From Syncephalis fuscata S228 (taxonomy: Eukaryota > Fungi > Zoopagomycota): a DNA stretch of 64,000 nucleotides. The stretch covers positions 186,001-250,000 of the forward strand of contig JAHLTZ010000028.1 of assembly GCA_025786725.1 (NCBI GenBank), given 5' to 3'. Both the position numbers and the translations under genes were made by a program. This document shows positions 1-64,000 of this stretch, in pieces (position 1 is the stretch's first letter; each line of letters begins with the position of its first letter). Below the pieces are notes generated by a model, which saw only the letters and a program-made list of their open reading frames with translations, was not told where the DNA came from and ran no database searches.

Positions 1-700
1 GTAGCATTGAATATATAGTAGAAATATCTTACTATCTCGGAGATGGACCATGTAATGGCCATCATCGTATAGGACCAATGTTGTTGCACCTCAGCCGCGC
101 CCAAATTACGACTGATCAACATTACAACCAAAAAACGCACCAGTGTTTGCATAGCTGTAGTGGCCACGCCTGCCTTTACCAATCCTAAATAAAATTAGTT
201 GTTAACCAAGCCATTTGTCTATACTATTGTCTTGTTTACCAAATCCTGCATGAGCAATCTGTGAATACACAAACCAACAATAAAGCACCACGATTAGCAG
301 TTAATAGCAGTAACCTATAGCGCTATTTACCTCTAAACAGGCAGTAAGAGTAAGAAGCTGAACCCAGCTACTAATGACACTATAAGATGTCCATATGGCT
401 TCTCAAGCCCGGCCGATTGCACATAGCCGCAAAACACGCCAAAAACAAACAGCCAACCAAACACGAAAGACCGTTGTAGCCGACCAAATATATACGAGCT
501 GTATAACAAAAGGTTTGTATTATAGATTCATTTATGAGCTAGCAACTTAGACACTTTGGCTTACCAGTGTTGCTATTAAACCAGGAACTAAAAGGATTCT
601 TTTTGAAGTTGGGAACAGGACGTTCCTCGTTCATTAGAGCCGATATAACATCAGACTTGGAGGTCGGTGCCGGTGTTTGTTGGGTTTTCCGTTGTGACAT
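1..700 (-). CDS. PHS1: Very-long-chain 3-hydroxyacyl-CoA dehydratase (PTPLA/HACD), multi-exon, 3' end outside window
   Basis: Minus-strand exons give MSQRKTQQ... and ...GLVKAGVATTAMQTLVRFLVV...YTMMAITWSISEIVRYFYY, the WSIxEIVRYxYY catalytic motif of Phs1/HACD; short GT-AG introns. Confidence 0.8.
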
Positions 701-1572
701 GGTGAATAGAAAGTATAGGCGATGTACAAACAAGCACACAGATACGCTATAGTAGCTATAACTACGTATATAACTAATACATGGATAGACGTCATTTTTT
801 GATCACGTGAGCATCTTGCTCAGTATTGCGCAAATAAGCAGCAAGATCCAGCTTGTAATCTTTGCACTACATATTACTTATTGCATAATTAGTACTAGCT
901 AATATTGATGCTGTTATTTAATGATTACTATTTAGTAGTTTAAAATAAAATACTATCATTATTGGTTATAATATTTTTGATTTTAAAGTTGATAAACTCC
1001 AAGAAATATTAGCTTCTTTGAAACCGATCCGGTATAATACCACTCAATGTAGACTACCAAGAATATGTTTAATTCAAAGCAGCAGCCAAGTCACGATTCC
1101 ACAATTTTGCGCCGATAAAAGTTTCATAAGTTTTTTTACAATCTTGGTTTGCGCAGCTACAAGCAATTTAGATGCAAGAATAAAATATTTATTTTGTGTT
1201 CAGTCTATAAATTATAGTATCATAGAAGCCCATGACACTTTACTTTTGGATTATTGCAACGCTGATACGACGTGGATTATCGACTATTTTAAATGTTTCT
1301 AAACTTTGAGATTGACAAGTAGGACAGGTCTTAGAGCTGTTGTATTTATCAGTTAAAAGCACATTAAAACACTCTTTTGAAGCATACGCTTAAGCCAGCA
1401 CCTCAAATAGGTTTTTGAAAATTTACATGACTTGTAGACCAGCTACCAAATACCAAGTAGCATTACTATCAAACTTTGATTTAAACTTATTGACAAGCTT
1501 TTGGTCAGCTTGCTGTCGTTAATGTACAAAAATAGTTTTAGTTTTTTGAACAGCTAGTTTTGTTGATAGGAT

Positions 1573-2400
1573 CTATATTTGTTTGATAAGTGTAATATGG
1601 TGCAAGATATTGGCTGGCAACAGCACAGACGGCAAGATATTCTTCAAAATTAGATAAATTAACAGATCTGGTTTGACATTAAGACAATAATATTTTTTCT
1701 TTGAACATCGGGATAGTTTGCCTTCAATTCCAATCTGATTCTGCAATACTTCTTGTCCCCCGGTAGCAAAATGCCTTTGATTTGAAGTATCTCTGTAGGT
1801 CATTGGGTCTTGAATGGTGCCGGATTCGTGCATCCAATACATCAAGTCTCTTCTTTCGGTATCAATTAATAAACACTTGTTAGCAGTTAATTTTATATTA
1901 TTTCTGTCAATGTCGTTAATATACTGATATCATATCTATCTTTTTTGAATTTCTTTTTGGATTATAGCCTGGTTTGAATCTGTCTTTGGTGCTCTTGTTC
2001 TGCATCAATATAGAAACAACAACACTATCTGTTTGAATTGATCCTTGGAAACTTAGAGAGCCACGTTAAATGTTCCTAAACTTAAATGCCTTTTTTTGAG
2101 ATCGACAACTTGGCTCCAGGCATATATATTGTCTGGAAAATTAGCAGAATTTACATCTAAAATACATCGACACAAAATAAACGTATCAATCTGCATGTAG
2201 CCAGAAATCCAGATGTGCGCAAAGAAAAGCATTGTAAATAACTTAAATATCATTCTTCACCAATTTAGCTATTTGATAATATGCATTCATGTGTTTTTCA
2301 GGACAACTTTAGCGTTGTAGTATATGAATTCTGATAGAAACTTGTAATTTGGTGGATATGAGTCAAAGATTGGCTTGATTATGTCGCACATTGGTTGATA
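1573..2400 (-). pseudogene. Possible degraded lineage-specific gene
   Basis: Fragmentary ORFs (1573-1845, 2053-2253) with coding-like composition; no family recognised. Confidence 0.2.
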
Positions 2401-3240
2401 ATCGAGCTGATTTACTTAAGTTTTAAGGCAAATGGTTGTTTTAAATGGGCGCAGGCTTTGTAATATTTTTAAATAAAGCAGCTTTTATTGCTTCATTCAA
2501 GCATTTTAAAATTTATTGGTTCATCATTAAAACAGGCTTATTGAAAGAACGAGTTGTAAGTGAAAAAAAACTTGAGCGAAGAAATTTTGGTTGATACAAG
2601 AAGCAATATCAAAGGTACTATCAAACTCAATTTCTTGTAGAAAAATATATCGTGAAAAAATATGTATGAGTGACTAGTGTGTTGACAATACCAATAGGCA
2701 TTCCAAGAGATCTAAATATTCAGGCCTCCATCCAATTCCGTTTATGCTAGACTTTACAGTCTTAACTCGCAGCATAATGGAGTCCAAAGATATAATGAAG
2801 CTGAATACAACTAGTATTTAACAATGTAAAATAAAGGGAAAAGTTTATAATTGAGTAATATTTTTATAGATTGCCAAAATATCCACACATTTGCATTTTT
2901 ATATTCAATGTTATTTGTAACATGCAATGCTACCTCTACTATAATTAATGAATGCATAAATATCAATAAAATAATACCAATATTTACACTAACACGTGTT
3001 TAAGTAATCTTAATGGCATAGCCGTATCTTTTGGTCACGAGTCTTTTCGGTTACAATAATATCCTGAAGTCTGAGTTACACATTTGCCAATCCATTCCTA
3101 TTTGGTCCTCTATATCCATTTTGGTTTTAGAGAGCCGACTTATCTCACAGGTTATATTTAGCTACTATTTTCTCAACTAATTGACCATCCATAGTTTTCT
3201 GTTTCGCGCACTATTTTTTCACTGTACTGTTTTTTCAACG

Positions 3241-4384
3241 ATGTTCCATCGTATGCATGATGTCCGTCGAGATAGCGAAGTAGAGAAATACGTTTTTAAT
3301 TTTTATTTTATTAAGCTGCCTTTTACGGCAATACTATTTGGCATCATCGTTAATATAATACTGGGAGGGTTCATGGATTGAGATACGCCAAAACCAAATC
3401 CATGAGTCATTTAATATGTCTACTTCTTATTTCATGTAAAATAGCAACTAATGATTATTGATACTTCAAAACTAACACAAACTATAGTTCAATGCTTAGT
3501 GTTTGTACTTATGACTCTAGGATTTGATGTTGACTATCAACGCAATCTGTCATTAACCATTGGGCTTGCTCTAACAAACTACTACACCCTTCAATGGTAA
3601 ACGCAATAGTTTGAAATCCAAGCATATAAATAGATATTGATACTTGTATTTACCAGGGGCAAATCAATGCGACGCCACATAGGAAGAGGCAGAGTTATTT
3701 TTATTCGGTGTTCATGCTACATTCTGTGGGCGCTTTATTTTGCGGCAGGTGTAATAAGTACTACCGTTGTTACTGTGCCGCTATTCTATTTCCTCACTGA
3801 AGTCGGTATATCGTGGGCAATTGTTGCATGTACTGCTCATGGTATTTATATGGCTGGTGCCTTCTACAGTATTGGCATAACTATATGGTACTTTACTCTA
3901 CTGCCTAAAGCCGCACCTTTACACGATCGAATCAAGAAAACGGTCCGTTTACTAATAGAATATAAACAGTATACTGACAGTTTGTTTAGCAAGTAAGACG
4001 ATTACTGGACTTTTATGGCATCTTGTTTCTAGTAACTATTTTATGTTGACGCATGCAGCGGTTTATACACCAGCCATATTCATTTTCTACCATGCAGTTG
4101 CTTTATTTCCAAGTAATGCATTACAACATTTTGGAACATCACCCGAAGATTACGAAGAATTGCTATTACTATTAGAAGCATCAGCATCATGTTCTAATCC
4201 AATGAAACCACCAATGCCTGGAGCATCTTATGTTTCAATCAATGATACTAAATTTGATACAAACTATCCTATGCGGCCCGTACCAACAATAGTAGCAACA
4301 TCAGCATCATCATTGCCACCACCACCATATATATCCCTATTCAATTATAGTGTAACCGAAAAGCCTCTAAGTAAATTGAACTAG
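3241..4384 (+). CDS. Multi-pass (about 7 TM) receptor-like/RTA1-like membrane protein with Pro-rich tail; two apparent 1-nt frameshifts
   Basis: Spliced model: ...ILGG[fs]HGLRYAKTKSMSHLICLLLIS|FQCLVFVLMTLG...TLQW|GKSMRRHIGRG...KKT|QVRRLLDFYGILFLVTI[fs]MLTHAAVY...PPPPY; several hydrophobic helices; similar to the gene at 57495. Confidence 0.6.
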
Positions 4385-4572
4385 AATAAACAACTATTTT
4401 TATACAACTATAAAACTGTTCATTATAACAAATGCTTTATTCTTGTTTGTGTTTACATTTTGATAAACTAAATAAAATGTCCATATTCAACGGTTAGCAA
4501 ATCGCCAATTTTATTCTTATTATTTTACACTTGGCACTTTTCGTAATAGTAATCCTAAAGTTAAATTACAGT

Positions 4573-4940
4573 ATGGACGCCGTGTTCAAAGCACCCTCTT
4601 CAGATAGCTATGAAGTGAGTAATGAATAAGAATACTGACTCTTTCTAACCGCGAATTGGTTCAGGACCGGTCTCTTGTTATATCCTTACAAAAGGCGCGT
4701 GCTTCTATGCAAGTATTGAGCGATTCGATTGAAGATATGCTTCAAGTAGGCAGTAATAGCGTATATTTGCAATTAAATTAACGAAAGTCTAGAATCTAGA
4801 AAGCATGGCTGACAATTACGAAGAATTAGCTCGTAAGTCGTAGAATTAACTAGACACATAAACATTGATCATATTTAATAGAAATGGGAGATAGTTGGGC
4901 ATCGGTTGTTGGTAGTAAGAAGACAAAACCATCTAAATAA
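4573..4940 (+). CDS. 73-aa coiled-coil protein, DASH/Dam1 kinetochore subunit-like (Dad2-type); 4 exons
   Basis: Exons 4573-4614, 4665-4745, 4793-4832, 4882-4940 with GT-AG introns join in frame: MDAVFKAPSSDSYEDRSLVISLQKARASMQVLSDSIEDMLQNLESMADNYEELAQMGDSWASVVGSKKTKPSK. Heptad pattern ending in a Trp matches Dad2-like subunits as recalled. Confidence 0.65.
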
Positions 4941-4960
4941 ACATAGTAGATGATTGTTTA

Positions 4961-6329
4961 TTATGTTGATGAATTGATATTAAGACGATTAACATCGTTG
5001 GAAAGCGAATCTTGTACATTGTCGCTATCATTATCTGTTTCATCATCATCATCATCATCATCATCATCGTCTTCATCGTCCTCATCTTCATTCCATTCAG
5101 CATGATTTGGATTATGAAATAATAGATCATCATCGCTATTATCCTCATCAGTATTTTCTTGGCTGTTATTTGGATCTTCTTTATATAACTGTATAAGTTA
5201 CTTTAATTAAAGCGTATTCTTTACTTACTAGGTTTTGTTTTGGATTGTCGGCTTTCTGCGTGTTCTTTTCCAACATAGCTAGCCATTCGTTTTGTGCGCG
5301 TACAACATCTGCAGAGTCTGTACACTGTGAATATTTATCCAATAGTTCTCTATGTAGGTATAAATACAATAATATAATATAATATGGTAAGCCTACTGGT
5401 TAAGTTGACGGAAACTGTGTCCCCATTTAAATCGGGACATCACTGCATCGCCGTATTCCCAGTGTCCTAGATAATTGTAATTATTTATCAATCATATAGT
5501 GTAAATCAAACTTACCTGTAATATAAAATGATGCAGCATATGCCTCGGCACAATTTAGTCGCCATGGTTTGCCATAATTAACAGGTTGGCTGCTACAAGA
5601 TACGGTACTATATATGTATGTATATATATATGCATTGTCAGCATTCTAATATTATATTCATGTTAATAAATAAATTTCCATACTTACATAAACGATCGTG
5701 GCGTGTGCGTAGTCGTGCAAATGGCACCTCGTCGAGTTTGGCCCACGAACATTCAACAACACACAAGCCATGATCGGCCACAATATCTTTATCAGCCGGT
5801 GACACAGCCTGTTGACCTTTTGGACTGCATAGATGTTAGTTTGATTAATTACTACCAACATTTATAATCTATCGCTCTACCTGAGTACAATACCACGGAA
5901 TCCCTGATTGACACGCAACGAACGCACCCAACCAACTCGCTCCAATCGTTTACCGCTGCATCTGCGTGGATCACATTGTTCAAAATCCTATAATGTTCAT
6001 GATAATGTCATTAACAAAATATACTATTAATACTAGTTTTATTTATGATGGTGGCGGATATAACGTGGACACGCTTCCTTACCTACCCACATGGCCAGTG
6101 GCACTGGAAATGGCGTATTGCCATCAATAGTCCCTGAATCGACATTGGGCGGTAGTTCGTCGGTTGCTGCGTCATGGTAATTGCGTTTACTTAGATGGCG
6201 GGTAGCTGCTGAACCCTTTCCACCGCGAGTACGACGTGCACCACCGCCGTTGCCTTCTCCGCCTGCTGCTCTACGGCCATGTGCAATCGTATGGCCAGTG
6301 TCAAAATCGCGGTTTGATTTCTTGCCCAT
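4961..6329 (-). CDS. TSR3: 18S rRNA aminocarboxypropyltransferase, multi-exon
   Basis: PVPLAMW|[19 protein letters not shown]; [26 protein letters not shown]; acidic Asp-rich C-terminus. Confidence 0.93.
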
Positions 6330-6763
6330 AATAACAATGCAGTATAAAAAGAGTAGATTACTGAGCAGAACAAATGAAACGTAAAAAGTTTACTGTTGTA
6401 GTAATATGAATAAAAATAAAATAAAACTACAATTGTAATTTAATCTGAAAGACTATAAATATGAACCTATCGGCTTACTCTTCCTATTTAATCCCATCCA
6501 AAGACTAGCTCAAAGTAAGCAAAGAGCTAGGACATTATGCAAAGAATGATGGCCCATATATAAAAGCTTTTCTGTTCTAAAATAGCTTAGATTTGTGAAC
6601 AATTTAATCAGTCATGTCTAATTAGTGTATTTCAAATTATTTGTAGTCCATTAATTTAAAAGTTATAACGTTCATTTCATGACACTGTACTACACCAATC
6701 TGAATATATAACTGAATTGTTTAATAAATTGAATATTTTCCGCCACAATATTTGATATAAAAG

Positions 6764-7740
6764 TTAGATTTGCTTGCAAAGCGTTGGCAAGTGTTTTTCA
6801 CAATTATCAGGAATGTTAATTGATCCACCTGGAGCCATGGCACCTGTGAACAGGGCCAGGCATGAGTTTTGATGAGTATCTCCATTATACGCGCGAACCC
6901 AAGTGGCAGAGAAGCTGCCGCTACAGTGGAAGGCCAATGATGTAGCCTCGATAAAATTGTTTACCGACACATCTGCCAATGCCAAATCCATTCCTTGCGA
7001 TCGGCAAAGAGAGCGTGCTTTGCTAAATGGTACTTGAGGATGTGTAATAACTATCAGAGATGATGAGTGATCATTCGGGCCTGTACAGTAGATTGGTTCT
7101 TCGTCTTCGTACTTTTGCCGGTAGTTGAAAGAATGGGGCGATTTTCTATCCGCTGAAATCATTCTGTCCTTTGATACCTTATCGACTGGAGAGATGCTTC
7201 CAATTGCTGTCGGATCATCCAAGATAGCGCTGTTAGGCAAGGGCGGTGTCATAGAGCTGGGAGAGATGGCTAGTAGCGGCGATAAGTTGAGAATGGCAGC
7301 CGACATCGATGCAGATGTTTGAATGACAGAAAACAATGCCATATCACCAGAATTTGGGTTTATTTGTTGAGCAGAGGGAAAATTGATCGTAGGAGCGATA
7401 GGGGTGCTGACATTCGGCGTAGTATCCACTGTTTGCTGGCGTAGATAATTCAAAAGTAAAACTAGCGGCTCCTGTTGTTTTGAGCCATTTGAGCTTTTTG
7501 ATCAATGTTTTTTGGTTCTTCCAACTCGTCTAGTTCAAATTCGTCTTCGGCGTCGTCATTATCGGTACTGATGGATGGAATTGATGGCCGTGGCTTTTCT
7601 ACTGGCTTAGCAGGCGCTCTTCCGGCAATGCCCATATCAGCACCAATACCGACAAATGAATTTGCTTTATTGGCACTAATTGCCAAAGGCAAAACTAGTG
7701 CTGTAATAGTCAAACAGATGTACAAGCTAGAAATATGCAT
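6764..7740 (-). CDS. Secreted protein with Ser/Pro-rich linker and C-terminal C-type-lectin-like domain; frameshift near 7460
   Basis: Signal peptide MHISSLYICLTITALVLPLAISA; C-terminal domain FSKARSLCRSQGMDLA...WVRAYNGD...CLAL...NCEKHLPTLC has CTL-fold Cys/Trp spacing. Confidence 0.65.
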
Positions 7741-9534
7741 TGTTGAATAAAAAGTGAGTGTTTACAATATTTTTACAGTACTTGAATGCAATTAAATTTT
7801 ATGAATTTATAGCCTATTGTTTTTTGCTAAAATGCGCCAACAATAACAGTTGTTTGTTTTGCTACTGATACTAGGCGACGAAAACTCAGCTGTGACGTTA
7901 AAAATACCATGGTAACTAGCTGTTGATGTTTCGTTTCCTAGATACTTGCTCTTTTTTTGCTAAAAGCACGTGTATGTGTAACTAATGTTGTTGAATTACA
8001 TATAAATTACACAATAAGCATAAAATTAATGTATTTTGTATAATACTTTTAGCTGAATGTTGCTATTTTTACATCATGTGCTGACTTTTATAAGTCAAAT
8101 TGTAGCAAGTTTTTATTTCAGTGTTTTACAACGATTAAATTAATAAATATTTAAATATCGATATTTTTGCTCATTTCTAAAATAAAACAATTTTAGTCAC
8201 AAATGGTGCTTCTAGGTGTTTATAACTACTTGAAGCAAGTTTTGTTCTAAACAAAAGCTATATATTGTATTACATCATTAAACAATAAATTGGGCCAACA
8301 TTAAGAAGGCTATTACATAAGTGTGATCCCAATGTGCAATGTTACCACACAGTTAATCGCCCATTATTAATCAATTTTTTGAGCTTTTATAGTAATTTTG
8401 CTCAAAACTATTTATATGAGCTTTGGCATTCTTCTGAGATTACCTAAGAAGCACCTACAGCTTGACGATCTTTTTAAATGAGACACACACTTGAGTTATA
8501 TGACGAATATCTGAGGTATTAGTTAAGAACTGGGACAGATATATTATGGTATAGTTTTATTTCAACCCTATTAGCGCGACGGAATAATAAGGATAAAAAT
8601 AAAATATTTTTAATTTCTTGTAAATACAAAATTGCTTTATTACGAGGCTATATGACAAATGAGTCTAGCAGTGTTAATACAAAATGCAAAAAACGATTAG
8701 ATTTTACATTATCCAGTATGCATCAATAGCATTTCCCCTATAGACTTCACATTACTATAGATTGTTCCATTAGATACGTCCCATTCATTATATATTTAGC
8801 ACACTTTGCTTATTTTATTTATTGCGTAATATACAATATAATTTCAACACTTTTAATTGTATATTGTTTTGTCATATAATAGCTACATTGAGTCACTATA
8901 TATGTTAGATTATCTATATAGCTTTACTGCGTACTGGATAATTACAGGCTTGTGTATGACTATCCAGCCTTTATACAATACAGTATCTATAAATCAATAC
9001 TGTTTTACATATATTAGTGATCTTGTTTACAGTATCGCGCATAGTAGTCACAATTAATAGCCAACAATATAAATATATTATTAATAAAAAAGTTTAATAT
9101 CAATAAGCGTGATCAAAAGTATAATACAAGCACTAGCTAAATCATATGCCAGCTAACCTTATTGTCTATTTTACTTGATTATTATATAACATTACTCTAT
9201 GAATAACTAAAAAGTTCAAAATATTAGCATCAATAGCATGACTGTCCCGTTAATTTGATAGCACCAGGTGTATATTCGATAAAAACAAGCTACCTAATAT
9301 ACTATTTAATTCATCACTTATCCCCCAAGTTTTCGCCAGTACTACTTTTTTTTCGTTTTTAACAGCGCTCATGTGCACCATGTTGCTACAAGCCCTATAC
9401 TTAATTGTACCTGCACGGTTATGTGGTCTTGTGATAATAAATGTACGACTCATTTAGTTATAAAATAACTACCAACCCACTGCCATTTTTTTCACTCACT
9501 ATACTGCCATTTATCCCACGCTTGTCTAGCTATT

Positions 9535-10219
9535 ATGAATTTTTTATTAAAAACACTTATTCCGCTCCTGGTCCTCGTGGGTGCAGCCACGGGACAGACA
9601 CCAAACAATAATAACACCATATCTGTAATTAAAACTTGGGAGTTTTCAAAAAGCTGCCAAGAAGCTTTAGCAATTTATTACCAAAATGTTTTGGTTCTTT
9701 AGCAAAAGCCATGGAGTCTCGTAAAATGAAATCAGTTTGTGAGGCGCCTATTGATGGTGCTAACGACCATTTTTGCACGGATAATCAAATGAATAAAGCG
9801 CTCGACTTAATCGAGAGCTCGTGCAAAGACGACCTGGCAAAAAACACACCGGACGTTCAAGAAATTTATGCAGACTGGCTGATCTACCCGCTAAATAGAG
9901 AGATCTTCTGCCAAAAAGATACAAGTGGATCGTATTGTATTGAAAAGCCAAAGAATGTCACCGAAGCAGAGCTATGCCAAACTTGTGATCGTTCTTATAT
10001 TGAAGCAACACTCAAATGGAAGCCCACTCGATCAATCTTGCCTGCTGAGAAAATCATTAGTAAACAAATCGATTCGGCAAAAGAGTTGGCAAAAAACTGC
10101 AGTATCACTGTCAGTAGTTCCTCGTTCTCATTTGCAGGTACAGTTACTACATCTCCAATGCTGCAGTAATCGGTTCAACATCCCTTATTGTAATTGGTGC
10201 AATGCTATTTAGCCCTTAA
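9535..10219 (+). CDS. Secreted Cys-rich protein, probably GPI-anchored, paralogue 1 (intronless; two apparent frameshifts)
   Basis: MNFLLKTLIPLLVLVGAATGQ signal; 10 Cys including CxAPIDG..HFCTDNQ, SCKD, CxKDxxGSYC; Ser/Thr stalk; tail SNAAVIGSTSLIVIGAMLFSP in shifted frame. Confidence 0.75.
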
Positions 10220-10335
10220 CTATTTTTTGATAAATTATTCAGACTTATTAGTAATAGATTAATGAAAATGATATTGTCTAATCGCTTTTTGTTTTCTTTT
10301 TTTATGATTACTTGTGATCATCAGTTACTGACTAA

Positions 10336-11025
10336 ATATACGTTACTGATCAAGCCAAAGGATTAATCATTTCATAAGCAACGGCCAAATCACAAAAGTA
10401 TAGATTTAAGCTATACAACAGCCGATAGAAAGTCGCATGTATTAAATGCTTCATTACCTTGTGCAACGAACAATCAGCTCCTTTGTTCATATCTTACTAT
10501 AAATAATCATTAAACAAAGGCGTATAATTCTTTGTTATCATCAATAGCATGCTCCGCTTACTATTAACAATAAAACAAGCCTTTTACATTTTTTACCTGC
10601 GAGTTACCTGCAGCCACCAGTCACCAGCCAGCTGCCATGCTGAATGCTAAACCAGTTTGAATCTACTTTGTAGATGAAACAGTAGTATTTTTAAAATAAT
10701 TTACAATGACAGTTTCAGCAACAACCACCATTTAATTTATTTACAAGGTATAGATAATATTTTGCCTGAACTATTTTTAGCTGATATAGCATTGTATTAT
10801 TTACAGCGTTACATTAAGCTGCATCTACTTAGCTATAAAAACTTGTAATGAAACATGAATCAAATACAAAATAGCGCCAGTCTACTTTAGCTTTCTTACT
10901 TTTCTCTTAAACCATCTTATTTCGTATTGATCTAATCGCCATGCTTCTTTTATTTAAAACACTTATTCCACTTCTGGCTATTGTAGAGATAGTCATGGGA
11001 CAGACGTCAAATGCCAACAATACCG
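10336..11025 (+). repeat. Segmental duplication copy A (promoter plus signal-peptide codons)
   Basis: Near-identical to 12225-12915 (offset about 1889). Confidence 0.95.
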
Positions 11026-11664
11026 TTACCGTTGGATCTAAGTTTCAGATGTCTCAGAAAACTGTCGAAAAACGCTGATCAACAAAGAAATGTATGCGGC
11101 GTGTAGTAATTCCATATTAAAAGCTCAAGCGTCTGGTACAACTAAATCTCTCTGCAACGCACCCATTGATGGTAAAGCCGGTCATTTTTGTACAAATGAT
11201 CAAATTATTAAAGCTCTTGAAATTTTGGAGAATTCGTGTAAAGACGAGTTGGAAAAAAAACATGAGTTAGTTTGGGAGCGTTACAGTGTCCTGCTGGAAT
11301 ATCCTTTAATAAGAGACCTCATTTGTAAAAAAGATCCTGATGGATCTTATTGTCTCGAAAACATGACTGACGAAGGCGTATTAATAAGCTGCCAGGTCTG
11401 CGAACTTTTTTTTCTCGAAGCAGTTTTCAATTGGAAACACATTCGATCAAACTCATTTGCCAAAAAAACCATTAGTGAAGAACGGAGCAATCCAAAACAC
11501 AGCTAGAACAATGTAATACACCTGTCAACAACACCTCATATTCATCTACAGATCCTGGTTACTTCTCTTATTCATTCACGGCTTCCAGCTACTACAACTT
11601 CGGTAACAATATGTCTGGTTAAACAACTTTTGTTGTAACAGGTGTCATACTATTCATTTTTTAG
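10941..11664 (+). CDS. Secreted Cys-rich protein, paralogue 2 (frameshifted)
   Basis: MLLLFKTLIPLLAIVEIVMGQ signal; ORF 11090-11506 shares the Cys framework; hydrophobic tail near 11620-11664; end approximate. Confidence 0.7.
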
Positions 11665-12224
11665 TTATTTTCTAATGCAATATCCAAGTTAATTAATTAT
11701 TATTAATAAAAAGTAACACAAGTTTACTTATTTCTTGTTTTATTTATGATTACTTGTAATGAACAGTCACTGACTAATTATGTTAAATACTAAATACTTT
11801 AAATATACTTTGCTTTTAAAGATAAATCAACATTATTTTAAAAATAACGCGAAATGCCAGCTTTAATTATAACTTGATTAGAAATAACCTGCTGCTTTAA
11901 TTATTCAGCATTCTCTATTGTGTGATTGAAATATAATCATTATTAGTTTAGTGTACAGTAAACAGCAGTAGTTTTAGTGTTATAAAATAATAGATAAGCC
12001 ATTTGTATATCGTTAACAAAAAAAATAAATAAAATATGTTAGCTGTACTTTATTTAATAATAAAATCGATACAATTCATCTATTTCCTTATATTTAAAAA
12101 TAGCACTAGAAATTAGTTTAATGCTATCCACTATAATAAAAAGCAGAAAACGAATAATTTATATTACTATATTTGGCAATCGTAATTTAAATGAAATAAT
12201 GAAATCATAGTAAATAATATCTAT

Positions 12225-12915
12225 ATATACGTTACTGATCAAGCCAAAGGATTAATCATTTCATAAGCAACGGCCAAATCACAATAAGTATAGATTTAAG
12301 CTATACAACAGCCGATAGAAAGTCGCGTGTATTAAATGCTTCATTACCTTGTGCAACGAACAATCAGCTCCTTTGTTCATATCTTACTATAAATAATCAT
12401 TAAACAAAGGCGTATAATTCTTTGTTATCATCAATAGCATGCTCCGCTTACTATTAACAATAAAACAAGCCTTTTACATTTTTTACCTGCGAGTTACCTG
12501 CAGCCACCAGTCACCAGCCCAGCCCATGCTGAATGCTAAACCAGTTTGAATCTACTTTGTAGATGAAACAGTAGTATTTTTAAAATAATTTACAATGGCA
12601 GTTTCAGCAACAACCACCATTTAATTCATTTACAAGGTATAGATAATATTTTGCCTGAACTATTTTTAGCTGATATAGCATTGTATTATTTACAGTGTTA
12701 CATTAAGCTGCATCTACTTAGCTATAAAAACTTGTAATGAAACATGAATCAAATACAAAATAGCGCCAGTCTACTTTAGCTTTCTTACTTTTCTCTCAAA
12801 CCATTTTATTTCGTATTGATCTAATCGCCATGCTTCTTTTATTTAAAACACTTATTCCACTTCTGGCTATTGTAGAGATAGTCATGGGACAGACGTCAAA
12901 TGCCAATAACACTAT
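12225..12915 (+). repeat. Segmental duplication copy B
   Basis: Near-identical to 10336-11025. Confidence 0.95.
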
Positions 12916-13547
12916 AACAGTTGATTACAAGGTTGCAAATATCTCAAAAATTGCAAAAAAACGCTAAAAAGCGTTTTCTTACATCCGAAATGTATTTTAT
13001 TTAAAGCCAAAACGTTTGATAGAGTTGAATCTGTCTGCGGCGCACCCATTCACGGTGCAGTCGATCATTTTTGCACGGACAATCAGATTTTTAAGATGCT
13101 TGAAATGCTAGAGATTTCGTGCAAAGATGAGCTGAAGAAAAAACACCCATCAGCTTGGCAATTATATGAATCTTTGCTGGAATATCCGCTGGGAAGAAGC
13201 CTTATTTGTACAAAGGATACCGATGGATCGTATTGCGGCAATAAAGTAACTAGGAGTGGATACGTAGATTTATGTGAATTCTGCGGACTTTCTTATGCTA
13301 AAGCCATACTCAATTGGAAGCCCATGCGATTAAATTCGTTTGCCAGGGAAATTGTTAATGAAAGAGTGACGTTAGTCAACAGCTTAATCAAAAAAAAGCA
13401 ATACCACTGCTAACAATTCCTTGCATTCGTCTAAAGCTTCAATTCCTTTTGGTCTTCATCTACAACTTCCAATCATTAAACCCTGAGTACTGTTATGTTT
13501 AGTTACACAATCTTTTTGTAGTTGATGCAATACCACTTAATTTTAGC
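12830..13547 (+). CDS. Secreted Cys-rich protein, paralogue 3 (frameshifted or decaying)
   Basis: Signal peptide identical to paralogue 2; ORF 13096-13413 with SCKDEL, CTKDTDGSYC, CEFC, NWKP; end approximate. Confidence 0.65.
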
Positions 13548-14965
13548 TATTTCAATATAGTGTTTGGATTAGTTAGTTAATATTAGTAATAATAAAAATA
13601 ATTATATTTAGTTTTTTCTTGTTTTTCTCATTTAAAATATACTTGTTGTACAGTCGCTAACCAATTGCTTTGGATTTAGTTACATTTTATAGTAGGCGCT
13701 TTCTATTGTATAGCGTTTTATCATATAGTAGTCGTATTCTACTCATAGCTGTTATTGTTTTGTTTTTAGCTTTATTCTTTGTAAACTCTGACTCATTTCA
13801 ACTCATCTCATTCCTTGAGTCATGTACACTATGGCTTTAGCAGTATTGCTCATACACTTGCTCTCGTTACTTTATTTTGTTTTATGGCGTCATGGTTTTT
13901 AACAACTACGCGTTATTATAAAGCTTTATACAGTTGCTAACAGCTGTGTTTGTTAGAAGGTTCGGATTACTTTACTTCTTTTGCTCCTTACTATATATAC
14001 ACGCGCACAACACTTTCTTATATTATTCATGACGCCTTCTTTGCTTGAAATACCAATGTATTGTTTATTTTAAATAACCATGCATTACTATTATAGCTGC
14101 TCAGTCTTAAGAACTAAATATAAACGAATTAAATAGAGCTGTTAGTAATACTTACCATAGTGTGGCGTAATCGCCAGTGTTTATATATAATAATAAATAG
14201 CTTGTTGAGACTGTTCTAGTATAATATCAGCTCAGTTTAAATGTAAACAGAAATAATAAATCATTTAGATCAATTATAATTGTTATATCTAGCATAAATA
14301 ATGTTTATTTAGAAGTGTACCTGCCTAATTAATACTGATGTGCATTGCCGTTATTTGGATATTGAAGTACTATTGATCATATGGTGCATACTAACGAACA
14401 TTATAACCATACACTAGCCATACCATGTACGACCTAAACTGCTTTGCACATGTTACTTAATTATGCTACTGCACAGGCATGTTTGCATTCAAGTACTAAC
14501 GACACCATGTGTCGCCATATACTGCCAATGTTGTATATATGCTATTGCTAATAAAAATATATTATATTGATATTGTACATGATTTATTGGCTTTATTTTT
14601 GCCTCAACACAGCATATTAATCGCCATAAAGCATATTTGTGTATGGCGGCACCAACGACACATTATTCATCACGCACACAACCACTTTCTTTTTTGTTTA
14701 CAACAAAGTTGCTGTTGTTTTTTATTGTTCTTCTATACTTTAGCAAGTAAGTGACTGGCGTATGCACATATGTATTTTCTATTGTTGTTTTTTGTATTAT
14801 TTTGCGTTGCGCTGTATGCTTGTTTGATTATTTGTATATAAAGTTTTGCTTGTTTCAATAGCTTAAACTTCTTGCTCGCGGTTGTAACTACGTTGCGTTG
14901 TATGTATTGTTAGCATAGCGTTAACTGTTGTTTTTGCGCGTATTAGTATACCAAAACACGTATCC

Positions 14966-15464
14966 ATGGCCGGCACGCCATTACAATCAAACTCCGGCGA
15001 GCATCGTCGCCATGCCACAGAGCCAGAAAGACTACTTATGACAATAGCGCGTACACTGCTGGCAGTCAGGCGACTGCTTGTGTACGAGAGATTAAGTACC
15101 CAAGATCACTTAATCTGGCTCTACACAAGTATTATCGCCACCGACAGGTGCGTATGTTGGTGGCCGACCAGGCCAATACGAATTGCTACCATCGATTGCC
15201 GAGTTCTTACTCGAGCAGGTAGCAGCTGAAGAGCGGCCAAAGCAAGACCATAAAAATGCCGAAAAAGTGCCGCAACAAGTAAGTGTATTTGTTGCGCTAT
15301 TAAATTGCATACTAATATGTAAGTCGTAGACTGTAGCTGAGGCCACCACTCGACCAGCTGCCAGCATCTTTGCAGTAATGCCACCTTCAACTGTTGAGAA
15401 ACGGCTGTTTTCTGAAACAGATATGAAGGATGACGACAAGCCGACCTGCAAAAGGTCAAGCTGA
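14966..15464 (+). CDS. Putative small disordered protein; frame uncertain
   Basis: GC-richer block after a likely 5'-UTR intron; segment GQYELLPSIAEFLLEQVAAEE...PQQ|TVAEATT...KRSS* with a GT-AG intron near 15279-15329; joining to the ATG needs a frameshift. Confidence 0.4.
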
Positions 15465-15854
15465 CGGTGCTTGTGTCGCGACATACACAAACATCGCCAG
15501 CACCTGCAACCTGCTGTGCGGCGATACAGTCAGGACCAACAATAAATAGCATTGCTGTTCAAACAATCGCCAGTCTGAACAGCAATAGCAACACTATGCA
15601 GTTGTCGCCAAACGATACGGCGACGGTTGCCATCAAGACATCTTCCTTCTCCTCTTCGCATTTTCCTTTTACATTTACTTCCTATTACTTTTCTTCTTCT
15701 TTTTCTTCTTCTTTCAATCAAGCTACTCCTATGGAAGGAGTAAAATACACCAGTGCCAAATCATAGGTACTGATGTAGACACAACACAATGGTAAATAGT
15801 AATAACTACACCATAATAATAATACTAACAACATGTTTAATGCTGTATAATAGT

Positions 15855-15990
15855 GGTTTGGACGGGGCCATGTAAGCAGCAACAGTACACCGGGCTTCAT
15901 CGGCTTTAGTTAAACCTTGACGGGACTGGGAACAGTCGCTGTTTACTTAATGGGCTAGTCTATTCCAATTGTGGCCGGATATTTTGTATT
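15855..15990 (+). ncRNA. Compact structured RNA element (multibranch, GGAA tetraloop), unknown family
   Basis: GTAAGCAGC 15872-80 pairs with GCTGTTTAC 15938-46; GACTG-GGAA-CAGTC 15924-37; CCG/CGG 15890-15903; GC-rich island in AT-rich DNA. Confidence 0.4.
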
Positions 15991-16510
15991 ATTAGTCTTT
16001 ATTTGTTACAATAAATTTAGTATTAAATATAAATAGTCCGCCAATGATATCAAACAAATAATAGCAATAACATGTTATTTAAATTTACATTAAGGTAAAT
16101 ATACAACATATTAAATATAACCATTATATTAATTAGTAAATGATTAGAAAAATAGATATTGTAGAGCAGATATTCATTAAAAGACATATATATATTAGTA
16201 GGGACATAGATTGTAGCATTATAGTACACTAGCGTATAAGTGCTAAATAGCTGGTTATATTGAAAATAAACATACCACATATAGCAATCCAGCCATCGAT
16301 ATGCATATATCATATTTATAAGCTCAAATATAGACAGACAATTATCAAATACGCATCGGTTAAAGTGTAATAGAATGTGCTATAGTTTTACTTTTTACTA
16401 TTATTTATAATAAAGAAATGCCTTAATATATATATGATCCAATGCTAAATTAATCAACTGGCCCAGTTAAAATAGCTTATTGCTTACACTAAGCTTCTAG
16501 CGATACAAGT

Positions 16511-18014
16511 CTATTTTTTCATGGCAGCTACCTGACGACGTGCAATCACAGTGCTTAGCGGTATTTGATCATCATCCGAGTCGGCATTCAAATCACTACT
16601 ACGATAGCCATAGTCACTCAGCGTACTGTCAGCATCATCGGATTCATCAGATGCCGACTGTCCATAAGTGCCGTATTGGCGAGGATTTCGCCATACAGGT
16701 CCAGTTACTGTTTTCTCGCTATATTCGTGGTTGCGTACAACAAATCTTTCGCCCGTCATGGATTCAGATGTTCTTTCAACGGCCTCTTCGTGAATATATG
16801 TTTGTGTAGTTTTTCCCGTCTTCTTGCTTTGTTCATATTCGATCGGAGGCCACATAACTGGCAGAGCTAATAGTATAGTTAGCACATGTAATAAATGTTA
16901 CATATACAAGCGTATCTACTTACGCAAATGTGAAGCAACTGGATAATCGATGCCATTTCCAGGTGCAGGTTGTGGCCATAGCCATAATAAAGGATTGTTT
17001 CCTAAAACAAGGCAAATGTTTTGATATACACCAACATTATACGGAAACTCAGCCTATCTTAGGTTAGCTCATAATGATTAGATGTTGTCACGACCCACCT
17101 CTTTAATCTCATTTCGTTCTTGCATCTTTCTGATTTTACTATTCTCCCAATTTCAATGGTAGTTGTATTGGTACAAATACTCCAAATGTGAAAAATACTT
17201 AGCATGCCCACTAACATCAATACAATAGTTGTGGCAAGTAGATTGATTAACAGAAAAATCAACTCTATAATGTCTGGCTCTCGTGACGTATACTAAACAG
17301 TCTATATGTATTAGCCATGTATATTTGTAGGAGTAGACTAAATCCACCTACAATCAACATGTGTTCATTTTGAACAATCTCATAAGTGCGCATTGCCAGA
17401 ATGGTTAAACACATACTACACGCCAAATCGACATAGATAAGAAATCTAATAAAATGGGCATGATTATAATGTCCTACGCAATTACCAATCCACGGACCTG
17501 TTCAGATGTGAGTTGTGGCATTTTAATCCTCCATTCTATGGCACTTACAATGATGATCCATTTTCAAAATACATCTAACATCAATCAATTATTAGTAGGC
17601 GAAGCTAAAGCGAATATATCAATTACCGATGACATGTACTACAATGATGTGCACGAGGAGGCTTACGTTCTTGGCACGTTCGACAGAAACGCGGTTTTGC
17701 TGTACTTTTCTTCAACTCTACTACATTGGCATTTGTGTCCGGTATCTTAAGAAAGAGCGTGTCAATATTCAAGCTACACTTACGGCTGTCCAATAACTTA
17801 CCCATCCAGACGGAACACCGCCAGCATCGGTGCGTATTGCTAGATAGTAATTGATACATAGGATAATAGATAGTACATTAAACACTATATAGACCAATAG
17901 ACTATCGACCGTGAGGTCACTGTAATATTTGGTAAAAACAAAATATTGGCTGGTGGTCACTATGAATGTAATAAGTATCCACACGCCAATAACAAAAAGA
18001 ATGTCGAGATTCAT
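16511..18014 (-). CDS. PFA4: DHHC palmitoyltransferase, Pfa4-like, multi-exon
   Basis: [22 protein letters not shown]|CILKMDHHC|[18 protein letters not shown]; TTxE motif; C-terminal WPP and VVR..EY segment. Confidence 0.88.
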
Positions 18015-18918
18015 AGTAAGATGAGTGTTGCTGTCGCTATTGCTGTTATCTGAACGGCTGCCACGGAAATATAATAAACTAGTATATCATTCTCAAGGAG
18101 CCAAGAATAGCAAAGTTTGATGTTTATTGATTTCTGGTCGAATCGTATTTTGACTCCCCTATTTGAGTCCCCAAAGTAAAATTTATTCAATTGAAGTCAT
18201 GTCGTTGTTATACGCCACACAGTTATATTACTTTCTATTAAATATTGTTAATAAATTAATTTAAATAAACAATGTAACATACTATTTGATTTCTTTGGAA
18301 CATTGAGGCCGATCATTGTTGCTGTTGACCATGTGTAGAAAGATTGATTGAATATTAATAGAAGCCATTGATTGCAATTTTATATTATTTTGCATTTGTT
18401 GTTGCATCTATGTACAGCATGGATTATTGCATTTGAATGGTCTATTCTATTTTCTAATATTCTACTATTGCATTTTGGGTATATTTGCGATGTAAGATCA
18501 GTATTGATATAATTATTATAAATGTCGTTTATTAAACAGCCACTTTCCTATAACCAATCTGACTAAATAAATGGCATTTTAAACAATCAATATCATAATG
18601 ACAATATATATATATATATGAAAGCAATAATAAAGACAATTAATTAACTACACATAAATTAATTAATATTGGATGTAATATTATACATGCTATAGTAATG
18701 AACGAGTGTTTAACTGTATTTAAAAGTGGAGTGAAATGAGTAAATAATAATGTGGAAGTCAAAATAAAATAGTGTCGTTAGGTTGATTGGCTGATCAAAT
18801 AAATATGAATTATTAAAGGTTGATAAATAAGAACTTTGTTTTACTAAACAACGTCATCTTATATTAATAACAGTTCTGCTCGTTTCTGGCTCATTAGTAT
18901 AGCCTTCATTTATTGAAT

Positions 18919-19901
18919 ATGTTTAAAAACCATTTCAACACAAAACTGTTACGTTGTTGCGTAGTTCTGATCGTCGACAATTATTGAATGAGATTCTACA
19001 ATGTTACTATCCTGAAGAGCTAAAAGCAACTACTGTTGAACAAGAGGTTGTGCCTGCCGATAAAAAACCCGATGAACTAGAGGCAGCAACAGCAGAAAAA
19101 GACGATAGCAACCAAGGATCATCTAATAAAGCAGCTGTAGATGCCCATGCTCAACTAGTAGTGGATTTACTGCCTGATCCAATCGAGACGTTAAAGTTCC
19201 AAACTCATGTAGAGAAGGGAGAACTTTATCTGTTTCGAGGGCAGCCATTATGGATACGAATCGATAATAATCGATTGATACCAACAGGTAAGCTTAGTAT
19301 TATGGTAGTACTATTATATAGGTTTTAAGATAGCTGCTGGCAATAGTCTATACATTATGGAAACGCCCATCTATTCTGCCGTCCATCTATACATGGGCAC
19401 CAGTAGCCAGTAAATTAATGGAGGGAGCAGGTAACATTATTTATTAATCATTTAAACATAGTAAATAATACAATATACAAATAGATTTGATGTTGCCTGG
19501 TGTGATAGTTCCATCAGAAGGATTTTCCAATGTTAAACAAGGCGATTTTGTAACAATTTTAACCTGGAAAACTAAGTGAGTTGTGTTAATAAACAATCAA
19601 ATGTAAACTTACAATTAAATGACTAATTGTAACAGCGTTCCAGTTGCTGTTGGAGAAATGGCTGTAGATCTAAACGGTCAAAACAAGCCAAATCATGGCA
19701 AAGCAGTTCATATTATTCATGTTTACAAGGATTATCTATGGCAAGTAGCTATGATTATTAGTATATTAACTAATGCAAATATCTAGGGCTCACGGAGACA
19801 AATCACATCCACCTAAATTGTCTGAAGATGAATCGTCAGACACAACCGAACAAAGTACAGGTAATAACAAGAATTGATAAGTTAGAAACACATTTATTAA
19901 T

Positions 19902-19945
<44 letters not shown>

Positions 19946-21401
19946 TAAAAACAAGAATCCAAGACAGAGTCTGAACAAGTATCTCCTCAACTAACACCAG
20001 CGGGTGCGTAATACAATTAGTCAGTTTATATTGTTGTTAATTTAAATTTATAATTAGAGGTGGATGATATATTGAAGCGCTCAGTGTATCAGGCATTGAC
20101 TGAGATGCTAATAACGACAGAAAAACTTCCTATGCCTATTACTACATTTTACTCTAACTACATTCTGGTGTGCCAGCCGAGAGGCCAGAATGTAGATATC
20201 AAGCAGTCTAGCTGGAAAAAGGTAGGTCATACTATGTGTCTATTGCTATGACATAGAATAACAGTCATATGTAATAGGTTGCCAAATTTATGAAAGTATT
20301 GGAAAAGGCTAAGCTGTTAAAGTTAAAAGATATGAACGGTCAATCATATCTTCAAAGTGTTGATTGGAAACACCCAACGTAAGTTTTATTGATGCAATAC
20401 AAAACTGTCACTTTTATTTACTGTACCATTTTAAGTCTTGTTAATTTTGCTCCGCATAAGACAGAATCGCAAGCAGGTGGCAGTAGTAGCAGTGGTGGCG
20501 CTAAAAATAGTGACAATATTGTGGTGAAGAATGTATGGAAGGCTACAGGCTCAACGGTATTATTTTTTGAAAAGATAAAGCTATCGTAAGTTGAAGAATA
20601 TATTAATATTGGCATATTCTACTAATTCCTTTGTTACAGCACAAAGGAATTATATAAAAGTTCTGAAATTACCAAGATAATAAACGACTACGTAAACGCT
20701 AATGATTTGGTAGATTGCAGAAATAAAAAGTAAATATTTTTACTGGTAATATCAGTAAATTATTAATCATAAATATGCAGGATGATCAATCTGGATCCTA
20801 ATCTTACTATGGTCTTGCTGACTAAAGATGAACGCGATAAAGTTACGCAAGTACCTCGAAGTGAACTGACCAATCGGTAACGGCATAATAATTATATTTT
20901 TTACAAGATTGCTAATGCGTTACCGTTTGTTAGACTATGCCAATTCATGACTCAATTTCACGTTATTGAGGTGCCGGGACAGGATCCAATTATTAGGTAT
21001 GTAACAATGAATTGTTGCACTTGAAAGTCTAAGTTGATGAGTAATATACAGCAAAAATGCCTTTTCTCCGGTAGAAATAATCGTTGAATCAAGAATGGGC
21101 AATAAAATAGTTACGCGAATTTTAGGACTAGAAACGTTTTCAGTCAACTTGAAAGAAATCGCCAAGAGGTTACAAATCGACTGTGCTGGTAGTGTAGCTG
21201 GTAAGTATGATACAGCTAGATATATTATATACTGACTATTGCGCCGATTTAGTTGACCCAATAGAGGGTAAAAAAGGTTTTCATGAGGTTATGGTACAAG
21301 GCAGCCACGTAGATAGAGTTATGAAGATTTTAATCGACTATGGCATTTCAAAAAAGTTCATAGAATCTATCGACAAGACTAAGAAGAAGAAGAAGAAATA
21401 A
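18919..21401 (+). CDS. TMA64: Translation reinitiation/recycling factor eIF2D (ligatin), multi-exon
   Basis: MFK[K]PF...LRSSDRR; PUA region GADLMLPGV, GKAVHIIHVYKDYLW; DIKQSSWKKVAKFMK; SUI1 domain with GNKIVTRILGLE and EVMVQG. Confidence 0.9.
19907..19944 (+). repeat. (AAT)n microsatellite in an eIF2D intron
   Basis: About 12 AAT units. Confidence 0.9.
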
Positions 21402-21918
21402 ACTATACGTTAGTGACGATTGCTGACCACGTATAATACGCTTGTCATTATCTATTGCCCATGGCATTGCGAATTAGATTAATTAAATCAATTTACGATA
21501 TCAAAATGCAATGACTTTTTAGAATGTTAATCATAGTATTTACAATCCTCGCAGTATTGCTTATGTTCAAGAAATATGATTAGTTTAAATGGATAAGTAA
21601 ATACAATTATCTATATTGTAATAATGATGTAAATCAGTGTAGCATGCACCATCATCTAATAGCATAAATGACACAGCAATATCTAATATATAAATTATTA
21701 CAGTATTTATTAAATGCCAGACAGTAACAAAATAAATAAATAATAGTAATGGTAATAAACGTCAATGGAGCTGGTGCTATTATTATTAATGTAGATTGCT
21801 TTGTAGTAAGGCGGTAAGCTGTATTGTTGAATCGTCCTTGCCAAGTAAATAGCCAAGTTAATGGAATAGATTTTAAAGCGAGCAATGCATTGTTAATGTT
21901 ATAAAGCAATTCTAACAC

Positions 21919-24435
21919 TTATAAAGTTGCCAATTCTATTCCGTACTTATTCGATGCAATAGCTAGTTTGAATGGAGCTGGTGTACCTTTATCAAATGTA
22001 GATAACACTAAAGCGTATTTACCAGCTGTAATAATGGCAATAAGTATAAATATATAAAATTAACTATAATATGTAGCTTACGTTCTAGATCGGCGGATAT
22101 ATAGGTGAATCCAACGCGATAGTCACCAGAATGGGCAACCAAGTCTCTGTGCTGTGTTCTATACCATGTTAGAATTGTTACAATCCATGTTCAACTTACC
22201 CGTCCATTCGATCTTCTCCAGCAAACAGATCTATTCTAGAGGCAATCATAGTAGTATAATCATCGATTTCTGTAGGCTCTAAATCAATAGTGGTTTGCTT
22301 TCCTGTCACATCAAACAAATCAAGCATGATGTGCACGCTGCTCGACTGTCGTACTGTCAATCTGTACTGTGGATTGGCAATCCAGCTCTCATGGTTATTA
22401 TTGCCACCCGCGGTATCAATGGTCCATTTGCCATTTACCTGTAAAATAAATTAGTTTTTAATATATATATATTGATAGATGTAAGCAATGGAAAGCATAG
22501 AAAACAATCTATTCTTACCTGACACGAGTATGAAAAGCCGGGTGTTTCTCGAAACGAAAATGGCACGTTTGCATATACCTTTAATGTGTAATACATGGTT
22601 TTTCGGCGATCCTGTTGAGATAGCACTACCGTGTAGTATTGCTCGCCTTGCTTGGGCCACAATTTAATCTATATGCTAGTTAGTTGTATAAATTACATTA
22701 CTGCAATTAGCTACCTACCAATACGTGTGGATTATTAACATAGACTCCCTTTTAATATAGAATCAATAAATTACTTATGCAAATACACTTTCAACTACCT
22801 TAACGGCTGTCGGCTCCACTGAATAAAATATACGCTCACCAGCTTGAGTGGCGTATACATGCATCGTTATGTAGTCAGAACTATCTGTCTCTATTTTTTC
22901 AGTGTGTCTACTTAAAAGCAGCCAGACTGTAGCATTGGCCTCGTCGTCCTCATTTGCATTAACTCGTAAGCTGTACTGCGGATTCCAAGCAAAACAGTGC
23001 TGATCAAATGCCGGCCCCAATTCAAGTGGCCATTTTGCATGACGCGTAAATCGATGGCGGAACTGATCTGGGTCCCAACTAAGATGAACTGTATCGAAAT
23101 AACGACACACGGCCGACCATCCAATCCAAAACTCTCCATCGGCCACTGCATCCGCTGTCATGTAGCTCGATAATACGCGCCGTAGCCGTGGATGCCAACG
23201 CATCAAATCATCTTGACCATCCTGGCCTTGCCATCCATGCTGTCGCCATGGATTCTTACACCGAAGCATACGTGTATCACCACCATCATCGCGTATGCCA
23301 TTTGGCAGCTCGATAGCCTGTATGATAGCATATGCGTGTGTAGGCACTAACCATAGCCAATCTTGCTCAATGATATCTACACGTCCAGTGGCCAGTGTGG
23401 CCAATGCACGTCCACTGTTCATGCCTGCATTTAATCGCTGCCAGATAATCTCTGTAGATTGCTGGCTGTCTTGAAGTGCTACATGTTCCGGTATCCAGCC
23501 GGTCAATGCGTGCATATCAATACCCGAATTGGAACCAGGAAAGTCGTAGCCGCCTTGAACTTTCAAGTAGGCCTTTTCAATCAGCATGGGCCATAACTCA
23601 TGTTCTGTTGTAGTTACTACCAACGGATGGTTCCGAGTATCCACCGGTATACGATCATCAATGACTGTACCAACGAATTAACCATAAGTTACAAATAAGC
23701 CATTTACTATGTAATACCTACCAATCTTTTGATCCCTGATTAATCTCGGTTGTTAGTGTAAATCCAATTACTTACCTTACGGTAAATTCCATTTAACAAT
23801 AATTTGATCATATATTTCCCCCATGGATTATAGCAAGGCCTTCCTCGGCGATCTTGGGGATAGATACATCGTGTAATCAACTAGATACTGTATCTAGTTA
23901 GAATGTCATTAATAAAGTCTCATTACTTACACGCTTTTTAAACTTCCGTTCATAGTCTGCACAGACACAAAGAGATGCTACAAACGAGCAGTTGGTCACC
24001 ACTTCTTGAGAAATCTTTTTACTAAACCTGTGTTAATAATAATAATAATCGTCACATCCACCTATTGTTCACCTAGACACACGTTTAATCATCACTGGAT
24101 GCTTGATAAACTGGCACGGGCGTAGCCATCGATGATGCAGCTCTTTTTGACGTGGTGACAGTGTCAATAAGCCCATTGGATCTCTGCTTATTGTTAACTG
24201 GGTTGCTTTCTACGTTAATAGCTTCTTACTTGTAGCGTTCGGTCAATTCAAACGGTTCCTGTGCGTCTTCTCCTATCCACGGCAGATGTATAACTCCATT
24301 AATCAACGAGGTATGTAACAGCACTTTTAACTCGTCTTCAGTTAGTCGTCGCGCTTCATCTTCGTCATTATGAGCGGAATGTCGCGAATGAACCGAAATA
24401 GACGACGTGGGTGATAGCGGACTATGACTTGACAT
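21919..24435 (-). CDS. palB: Calpain-like cysteine protease PalB/Rim13 (calpain-7 family), multi-exon
   Basis: Catalytic triad [26 protein letters not shown]; also [13 protein letters not shown] and [22 protein letters not shown]; domain III with TAGGN and NPQY. Start codon approximate. Confidence 0.92.
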
Positions 24436-25803
24436 AACTCCTGGTAAGTAATAAATATAAAGACTAGAGACTAGAGCGTAGTCTTAGTTGAGACCACTTT
24501 CACCTTTACGAAAGGTTCTACTGCAGTGTAATTGTTTAGATAAAAGCTATTGAAAAAAGAGGTGTTTATCTTTATTATAAATATAAAAAGATGGCCTTTA
24601 AAAATAGTCATAACTCTATAATGGTGTTGCACGTGTTTTTGACATTTTTCTTGAACATTACAATTGGTGTATTATTGCTTGAGGCGAGTGAAGCTGAAAA
24701 GAATAATTGCATATATATGTTATCTATTATTCAATTAACCATGTCTATATACTGGCTTCAATGCTCAATGATTCAGATGTTGGATATGAAAATTATGATA
24801 TATTAAATTAGCTTTTATCATTTGCACTCTGCCAATAATCCAACTCACATCTTTATAAATACTATCTTTTCAACATTTATTCTACCAATTGTATTTTAAA
24901 TACATCTTAAAATGGAACAAACGAATGATTATCATTTAATACACTTTGATAAAACCATATTGTTTTCTATCAGTATACGTACAATAAAAATGAGCTTTTC
25001 TGAGGATTTGAAGTACTCAAACTCTAGAAACAACATCCTGACGGAGATCATAGTCTTTGAAACTGTGATGACGTGCTGTTACATGATGAAATTCAAAATT
25101 TCTTGTAATGAATATGAAGTCGCTGCACTAATACAGTCATACTAGCTGCTTATCCAACTCGGATCCAATTGGTTTAAGTCTGCTATTATTGAAGTTGCCA
25201 TGAGACTGTATATAAATAGCTGAATGGCCAACGAATTCAAAACAATAACACAAATAATATTTTGAGTCGTTAGTATAATATACTTTAGATATGTATATAC
25301 ACCCAGCAAAAAATGGAATATTTAACAGCGGTGTCGTTCATTTCACGCAAATATCGCAATTTAGTTAATGATTTGGTTTTTTAACTTTAATCAAATAAAT
25401 CATTATGCTACTAACAAGCCTGTATTCAACTATACCTAGTCTGCTATACAAATCTGCACTAATAATACATAGTTTTGCCTCTGTAAGAAAATATGAATTG
25501 TCACGCTTTGATATCAACCAATTGGTTTATTCCATACATTGCGTTAGTTTTGCCCCAATATACCTGGTAGAAAATTGCTTCTTATCAGTAATCCATGAGA
25601 ATATGAAATATTGTTTTGATATTAGTTTCGGTGTGTTTTCAAGCAATTTCTAGAATAACTGCTAGCATATATATATTTATACGCATGTTGCCGTCAAAAA
25701 CTATCGGATGTAACATAAACACTTCAATTTACTTCATTTTTTTAGAATAACAGTTAAGCAGTTAAGCGACAGTATATTTTCTCATTTAAAATTCAATTAC
25801 ACG

Positions 25804-26684
25804 ATGGTTTCTTGGATTACGCTATTTACGATTGGCATACTATTGTTAGGTGTTATTGACAATGTGGCTGGCCACATGAAGCTATATTCACCCATCCCAA
25901 GAGGCGACCCAAGAAATAAAGGCTATGGAGTTAGTAGTACTCGACTTGATGCTCCATTGAATGGCCGCAAGAATCCAGGCAAATTCCCTTGCCGTTACCA
26001 AAGGAAGGTCCGATTACTGCCCAGTATACTGCTGGCAAGAATTTCACCGTTGAATTTATGCAAGGCAGTCCCCATTTTGGTGGTCATTGCCAATTTGCCA
26101 TGTCTTACGACAACGGTAAGACATGGGTCGTGCTAAGAACCATCATGTCTATGTGCTTTGAAGGCAAGGCGCCGTATCGATATTCAATTGCACTGCCTAA
26201 GGGTGCACGCAATGGCCGAGTCTTATTTGGCTGGACTTTTATCAATGCAGGCGGTAATCTAGAATACTATATGAATTGTGCCGATGCTGAGATTTCTGGC
26301 GGTAGGGACGATGGCAGTCTTAGAGGGCCCGAGCTATTGGTGGCACGTTTGCGTGGTACCGTCAACATAGACCGATGGGCAAACACTGATGGCGCAAATG
26401 ACGGAAAAGAACATTTTATTGCCCGTAAAATTGTTACCATTCCTGTCGATGCAAAACCAACCGACGATGGAACGGTTATTGGTGAAGCAGGGGATGGTAA
26501 ACCCGGTGTCGAGCAACCTCCAAAGATTATTCCATGGCATAGGTTTTTTGATAGCAAGTTCTTGTCATATGAAACAAATCGTAAACTTGATAAGAATTTG
26601 GGAGACACTGGTGGCAAAAAGGTTTTCTTCATAGCCACTTCTGATAACCCAAGAGGTGATGATGGTATTCAAGCCAGTGCATAA
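25804..26684 (+). CDS. Secreted copper lytic polysaccharide monooxygenase, AA11-like; frameshift near 26000
   Basis: Signal peptide ending VAG followed by N-terminal His (HMKLYSPIPRG); second His in PHFGGHCQFAMSYD; WTFINAGGNLEYYMNCADAEI. Confidence 0.85.
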
Positions 26685-27172
26685 TAAATAAATAACGTAA
26701 CTTGATAATTGGCATTTCCAATAGTGTTACAATTATGATTTTATTCAATAGAATTTGTTGCTTCATTTGGTATAGCTGTTACTATCAAAAGATAATCAAA
26801 AGTTCACTATAAGCATGTTATTAATACAGCATTATCATATTAATCAGGTAATTAACTTTGATTATTTATTATAATTATTGAACATAAAGTTTATGAGTCG
26901 TGTATCTATGCTGGTCTTATGTGCAATTATTATTTACAAGGTTATATATTAACACATGAAAAAAGAAACTGAATAAATGATAAGTTTTTCTTTCAATATT
27001 CTAATTAAATATAAATTTCTAGTCTAAATAGTTTAATAGTTGCCATTATCAAATTGCTTAATTAATACGTGTATGTTTATAATAATTTAAATAAAATACC
27101 ATTAGACAATTAATAAAAGCGAAAGAATAAATAAAAAGTACTTTCAATTTGTTATATTAATTCATTTTATTA

Positions 27173-29302
27173 CTATTCCCAATCAGCATCTGTCCTCATT
27201 AATAGCTGGTGTTTATTAGCAAATCCTTGATTGAATTTAAGCATTTGATTGATGTCTCGTACCCAATCCACGCCTTCATTGACTCGATTGACACATAGCA
27301 TCGGAAAGCTTGACTGTTTAATCTATTATTCAATATAAGGAATCAGTTAACAATAATCGTCATGCAAAAGTCTATTTACCTGTACATAGCTTCCAACAGG
27401 CAATAGACATAGCACTCGACCATCTACAGTTAGCTCTGCTTGTCCGCGATTGAAGGTAGACACTTGGATCTGAACATTAGAGTCAGCGGGTAAGAGTACT
27501 GGTCGAAACGAAAGTGACAGCGGACAGACTGGCGTGATAAGCAAAGATGCCACTGATGGATGAACAATAGGACCGCCTTTAATGATATATACAACATATA
27601 TAGCAGCTCAGTCAGTGATACTGATCGATACAAGTAATAAAGTGGATATATTACCTGCTGATAGTGAATAAGCCGTAGAACCAGTGGGTGTTGCAATAAT
27701 TAGACTAATAATAGAATTAACATTATGAATGAACAGTATTAATATCGCCCATCTCACCCATCTGCCTGTAAAGTCATTAATTTATTAGGTATAGTTTGTT
27801 ATTTAATTGTTTATCCACTTACAACAGCATCAGTAAGAAACTCCCCATTAATGTAGCAACTAACAGCCGACAAGTGTGGATATCGACCTCGATGCAAGTT
27901 CACTTCATTCATTACTTGAACTGATCTATCATCATTATCGCAGTCAATGGCGTGAGCTAATTTCTTCATGTAAGCCAATCGTTGCTTATTACCGGCCTGC
28001 TTGATCTTCTCGCCTGTTGATGTAAATGCCGTGCATTCCAGACGTAATCGTGGTAATAAAGAGGCATGTCCATTCATTAGATTGGATAAGGCCGACATAT
28101 AATCTTTAAAATCTATAGTCGTCAAGCTTATTAGTATAATCCGACTAAGGATTTAGTTATCATCACTTACGGAATGGCAGTAGAAATCCAAGGGTTCCCA
28201 TTGAGAATGAAACAATGGGCGGTACACGCTTGTTGAATATCGAAGAAACGTGTAAAATGGTGCCATCACCACCAATTGTAACAACGAAATCTACAACACG
28301 TTCATACTCTTGATAATCATCTGGATTTTAAATAAAATCACATTGATCAAGTAAACATAGTAAACAGTACGATCACTTACCTTCCTCGACAACATGTGCA
28401 AATGGCAATTGTTCGGAAAGTGCTGCTGCAACTTTACGCTCAATGATCACATTAAAAGGCGGATTTTGTTGACGCAGCCACCTTTACACAGCCAATCGCA
28501 AATTAGTGTCATGTGTTAGCATAGCAATAAATGCCCCGTATTATTTGATGGTACATCGTTAAAGCGTAGCACATTTAACGAAGTAACGAAACTTACTGTG
28601 CCACATCAACAAGAGCTCGCTCCGTTGCCTGATCTGCCGGTTTTTTAACCAATAAAGCAGTACGCGGCCTCTGCTCCCACACTAATCTTGAGCCACTGTG
28701 TGCCACAATCGTATGTCTACGTATTAAATTACATCATTTTAACGCCGCCTTTTTCCATACCTGGCGATGACACCGTCACTATCATCCTCAGTACTAGCGG
28801 CAAACTGAGTTCTAGCTCGTGAAGGCTGTTGTTCTCTCCTTGCTTCGTGTGAGGTTAGGATTATTGCTGTTGTTTAGGCCTTTTCTCCATTCCTACTCCT
28901 CTCTTGGCACTTACTAGTTGTCTTTTGAAAGTGGATCGACTGCAGCTGATAATCAACACGAGAGGGCAATTGTTTAGTATCGTCAAGACGATAGGGCTTA
29001 TGAGTCGATGCTGTTTTAGAAAACCATCGGCCTAAATGTGGCGTGATACGGCTATTGACGAATAGACTAGGAGTTGTCCTGGTCGCGATAGTGTAAGGGG
29101 TTGGCTGGCACTGTCTTTTAACAGCAATAGCACACGGTGTGGTATACGACCGGCTAGAGCTCAGGTTGGAACGTACCGACTGAGGCACAACTGCAGGTTT
29201 GAAGGCCGTCGTTCGTTGCAGCAATGAGCCACAACGAGTGATTTTGCCCAACGAGCTAACGTAATGAGACGGAAAACAAAAAGTCTGACGCAACAACAAC
29301 AT
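27173..29302 (-). CDS. POS5: Mitochondrial NADH/NAD+ kinase, multi-exon
   Basis: Arg/Ser-rich presequence; [55 protein letters not shown]. Confidence 0.9.
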
Positions 29303-30333
29303 TCTATCCGTAATGAAAATAAATAACAATGTTTACATAGCACCCTGATTCAATTGATTTAATCTAATTGATCCAATAGTGTTGATATTAGTTTGTAAGC
29401 TATTTATAAATATGCCTTAGTAAAACTCATGTGTGGCACACCTGAGTTATGTATTCTTGTTATTTACCGAGTTTTGTCGCCGTATTTTTACATGTTACGC
29501 TTCTACTCTTACGTGAGTACACCGCCTGTAGAGGGTATGACATATAAAAGTCGGCTTATTCTTGTATTCTAGATATCAAAGATATAGTATTCGTCGTGTT
29601 GCCTTTCATTAATAGCACAAGGCCAATTTTGTGCCAATATCCTATTTCTACTCCTAGTTTATTTATAATAACCGCCACCATTAAAACATCTTAATTATAC
29701 ATTTTATCCGTTGTAACATATGGATATATATGTTTAATTTTACCATAACTCTGTCAATAGCGGCTATTAATAATGATAGCTAAATGTCAAGTATGGCATG
29801 ATTCTAAAACATTGTTGCATCCGACTTGAGTGTAAATAAAATACCGGATTAGCCATCGATATGCAATGTAATACTGCTGGGGTCGTTGTGAAATCAAGGC
29901 GTAGCACAGTAAGGCATTCGGGACCGTGCTGCAGATATAGTTCACTAAAATGACACTTGCTATCTAGTTTAGGCAATACCAAACAACATTAGAAGTCGGC
30001 TTTGATATCTGCGAAGCGCCTTCCTTAACCATTTAAAACAAGTTTAGAAAACAAGTTACACTGGTACTTGTATACAAATAGATCGAGTTCCAACTTTCAA
30101 CGACCTTGCACACCTTTCCGCACTCGTTTATTATTTATTGCTTATCGCAATTATCATCCTCCATCATTCAGCTATAAAGCATTATTGCCGTCCATTTCCT
30201 TTTTCCTATTACACGGACGTAGTATTACCGTTGTTGTTGTTGTTGTTGATATTATTATTGTCATCTTCCATATTACCATTGTTGCCACTAAATCTTATTA
30301 ATATTGTGAGGTATTGCCAATACCATAGACAAT

Positions 30334-32337
30334 ATGTTTTGTCGCGTAGTCGCTCGTTTATTCTACATCCTACTAGCCATCACACTTACTAACACCTTCC
30401 AACTACACCAACTGCAGCCGGTTTCTGCGCTAGTAACCTTCCAAATTAATAATAAGACTACTTCTTTTCACACCCAAGATCCCTTTCAAGTGCGCTTTCC
30501 CGCCTATCTTGATGAAGGTGTCTTGATTCAGGGTGAATTCGATGACTCGACCGATTGCGTCTTAACCTTTGATCCGGACAGTCCAGTGATAGCCGGTCAT
30601 TCAAAAGCCATCGTTTCTATTAGCGAGAAAAAGTCATATAAGGAAGGTGGTTGTGCAACAATGAGTGAGGTAGTTAATTAAATCAATATTTACGGTTTAA
30701 TAAGACCGTTACTTTATTGCTGAATATTAATTACATATCTATTTATCTATTTATTTATACTAAATAGGCAGCTAATGCCGCCATAAATCTTGGTAAGAAG
30801 CTAAGCTCCAAAGGAGGACCGTCAGTTATAGCCGTACTCTATCTACTTCGGGATAAGGGCAAAGTCCCCGGTGCTCCTCGTGAAGTAAAATATACCACGC
30901 GTATGCTATCCTTTAAGAATGAGCTACCGTCCGTCCACATAGCCTTTGTGCTTGAGGATGACTTCAGAACTGTAGTACCAAAATCAAAAAAGCAAGTCAA
31001 GTCTATTCCAGTTCTTTTACAACAAGGTAAGCTATCCATTAATCTACGTCAATTTAGTCGTTGATATTAACTCATGCTAACCGCTATGCTATCTTTTAGA
31101 ACCTGGACCATGGAATGAAGTATTTATGTCAGGCGAATTTATCGCCTACACCTACATTCTTATGGGAATAACAACCATTTTTGTCATACGCAGTATGTTC
31201 ATTCTAATCGGTATTATGCGATCAAAGAAATACCCAGCAAAGAATCGAATTGCCATTTATGTTTCCGCCTTTATAGGCGCTATATGTAAGTAGATTTAAT
31301 AACAATAATAAGACTGGCAATTTACTTACACACAACACTACAATAGTGTTTATCGTTACATTGCCTATGAACTCCTTTACTGAAGAGTACCAGCTTATCT
31401 ATCGTATTATGGAGCTTGTTTTATTACTTTCGTTTCATCTTTTACTTCTATTATGGTAAGTTAGATAGATTTTATTTATTTACTTATTAACCAAGATTTA
31501 TGATATAGGCATCACTTCATCACCCGTATGCGTACCAATCATCGCTTGGCCTGGTTCAAATACGTTATATGGTTTTCGTTGGCCTCTGCCTTCTTTAAAT
31601 TCATCATTCGAACCTTCTTCCCGGGCGAAGGCAAGGAATCCACTACAGGCTATATCGTAGACGTTAATCGCATTACGGGCTGGATAATGTTGACCATTCT
31701 ATCTTTATTCTTTATCTATTACGGTAAGATTTTATATTATACAATCCATCATCAGCATCATCATTACAAATGCTTATACATTAATATTAGGTGTGCTATT
31801 TTGGATAAAACGACAAGAGTGTACATTGAATATGGTCACACGCAGTGCTTTGACTCAGGTAATGACCATAAACCATTTACTTGAATAGTAATAGCTACAC
31901 AGCAATCTAATCACTTGCTAACACGTGTATTTACATTCTACTTAGGTCACACTGATTTGTGCATTTGCTTCTTTGGTCTCGCTCTATCTGTTGCTGAAGA
32001 AATCCTTAAAAACCAAAAGGTGTGGCGTCTAGGTGTAGCACCTGAAGTGGTACGTATGATACTCAAGGACATTGCGCCTAGTCTACGTATCATTGCCATT
32101 CTATTTGTTCTTGATGCTCGCGCCAAGTCCACCAATGGCACTTCCGTACGAAGTGGCGCTATTCGAACACCCTATGGCATCAAGCCATCCGAGCTATCTC
32201 AACGAAGCAACACAACAGCATTCCCAGACAGTAGTATCACTGTCACATCATCTCGTTCTCGCAATATCTCGTTCCAACCATTGTCTTCATTGCGACACGA
32301 CAAAGATTCCATTTTGGGTACAACCTCAAATCATTAA
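30334..32337 (+). CDS. Signal peptide, extracellular (PA-like) domain and about 7 TM; receptor-like, multi-exon
   Basis: Hydrophobic N-terminus; Cys-containing ectodomain; EPGPWNEVF linker followed by serial hydrophobic helices; Ser-rich tail. Confidence 0.65.
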
Positions 32338-32633
32338 CATGTCAACCTATAATGCATGTCTTTTGATAATCATAATATACGTATTATTTGCCTTGTTGCC
32401 ATATATACATGTGCTACTTAGAATTATTATGTTAACAATAAGCATAGACACTATATATTATAGATGCATTCTAGATTTATTATATTCATCATAAATATAA
32501 TATTTTAATATTAATAAACTGCCTATTTTCTACATTAAATACTACTTTGCTTTAAATGATCGGTCTCTCTCAATAGTTAAATAGTGCTATTTATTGCTGA
32601 TGCCACGATAGTGTGCCATGTATATTTATTTAT

Positions 32634-33529
32634 TTACGGCTTTTTATAAGGCACTGGCCTGGTGACCCAGTAGAAAAGACCCACACCAGCCAATGATCCT
32701 ATGGCTGGCATAAGATCCATCATAAATACAGTATAAATCCATATGGTGGCCAATCCAGGACATTGACGCATAATACCATAGGCTGGAGATGTATTTAATA
32801 AATGTAATAAATAACACCCAGATGCTGCTGAAACGCCCGGTAACAGAAGACGTATAAGTATGTGTTGTCGATACCGAGTACTAATATAAAACATAGTGAA
32901 GAACACTGATGGCCATTATTAGTATTATAACTATAAGTTGACTGGACTAAGCTAATTATATTGCTCACTTACATGGTAATACTTTTAGTACTCGAGTAAC
33001 AATTTCCATCGGAGATGCTTCCTCGTTATATTGTCGATGAATTAGTGCATCCATAATGGCATAAATAGTACAGAATGGAATAGTATAAAGAATAGCTAAA
33101 AAGAAGTAGTCTTCACTAAGCGGTACACCATCATCTTGACTAGCCTGCTTGTCCTTCTTCTTAATCTTCTTTAATAGGCCGCTTTCACGTATTAATCGCA
33201 TCTTTTCATCGTCTGGAATGCCGCCATCGTCATCGTCGTTACCATCATCGCGTTGGCCAACACTACCAGCATCAATAATTCGTACATTTCCCTGTCGTGT
33301 TTCTTTATACGGTTTCTTTTTAGTAGTCCACCATTTTTACGCTCTTCAATCTGTTCTACAAGTGTTTTGGCTGCCCGAGGTCTATTTAATTCACTGGGCC
33401 GCATACCTTTGAGCTCCGCTTGAGCATTAGGTGTAATAATCTCATCGATCACTTCGTCATATTCATCGAATGCCATAGGCTCAAGTTGGGGCGACTTTTT
33501 CTGCTGCTTGCTTGTTTCGAACGGCCCAT
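32634..33529 (-). CDS. Conserved fungal membrane protein (DUF7719-like); one frameshift near 33350
   Basis: DEKMRLIRESGLL, YTIPFCTIYAIMDALIHRQY, YGIMRQCPGLATIWIYTVFMMDL. Confidence 0.65.
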
Positions 33530-33898
33530 TGTCGGCGTCAGTAGTAGTAGTAGTAGTGGTAGTGGTAGTGGCAATAGTAACAACAATGATCCGGTATAAC
33601 TGGCCTTGAAATGCACAACTAAAGGTGGCAGTAAATAACTAAAGGTAAGGCAAGGAAGGAGCAAAAGAAGCTTTATTTAGTAATTGTTATTTTTTCTATT
33701 ACCTGACTCGGTGACGTCCTCGTTTGAAAGGAACGCGCGTACTTTTTGTCTTTTTCTCCTCTCCTTTTCCTTTAAAGCCTGCGTCTATACGACCCACCTT
33801 TTACTGTCCGACACCTCTTCTTTACTCGTTGACTTGAAGCTACAACACTTTCTATTTGGTTCTTGCTCTTATTCGTGCTATCTGGGCCATAGTTAGTT

Positions 33899-36113
33899 AT
33901 GTTACGCTTACTTTCCACTCGGTTGACAACGCAACGGGTTGCTACGACCCAGCTAGCTCGTTCAGTTCAGGTAAACACCAACTATAACATGGCTATAGCT
34001 ATATACTATTACTATAAATCCATCAATCGACTAACTAATATATGTATATGTATATGTATATCTAGAAACGAACATTTGCATTCCCAGCTGGTCAAAAGGA
34101 AGTAAGTAATAAATATATGTTAAAATACACAGGCTAATTCATTTATAGCTATTAAATAAACCACTTTCAAGCGTTGACCCAGAGATATATGACATTATTG
34201 AGAAAGAGAAATGCCGACAACGTGAAAGTATTGTGCTTATTCCATCGGAGAACTTTACTTCTTCGGCTGTAATGGAAGCACTTGGCTCTATTATGCAGAA
34301 TAAATACTCTGAAGGCTATCCAGGTGCTCGGTAAGTGTCATTATACCTGGTTGATGGAGTATTAACCTATTTAATTTACAGTTACTATGGCGGCAATGAA
34401 TGGATCGATGCTTCTGAAAGACTATGCCAGAAGCGAGCATTAGAAGCATTCCAATTGGATCCTCAACAATGGGGTGTTAATGTCCAAGCACTATCTGGTA
34501 ATTACAAATAATCATTGATTAGTTTCATTTATTTACCATAATAACCATAATATAATAATAATGTAATAATAATAATATAGGATCACCTGCTAATTTGTGT
34601 GTTTATGGTGCGTTATTAAAGCCTCATGAACGTATCATGGGATTGGATTTACCTCATGGAGGACAGTAAGTTTTAATAGTATATTAGTAATATATCTATA
34701 TCTATATCTATATCTATTAATTAACTATAATGAATAGTTTGTCACATGGCTATCAAACAGATACCAAAAAGATATCGGCTGTATCTGTTTATTTCGAGAC
34801 ATTCCCGTATCGTGTCAATGAAAAGACAGGCATTATTGATTATGACACATTAGAGAAGAATGCCCAACTATACCGCCCAAAGATTATTGTAGCCGGTGCC
34901 AGTGCCTATCCACGACTTATCGACTATGAACGAATGAAGACAGTGAGTGTTAATAATTAACATATTTAATACTTGTATTTATCAATTAATTAGATTACCA
35001 CTAAATCTAAAGCATATCTTATGGTAGATATGGCTCATATTAGTGGTAAGTAGCCATCTATTAACATTTATTAAATATTCAATTTATACACGCTATAGGC
35101 TTAGTATCAGCTGGTGTGTTACCATCACCATTTGAATATGCCGATGTTGTTACCACAACAACACATAAATCTCTACGAGGCCCACGTGGTGCATTGATAT
35201 TCTATCGTAAAGGTGTTCGCGGTACCAATAAAAAGGGAGAAGGTAAATAGTTATTGAGTATACGTGCTAATTAATATATTAATATATTAATATATTCATT
35301 ATTATGTATAGATATTTTGTATGACCTTGAAAAGCCTATTAATCAATCCGTATTCCCTGGTCATCAAGGTGGACCCCACAACCATACAATTACTGCATTG
35401 GCCGTAGCATTAAAACAAGTAAATAGCTAATTAATTGTTATAATAATAATGATGATGAACTAAATTATTATTAGGCTATGACACCAGAGTTTCGTGAATA
35501 TCAACAACAAGTATTAAAGAACTGTCAACGACTAGCCACTGAATTGCGTAACCGTCAATATCGCCTAGTAACTGATGGTACTGATACACATCTTTTATTA
35601 ATCGATCTACGTGACAAGGCTGTTGATGGCGCCCGAGTTGAACGTGTATTAGAATTGGCCAACATTGCTGCCAACAAGAATACCGTTCCCGGTGATCGTA
35701 GTGCTTTAATTCCTGGTGGTCTACGTATTGGTAAGTACAAGGGTTTATAGCTATGATAACAACAATAATAATGACTTATCATTCTATCATAGGTACACCG
35801 GCTATGACTTCTCGTGGCCTAAATGAAGATGATTTTGCTGAAGTGGCCAATTTGATTGATCGGGCTGTTCAAATTACTCAAACAATTAGTAAACAAGCAA
35901 CTGGTAATGATAGATTATTAAATACTATAGATATATATTATACTAAATGGTTTATTCATAGGTACTAAATTAAAAGACTTTAAAGAGAAACTAGGCGATG
36001 ATGTAGCGCAATGGCCAGATCTACAAAAGTTACACGACGATGTAGCTCGATTCTCTCGTCGTTTCCCTTCAGTTGGTTTTGATGAATCTACTATGCGTTA
36101 CCATACTGACTAA
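33899..36113 (+). CDS. SHM1: Mitochondrial serine hydroxymethyltransferase, multi-exon
   Basis: Presequence; [51 protein letters not shown] (PLP lysine), NKNTVPGD. Confidence 0.96.
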
Positions 36114-36625
36114 ATCACTCCATCATTTTACTATTCCCCAAATACACACACACGATCATTATTCTATTAATAGTATTCGTGTTGAAAGTCGGTTTTTATT
36201 AGAGGATAACAATAGTTTACCTCACTGACTAACTTATAAATCATAATTAAACAGAAACACCATCCATAGTGTTTTGTTTAAGTGTCAAGTGTTTTGTAAT
36301 TGAAAGCATCATCATGCCAAATGATATTCATAACTATTGCAATAATGACAAATACAATATAATGAATATAAATGGCAATGCCCGATTGTCCAAAGATGAT
36401 TGCTACAGTAGTCAATATGATGGAAATGAGGATGGAAATGAAGCGCAAATGATAAAGGTTTAGCGATAGATGATGTAGTTGTAGTTGTAGTTGTAGTTAT
36501 ATAATATTAATAGTTAGTGTAAAAGACAGAGAGAAAGAGAATAAAGAAACGAGATGGCAATTAATCAATGTAGATACTAATATTTTTGTCTTTTTTACTT
36601 GTTTAACACTATAAGCAAGTAATCT

Positions 36626-37666
36626 TTACGGCGAGGGTAGTGAGTCAATGGCGTGAGCAGCATCTGTATGTTTGATAAGTTCTTCACGAGCGGCGTGTAA
36701 TCCTTTATAGGCATTTTTAATCGTCACTTCGGATACACCGGCTACCACGGCTATCTCTTTAGCTAGACGCGGTACACCATACAAACCGGCCACCATATAG
36801 ATGCACGCGGCAGCAATTGACACTGGGCTCTTGCCAGCTAGCGTGCCTAGATCCTTGGCACGCTCACCCACCGCCATAGCGGCCTTTTTAACTTCAGCCG
36901 GTAGACTAAGATACGAACAGAAACGAAGCATTAAATCACCACCGGCCATATCTTGCGATAACATAGCCGTATCAAGTTCACGAGCCAATGCTTTAAAGCA
37001 GCGACCAATCTCTTTCTTGGGCACTTTAGTAAGGGCGCAGATTTCTTTAAATGTACGCGTTACGCCTTCTTGTCGACAAGCAATAAAAATACACGCGGCA
37101 ATCAACGCATCGTTACTCTTGCCGCGAAGTAATTTACGCTCATCCACTTGTTTGTAAAGATGTTTAGCCGCATCACCAATTAGGCGTGGCAAGCCAATAG
37201 CGTCGCACATGGCCGATATTTCTTTATATGTCTGTACGAGATGACGTTCACCTTTCACGGCCGATGCTCGTCCATGCGTTTTGCTAAGGTTACGTGACGC
37301 ACCACTACCGCCATCAAGCTTTGAAATGATTGTATCGAGTTGGGTGCCGTTAAGGAGCGGATTGGCACTGCCACCAACACGAGATGGATCCTCGTCTTCG
37401 TTGCTGAATGTACGCCATTCAGACCGTGTATCGACAATACGATCACCGAGTACAAGGCCACAGTCACCGCATACTAGATCACCTTCGGCAAAGCACTCAA
37501 CAAGATTGGGTGGGTCCCGTCGACAATCACGACAGATTAAGCGGATATTAAGATCGGGTGCATGTGGTCCACCGCTGCCGGGCGCCGCAACCGCTGCTCC
37601 TCCATTCACCGCCTTACCATTGGCCATTGCAGTACCTCCTCCTATCGCTCCATTACCATATGCCAT
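36626..37666 (-). CDS. SUA7: General transcription factor TFIIB; intronless CDS
   Basis: Zn ribbon CRDC...CGDCG; B-reader DTRSEWRTF; two cyclin-like repeats (GKSPVSIAAACIY). Confidence 0.97.
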   Translation of the reverse strand: MAYGNGAIGGGTAMANGKAVNGGAAVAAPGSGGPHAPDLNIRLICRDCRRDPPNLVECFAEGDLVCGDCGLVLGDRIVDTRSEWRTFSNEDEDPSRVGGSANPLLNGTQLDTIISKLDGGSGASRNLSKTHGRASAVKGERHLVQTYKEISAMCDAIGLPRLIGDAAKHLYKQVDERKLLRGKSNDALIAACIFIACRQEGVTRTFKEICALTKVPKKEIGRCFKALARELDTAMLSQDMAGGDLMLRFCSYLSLPAEVKKAAMAVGERAKDLGTLAGKSPVSIAAACIYMVAGLYGVPRLAKEIAVVAGVSEVTIKNAYKGLHAAREELIKHTDAAHAIDSLPSP

Positions 37667-38862
37667 GTTGCTATATTTTATAGGCAGTAATCAATAGAGA
37701 CGGTAACCGTGGTACAATAACAATGGCTGTAGCTATCGTGTATTTGTGCTAATACAATCTCTGCTATTCGAATAATAGACACTAAACGTAAGTCATTAAT
37801 AAATCATGTATATCATTGTATAATCATCGACATCAAAATCAAACATGGCAAATAGCCTCATATTTAAATAATAGTAATAATGGCAGTAATCGTAACATGG
37901 AAACATGTTAGTAAATAAAGGCGTACAATGGATAAAGAAAAAACATAGCAGTTCATAGGTTACAAAGACGCACTTTTACTTGACAACAACAAGTAGTAAA
38001 GTATGGTATTGAAAGAGCAATATTAAACAAGGGGTAGACAGATGTAGGACAAGTCTGTATGAAATAAAGACTGTTACCGCATGGTCAATTGAAACAGTAC
38101 AAAGAATAGAATCAATAGATGGATATATGCATACTACCAATACCAATACCAATACCAATAGTGTAGAAGTAAACGTAGAAGTAGTAATAGCAGTATATAC
38201 TATACTATTTAAAATAAAACATACATACAAAGATGCACAACAATTCTCAAGACAATAGGAAATATATAAAAGAATTAAATATTACCTGTTGCGTGTTTAT
38301 AGTGTATATATTGCTGATCCGTGATGATTTGCCTCAATCGTGAATGTCTTTGCCTTGGTTCTTAACCAAACACTAGATGAATAGAGACGTGTATATAGAA
38401 ATATACGAGTCAACTATCGTAGGTGATCACTGCTGTTGTAAGAATACGACAACGAGAAAAGCAGTAGAGTAGACGGACAAGCAGAAAGAGAAATCGCCAC
38501 TGTTAATACGCTTACACGTAAAAAACAGCTAAACACGCAAACACGCACACGCAAACACCAAGCTGAATAACACGATCCGTACTAGCTAGTTAGTTTATGC
38601 AATCGCCGATGAAGAGAAAGAAAAGGAAAGAAAGTGAACGTTGTTGTTATGTGTGTGTGTGTGTGTGATGTGCGCGAAGGATGAGGAGAAAAGGAAGAGA
38701 TGGAACACGAGAAGAATAAAAAGGAGGACAAACAATTTGTCATAATTCTGTGACACAAAACAAAAATGTTGTTGTGGTGGTTAGTCATCAGTGAGTAATA
38801 ATGGTGTCAATTAAATAATTAACATTAATATAACTTTCATACTTTATTACGGATCTTGATGA

Positions 38863-39823
<961 letters not shown>

Positions 39824-40372
39824 GCTATTGAGCACACTTGCAACAGTAAAATAGGTTGGAAATGGTTACGGTCTAGAAGAAGATAGCGATAGGAAATTGT
39901 TTTATTTAATTTAATACATTGAAACATTAATGCTATACCCATAACATTAATAAAGAAATCCATGATTAATTATTATTATTTATTATTTTAGTTCACTTTA
40001 TAATTAGAAAGTATTTAAATGAACAATAGATATCGATCTATCCATTGATGAGACTATAATCGTGTTTTTTTACTATTACTATGGCTATTATGGTTATGTA
40101 TAATCGTTTTACTAATTAAAGTAGAAAATGAACTAAAGAGAATTGACAGTTTTTGAATGATTCCGGATCACAAAGCTGATAGTTTTGGCCACTTCCGATC
40201 TACTATGGCAGAATAAGTGTATGCATACACACACACACTGTAACTATCCACCACTGGGTGTTAGCGGCATACACCGGCACACTTCGTCATCTCGTTCCCG
40301 GCTCTTCTTTCTCTCCTATTCTTTTATACCAGCAGTTCTTTTGACTTTTTTTGAATTGAACGCTTTTTCGTG

Positions 40373-41826
40373 ATGTTCGCACTTCGTACTGCCGTTGCCA
40401 AGCAGGCACTCCAGTAAGTAGAGGTGATTTAGGAAAATGAATAAACCAACACGGTTGGATCGAACACGCGTCTTGATGTTGCCCTTGACCGATCTATCTA
40501 CAATAACGACTCCGCTATCTTTAAACATGCGGCATTGGAATCTCTAGCTGCTTGATTACTGGTTATTGGCGGTTTATATGCGCTAATAGATCATGATCCT
40601 ATAATATCTGTAATAATAAGCATATAAACAAATACTAATGAATATTCTACTAGGCCAGTGTCTACCACGGTACAGGCGCGTAATATGGCTACTTTGCGTG
40701 AAAGTAAGTATAGTTAGATATCTATAGTATTGTCTATAGGCAATAAGCAGCATTTAATGATATGAAATTATTGTAAATAACTGACACTTAATAGTTCAAC
40801 TGCGTCTCAAGTCAGTTTCCAACATCGCCAAGATTACAAAATCAATGAAAATGATTGCTGCCACTAAACTGACGCGTGCCCAAAAGAATATGGAAATTGC
40901 TCGCAAGTATGGTTTGGCTGCTGCAAGTACGTAAATGATTAGATTAATATAAATTTATAGCCATTATTAACATTAATCGCCATTTATTAATGAATAGGCT
41001 TGTTTGAAAAGGCTGAAACTACCGCGCCTGAAGGAGCTAAAGCGGCACTTATTACCGTATCATCTGATCGTGGTCTATGCGGTGGTATTCACAGCAGTGT
41101 ATCCAAATACACCAAGCGTACCATTGATGCTGCCACCGAACACCCACTTCAATTGATCATTCTCGGTGATAAGGCAAAGGCCCAACTGTCACGTACGCAC
41201 GGTGAAGGTATCAATCTAAGCTTTAATCAATTGGGCAAAGCATCGCCTACTTATGCTGAAGCATGTGCCATTGTTGACACAATTCAAGCTGAAGGATTGC
41301 AATTCGATGAGGCTCGTATTGTCTACAACAACTTCCAAAGTGTTATCTCCTACGAAGCCGTTGAAGCCCACGTCTACTCTGAGGAGATCTTTAAGGAATC
41401 GGGTAAGTAGAAATAGTATATAGTATATAAAATAGTATGGTGGATTAATATATAGCTGTATATCTATAGCCAAATTCTCTCAATATGAGATTGAAGATGA
41501 TGTGCTTGATAACCTTTACGAGTACCAATTTGCCAACACGCTATTCTGGACCTTGACAGAAGGTCATGCCGCTGAAATGGCCGCCAAGCGTACAGCTATG
41601 GAGAATGCCACCAAGAATGCCGGTAACTAACTATTATAACATTGCTTTTATATACTTATGTTTATTTAATACCAGGTGACATGATTGATCGTCTTACACT
41701 TACATACAATCGTGGTCGTCAAGCGGTTATTACCAACGAACTTAGTAAGTTGAATTGTTTATTTATAAATGCATTATTAATTACGTTGTTATAGTCGATA
41801 TTATTACGGGTGCTTCGGCCTTGTAA
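40373..41826 (+). CDS. ATP3: Mitochondrial ATP synthase gamma subunit, multi-exon
   Basis: RNMATLRE; [10 protein letters not shown]; [12 protein letters not shown]; [16 protein letters not shown]; [19 protein letters not shown]. Confidence 0.97.
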
Positions 41827-42912
41827 GCCATCCATACTTTTCCCCCTGGTCATTGGATCATCTTTATTCGTATGTGTTAATGTCATGTTTACAAAGACTA
41901 ATAACAACAACGACTACCATTGATATCAACTATGACCAATTATTACTATGAGCAATTATTAATGTTATTTATATGATTACATCAATTTGTATTTGTTATT
42001 TTTAATCACATGATAATGGTTGGTTGTTATAACCTGTATTTATAGTCTAGATTCAAATAGTTATTATTTATGGGTCCATCTAACATTGTATACAATTGTT
42101 GTTGAGGATCCAAACGATAGTTACTTATATTTACTTTAAGGACCACTAATCTCATCTCATCTTATATCCATTCTAGAACAATAACCAAACTCCGTCTCTA
42201 ATTATAGAATAGTTGTTACTGTTACTGGTTTGTATGAATGTTTATATGGATGGACAGATGACCATGGTGTTCATCATTGCATATCATTTTAAATAGCTAT
42301 CATTACCGCGTGTTGTCCTCTTTCGTTCTATCTTTTCTATATTCTATTTTCTTCTTCATTCATTGTAGTAAACAGTATTGCCACTACTGCTACTGCTACT
42401 GCTACTGCTACACTTTCTATTAACAATAACCATATAATATTGTAAGTGGTAAAGTAATCTATAATCTATCTTGGCATCACTGGTCCAGTCATCGTCTAGT
42501 CATCCCTTCTACTTGTTGTCATATGCAACATGGCTTGGCCTGTATTAAGTGATACACAACAGTAACTGTAACAATAATAGTAACTGTATGGAAGAGAGTG
42601 GTAGCAAGAAGTGCAGCCTAGCTGCATAGTAGAGGGCATAGCTATACAGATAGAGAGACACAGAGACACAGAGACACAGACACAGAAATACATTGTGAGG
42701 GGAAGAGAGAAAATATGTCGTAGTTGTGTAACACCGACAGTACACACAACTAATTATATTCTAAACATTGACTTACTTTCCTGTTATTATTACAATATTA
42801 TAATATTTCTATTATTTAAATTGTTTATATTTCATATATTTATGTCTATAGTATCCAAGCCTTATTCTAACCTCGATACCGTTTTATCGTCTGTCTTTTC
42901 CACCAAGCCTAT

Positions 42913-45900
42913 ATGAAGTTTGGTAAAACACTACTTAGGTCGCAAGTACCGGAATGGTCTCGGTAATCAGGACAACTTGTGCCAGCCACGGGGCTGACTA
43001 CTGACATACCTGTTACTTACTTGTCATTAGACACTATCTCCACTACAAGGCACTTAAACAGCTGATTAAAGCGGCCAGTGAAACGATATCAAAGACGGCC
43101 ACACCAAAGATACGTCGAGCCCATTCACCACTCCTATCGAACAATCCATCGAGACAGCGTCCTACAGTGCATCGCAGTCATAGTCAAACACTACCCGGCA
43201 AGAATGTACAAACATTTGAATCGGCCGATGCCGCGGTCATTGCTTTCTTCTATGCCCTAGACCGTGAATTGGAACGAGTCAACGACTTCTTCTCTTATAA
43301 GCGTACTGAGCTGGAGAGACGATTGGGTATACTGCAGGAGAAGGTGATGCGGATGCGAGAGACGAGTCATGGTAGACGTATTTCTATGTCTAGTATGAGT
43401 AACAATGGATTGGATAGTTCGAGTCATGAGGCTAATCGGCGTATCAGTGGTCTATTTGTACCACTTGGCCAACATGCCATCACTTCACCTGGTAATAGCA
43501 ATAATACTGGGCAAGAAGTATTAAGTGGCGGTGAAGGTGAAGATGATATTGATAGTGAACAAGCAGAAGTGGATGAATCATTAATTGCTGCTCTATTGGA
43601 GACTAAAGATAAGATTCAAAAGATGATGCGATTTGTTGAATTAAATCTACGAGGATTTGATAAAATATTGAAAAAGTAAGTATAACTATTAGTATATACC
43701 TATTTATATAGATGTTAATATAAATGATCATAGATTTGATAAGAATCTAGGTCGTCAAACCAGATCTTTATATATGGCCACACGGGTAAGTACCAGTTGT
43801 TATAACAATGACCATGATTAGTATTAGTCTAGGACTAGACTATATCTAATAATACCAATAATGATATGTCTATCTGTCAATAGGTTAAGCAATTACCATT
43901 TGCATCCAGTCTAGACTTTCGTAATATGTTAGCCACTGCAGATCGTCTACTTAATATGGTAGAATATCGAGTGGCTCAACGGGATGTAGCCACACGTCAA
44001 CGTAGTCAACGTATGATGCTCAAATCAACCGAAGAAGTGCCAAATCAAGCAGTTACCACCACCACCAGTAGTAGTAATATATTGGCTACATTGGCAAATC
44101 AATCAACAAGTAGACTAGTTAGACGAACAGCCAATCTATCAACAGAGGAATATAACCAACTATTGACAGCTATAGAAGCAGATGATGTTGAAACATTAAA
44201 GTGTCAGCTTGATATGGCCAAATCAAGAATAGAAAAGGAAAAGATGAACGAAGATACCGAAAGAGCATTTTATAAGGTAAATAGATAAATAGATAAATAG
44301 ATACTATATTATAGTATTAATAATGTTTATTTAGATTACTACATCTTTGTTGACTAAAGCATGTCATGGTGATTGTATTAAATGTGTCGGTTTATTAATT
44401 GATTTGGGTGCAGGTGCATTGGCCAAAGATGATGTTAATGAACGTACATTATTGCATAAACTTGCCTTACATGGTGGTCGATTACCAGAGAATCCAGTGG
44501 ATCCAAACACTCGACGTGTTACATCAGATGGTGCAGCTGGTGCCGCCTATTTCTTTCCATGTACTTCACTGTCTAGAACCCGTGGATTACGTAGTCATAT
44601 TACACCGCCATCATCAGCATCTACATCAACTACGTCATCGGGTCCATTGGCCCCGGTAACTATTACTACAAGTGCCGTTAGTTCAGGTGATCCTGAATTA
44701 AGTACGATCAATGATGATCCTACACTTATTGAATTGGTACTTGAACAATTACCTACCTCGTTTGTTACTGATGCACCGGATATATTTGGTCGTCGTCCAT
44801 TGCATTATGCCGCGTTAAATGGATTTCCCCGTGTGGCCAGTGCACTTATTCACGACTTGCATCGACGACATACAGAAGGTGGTACACGTATTATTGATTT
44901 AAGTGCCGATGCCTGGTGTGACAATGAAGGATACACACCGCTGTTCTACGCTGTACTGCGTGGACATGCTGAAACAGTACGTGTGCTTATCGATGAAGGT
45001 GGTATGACGAACGTAGATGTACTCGTCGATGAGCCGGGCCGCGTCTCTTCCTCTATCAATTCATCACCGGCATCGATGAATAGCAAGACGGGTACATCAC
45101 CGCCTGTAGCATCTGCAGCGGCTGCTACTGCTGGTATTAGTGGATCACCTATTGCGCAGTATAATCAACACTATACACACACACCATTGATTCTGGCCTC
45201 CCGTCTTGGTTATGCCAATATTGTGCGTATATTAATCGAACGCGGGGCCAATGTCAATTTCTGTGACGGCGATAATGAGACATCATTGCATCAAGCAGCC
45301 CGTTATGGCTGTACGCATTGTGCCAGTCTATTAATTAGATGTAATGAATTAACGAGAGTGATTCCATCTATAAATAATAGTACACCTATTCAATTAAATA
45401 TTGGAGAGAACTATAATAATTGGACACCTTTATTTATTGCCGGTAAGTAAATAGATTAATCGCTGTAGCAGTGATTAATAGATTATTTGTAGTTGTTGAG
45501 GGTCATGAGAATATGGTTAGTATGCTGTTAAAGGCCGGTGCTGATGCCACTTTACTTGATAATTCGGGATGGACTTGTTATGAACACGCCGTATTCCGTG
45601 GCTATTTTGGAATTGCTAAATTATTACAATCATTTGCTCCGCCATTAATCGAACCAACCACTGCATTAACAACAGCAACAGCAACAACAACAACAACAAC
45701 AACAAGCGGCAGTGAAGTATCCACATCACCATTGCATCAAGATAATAGTAGTGAATCGGCTTCATCAGATATCGAAACGATAAATGATGAAAAAACAAGT
45801 GAATCGACCGATGAAACAACAGTTGGTCGTGCGTATGGACATCAATTTTTACTTGATCAATGTGAATTGATTATTACACTTGGTTCAAGTGATATACGAA

Positions 45901-47692
45901 GAGTCATTGATCCAATAGAGTTAGAGAATACATTGATTCCGTTAACATCAATGATGCCCGGTACAAGTGTATCGTTGATTGTACATGCCGCCAATGCATT
46001 GGGTGAACCGGCTGTACTGGATCTGCCATTAAGAGACGAAGATTTAGAACCGATTGTATTTAGATGTCCATCGAATGCCGATCAAGTATTAGTGCAGTTT
46101 GATATTGTACCCACCTATCGTACGAATGATGAATTATTGGTAGGGCTACTGCTTTAGTGCCTTGTCAACCAGCCAGTGGTGCGGCACTCGCGGATAATAG
46201 TAGTTTGCAGAACTATACCGTGCCGATTATTGGATCACAGCGATTAGATATGCTGGGTAGAGTGAGATTTGAGACAATGCTAGTTCGTCCATTCAGTCAT
46301 ACGAATATGCATATTAATGCGCGTAACACCTACTGGCGATCCATAAGTACCAAGGTAAAAAAGATAATAATAACCAATAATAGGAATATGAATGATGATA
46401 TATAATAGGTTATTGGACATCGAGGGGCTGGTGCTAATCAAGCGGTGACAGGTCCGGCTAGTTTGCAGATTGGTGAAAACACAGTATTGTCGTTTATTAC
46501 AGCAGCATCACTAGGTGCTGAGTATATAGAATTTGGCAAGTAGTAACTAATTGGATGATGCGGATTATTAATGCTATGTTTAGATGTTCAATTGACCAGG
46601 GATTTGGTACCGGTTATTTATCACGATTGGACGGTTACAGAGACTGGTTTGGATATTCCAGTTGGCAAGTGTACATTGGAACAGTTTATGAGTATTCGTC
46701 CCCATGATGCATCTCTACGTAGTCCGCGTACATCACCGCCTAATAGTACAAATCATAAAGGGGCAGCGGCCCGAGTATTTGCAAAGTCACTATCACAAAC
46801 ACGAATGATGCATCGTCTTTATCGGCATCAGCATCGTCAACGGTGCCATCATCGCCGGCCACTTCAGATACACCGAGTGCGCAATTAATGCGTATGGAAC
46901 GATCAATGAGCTTAACAGAAATTCGTCGAGCTAATCAACGGGCCAAAGAGGATGAACATCGTCGTATGTTGGCCAAATCGCCACCACCAGGCAAGGTTAA
47001 AGGCAATAGTTTTGGCACTATTCAGGCACCCTTTGCCACTTTACAAGAAGCACTAACGGTAAATAGCTGACTAAATAACTACTAGCATGGCACTAACCAT
47101 AATGAATGTATTGTAGCAAGTACCAAAGACCACAGGATTTAATATTGAAGTCAAATATCCTATGGTCGATGAAGCGGAGCCTGACCGGCTACGTCCAATT
47201 GATTTGAATACGTTTGTTGATCATGTTCTCAATTGTGTCTATACACATGCTGGTGACCGTAATATTCTATTCTCGTCGTTTCATCCGGATATCTGTCGAT
47301 TACTATCGCGTAAACAGCCCAATTTCCCTGTCTTCTTTTTAACAGATGCAGGTGTTTGCCCAATGGCTGATTATCGCTGTATGAGTGTACAACATGCCGT
47401 TAGATTTGCTAAATCGGCCGATCTATTAGGCATTGTTACTGTGTCGGACCCGGTAGTGGATGCACCTCGACTAGTACGCGCTATTAAAGAAACTGGCCTA
47501 CTGCTATTTACCTATGGTAAACGTAACAACGATGTTACGGCAGTTCGTGTCCAAGACAATACGGTGTGGATGCCGTCATTGTGGTAAGTAGTAGTAGTAG
47601 TAATTAGTATTACTATTATTAATAGTTAATTAAATACTAACATTTGTATATAGGATAAAGTGATGCTAATTCGTAAAGGATTGCAGAATTAG
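42913..47692 (+). CDS. GDE1: Glycerophosphocholine phosphodiesterase (SPX-ankyrin-GDPD), multi-exon; about 3 frameshifts
   Basis: SPX start MKFGK...VPEW and GFDKILKKFDK; ankyrin repeats; GDPD motifs VIGHRGAG, GENT, EFDVQLTRD, IEVKYP, FSSFHPD. Confidence 0.94.
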
Positions 47693-48629
47693 AAAGATAC
47701 TGGGTAGGATTTATACTTTTACTATTTAATCAGTATTAATCATTTAGATTAGAAATGGATTAACATCGTAAAGTTTATTTCATTTAATAAATTAGCTATA
47801 TTTTAATGCATATCAGTATATTATTATTGTTTTAAAGCTATGATGTGTAGATAGAGGTGTTTAGAAAAAGTATGCTTTATATAGTATATTGTTGTACGAT
47901 TCAAATAAATAGTTATAAATAATACTAGTGAAAAGATAATATTTTATTTAAAAGAACTGTGATCGTATGTGCATTATATTAAGCATATGTTGTCTGTATA
48001 TTTTAATGTAGAAATATTGTATATTATCTAAAATTTGTGGTCAGTTATACTTTTAGCTCAGTTTACGGCATTGTAAAATAAACTAGTTGCAACATATTAA
48101 TAGTTACAAATAAAAAAGTTGGTTTTATTCATTATTATTGCTAATTAAAGGAAACTAAGAATAAATATTTAAATAAATACTGTTATTGCTTTTGCTTTAA
48201 TTAACAGAGATATGTTTACTATTATTTTATAGTAAATATTAGTATAAATAAAACTTGCACTGTGTATATAGTTAATTATATGGTGGTAAATGGCATGAAA
48301 ATACTTGCTATTTCGATGGATAGTTGTCTATTTATTGTTATAATTAGGCATATGTTATCATTAATATACTTGCTTAATTACACGGCGAAGCAATGATATT
48401 AATTGCATAGTAGATATCACGTGATTATAATACTGTAATTATATATTATAATAATGTTATTTGCACAGCTGCTTATAAAAACATGAACAAGTTATATGTG
48501 CCACGTTATCATGTTAACAAAAAAGCTTAAATTAGATGCATAGAAACGGGTGTAAAATGGTCCCGAAACTCCGGAATGAATCGGCGCAGCTAACTAAATG
48601 GGGTATAAGGGCATATCAAAGCAGCAGTC

Positions 48630-48801
48630 TAATTGGCCAATCGATTTTGCACCCTGATATCAGCCAGTATCGTGCACTCGATGACGACTATATGTCTCGG
48701 ACATGTTCGGAGTAAACCAGCCATTTATGGTAATTTGCCAAGAATCCGCCGATGGTATGAACAAATGTCCGCATCCTTCCGTCGTTTTACTGCTATATAA
48801 A
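48630..48801 (+). promoter_or_regulatory. Pol II-type promoter (CCAAT near 48637; TATATAAA 48794-48801) followed by a pyrimidine-rich leader
   Basis: TATA followed by a CT-rich tract (48810-48960) like the 5' ends of neighbouring genes, but no convincing CDS follows. Confidence 0.45.
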
Positions 48802-48967
48802 CAAGCCTTGCCCCCGCCTCCCTCAGACTAGCCAGCATTTCTTTCTTCTTCTCTTTCTATCTTTCCTCGCTCGATACCACACTCCTTGCTCATAATATTA
48901 TTTCTTCTTACTACACCTTTACTCATTCGCTGTCTCCTCATTCCAAGATTGTCGCTTACTATTTTAC

Positions 48968-49820
48968 ATACTTAAGCTAAGTAATTGGTGTGGGTGGCGC
49001 AAGGCAGCGATGCCTTTTGACTTGCGATGGATAGCGCTCTGCCAGATATATAGTATAATAATACTATATAATAACTAGCATGTATTTTGACATGCAACAG
49101 AATGTGTTTCTGTATATCGCAGTCAACTGGATAGCTGTTTATTGTCCATTTAAGTTTGCTAGTGCTTGCGGATACATTGGTGGTGCTTGTTGGTATAGAC
49201 GCATCATCACAGCCACAGTATGTCAGATACTGGCAATATCTGAATACTGTGTTTATGTTGATATATTGCGCCACTAGTCTCACACATGCATGATTACTTG
49301 AAAGTGAATGATGATATATGTGATTCATATACACACGCACCTCATTTATTGACCATACCTGAGACGTGTGGTATATGCGGTACGGTATATTTACGGGTAT
49401 ATTGTCCATATATTGCACCCTCACAGTTGTAGGTGTGCGGCTAGTCTGGTGTGCGGGGTAGTGAATATGCTTTTTACGATGATCAATAGGCGTTAGAAAT
49501 CTCCATTGCGGTAGCCAAGTACAGGCTGGTTGCAAAACGCTAGTGATGAGCGATTGCAAAGTCAGGGGTTACTTGGTTCTAACGCCTAGCGATTTGGCCG
49601 GTATCCGTGATGCCCGTACCTAGTACTTTGGTATTTACGAGGACCGTTTCAAGTATTATTGATGCGATTGCTCCATTGGCATACTTGCTATATCGGTTCA
49701 CACGACAAATTGCTCATACTGTTTCAATAGATATATATCCAGTAAATATTTAGATTCATCAAGAACAGGACCACAAGACGCCACTTACTCATTTGATTTA
49801 GTATCGTATTGGTATTCAGG
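48968..49820 (+). ncRNA. Candidate long highly structured ncRNA (unknown family)
   Basis: At least 9 nested long-range helices plus local hairpins, many G-U pairs valid only on the + strand, a GCGA tetraloop, and paired 5'/3' ends. Confidence 0.55.
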
Positions 49821-49979
49821 TAATTATTCTATTAAATAAACATACACATTTTTTCTTGCAAATATCAATGCATTACAGCTGATTACGTTTAATGCAACTA
49901 CATCGCGCTATTCGTGTTAAAATGATACCAGTGATTTATTTAGTTGGTTGTTTTATGTTTGTTAAATCTATTACATTTA

Positions 49980-51165
49980 TATTAAACAGTTTATTAAGCA
50001 TTTATTATGATTTAAGGGTCAAATGACTAGCATTTACATACTTAAACTGTACATTTGTTCTATTGAACAAGATGATGGGTGGTGAGTGACATCAGTCATC
50101 AAATACTCATCATTGTAGATTCATTATCCAGTATGCATATATACTCTATTTACCTATATTATTCCCATTCTATCGTACACTATTGCATATTATTTATATC
50201 ATATTGAATACATTATATTGGATATAGCTTTAAATAAGTATAGTTTAATGAACACAATAAGCGAAATAAATTGAACTTTACTATTAATGTATCTAGAGCC
50301 AAACGGACAACGTTTCTGTACAGCTCACCGCTTTTACATAATAAAGCAATAGAATATTATAAACATATATAGACTAAAGTGACGATTAGCTGTGTTGAAG
50401 TTACTGAGTATATAGATTGACAAGCGAGATTAGTTGAACTCTATCAATAATACAGCTAGAACCAAAAGGACAGCTGCAATAGATAGCACGTAGCTATTAG
50501 ACAATAAAACAACAAAACAATATGGCGAATATACAGTATTGAGCGACGATTAGCTGTGTCGAAGTTATTGAGCATATATGCATAATCAATGACCGACATT
50601 AGTCGGCATTTATTAATAATAGTGCTAGAACAAAAATAAAAATAGCACTGGATAGAGGAAAGCTAGGCGAGTATAGAATGATACATAAAATAATAAATAT
50701 ATGGTAAGAAAGCATATAAAACGATGTTAAAGTTATAGTGCATATAATGCAATGAGGAGAATGAATAGAGTATATTGGAACATATAAACAATAAAATGGG
50801 TCTAGTGTATCATAGAACGGTATATATTAGTGTGGAACAGAATGGGAATGATATAGGTGAATAAAATATGTACGTGTACTGAGTATATGCATATTGATAA
50901 TAAATCTACAATAATGAGTAGTTTAAACTTTAATGTTATTCACCACCCATCATCATGTTTAATAGAACGAATGCGCAGTTCAACTATGTAAATGCTAGTC
51001 ATTTGACCCCAAATCACACTAAATGTGATGATGTGGTGATTAAATAAAACTCACCACTTGGCCCCATGTTCAATAGAACAAATGTGTAGTTCAATTGCGC
51101 GAGTGTTATTAAAAATAGTCATTTGGCCCCTAAATGACATTAAATGGTTAATAAATTGTTTATGA
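49980..51165. mobile_element. Foldback/MITE-like non-autonomous element with about 190-bp imperfect inverted arms
   Basis: 50008-50200 is the reverse complement of 50828-51016 (e.g. GGGTCAAATGACTAGCATTTACATA / TATGTAAATGCTAGTCATTTGACCC); a second partial arm at 51060-51165; internal direct repeats. Confidence 0.55.
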
Positions 51166-51238
51166 AAACAAGTTGTATAATAATGTAAAATGGCACAGCA
51201 TTTATTTTATAAGTCAATAACTAAAAAAAACACTTTAT

Positions 51239-53276
51239 TTATAACATGTATGCTTCGTATAAGCCGCCGTCAGTCACACCAATTCGACAAACGACGGTAC
51301 TTGATACGTGATATTTAGAGCGGGTTTCTTCTGAATTGTCTTCTGCGATTAATGCCGATTCTCTTTCAATGGGAACTAACGGCATAATTTCTTCGCTGCT
51401 GGTTTCCTCGCTGATTCTTTCCTCGCTGATTCTTTCCTCGCTGCTTGAAAGTGGTGTACTAGAAATACATTTTGCTGCTTTGTAGCTAAAACCAGTATTT
51501 GCATCAATAAAGCGACTTTCTCCATTTGCCCCATCAAGTACTGCAAATAGAGAGCCAAGAAAAGGAGTAATTCTTTTGTAAGATTGGCAAGAAATGGAAC
51601 GTAGCGTATTTCCAGTTTGAGCATCCAGCACTTCGAATGCTTCAAAATTATGGACCACAATCATCTTCTCACTGTATAGTTTTGTAATTTTATAACTATA
51701 TATATCCCGGGTCCATAATATATGTCCGTCCTGGCGGCCGACGATTGGTGATAGTTGGTCGTAATCTTTAAAGTCGTGTAATGATGTTGGTAGATTATCC
51801 GATGGATGTTCCTTTAATACGAACAACGACAAAGAAGCGGTAAATGTTAGGTCGTTAATACGTTGTAAACTATCATCTTCCTCGTATACTATGACTAAAC
51901 ACATTTTAGTAGTATATATTTCAGTCTTAACGGTAAGTTTGGGACGATATGGAATCAAAATGTTTCCATATGACAATGGTTTATACCAAAACTGATCATA
52001 CAGTGTATCAAACAAGTACCAACGGAGGCGCTGTGATCGAGTATTGACAGCTTCTACAACCCCTGGTACTACACTCCATAACAAAAACTGGCATCGGTTG
52101 CGAGAAGCAAACTGGATGCTAACAGATGACGGATTCTTGAATATAATTGGAATTGTTATCCAACAACTTTGGCTTACATTAAATACACCAAATTTATGCG
52201 ATTGTCGTGCATCGGTTGTACGTAAAATCATCCAGTCCTTATGAATGGCCTCCAGTTCAGGCCTTTTTTCTAGGCTGGCTTCAGCATTACCACCTAGATA
52301 AATAAGGCTGGGACGCATTCTCCCAGTATACGGCCATACAATAATGGCATGTCGACCGCAAATGCCTCGTTCCTTTGAAGGTGTAGGAACCAATGAACTT
52401 GTAGAAGCTTCACCAAAAGCAGAATAAACCTTAAGCCCTTTATTGGTGTTTAGCTTTCTCATTGCATTTGTATCTACTGTTTTTAATAACATTAGAAATT
52501 ATTATTATAGTGATTAATATTAATTAGCATTACTTACATACTGGGTCGCCAAATAGTACAGATTCTATATCAGCGTATGTATTGATATACAGCTGAGCCA
52601 CAGCAAATCGGGTTGTTCCATAAACGGAGTAAATGGAAGGCTTGTCACCAAGTAATCTTGGCAAAACATTGGTTAATTCTTGTTGAGCCATTATCTTACT
52701 TTGCCCATCATTTTCGCTGATCATATAATGGGCAATTGACCACACTTTTGCCTTTTCTTGATCCCATATCAATGCATTCCAGGGATTTAAATTGACTATT
52801 TCTAGTCGACGACCTTTTCTGACCGATAAATCACATTCTTGTCTGTTGAATCTGCCTATCATCAAGTTGTGCTCCGTCTTCTTGCGTCGTAAATACGCAC
52901 GAAACCATGAAACGGTTTCAAGGCGGGGAATTAATGATTCATCATTAGCATCATTGCCGGTAGTGGCTTCAGCAGATGGTGATCGCTTTCGTTTCTTCTT
53001 ATTTTCACCTGGCACAAGTGGATCTGATTCCGATGTAGAATCAGAAAGCCAAATGAACCATCTCATCCACTCTTGTTCACGTGGATCTCCCAAACAAAAG
53101 TTATCCACGTACTTTTGTTTCCAGGGACTAGAATAGACAGATATCGTTTGATAAACTGTTCTACAAGTTCTTGCAAACGCCACAATTTGTAGCTCATCCA
53201 TATGGCTACATAATTCTAGTATGATGTCAGGAGTTTCCAAAATGCGCTCAATGTTGTTATTGATGTTTGATGACAT
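51239..53276 (-). CDS. F-box-like protein of a lineage-expanded family; one intron near 52480-52540
   Basis: N-terminal PDIILELCSHMDELQIVAFARTCRTVY...W F-box pattern; WFRAYLRRKKTEHNLMIG; NLS KKKRKR; beta-rich C-terminus. Confidence 0.7.
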
Positions 53277-53482
53277 TTTGAGTAAAATTGATTTAAAAAA
53301 CTTTGTTATTTGATAAACAAATAAAGCAATAGCAGTGGATATAGATATTTGAATAATTGGAAGTGTAAAGATTTGGATAACTGCAAAGTAATTTACTTTA
53401 TTTATAGTATGATGGCAACATAATTGCGTATGCATATTGAAGCTCTGTGAATATTGTTCTGATTTATCTATAAATAGTATGC

Positions 53483-53632
53483 CATTGTTCTTTCTTGTTT
53501 GTCAATAGACTGCATATTGTAGTGGCATTGCTCTTTCTTGTTGGTCAATCGATTGCATATTGTAGTGACATTGTTCTTTCTTGTTTGTCAATGGACTGCA
53601 GATTGCAGTGATATTATTCTTGCTTGTTTGTG
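53483..53632 (+). repeat. 43-bp minisatellite, about 3.5 copies
   Basis: Unit CATTGTTCTTTCTTGTTTGTCAATAGACTGCATATTGTAGTGG starting at 53483, 53526, 53569, 53612. Confidence 0.9.
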
Positions 53633-54189
53633 ATATTACTATATTTGGTAATTATAAATTATTAAACTTTTCACGCTCAATAGTCAGATCTACACACTTT
53701 TTAGCATATTCTAAGCGCCTTTTTATTACGCAAAGAACAATAATGTATCCGATTACTTTTATTATCTGTAAATAGTATCTAAGTTCTTTTAACTCATATT
53801 TTGCGTATTTACATATGCCTATAACTTTTATTGTATTTTTATAGTATCATTATGATTTATGCAAATAATATTAACTATTTAGTAAGCTAATTTTTTATTC
53901 ATTTCTATTATTGTTATTAAACACGCTATATTTTTACAGTTATTTATGCTTTATCAGTGTATAACATTATAATATACGCTAATTTATTATAGATTGGATG
54001 TGTGCTATTTAGAGTCGCTGTCCATTTGGCTCTGGCTCTACTATTAATAAACTTTTACTTATGTTATTTATTTTGCTTATTGAGTTATATTGATAGAACA
54101 AATAATACAGATGTGTTGTTACAATTCTGACATTATAGCTATACTGCTATAATATTATGATTAGAAATTATATTTTGTGCCAAATAATT

Positions 54190-54365
54190 TTTATTATTTT
54201 AACACATTCGTTATTATATTAAATATATATCCATGATAATAAGTGTTTTTTGGGATATAAATGACTTTTTATTATATTTAATTAATTTTTAATACATTCG
54301 CTATTATACTGAATATATGTTGTATAATAATGAGTACTTTTGGGTGTAAATGACTTTTATTCATT
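54190..54365 (+). repeat. About 90-bp degenerate tandem duplication
   Basis: TTTTAAYACATTCG...TTTTGGG..TAAATGACTTTT at about 54197 and 54287. Confidence 0.75.
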
Positions 54366-54504
54366 TACTATTATTCTGTTCTATGATGTATTGACATGTT
54401 GGATAGATTGACTTTTATTATTTACACTCTGCTTGTTAATAAATTAAACTCGCTGTTTATAAATATTGACTAACAGGCTCACATCTCACAATTTACGTCA
54501 CTAC

Positions 54505-54660
54505 ACTTTCTTTTTCTTTCTTCACACTTGACAGCATATACCATTGCATATACTTGTACACTCCATATATACTAATTAGATAGTGTCAGTAGTTGACTGA
54601 TTACTAGCTAGATACAAACACCTTCTACACTATGTACTTGCATTGCTCTTTTGCAATTGC
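54505..54660 (+). repeat. Dispersed repeat, copy 1
   Basis: Shares exact TTAGATAGTGTCAGTAGTTGACTGATTA and similar flanks with 59065-59205. Confidence 0.8.
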
Positions 54661-57494
54661 CTTCATTATTCCGATCATTGCGTTTGGCAGCTTTATTGAC
54701 ACGGTAAGTGCATTCCTGGCTTGTTTTTATGTTATTTTGAGCATATGCTGTTAAATTCTCGTTGTCTGCTTTGTTTTTACGATGGAGTGCAATTGCAGTT
54801 TATCTAACAGCAACTCTGCAATCTCAACAAAGGCAGTGGGATCTACTACTGTTGAGGCTGCTTAAACTGCTGTTAATACGATCTGCCATGGCGATCTATA
54901 GCAAAACAGAGTATACAGTGTTTTTGGCAGCATATAGCCATCGTAGTCATCATGGACAGCTGCTGTATGCGCACAGCAGCAACAGTATAGAAAGCTTTGC
55001 TAGTATAGTCACTGAGCAAGTTTTCAGCACCAGTACAGCAGTGCGCTCTGCCACTGTTGATAGTGTTGTATTTATATAGCTCTAACACGATAGCAGCGGT
55101 GGTTATATGCACTGCTAACTTCCCACCGATTGTTTTCTTTGTTATATATTGTATTATCTTACACTTCAAACATGCGTCATTTCTTTAGATTCTCAAGTAA
55201 ATCTTGCTACAGTTTATTGAATCTAGTATGCATTCATTAAACATAAACGATATCATGCAAAATATATCTGTATATTTCTATAGAATATTAAAGTATTCTT
55301 TTTACGCACTTTACAGAATAAAATAAAACTATACAGCCTTACAATAGCCATTTACTGTATATTGTGCGTGTATTAGCTAAACGTGTAAATATGCTAGCAA
55401 TACTCATAAATATTAATCTAATGGATTGTCAATTTTGCTTTTAATAGTAAATATAAATTGACAAATGCTATCTGTAATTCCTTTTATATTAAAAATGTAG
55501 GTTTAAATTATGTCTCCAAAAGTCTTCTTATTTGTCTTTATTTAGTATTAACCAATGTAAATATAATTGAATAATCAAAGAAAGTGTGTAATACTAACAA
55601 CAAAAGTATAGTATTTATTTATACGTTTAAGTGAGTGAAATAAGCGCATTGCTTTGACGCTTATAATAAATGCAGCTAATGATAAACAGACACCCTTTAT
55701 TAGTGGTATGTGACCAGTATATAGTACAGTGATGTACAGTAGAATGAATATATAGTAATAGGCATGAGTTGCGGTGTGGGTGTTACAATATATAACGCAA
55801 TAGGCTAACTGAATGAAGTGTACTGAAAACTACAATGAATAGAATGTTTTTATCATATAATAGAATAAAATGAATGAATAGAAAATATTGTATGTTTTAG
55901 CAGTTGACAAAATATACTATATAAAATACTCATATCTACAATATTTAGAAACAAACAAAAATGTCGGTAGTATCGTTATAGTACTAGTCAATAAACTATT
56001 CGACAGCATTCTACTCCAAGAGCTATCGTCGGATGATGCCGTATCTGGTAAATACCAACAACAACTATAATTGATATGTCAGTGTAACAATTGTTGCATA
56101 ATGTTTCAACAACAATCAATCAAGTACCCCTAAATGCTTACTGTCAAATATTATACAAAATAGTTTTAACGAGTTGCCTTAGCATAATGTTGACTCGGCA
56201 AATGAATTGCAATTACCATTAATAGGATTATCTGTTGGATTGTATGTAATTGCAATATCTGCACGGCGCAATAAGGGCTCATTAAAACCATGATTACACA
56301 TGTACTGGCCAAAGCCGGGTGTTGAATCAAAGTATATGTAATAGTGTAATGGTGATTTTTGTCTATTAAACATTGTATTATTAAAACTAGTATTTAGATT
56401 AAACAGTATCAATAGTATCGAAAACCAGTATATATTGGGCGCCTTAGGCATGCCATGAACAAATTATTATTTTAATGACTATTGCGTTGTTTGATACAAT
56501 TATGGATGCTTGGTAGATTGTCGAATTGGCTATTTTGAATATGCATGATGACTGGTTTCCCCTAGCTCACGGCATTGAAAGTTGCTAAAGCGTGAGTTGG
56601 TTTACAGTACACGCACAATTAGCGTGATACTATGTTTTAAACGCAAAACAAGACCACACTAATTATTTAATTTCAACGTTTATGTCTCATCTTGCAACAA
56701 TATTTTCACAAAAAGTTGGTTACCACGCTCTATAGCTTGTTTAAGCCAATGCCATTCAAAGAAATTGCTATGAATTACACAAGCCTTTTGTCTTCAACTG
56801 TAGGGGTATCTATATACTATTCAAAGCTATTACCTTTGTTCTATTGCTATTGAATCTGAACTAGTATAAAATAAAGTAATAGCTCACTGTTATATATTAA
56901 TTATTGTGGACTAATATCGTGTTTAAATATCAACAGAGTATGTAAAATCAAAGTCAATGATGCAAGTGTAGACGGCAGCAAATGTTGCCGTTTAGCCAGT
57001 ACATGTGAATAGATTTCAGCTAGAATGGGCCTGAACTTTGGGGGGCGATGTCCCGTTACATTGAACATTTATGGAACATAAGCTGATAATAAAAATGTTA
57101 CACAATATAGTAACAAATACAGGTATGCGATGTATGGTATGTGCGTGTTCCAGATACGTTGTCCATTGAACTGGGTACATGCCAACTTACTGGGCTATTT
57201 TTTTGGATGTTGTTTATTGGTATCCGTGACTTAAGCCAGAATAGAAATTTAGAAGTTTGATGCTATAAAAGTTCAAGCAAATAACCAGGTTTATCTTGAT
57301 CTATATTCATACTTTATTCTCTATTACCTCAGCTTCTTCCTCAATCACCAAGTGCAATTTATTTCTCGATAAATAACAGTTAGCTACCTCTTTTTTGTTA
57401 CAGTTTGCTATTACATTACTAGCTCATATAGTATCGCACACTTTTGGCGTCACTCTTTACGAGACAATACTTTTTTATAAACAACTATACCACC

Positions 57495-58658
57495 ATGTCA
57501 GATGATTCCAATTCAGATTCCTTTGATAATGTGACTCCAGAGGAACTTTTTTTACGTAAAGCTGAACCGGCCAGGGACATTATATTCACAATTATACTTT
57601 TTGGCTTTGGCTGTCTCCATCTTTGGCGCTATAACCAGACAAACACTAAGTATCATGGCATGATGATCGGCTCTATATTTGTTGCCATGGTTGGCTTTGG
57701 TATGCGTATTGGCGGTGCATATAATTTTGATTTTATGGTCTACTATTACTCTTCATTTATATTAGCTTTTTCAGAATGGATGATTAAAGTGATTGTTGCT
57801 TATCTAATGATAGTATGGTAAGTTATCTTTTCTTTTTTCCTTTATTTAATTAGCACCCATCTACTCGACATTGTATTGACATTATAATAACACAACTAAT
57901 TGAATTTGTACAATAGGAGTCGTTCCATGGGAAAGGCAATTGCCCAAAAAGCTCAATCAATATATCGATTTGGTGTCGGCGGAATAATTGCCTATAGCAT
58001 TGGCTTTACTTTGTGGATTGTCGGCTATCTCCTTTTACTAAAGTCTACTACTTTATCGTCTGATAAAACAGCAAAAACTATAGCGAAATTTGGTGATAGT
58101 GTAAACATGACCTTTAACCTCCTTTCAGTCTGTCTGTTTATTTGGCAATTTGTGGCAACTAAAAATGATGGCGTTCCAGGATTAGGCTTTAAGCGTAGAC
58201 AGCTGCTCGTATTAGCAGCTCATTGCATTTTAATATTTGCATCTGATCTGAGCTACACTCTTGGATCCATTATGGCCGGATATATATTTTTTATTCTTGT
58301 TTTGGGTGTCGGTATCTATACACGTAAAGCTTTAACAGGATTTGATAAAGAGCCTGATCTTACCAGTTGCATGCCTATTGTTATACCCACCGTCGCTTAT
58401 GGTCAGCAAACGGTAAATATGGCAGTTAATCCTAGTATGGTGTTTATGCAGCCTGTACACATGGAGCATCCTGTTGTTTATCAACACCACGTCGGCACTG
58501 AAGAAGCCAATGCAACTACTCCAGCTATTTATACTAATGTGCAAACTGCCGATTCTTCCGAATCTAACACTTCACCATTTAGCGATGATCATGCATTTGT
58601 GGTTGAAGATTCAGCCTTAAATCCAAATCCATATGCTGCACCTTATCCACAAGAATAA
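57495..58658 (+). CDS. Multi-pass (about 7 TM) receptor-like/RTA1-like membrane protein with PYAAPYP tail; 2 exons
   Basis: ORFs 57444-57821 and 57900-58658 joined by an intron within a Trp codon (IVW|SRSMG); HLWRY motif; serial TM helices. Confidence 0.75.
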
Positions 58659-59064
58659 CTGATTTCGAGGCTATTTATGATATATTCGTATTTCATTAAC
58701 ATTGGTTAATTTAAATGAATAAACAATAAGAGGCAGCAGTTTAGTATAAAAATGTCTATTGAAAGTGTACGCTTTTGCTCAGAGCTTTGCCCTATTATGC
58801 TTTATTTGTAACTATTGTCTGTTCAAATCCAGCTTTACTATTTATGAATTTGTGTTGTTTTGCTCATCAAGTCATACGCAGCGATAGAACAAACTATATT
58901 GTAAATAACATTGCAGTATAAGGAAAATGAAATACGAAAATAAATAATATATGTATACTAAATACTAAATCTATAATAATGAGTATTTATATCATTTTAT
59001 TATTTTACTTTGCATGTTATAAAAGCAGTCTACCAATTGCATAGTGTATGATTTATTTCATAAC

Positions 59065-59205
59065 TTCCTTTTTCTCTTTTTTACACTTGATAACATTTAT
59101 CGATTGCACACAATTATGCATTTTATATGCTATTTAGATAGTGTCAGTAGTTGACTGATTAATAGTTAGGTGCGAACACATTTTACATTACTCTTTTGTA
59201 ATTTG
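59065..59205 (+). repeat. Dispersed repeat, copy 2
   Basis: Homologous to 54505-54660. Confidence 0.8.
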
Positions 59206-59674
59206 ACCTTTTTTGTTGATTGTATTCATGTTGCTATAATTTGAATCAAATAATAAACATTTTAAAAGAAATCAATCATACTAACAAGATAAATAATATC
59301 GTGTAAGTACCATACTCATACTCTACATTATATTTATCATAATAATGCTATTTTATCATATATTCTCACTTTTTCAATTGCACGTTGTCCATTCGTTATA
59401 TTGTATATCAATATACCGTCTATTGATTACATGCCATCAGTAAAACTATTTGCTCATTACTAGCTGCATTTAATGCAAATACCAGTTTATTTTGTTCATA
59501 AACACTATAACTCCATCATTGGTATTCGTGCATTTCCATTGCTTAATTGTACCATTCTATGTTACTTTATTCTTTATTGCCTATACTTCATTTAGCGATT
59601 TGATTTCTATTGCAAAATAACTATACTGTATTTTATTTATTTGTTAAATAGAGTTATTTTTTTACAAATATTAA

Positions 59675-59785
59675 ATAATTTATTTATTTGATGTGCTTTG
59701 GAGGTCAAATGACTAACATTTAATAGCATCCAATCTATTGAACATGATGATGAGTGGTAAATGATATCAACCATCAAATACTCGT
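59675..59785 (+). repeat. Solo degenerate arm of the foldback element at 50 kb
   Basis: GGTCAAATGACTAACATTTA...TCTATTGAACATGATGATGAGTGGT...CATCAAATACTC matches 50017-50108. Confidence 0.75.
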
Positions 59786-62700
59786 TAGCCATGCTCTATT
59801 TAAAACCATTGTTTGTTTAACGCTGGCTTTATTTATTATAAAAGTTGACTTATTTTACTTAGATGGAGGCAATGTAATTTCAACATCAGTATTTATGTAT
59901 TTTCTTTTGCCTAGTCATTTCGCTCTGTAATATTCTTTATTTTATTAATTAGACTTTATGTATTTACAGTAGAAATAAAGCAATCGAAACTATATCGATT
60001 CAAACGCACAATCCACGTTAAATCAAATGCCATTCATTGATTATATCACAGTGTAACGAACATAGTAAAATATTGAATTGATCACGCTGCGATAATGGCT
60101 GGTCACACACACACACACACACTCGCCATTGATACTCGAAACAGGTACTGCTTTACCATGATGCATACAATACATACACGTAGAAATGTGAACGAACAAA
60201 TGAATTAATGAAGGCGAGAACGGGCAACAGAGGGCCAAGCGAAGGGACGGACAAGCATCATGCGTACAATGACTGCAGTTTACTTTTCTGCGATAGGTGC
60301 TTTTCCGGTCTATGCATCCTACGACTCTAGTGCATACCATTATTATCTATAATAGTGCGTGCAAAGGATAGCTTACTGCAGCACCACGTTGTGGTACAGT
60401 TGGATGGATGAGTTGGCGGATATTAGTGTAGAAGTGGTATAGCTTTTTGCTTTGTCTATGTGACCAATAACACAATGCTGCCACACATCCTATCACTTTA
60501 TATGGATTGTTACCGAAAAGCGTGAATTAATGCATGAAACGACAAGTAACATTGCACGGCAGCCCGAGTCAAAATGACCTGCACAGTGATAACAGCAACA
60601 GTGCCAATAGCAATAACGACTGTGCTTGCTCACCGACCATGCATGCATGCATTAGGCAGACAGACAGACAGACAAGCAGATATTCATGCACACACACACA
60701 TACAATGTCATCTATTAAAATGGACACCTATGACTTGTGCTACGAATTACGTCTATTCTATTGCCGTTTCGTCGTTGATTATCGCCGTCCATCTCACGTT
60801 TATTGTTTGTTGACTGATCTTTTTTCACTCACCCATATCCAACTATTGAATTTCTTTGTTTGGACAACCTGTCTGCTTGCCTGTTTGTCCGTCCGCCAGT
60901 TATCAATTTGCTATCTACCTGTTGTTTGTCTATATGTCGGTTGTAGCGCGACGGCTCTGTGTATAGTATTGCTATTTCGATTTCACCGGCTTTTTTCCTT
61001 TGATCTTTGCGACGATACCGCACACCACCACACTCTTTTTGCTCCCTTCTATTATTGTTATACTATTTCACTGGTTACTGCGATTTGCGAGTTTATCCCA
61101 TCAGTTGGTAAGTTTACAAGTGGGACTGTGTATACTGCTGCTACTATCGTTGCTATGTCTGCTTGGTAAATTCTTCCACTGTATTTTGGTCTGCAGCCAA
61201 GTTGGTGGTACAGCATCAATGGATGGATTCGAATTTTCCGCTCCAATGATTTCTACACTGAATGAAGTCATCCCCTCTCTTAGCTCATTAGCCTTTCTTA
61301 ATCCTTCTACAGTGTTAAAAGTATTTATTGAACGATAAAGCAAGTGAACCAAAAGAAAGATCTCTACCGCATAAAGTGGATATCTATCGATGGTTCATAT
61401 GACACTTATAACTCCTTTATATTACGTGCATATCATATGTAGCATACCTATTATATCATATCATATTTATCTTTTGCATTATTAAAGCATTATATATTAT
61501 GGAAATCATTTAATAATCATATTTATTATGTGACTAAATGATAAACCTTTTTAATGCACTATTAGTAATCAGCTGATAATAATAATAATGATAGCGATAT
61601 GGATCGGTTAAGCAGTGCCGATCTGCGCTCTTATTTTACCGCCTCCCTTTCATATGATCTATCCATGCCTATTAGATGACCATCATAATTGCCATGTCGT
61701 CATCGTCTATTCTACACGGACGCTCAGGTGGCCCATTCTCGATGTCAGGTGGTCTAAATTCGCCCATTTCTTTATCCATTTGTGTACGGTGTGATCATGA
61801 TGGATTGAATGATAGAAAAGCGATATCTCTTTCTTTCCAACGTATGTGTACATATTCTTCTCTGCTTGTCCATCTATCTATCTTGCTCCATCTTGGTCTA
61901 TTCTGCATTTATTGATCTGCAACGGCAGTAATAAACAACAGCAACAATCGCAGCAATAGCAACGGCAACGACAATAATCGACGCTATCTCTGTACATCCC
62001 CTTTTGTTCTACGATTCACATCTTTCTCTTTCGCTCCTTCTTTCTATTCTTTTGTCAGTTGCTCTTTTGCGACTTCATCTCGTCACTGACTGTTCATATT
62101 TGTTCCTGCTCTGCTTCTCAGTAGTAGGAATTATTTGATGCTGGTCCAGTCATACTGAACATATCGTGTTTCTTTTACTTCTTCATTATTGTTTTTTGTT
62201 GTTGTCACTTTTGCTTTGCATATCAAACTCCATTCTATCTTTTTTGGCACACTTGCTTCTCTTGTTTCAGCATTGTTGAAGAACCGTAATTATTCGTTGT
62301 TGTATAGTTCACGTGTGTGATATTCAATACTGTTTAGTTTCTAGTGGTCATTACGTTCTCCGCTTTTAGCCATTCTTTACTCGCTCTCACTCACTCACCA
62401 CTCATTTATTTCTTTCAACTCCGATCCCCAGCCTTACTTACTCCTCCTTCATTCTCGCTCTCCTCACTCGCTCACTCTCCCACCTACGTTCTCTCCTCAC
62501 TCTCCTTTCCTATTCCTATCTCATATTCTCGTCATATTTCACTCTATTCACTTACCAATTTCTCTGACCTCTACTTTATCCATAACCGGTGTAAGTTTAT
62601 TATCGGTGTTTTTAGTCTTAGTGGCCAGCATAGGTGGGCAAACTCTTCTTTTTTCCTTACCTTTATTCACTTCTACGCCCACACTCTTTTATTCGTCATT

Positions 62701-63408
62701 GTTTGTGCCTCTTTGCTTGCTTGTCTGCTTGCTTGTCTGCCATCACTTGTACCGACACCGTTGCCTATCATCTCTTAGTCCTAGCGACGTGTGCGCCCTT
62801 TTGTTGCCGCTGTCGTTTTCACCTGTTGTTTTCACCGCTTTCCTCTTGTTGCTTCTTCATTTGAGCTTACGTTTAGGTTTGCGGCAACGATCGTTCATCT
62901 GAAGACCCAAGGTGTGTTGTTCACTTTACGATACATACATAAGTCGTGTGCAAAGAATGCGCATGCGTACATCGTCCAACAACGCTGAACGATTCTGTGT
63001 AGTGCACAGACACGGGTGTGTGTATGCATGATATATTACTAACACATGGTTGTTTATATAGGTCGTTTGAATATTTTTATTATTATTTGCTATCTAGTGT
63101 TTGCGGCAATATTGACTAGCGTATAGGCTACGTTAGCGCTACTGTCGTCAACTTATCTTTTATTTCTTTATCTTTTTGCTTTGTGGAGTATTCTAGCAGA
63201 TTGCTGGCTGGTCTATTTCGCTCCAACCGTAATCTTTCAAGTATATTCCTTGGCAGCTGTGCTGACGCTTTTATCTAATTTCATATTTCCACTGTTTATT
63301 TGAACAAGTTACATACGCTGTTGTATAGGCATTTTGTGCTTTCCTCATACTTTTGCATTTCCTGCTTGATTTCAATAGCGTTTAAGTGTTTATACGGACT
63401 TTATCATC

Positions 63409-64000
63409 ATGACGGCATCCGGATCTGTCATTACTAAGCCTCCATCCCGCCCTGTTTCCTTTATTGAGCCTATTGTCGAGGAAGAAGAGGAAGAGGAATT
63501 TATGGTCACTGCCACTTCACCAGTACAACAGCGAGCAATGCCATTATCGCCGGTAAATGCTCACATGGCCAATCACTATGCATACACAACAGGTTCAAGC
63601 CTTTCTAGGCCATCGTCCAATCTACCAATGGCTTCGCCAGTCAGTCCACAACACCAGCGTGATCATGTTTTCCGTGGATTACTACAAGAGGATACAAAAA
63701 CACGCCATGCGACTGGTGCAGCACCTATTGCCGTGAATAGTCGAAATATGAACGGTACATCTGGCGGCCAAAATGTAAACGGCCATACCGACCCCGATTC
63801 GCCAACCGACTCATCGCTAGCTGGCGGCTTACCACAGCCTCCTCACCAGCAGCCGACTCCGCCACCATCTTCTGTTGGATCAGCTATGCTTGGCTATCCA
63901 ATGGCACCGTCGATATCTGCTACTATCGCAGCTGTTGCATCTGGAATGTCTTTATCGTCGCCGGCGGCGAATTCGACCATGGCACAAACACCTTCACCAA
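63409..64000 (+). CDS. 5' part of a gene with a Ser/Pro-rich disordered N-terminus (partial)
   Basis: ATG at 63409 after an acceptor AG near 63378; frame open to the window end: MTASGSVITKPPSRPVSFIEPIVEEEEEEEFMV... Confidence 0.7.
   Translation, partial: MTASGSVITKPPSRPVSFIEPIVEEEEEEEFMVTATSPVQQRAMPLSPVNAHMANHYAYTTGSSLSRPSSNLPMASPVSPQHQRDHVFRGLLQEDTKTRHATGAAPIAVNSRNMNGTSGGQNVNGHTDPDSPTDSSLAGGLPQPPHQQPTPPPSSVGSAMLGYPMAPSISATIAAVASGMSLSSPAANSTMAQTPSP

Follow-up and report, generated by a model that had tools for sequence, protein, structure and literature searches.

A dispersed family of probable structured non-coding RNA genes in the genome of the fungus Syncephalis fuscata

Results

A non-coding RNA gene within a repeat unit

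The window analyzed here is a 64,000-nucleotide (nt) stretch of the genome of Syncephalis fuscata S228 (GenBank assembly GCA_025786725.1, contig JAHLTZ010000028.1, positions 186,001 to 250,000, forward strand), and coordinates refer to it unless a contig is named. An earlier note, made from the sequence alone, had singled out the block at 48968-49820 as a deeply nested, strand-specific RNA structure behind its own promoter. We find here a gene for a non-coding RNA of about 1 kb on the plus strand (48840-49860), supported by RNA contigs and by the lack of any conserved open reading frame (ORF), its ends being placed from the promoter and the AATAAA signal. The gene is part of a 2.7-kb repeat unit on the plus strand (48429-51145, from genome search) made of promoter, RNA gene, 3' flank and foldback. 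Homology with other copies begins at 48429 or 48455 and extends to 51145. It takes in some 400 nt before the block, the block itself, a conserved flank on its 3' side and, closing the unit, a foldback element (49980-51165, no strand assigned). This element was delimited by genome comparison and is heavily represented in RNA contigs; foldback-related modules also lie 3' of the RNA gene in the subfamilies examined (C33/C343, C363, C317 and the short class). An inverted copy of the unit, here called c201b, is 98.75% identical and lies about 16-19 kb downstream on the same contig (C201:253083-255799, equivalent to window coordinates 67083-69799, outside the window).

Upstream of the gene, positions 48455-48837 (plus strand) form a conserved promoter-like region that is untranscribed, with zero depth in RNA contigs. 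It is 87-97% identical to the copies on C363, C33 and C343 and 68% identical to distant subfamilies, and among close copies it is more conserved than the RNA itself. It contains CCAAT (48637-48641) and TATATAAA (48794-48801), which had been pointed out before together with the CT-rich leader and CAG|GTAATT at 49820; all four are found in the sequence. When the 560 nt upstream of 11 subfamily representatives are aligned, a TATA-like (T/C)ATAA(A/G) is followed by a pyrimidine-rich stretch and then by the leader (48838-48960, plus strand). The leader is conserved in 11 of 11 subfamilies and probably holds the transcript start, RNA contigs beginning at 48901. At the other end of the gene, the AATAAA poly(A) signal (49835-49840, plus strand; alignment columns 1034-1040) is near-invariant over 36 of 36 aligned members. 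GTAATT at 49820-49825 (plus strand) is a putative splice donor, whose GTA is only partly conserved across the family about 15 nt before the AATAAA, the feature that bears on the idea of a spliceosomal 3' end; the RNA contigs contain no joint at 49820. Because of the TATA-like and CT-leader signals and the AATAAA, we infer that the family genes are transcribed by Pol II.

A protein-coding gene was considered and rejected, since no ORF is conserved among the copies, indels are not multiples of three, and ORFs are broken in paralogues. The earlier note had named a 195-aa minus-strand ORF as the place where a coding signal might appear; we find no conserved signal there, the frame being broken up in the 99% identical copy, where no piece exceeds 56 aa. 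A 65-aa plus-strand ORF runs into a stop after 14 codons in the C363 copy. Neither ORF has a match in Pfam, and in the other copies no ORF that spans the body reaches 60 aa. A small product, whether a conserved peptide or a CAAX pheromone precursor, was rejected as well: the copies have neither an ATG nor a short ORF in common in their 5' domain.

Transcription

One public run (X1, the sole run with sequence, in the form of contigs) bears on expression. A 583-nt contig lies on 49116-49693 at a k-mer depth of 153, compared with 103 for GDE1, and a second contig covers 48901-49001 and 49078-49114. That X1 is RNA follows from the absence of two GT..AG introns (47058-47115 and 47583-47652) in its GDE1 contig and from zero coverage of the AT-rich spacer and the promoter (47835-48836). 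The contigs end at the borders of the 5' and 3' domains that the family conserves, which is usual when paralogous transcripts are assembled, and thus do not map the ends of the RNA. No splicing is seen in them, either in the body or at the GCTAA|GTAATT site, and an intron in a 5' UTR was discarded for this reason. The contigs being unstranded, we infer the plus strand for the transcript. The 583-nt contig carries the five 1-nt insertions of c201b and a few other changes; expression is shown for the C201 gene pair, or for an allele of it in another strain, rather than for the window copy specifically.

A family of at least 72 paralogues

With the block as query, a search of its own genome returned five copies. 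The copy on C363 is 69-77% identical to the block, and those on C33 and C343 match it at both ends only; across the close copies, the transcribed body is 69-77% identical and is interrupted by large deletions and by indels that do not preserve a reading frame. More distant members were reached through weaker matches of the promoter, which in turn, as queries, gave dozens more. From the loci fetched we extracted 36 distinct full-length members, which fall into 11 subfamilies at <90% identity, with 52-80% identity between subfamilies. Their lengths range from 519 to 915 nt, in classes of about 520, 735, 800 and 900 nt. A covariance model (R1), built on the 5' three-way-junction domain from alignment A2, identified at least 72 copies in the 29-Mb genome, in 11 or more subfamilies; the count is a lower bound obtained by scoring 150 candidates.

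All members share one layout. Each has some 400 nt of upstream sequence of its own, in which a TATA-like box and a CT-rich leader are found, then a conserved 5' domain (about 300 nt), a middle part that varies in length, a 3' domain (about 200 nt) and, at the end, AATAAA. The family has an age structure, in which one subfamily consists of many near-identical copies and the older subfamilies are few and diverged. The gene in the window is the longest member, the lowest scoring with the covariance model and the most diverged. A degenerate-motif scan of metagenome contigs, with a pattern that fits close relatives only, found no homologue. The block had been proposed as an undescribed long non-coding RNA, an idea that many dispersed copies were to speak against; such copies exist, and the block is not unique but one member of a repeat-borne family. 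They do not refute the RNA, because it is the copies that supply the covariation.

A conserved fold on the plus strand

The minimum free energy fold of 48968-49820 is deeply nested (-264 kcal/mol). Eight long-range helices of the earlier note were checked and are present and pair as claimed in the window copy. Among them are 48990-99/49779-88 (10 of 10 positions paired), 49345-52/49724-31 (8 of 8), 49355-66/49645-56 (11 of 12), 49487-98/49577-88 (12 of 12), 49515-21/49570-76 (7 of 7) and 49159-64/49272-77 (6 of 6); for 49297-309/49754-63, both halves are found in the sequence. Comparison with shuffled sequences was less telling: both strands of the block fold better than the shuffles, the effect being modest and singling out no strand (z = -2.83 on the plus and -3.99 on the minus strand, 20 shuffles per strand). 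Given such modest scores, lower on the minus strand, thermodynamics alone neither proves a structure nor picks a strand. For a 523-nt family member, the single-sequence score is weak (z = -1.4); scores of this kind are a poor discriminator for this RNA family.

The alignment of the family is more informative. From the 36 full-length members RNAalifold derives a consensus of 68 pairs, and at 26 of these both partners have changed in a compensatory way. Of all cells, 96.1% are paired, versus 28-50% when the partners are slid by 1-3 columns, a control that covers composition and relatedness and not circularity, since consensus structure and pair counts come from the same, imperfect MAFFT alignments. 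Cells changed on both sides number 169, versus 64 +/- 7 in shuffles (0 of 500 as high), counts that overstate significance because the paralogues are related by descent. The covariation score is 0.403, versus at most 0.125 in controls, and several positions exhibit 3-5 different Watson-Crick pair types. Compensatory substitutions therefore go beyond the controls, as is generically asked of a structured non-coding RNA.

The same data separate the strands. G-U cells outnumber A-C cells by 611 to 45, so that the structure is 96% paired on the plus strand and 72% on the minus strand, which bears out the strand-specific pairing proposed from the single sequence. With the variable middle removed, the consensus fold reaches -27.9 kcal/mol with 66 pairs on the plus strand, versus -2.4 kcal/mol with 18 pairs on the minus strand. 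The longest inverted repeat is 17 nt, and a consensus fold forms on the plus strand only, again in line with the earlier view that the locus is unlike an inverted duplication of DNA. Covariation across the family thus supports a predicted structure, and on the plus strand only. Pairing is kept by compensatory and G-U-tolerant changes down to about 52% identity, which argues for selection on the fold of the plus-strand RNA. In its general outline, then, the earlier description holds: the block is non-coding, has its own promoter with a TATA-like box and CT-rich leader, is transcribed and has a plus-strand structure that family comparison supports.

The alignments show a predicted core that consists of a helix closing the 5' and 3' ends, a three-way junction, and a second long-range helix that bears an expandable arm. 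The closing helix P1 is formed by 48976-48987 (plus strand, with the GCTAAGTAA.. motif) and 49706-49719 (alignment columns 45-57/891-905), with compensatory changes at 5 of 10 pairs and up to five pair types per position. It takes the place of the end-closing helix proposed before (48990-99/49779-88), which is 75% paired family-wide, below the shuffles. The hairpin AAGGCA-GCGA-TGCCTT follows at 49001-49016 (columns 68-87); all subfamilies have a hairpin here, in a shifted register. The 5' three-way-junction domain (49014-49129), predicted by the covariance model and covariation, has a closing helix at 49017-26/49118-26 and hairpins at 49047-70, 49075-98 and 49104-15; model R1 scores the window copy at 78.3 bits (E 1e-14), with zero non-canonical pairs.

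The 5' strand of the second long-range helix (49170-49180) pairs with 49659-49669 and encloses the variable arm (columns 257-267/841-851). Four of its pairs have compensatory changes, and in the window copy it is weak, with two mismatches and several G-U pairs. Between its strands lies a conserved helix, 49193-204/49255-66 (feature 49193-49266; columns 284-296/404-417), with compensatory changes at five pairs. Two hairpins described earlier map to this region and fare differently: the 15-bp hairpin at 49214-51 caps the conserved helix, and the 9-bp hairpin at 49178-209 competes with it. The conserved 3' domain (49659-49834) is recovered by nhmmer profile matches in all members and by the alignment. 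All these elements are on the plus strand. The loop of hairpin 5 contains a self-complementary CUAG in most subfamilies.

The expansion arm

The arm sits between the strands of the second long-range helix and is of variable length. It is absent (0 nt) in the 520-nt class, about 210 nt long with covarying hairpins of its own in the 735-800-nt classes, and 280-390 nt long in the c201/C363/C33 clade. At the window locus this clade-specific arm occupies about 390 nt (49267-49658, plus strand), with its apex near 49545 and a predicted apical loop GUGAUGA. When the arm was aligned over three lineages (c201, C363 and C33/C343), 83 consensus pairs were obtained, 20 of them with compensatory changes. 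The consensus includes 49487-98/49577-88, 49515-21/49570-76 and the apical GUGAUGA-loop hairpin. The long nested hairpin of the earlier note is the expansion arm of the predicted family fold. In the genome search the arm had no similarity to any other gene.

Genomic arrangement of the family

Family members often occur as inverted pairs. Pairs 3-40 kb apart and 98-100% identical are found on C201, C157, C317, C328, C101, C349 and C35. At C313 the arrangement is a near-perfect palindrome with arms of at least 2.9 kb and a spacer of 1.35 kb, and the same structure exists on C26; copy pairs at the same spacing of about 2.87 kb suggest palindromes also on C216, C220, C225, C206 and C159. On C343, C33 and C363, three members are clustered within 3.5 kb. 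The boundaries of the unit vary among copies, and the flanks consist of shared modules, the sharing extending over up to 7 kb. F-box-like ORFs are frequent neighbours.

We searched for marks of known mobile elements, reading about 1.5 kb on each side of most copies. No terminal inverted repeats, target-site duplications or A-tails were seen in the flanks read, no reverse transcriptase or transposase ORF was found in about 60 flanking loci, and there is no LTR-type direct repeat longer than 22 nt in 48500-50300. An LTR element or solo LTR was rejected for want of long direct repeats and because the copy pairs are inverted, not direct. A SINE-like retroposon was rejected because the untranscribed 400-nt promoter is conserved in all subfamilies and because conserved sequence other than poly(A) follows the AATAAA. 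Against a DNA transposon or MITE, boundaries differ between copies, flanks are shared, and no transposase ORF lies in the short flanks read; a Fanzor omega-RNA was rejected, no TnpB-like ORF adjoining any copy. The promoter is copied with the gene, and copies lie in inverted pairs and palindromes, which points to duplication as DNA. Segmental or inverted DNA duplication would fit this arrangement better than any standard transposition mechanism.

Comparison with catalogued RNAs

The fold matches no catalogued RNA family. A scan of the window region and six family loci against Rfam 15, at E up to 1 and up to 5, gave no relevant match; the sole match, to Yar_1 (E 1.6), is at chance level and lies outside the RNA. 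This agrees with the earlier expectation that the block belongs to no Rfam family. A full-text search of the literature found no comparable fungal family; the closest paper, in the part of it available, concerns short conserved structures in fungi (PMC8216456).

Discussion

The locus 48840-49860 is probably, with considerable doubt still attached, a Pol II-type plus-strand gene for a structured non-coding RNA of about 1 kb, one of at least 72 paralogues, that works as a fold-dependent scaffold and has been multiplied as DNA. Our best guess is that the scaffold would be protein-bound and that the arm would act as a kind of expansion segment. The genes would multiply as DNA, together with the promoter and the adjacent foldback, via inverted and segmental duplication in repeat-rich regions. 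More tentatively, and as something that we consider possible without quite favoring it, the family may represent an undescribed eukaryotic class of large RNA: a scaffold of 0.5-1 kb, constrained in its fold and equipped with an expandable arm, with dozens of fast-diversifying paralogues that have a Pol II promoter each. It could be either the subunit of an unknown ribonucleoprotein (RNP), its specificity being given for each paralogue by the variable arm, or a new kind of selfish module of promoter, RNA and foldback. A new RNP scaffold had been listed as an alternative in the earlier note, and this may be right.

Several other explanations have to be weighed. The demography of the family resembles that of a selfish repeat, an observation that speaks against the scaffold reading. 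The family might be a non-autonomous mobile or selfish element of no function for the host, with an RNA fold required in cis for its own propagation (packaging, dimerisation or reverse transcription by an enzyme from elsewhere, for instance). The at least 72 copies have an age structure like that of transposable elements, at least 12 short copies being nearly identical and spread over many contigs; conserved ends enclose a variable middle, the CUAG loop of hairpin 5 resembles a dimerisation loop, and the foldback module always adjoins the gene. We nevertheless consider this unlikely: the untranscribed promoter is copied along with the gene, the genomic sequence past the AATAAA has no poly(A) tail, no LTR-type direct repeat flanks the unit, the about 60 flanking loci contain no ORF for an enzyme of mobility, and variable boundaries with flanks shared over up to 7 kb are better explained by segmental duplication. 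It is decidedly less probable that the genes encode regulatory long non-coding RNAs that control neighbouring multicopy genes such as those for F-box-like proteins. F-box-like ORFs do lie beside members of three subfamilies (window 51239-53632; C317; the C354/C328/C304 loci), and there is a precedent in the Plasmodium falciparum GC-rich ncRNA near var genes, a family described as affecting var, rifin and stevor expression (PMC9262227). However, orientation and distance to the F-box-like genes differ every time (convergent, divergent or tandem), and the downstream neighbour of c201b is a PKA gene instead.

We regard all the remaining readings as very unlikely or worse. That the locus is a long hairpin precursor of small RNAs (hpRNA or milRNA), derived from an inverted duplication of DNA, would agree with the long, imperfectly paired arm of the window copy and with both strands of 48968-49820 folding better than shuffles. 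We give this very little credence, as the family structure is multi-branched and specific to a single strand, no inverted repeat exceeds 17 nt, the 520-nt members do without the arm, and the arm is unlike any other gene of the genome. We think it even harder to believe that the family is decaying repeat DNA with incidental transcription, its structure being a by-product of composition or shared ancestry. The G+U-rich composition does let shuffles fold well too, and related paralogues inflate the shuffle statistics; yet slid controls, which keep both relatedness and composition, lower pairing to 28-50% and covariation to a quarter, several positions have 3-5 Watson-Crick pair types, and without selection on the RNA, G-U would not be expected to exceed A-C by 14:1. 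The analogy with telomerase RNAs drawn in the earlier note, with a 3' end made by spliceosomal cleavage, we practically dismiss. It would be favored by the size, the Pol II promoter, the long arms and a GT located some 15 nt from the end; against it stand the at least 72 divergent copies, the lack in the 36 members of any 7- or 8-mer of (CCCTAA)n, the template assumed for this genome, and the failure of Rfam telomerase models to match at E up to 1-5. The invariant AATAAA, some 15 nt past the GT, would explain the 3' end. As for the telomeres, no arrays of four TTAGGG were found by a search that skips simple repeats, and the contig starts that bear family copies have no telomere repeat.

Large structured RNAs supported by covariation are rare in eukaryotes outside the classical RNPs. 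Here a multi-domain fold could be defined from the paralogues of one genome, at 52-80% identity, with no recourse to other species. Action of the family in trans would imply an unknown RNP whose RNA repertoire is unusually large and evolves fast; action in cis would make it a new type of repeat with RNA structure under selection. Either way, it provides a testable model (helices, junction, expandable arm and conserved loops) and a covariance model for related genomes. It also calls for caution, since what looks in a 64-kb window like a striking and unique lncRNA can belong to a family dispersed over the genome.

Among known systems, fungal telomerase RNAs (of the TER1 and TLC1 type) are single-copy and have a template and an Sm site. 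They resemble the present RNA in being Pol II transcripts of 0.5-1.3 kb with a conserved core, fast-evolving long arms and pairing of the ends; the family differs in its at least 72 copies, in having no CCCTAA-type template and in its canonical poly(A) signal. Hairpin-RNA or inverted-duplication small-RNA loci share the long, imperfectly paired arm of the window copy, whereas here the fold branches and belongs to one strand, short members have no arm and there is no extended inverted repeat. With SINEs, retrozymes and TRIM/LARD elements the family has in common a high copy number, subfamilies of different ages, conserved ends and a variable middle. Unlike them, it has no internal Pol III promoter, poly(A) tail, target-site duplication or LTR pair and no Rfam ribozyme match, and its external promoter is duplicated with the gene.

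The GC-rich ncRNAs of P. falciparum (RUF6) are short RNAs. They form a family of 15 members with predicted Pol III transcription and relatively conserved sequence (PMC9262227), and are similar in being multicopy, related ncRNA genes scattered among repeat-rich regions and multigene families (PMC9262227). The Syncephalis family differs from them in its Pol II-type promoters, its lengths of 520-915 nt, its divergence down to about 52% identity and its covariation-supported fold. The RNAs GOLLD, ROOL, OLE and HEARO are found in bacteria and phages, measure 500-900 nt, were recognised only by covariation and usually occur once per genome; their multi-stem structures take up variable insertions, and in some cases there is a link to mobile DNA. 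The family described here shares with them the large multi-stem RNA with variable insertions, and is set apart by being eukaryotic, by its Pol II signals and by its dozens of paralogues in one genome.

Inverted copies and neighboring genes

The 2.7-kb repeat unit that carries the RNA gene in the window (48429-51145) has a second copy of 98.75% identity on the same contig (C201:253083-255799; loci L002/L081), at window coordinates 67083-69799, beyond the window end. The two copies are convergent, inverted relative to each other, and the ~16 kb between them contain an F-box-like gene and a gene for a PKA catalytic subunit. Because copies this similar flank the ~16 kb in inverted orientation, the pair is a ready substrate for recombination-driven inversion. 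Near the second copy, a promoter-like fragment (C201:255983-256282; L013/L028) with 69-73% identity to the family promoter is oriented head-to-head with the promoter of that copy, and is followed by ~500 nt and then by pieces of the 3' flank and of the foldback element. The fragment is possibly a member of the RNA family that has diverged very far or has been gutted.

A near-perfect palindrome is found at C313:15500-22700 (L079) and C26:15500-22700 (L080). Its arms, 99-100% identical, extend over at least 2.9 kb on either side of a spacer of 1.35 kb, and each contains one 523-nt family member that faces inward. This region is 99.5% identical between the two contigs across 7.2 kb, and at least five small contigs carry pairs of family copies with the same spacing of ~2.87 kb. 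The palindrome could be real or could be an artefact of long-read assembly.

Three different subfamilies have members with an F-box-like ORF as neighbor, and the relative orientation varies between tandem, divergent and convergent. One such ORF, at 51239-53632, lies next to the window RNA gene; others are at loci L029/L035/L049/L050 (contig C317) and at loci L030, L032-L034, L036 and L060 (contigs C354, C328, C234 and C304).

Hairpin 5 loop and RNA contigs

The loop of hairpin 5 (columns 128-136 of the family alignment A3; 49055-49062 in the window copy) reads ACUAGA or UCUAGA in 8 of the 11 subfamilies, with a self-complementary core, CUAG, that is absent from the c201, C363/C33 and C157 lineages. 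This CUAG could mediate dimerisation or a kissing-loop interaction.

Among the RNA contigs, one confirms with zero mismatches the splicing of both GDE1 introns in the window (47058-47115, 58 nt; 47583-47652, 70 nt; both GT..AG). Another (depth ~20, 94% identity) joins 49001 to 49078, omitting 76 nt; splice-site dinucleotides are absent from this joint, and the contig probably derives from a related copy lacking the 76-nt piece, rather than from splicing. The foldback element (49980-51165) has an RNA-contig depth of up to ~830, by far the highest in the region aligned to these contigs, which there show "opposite strands" joints. The foldback is a multicopy transcript able to form hairpins, and is a better candidate for a small-RNA source than the structured RNA gene itself.
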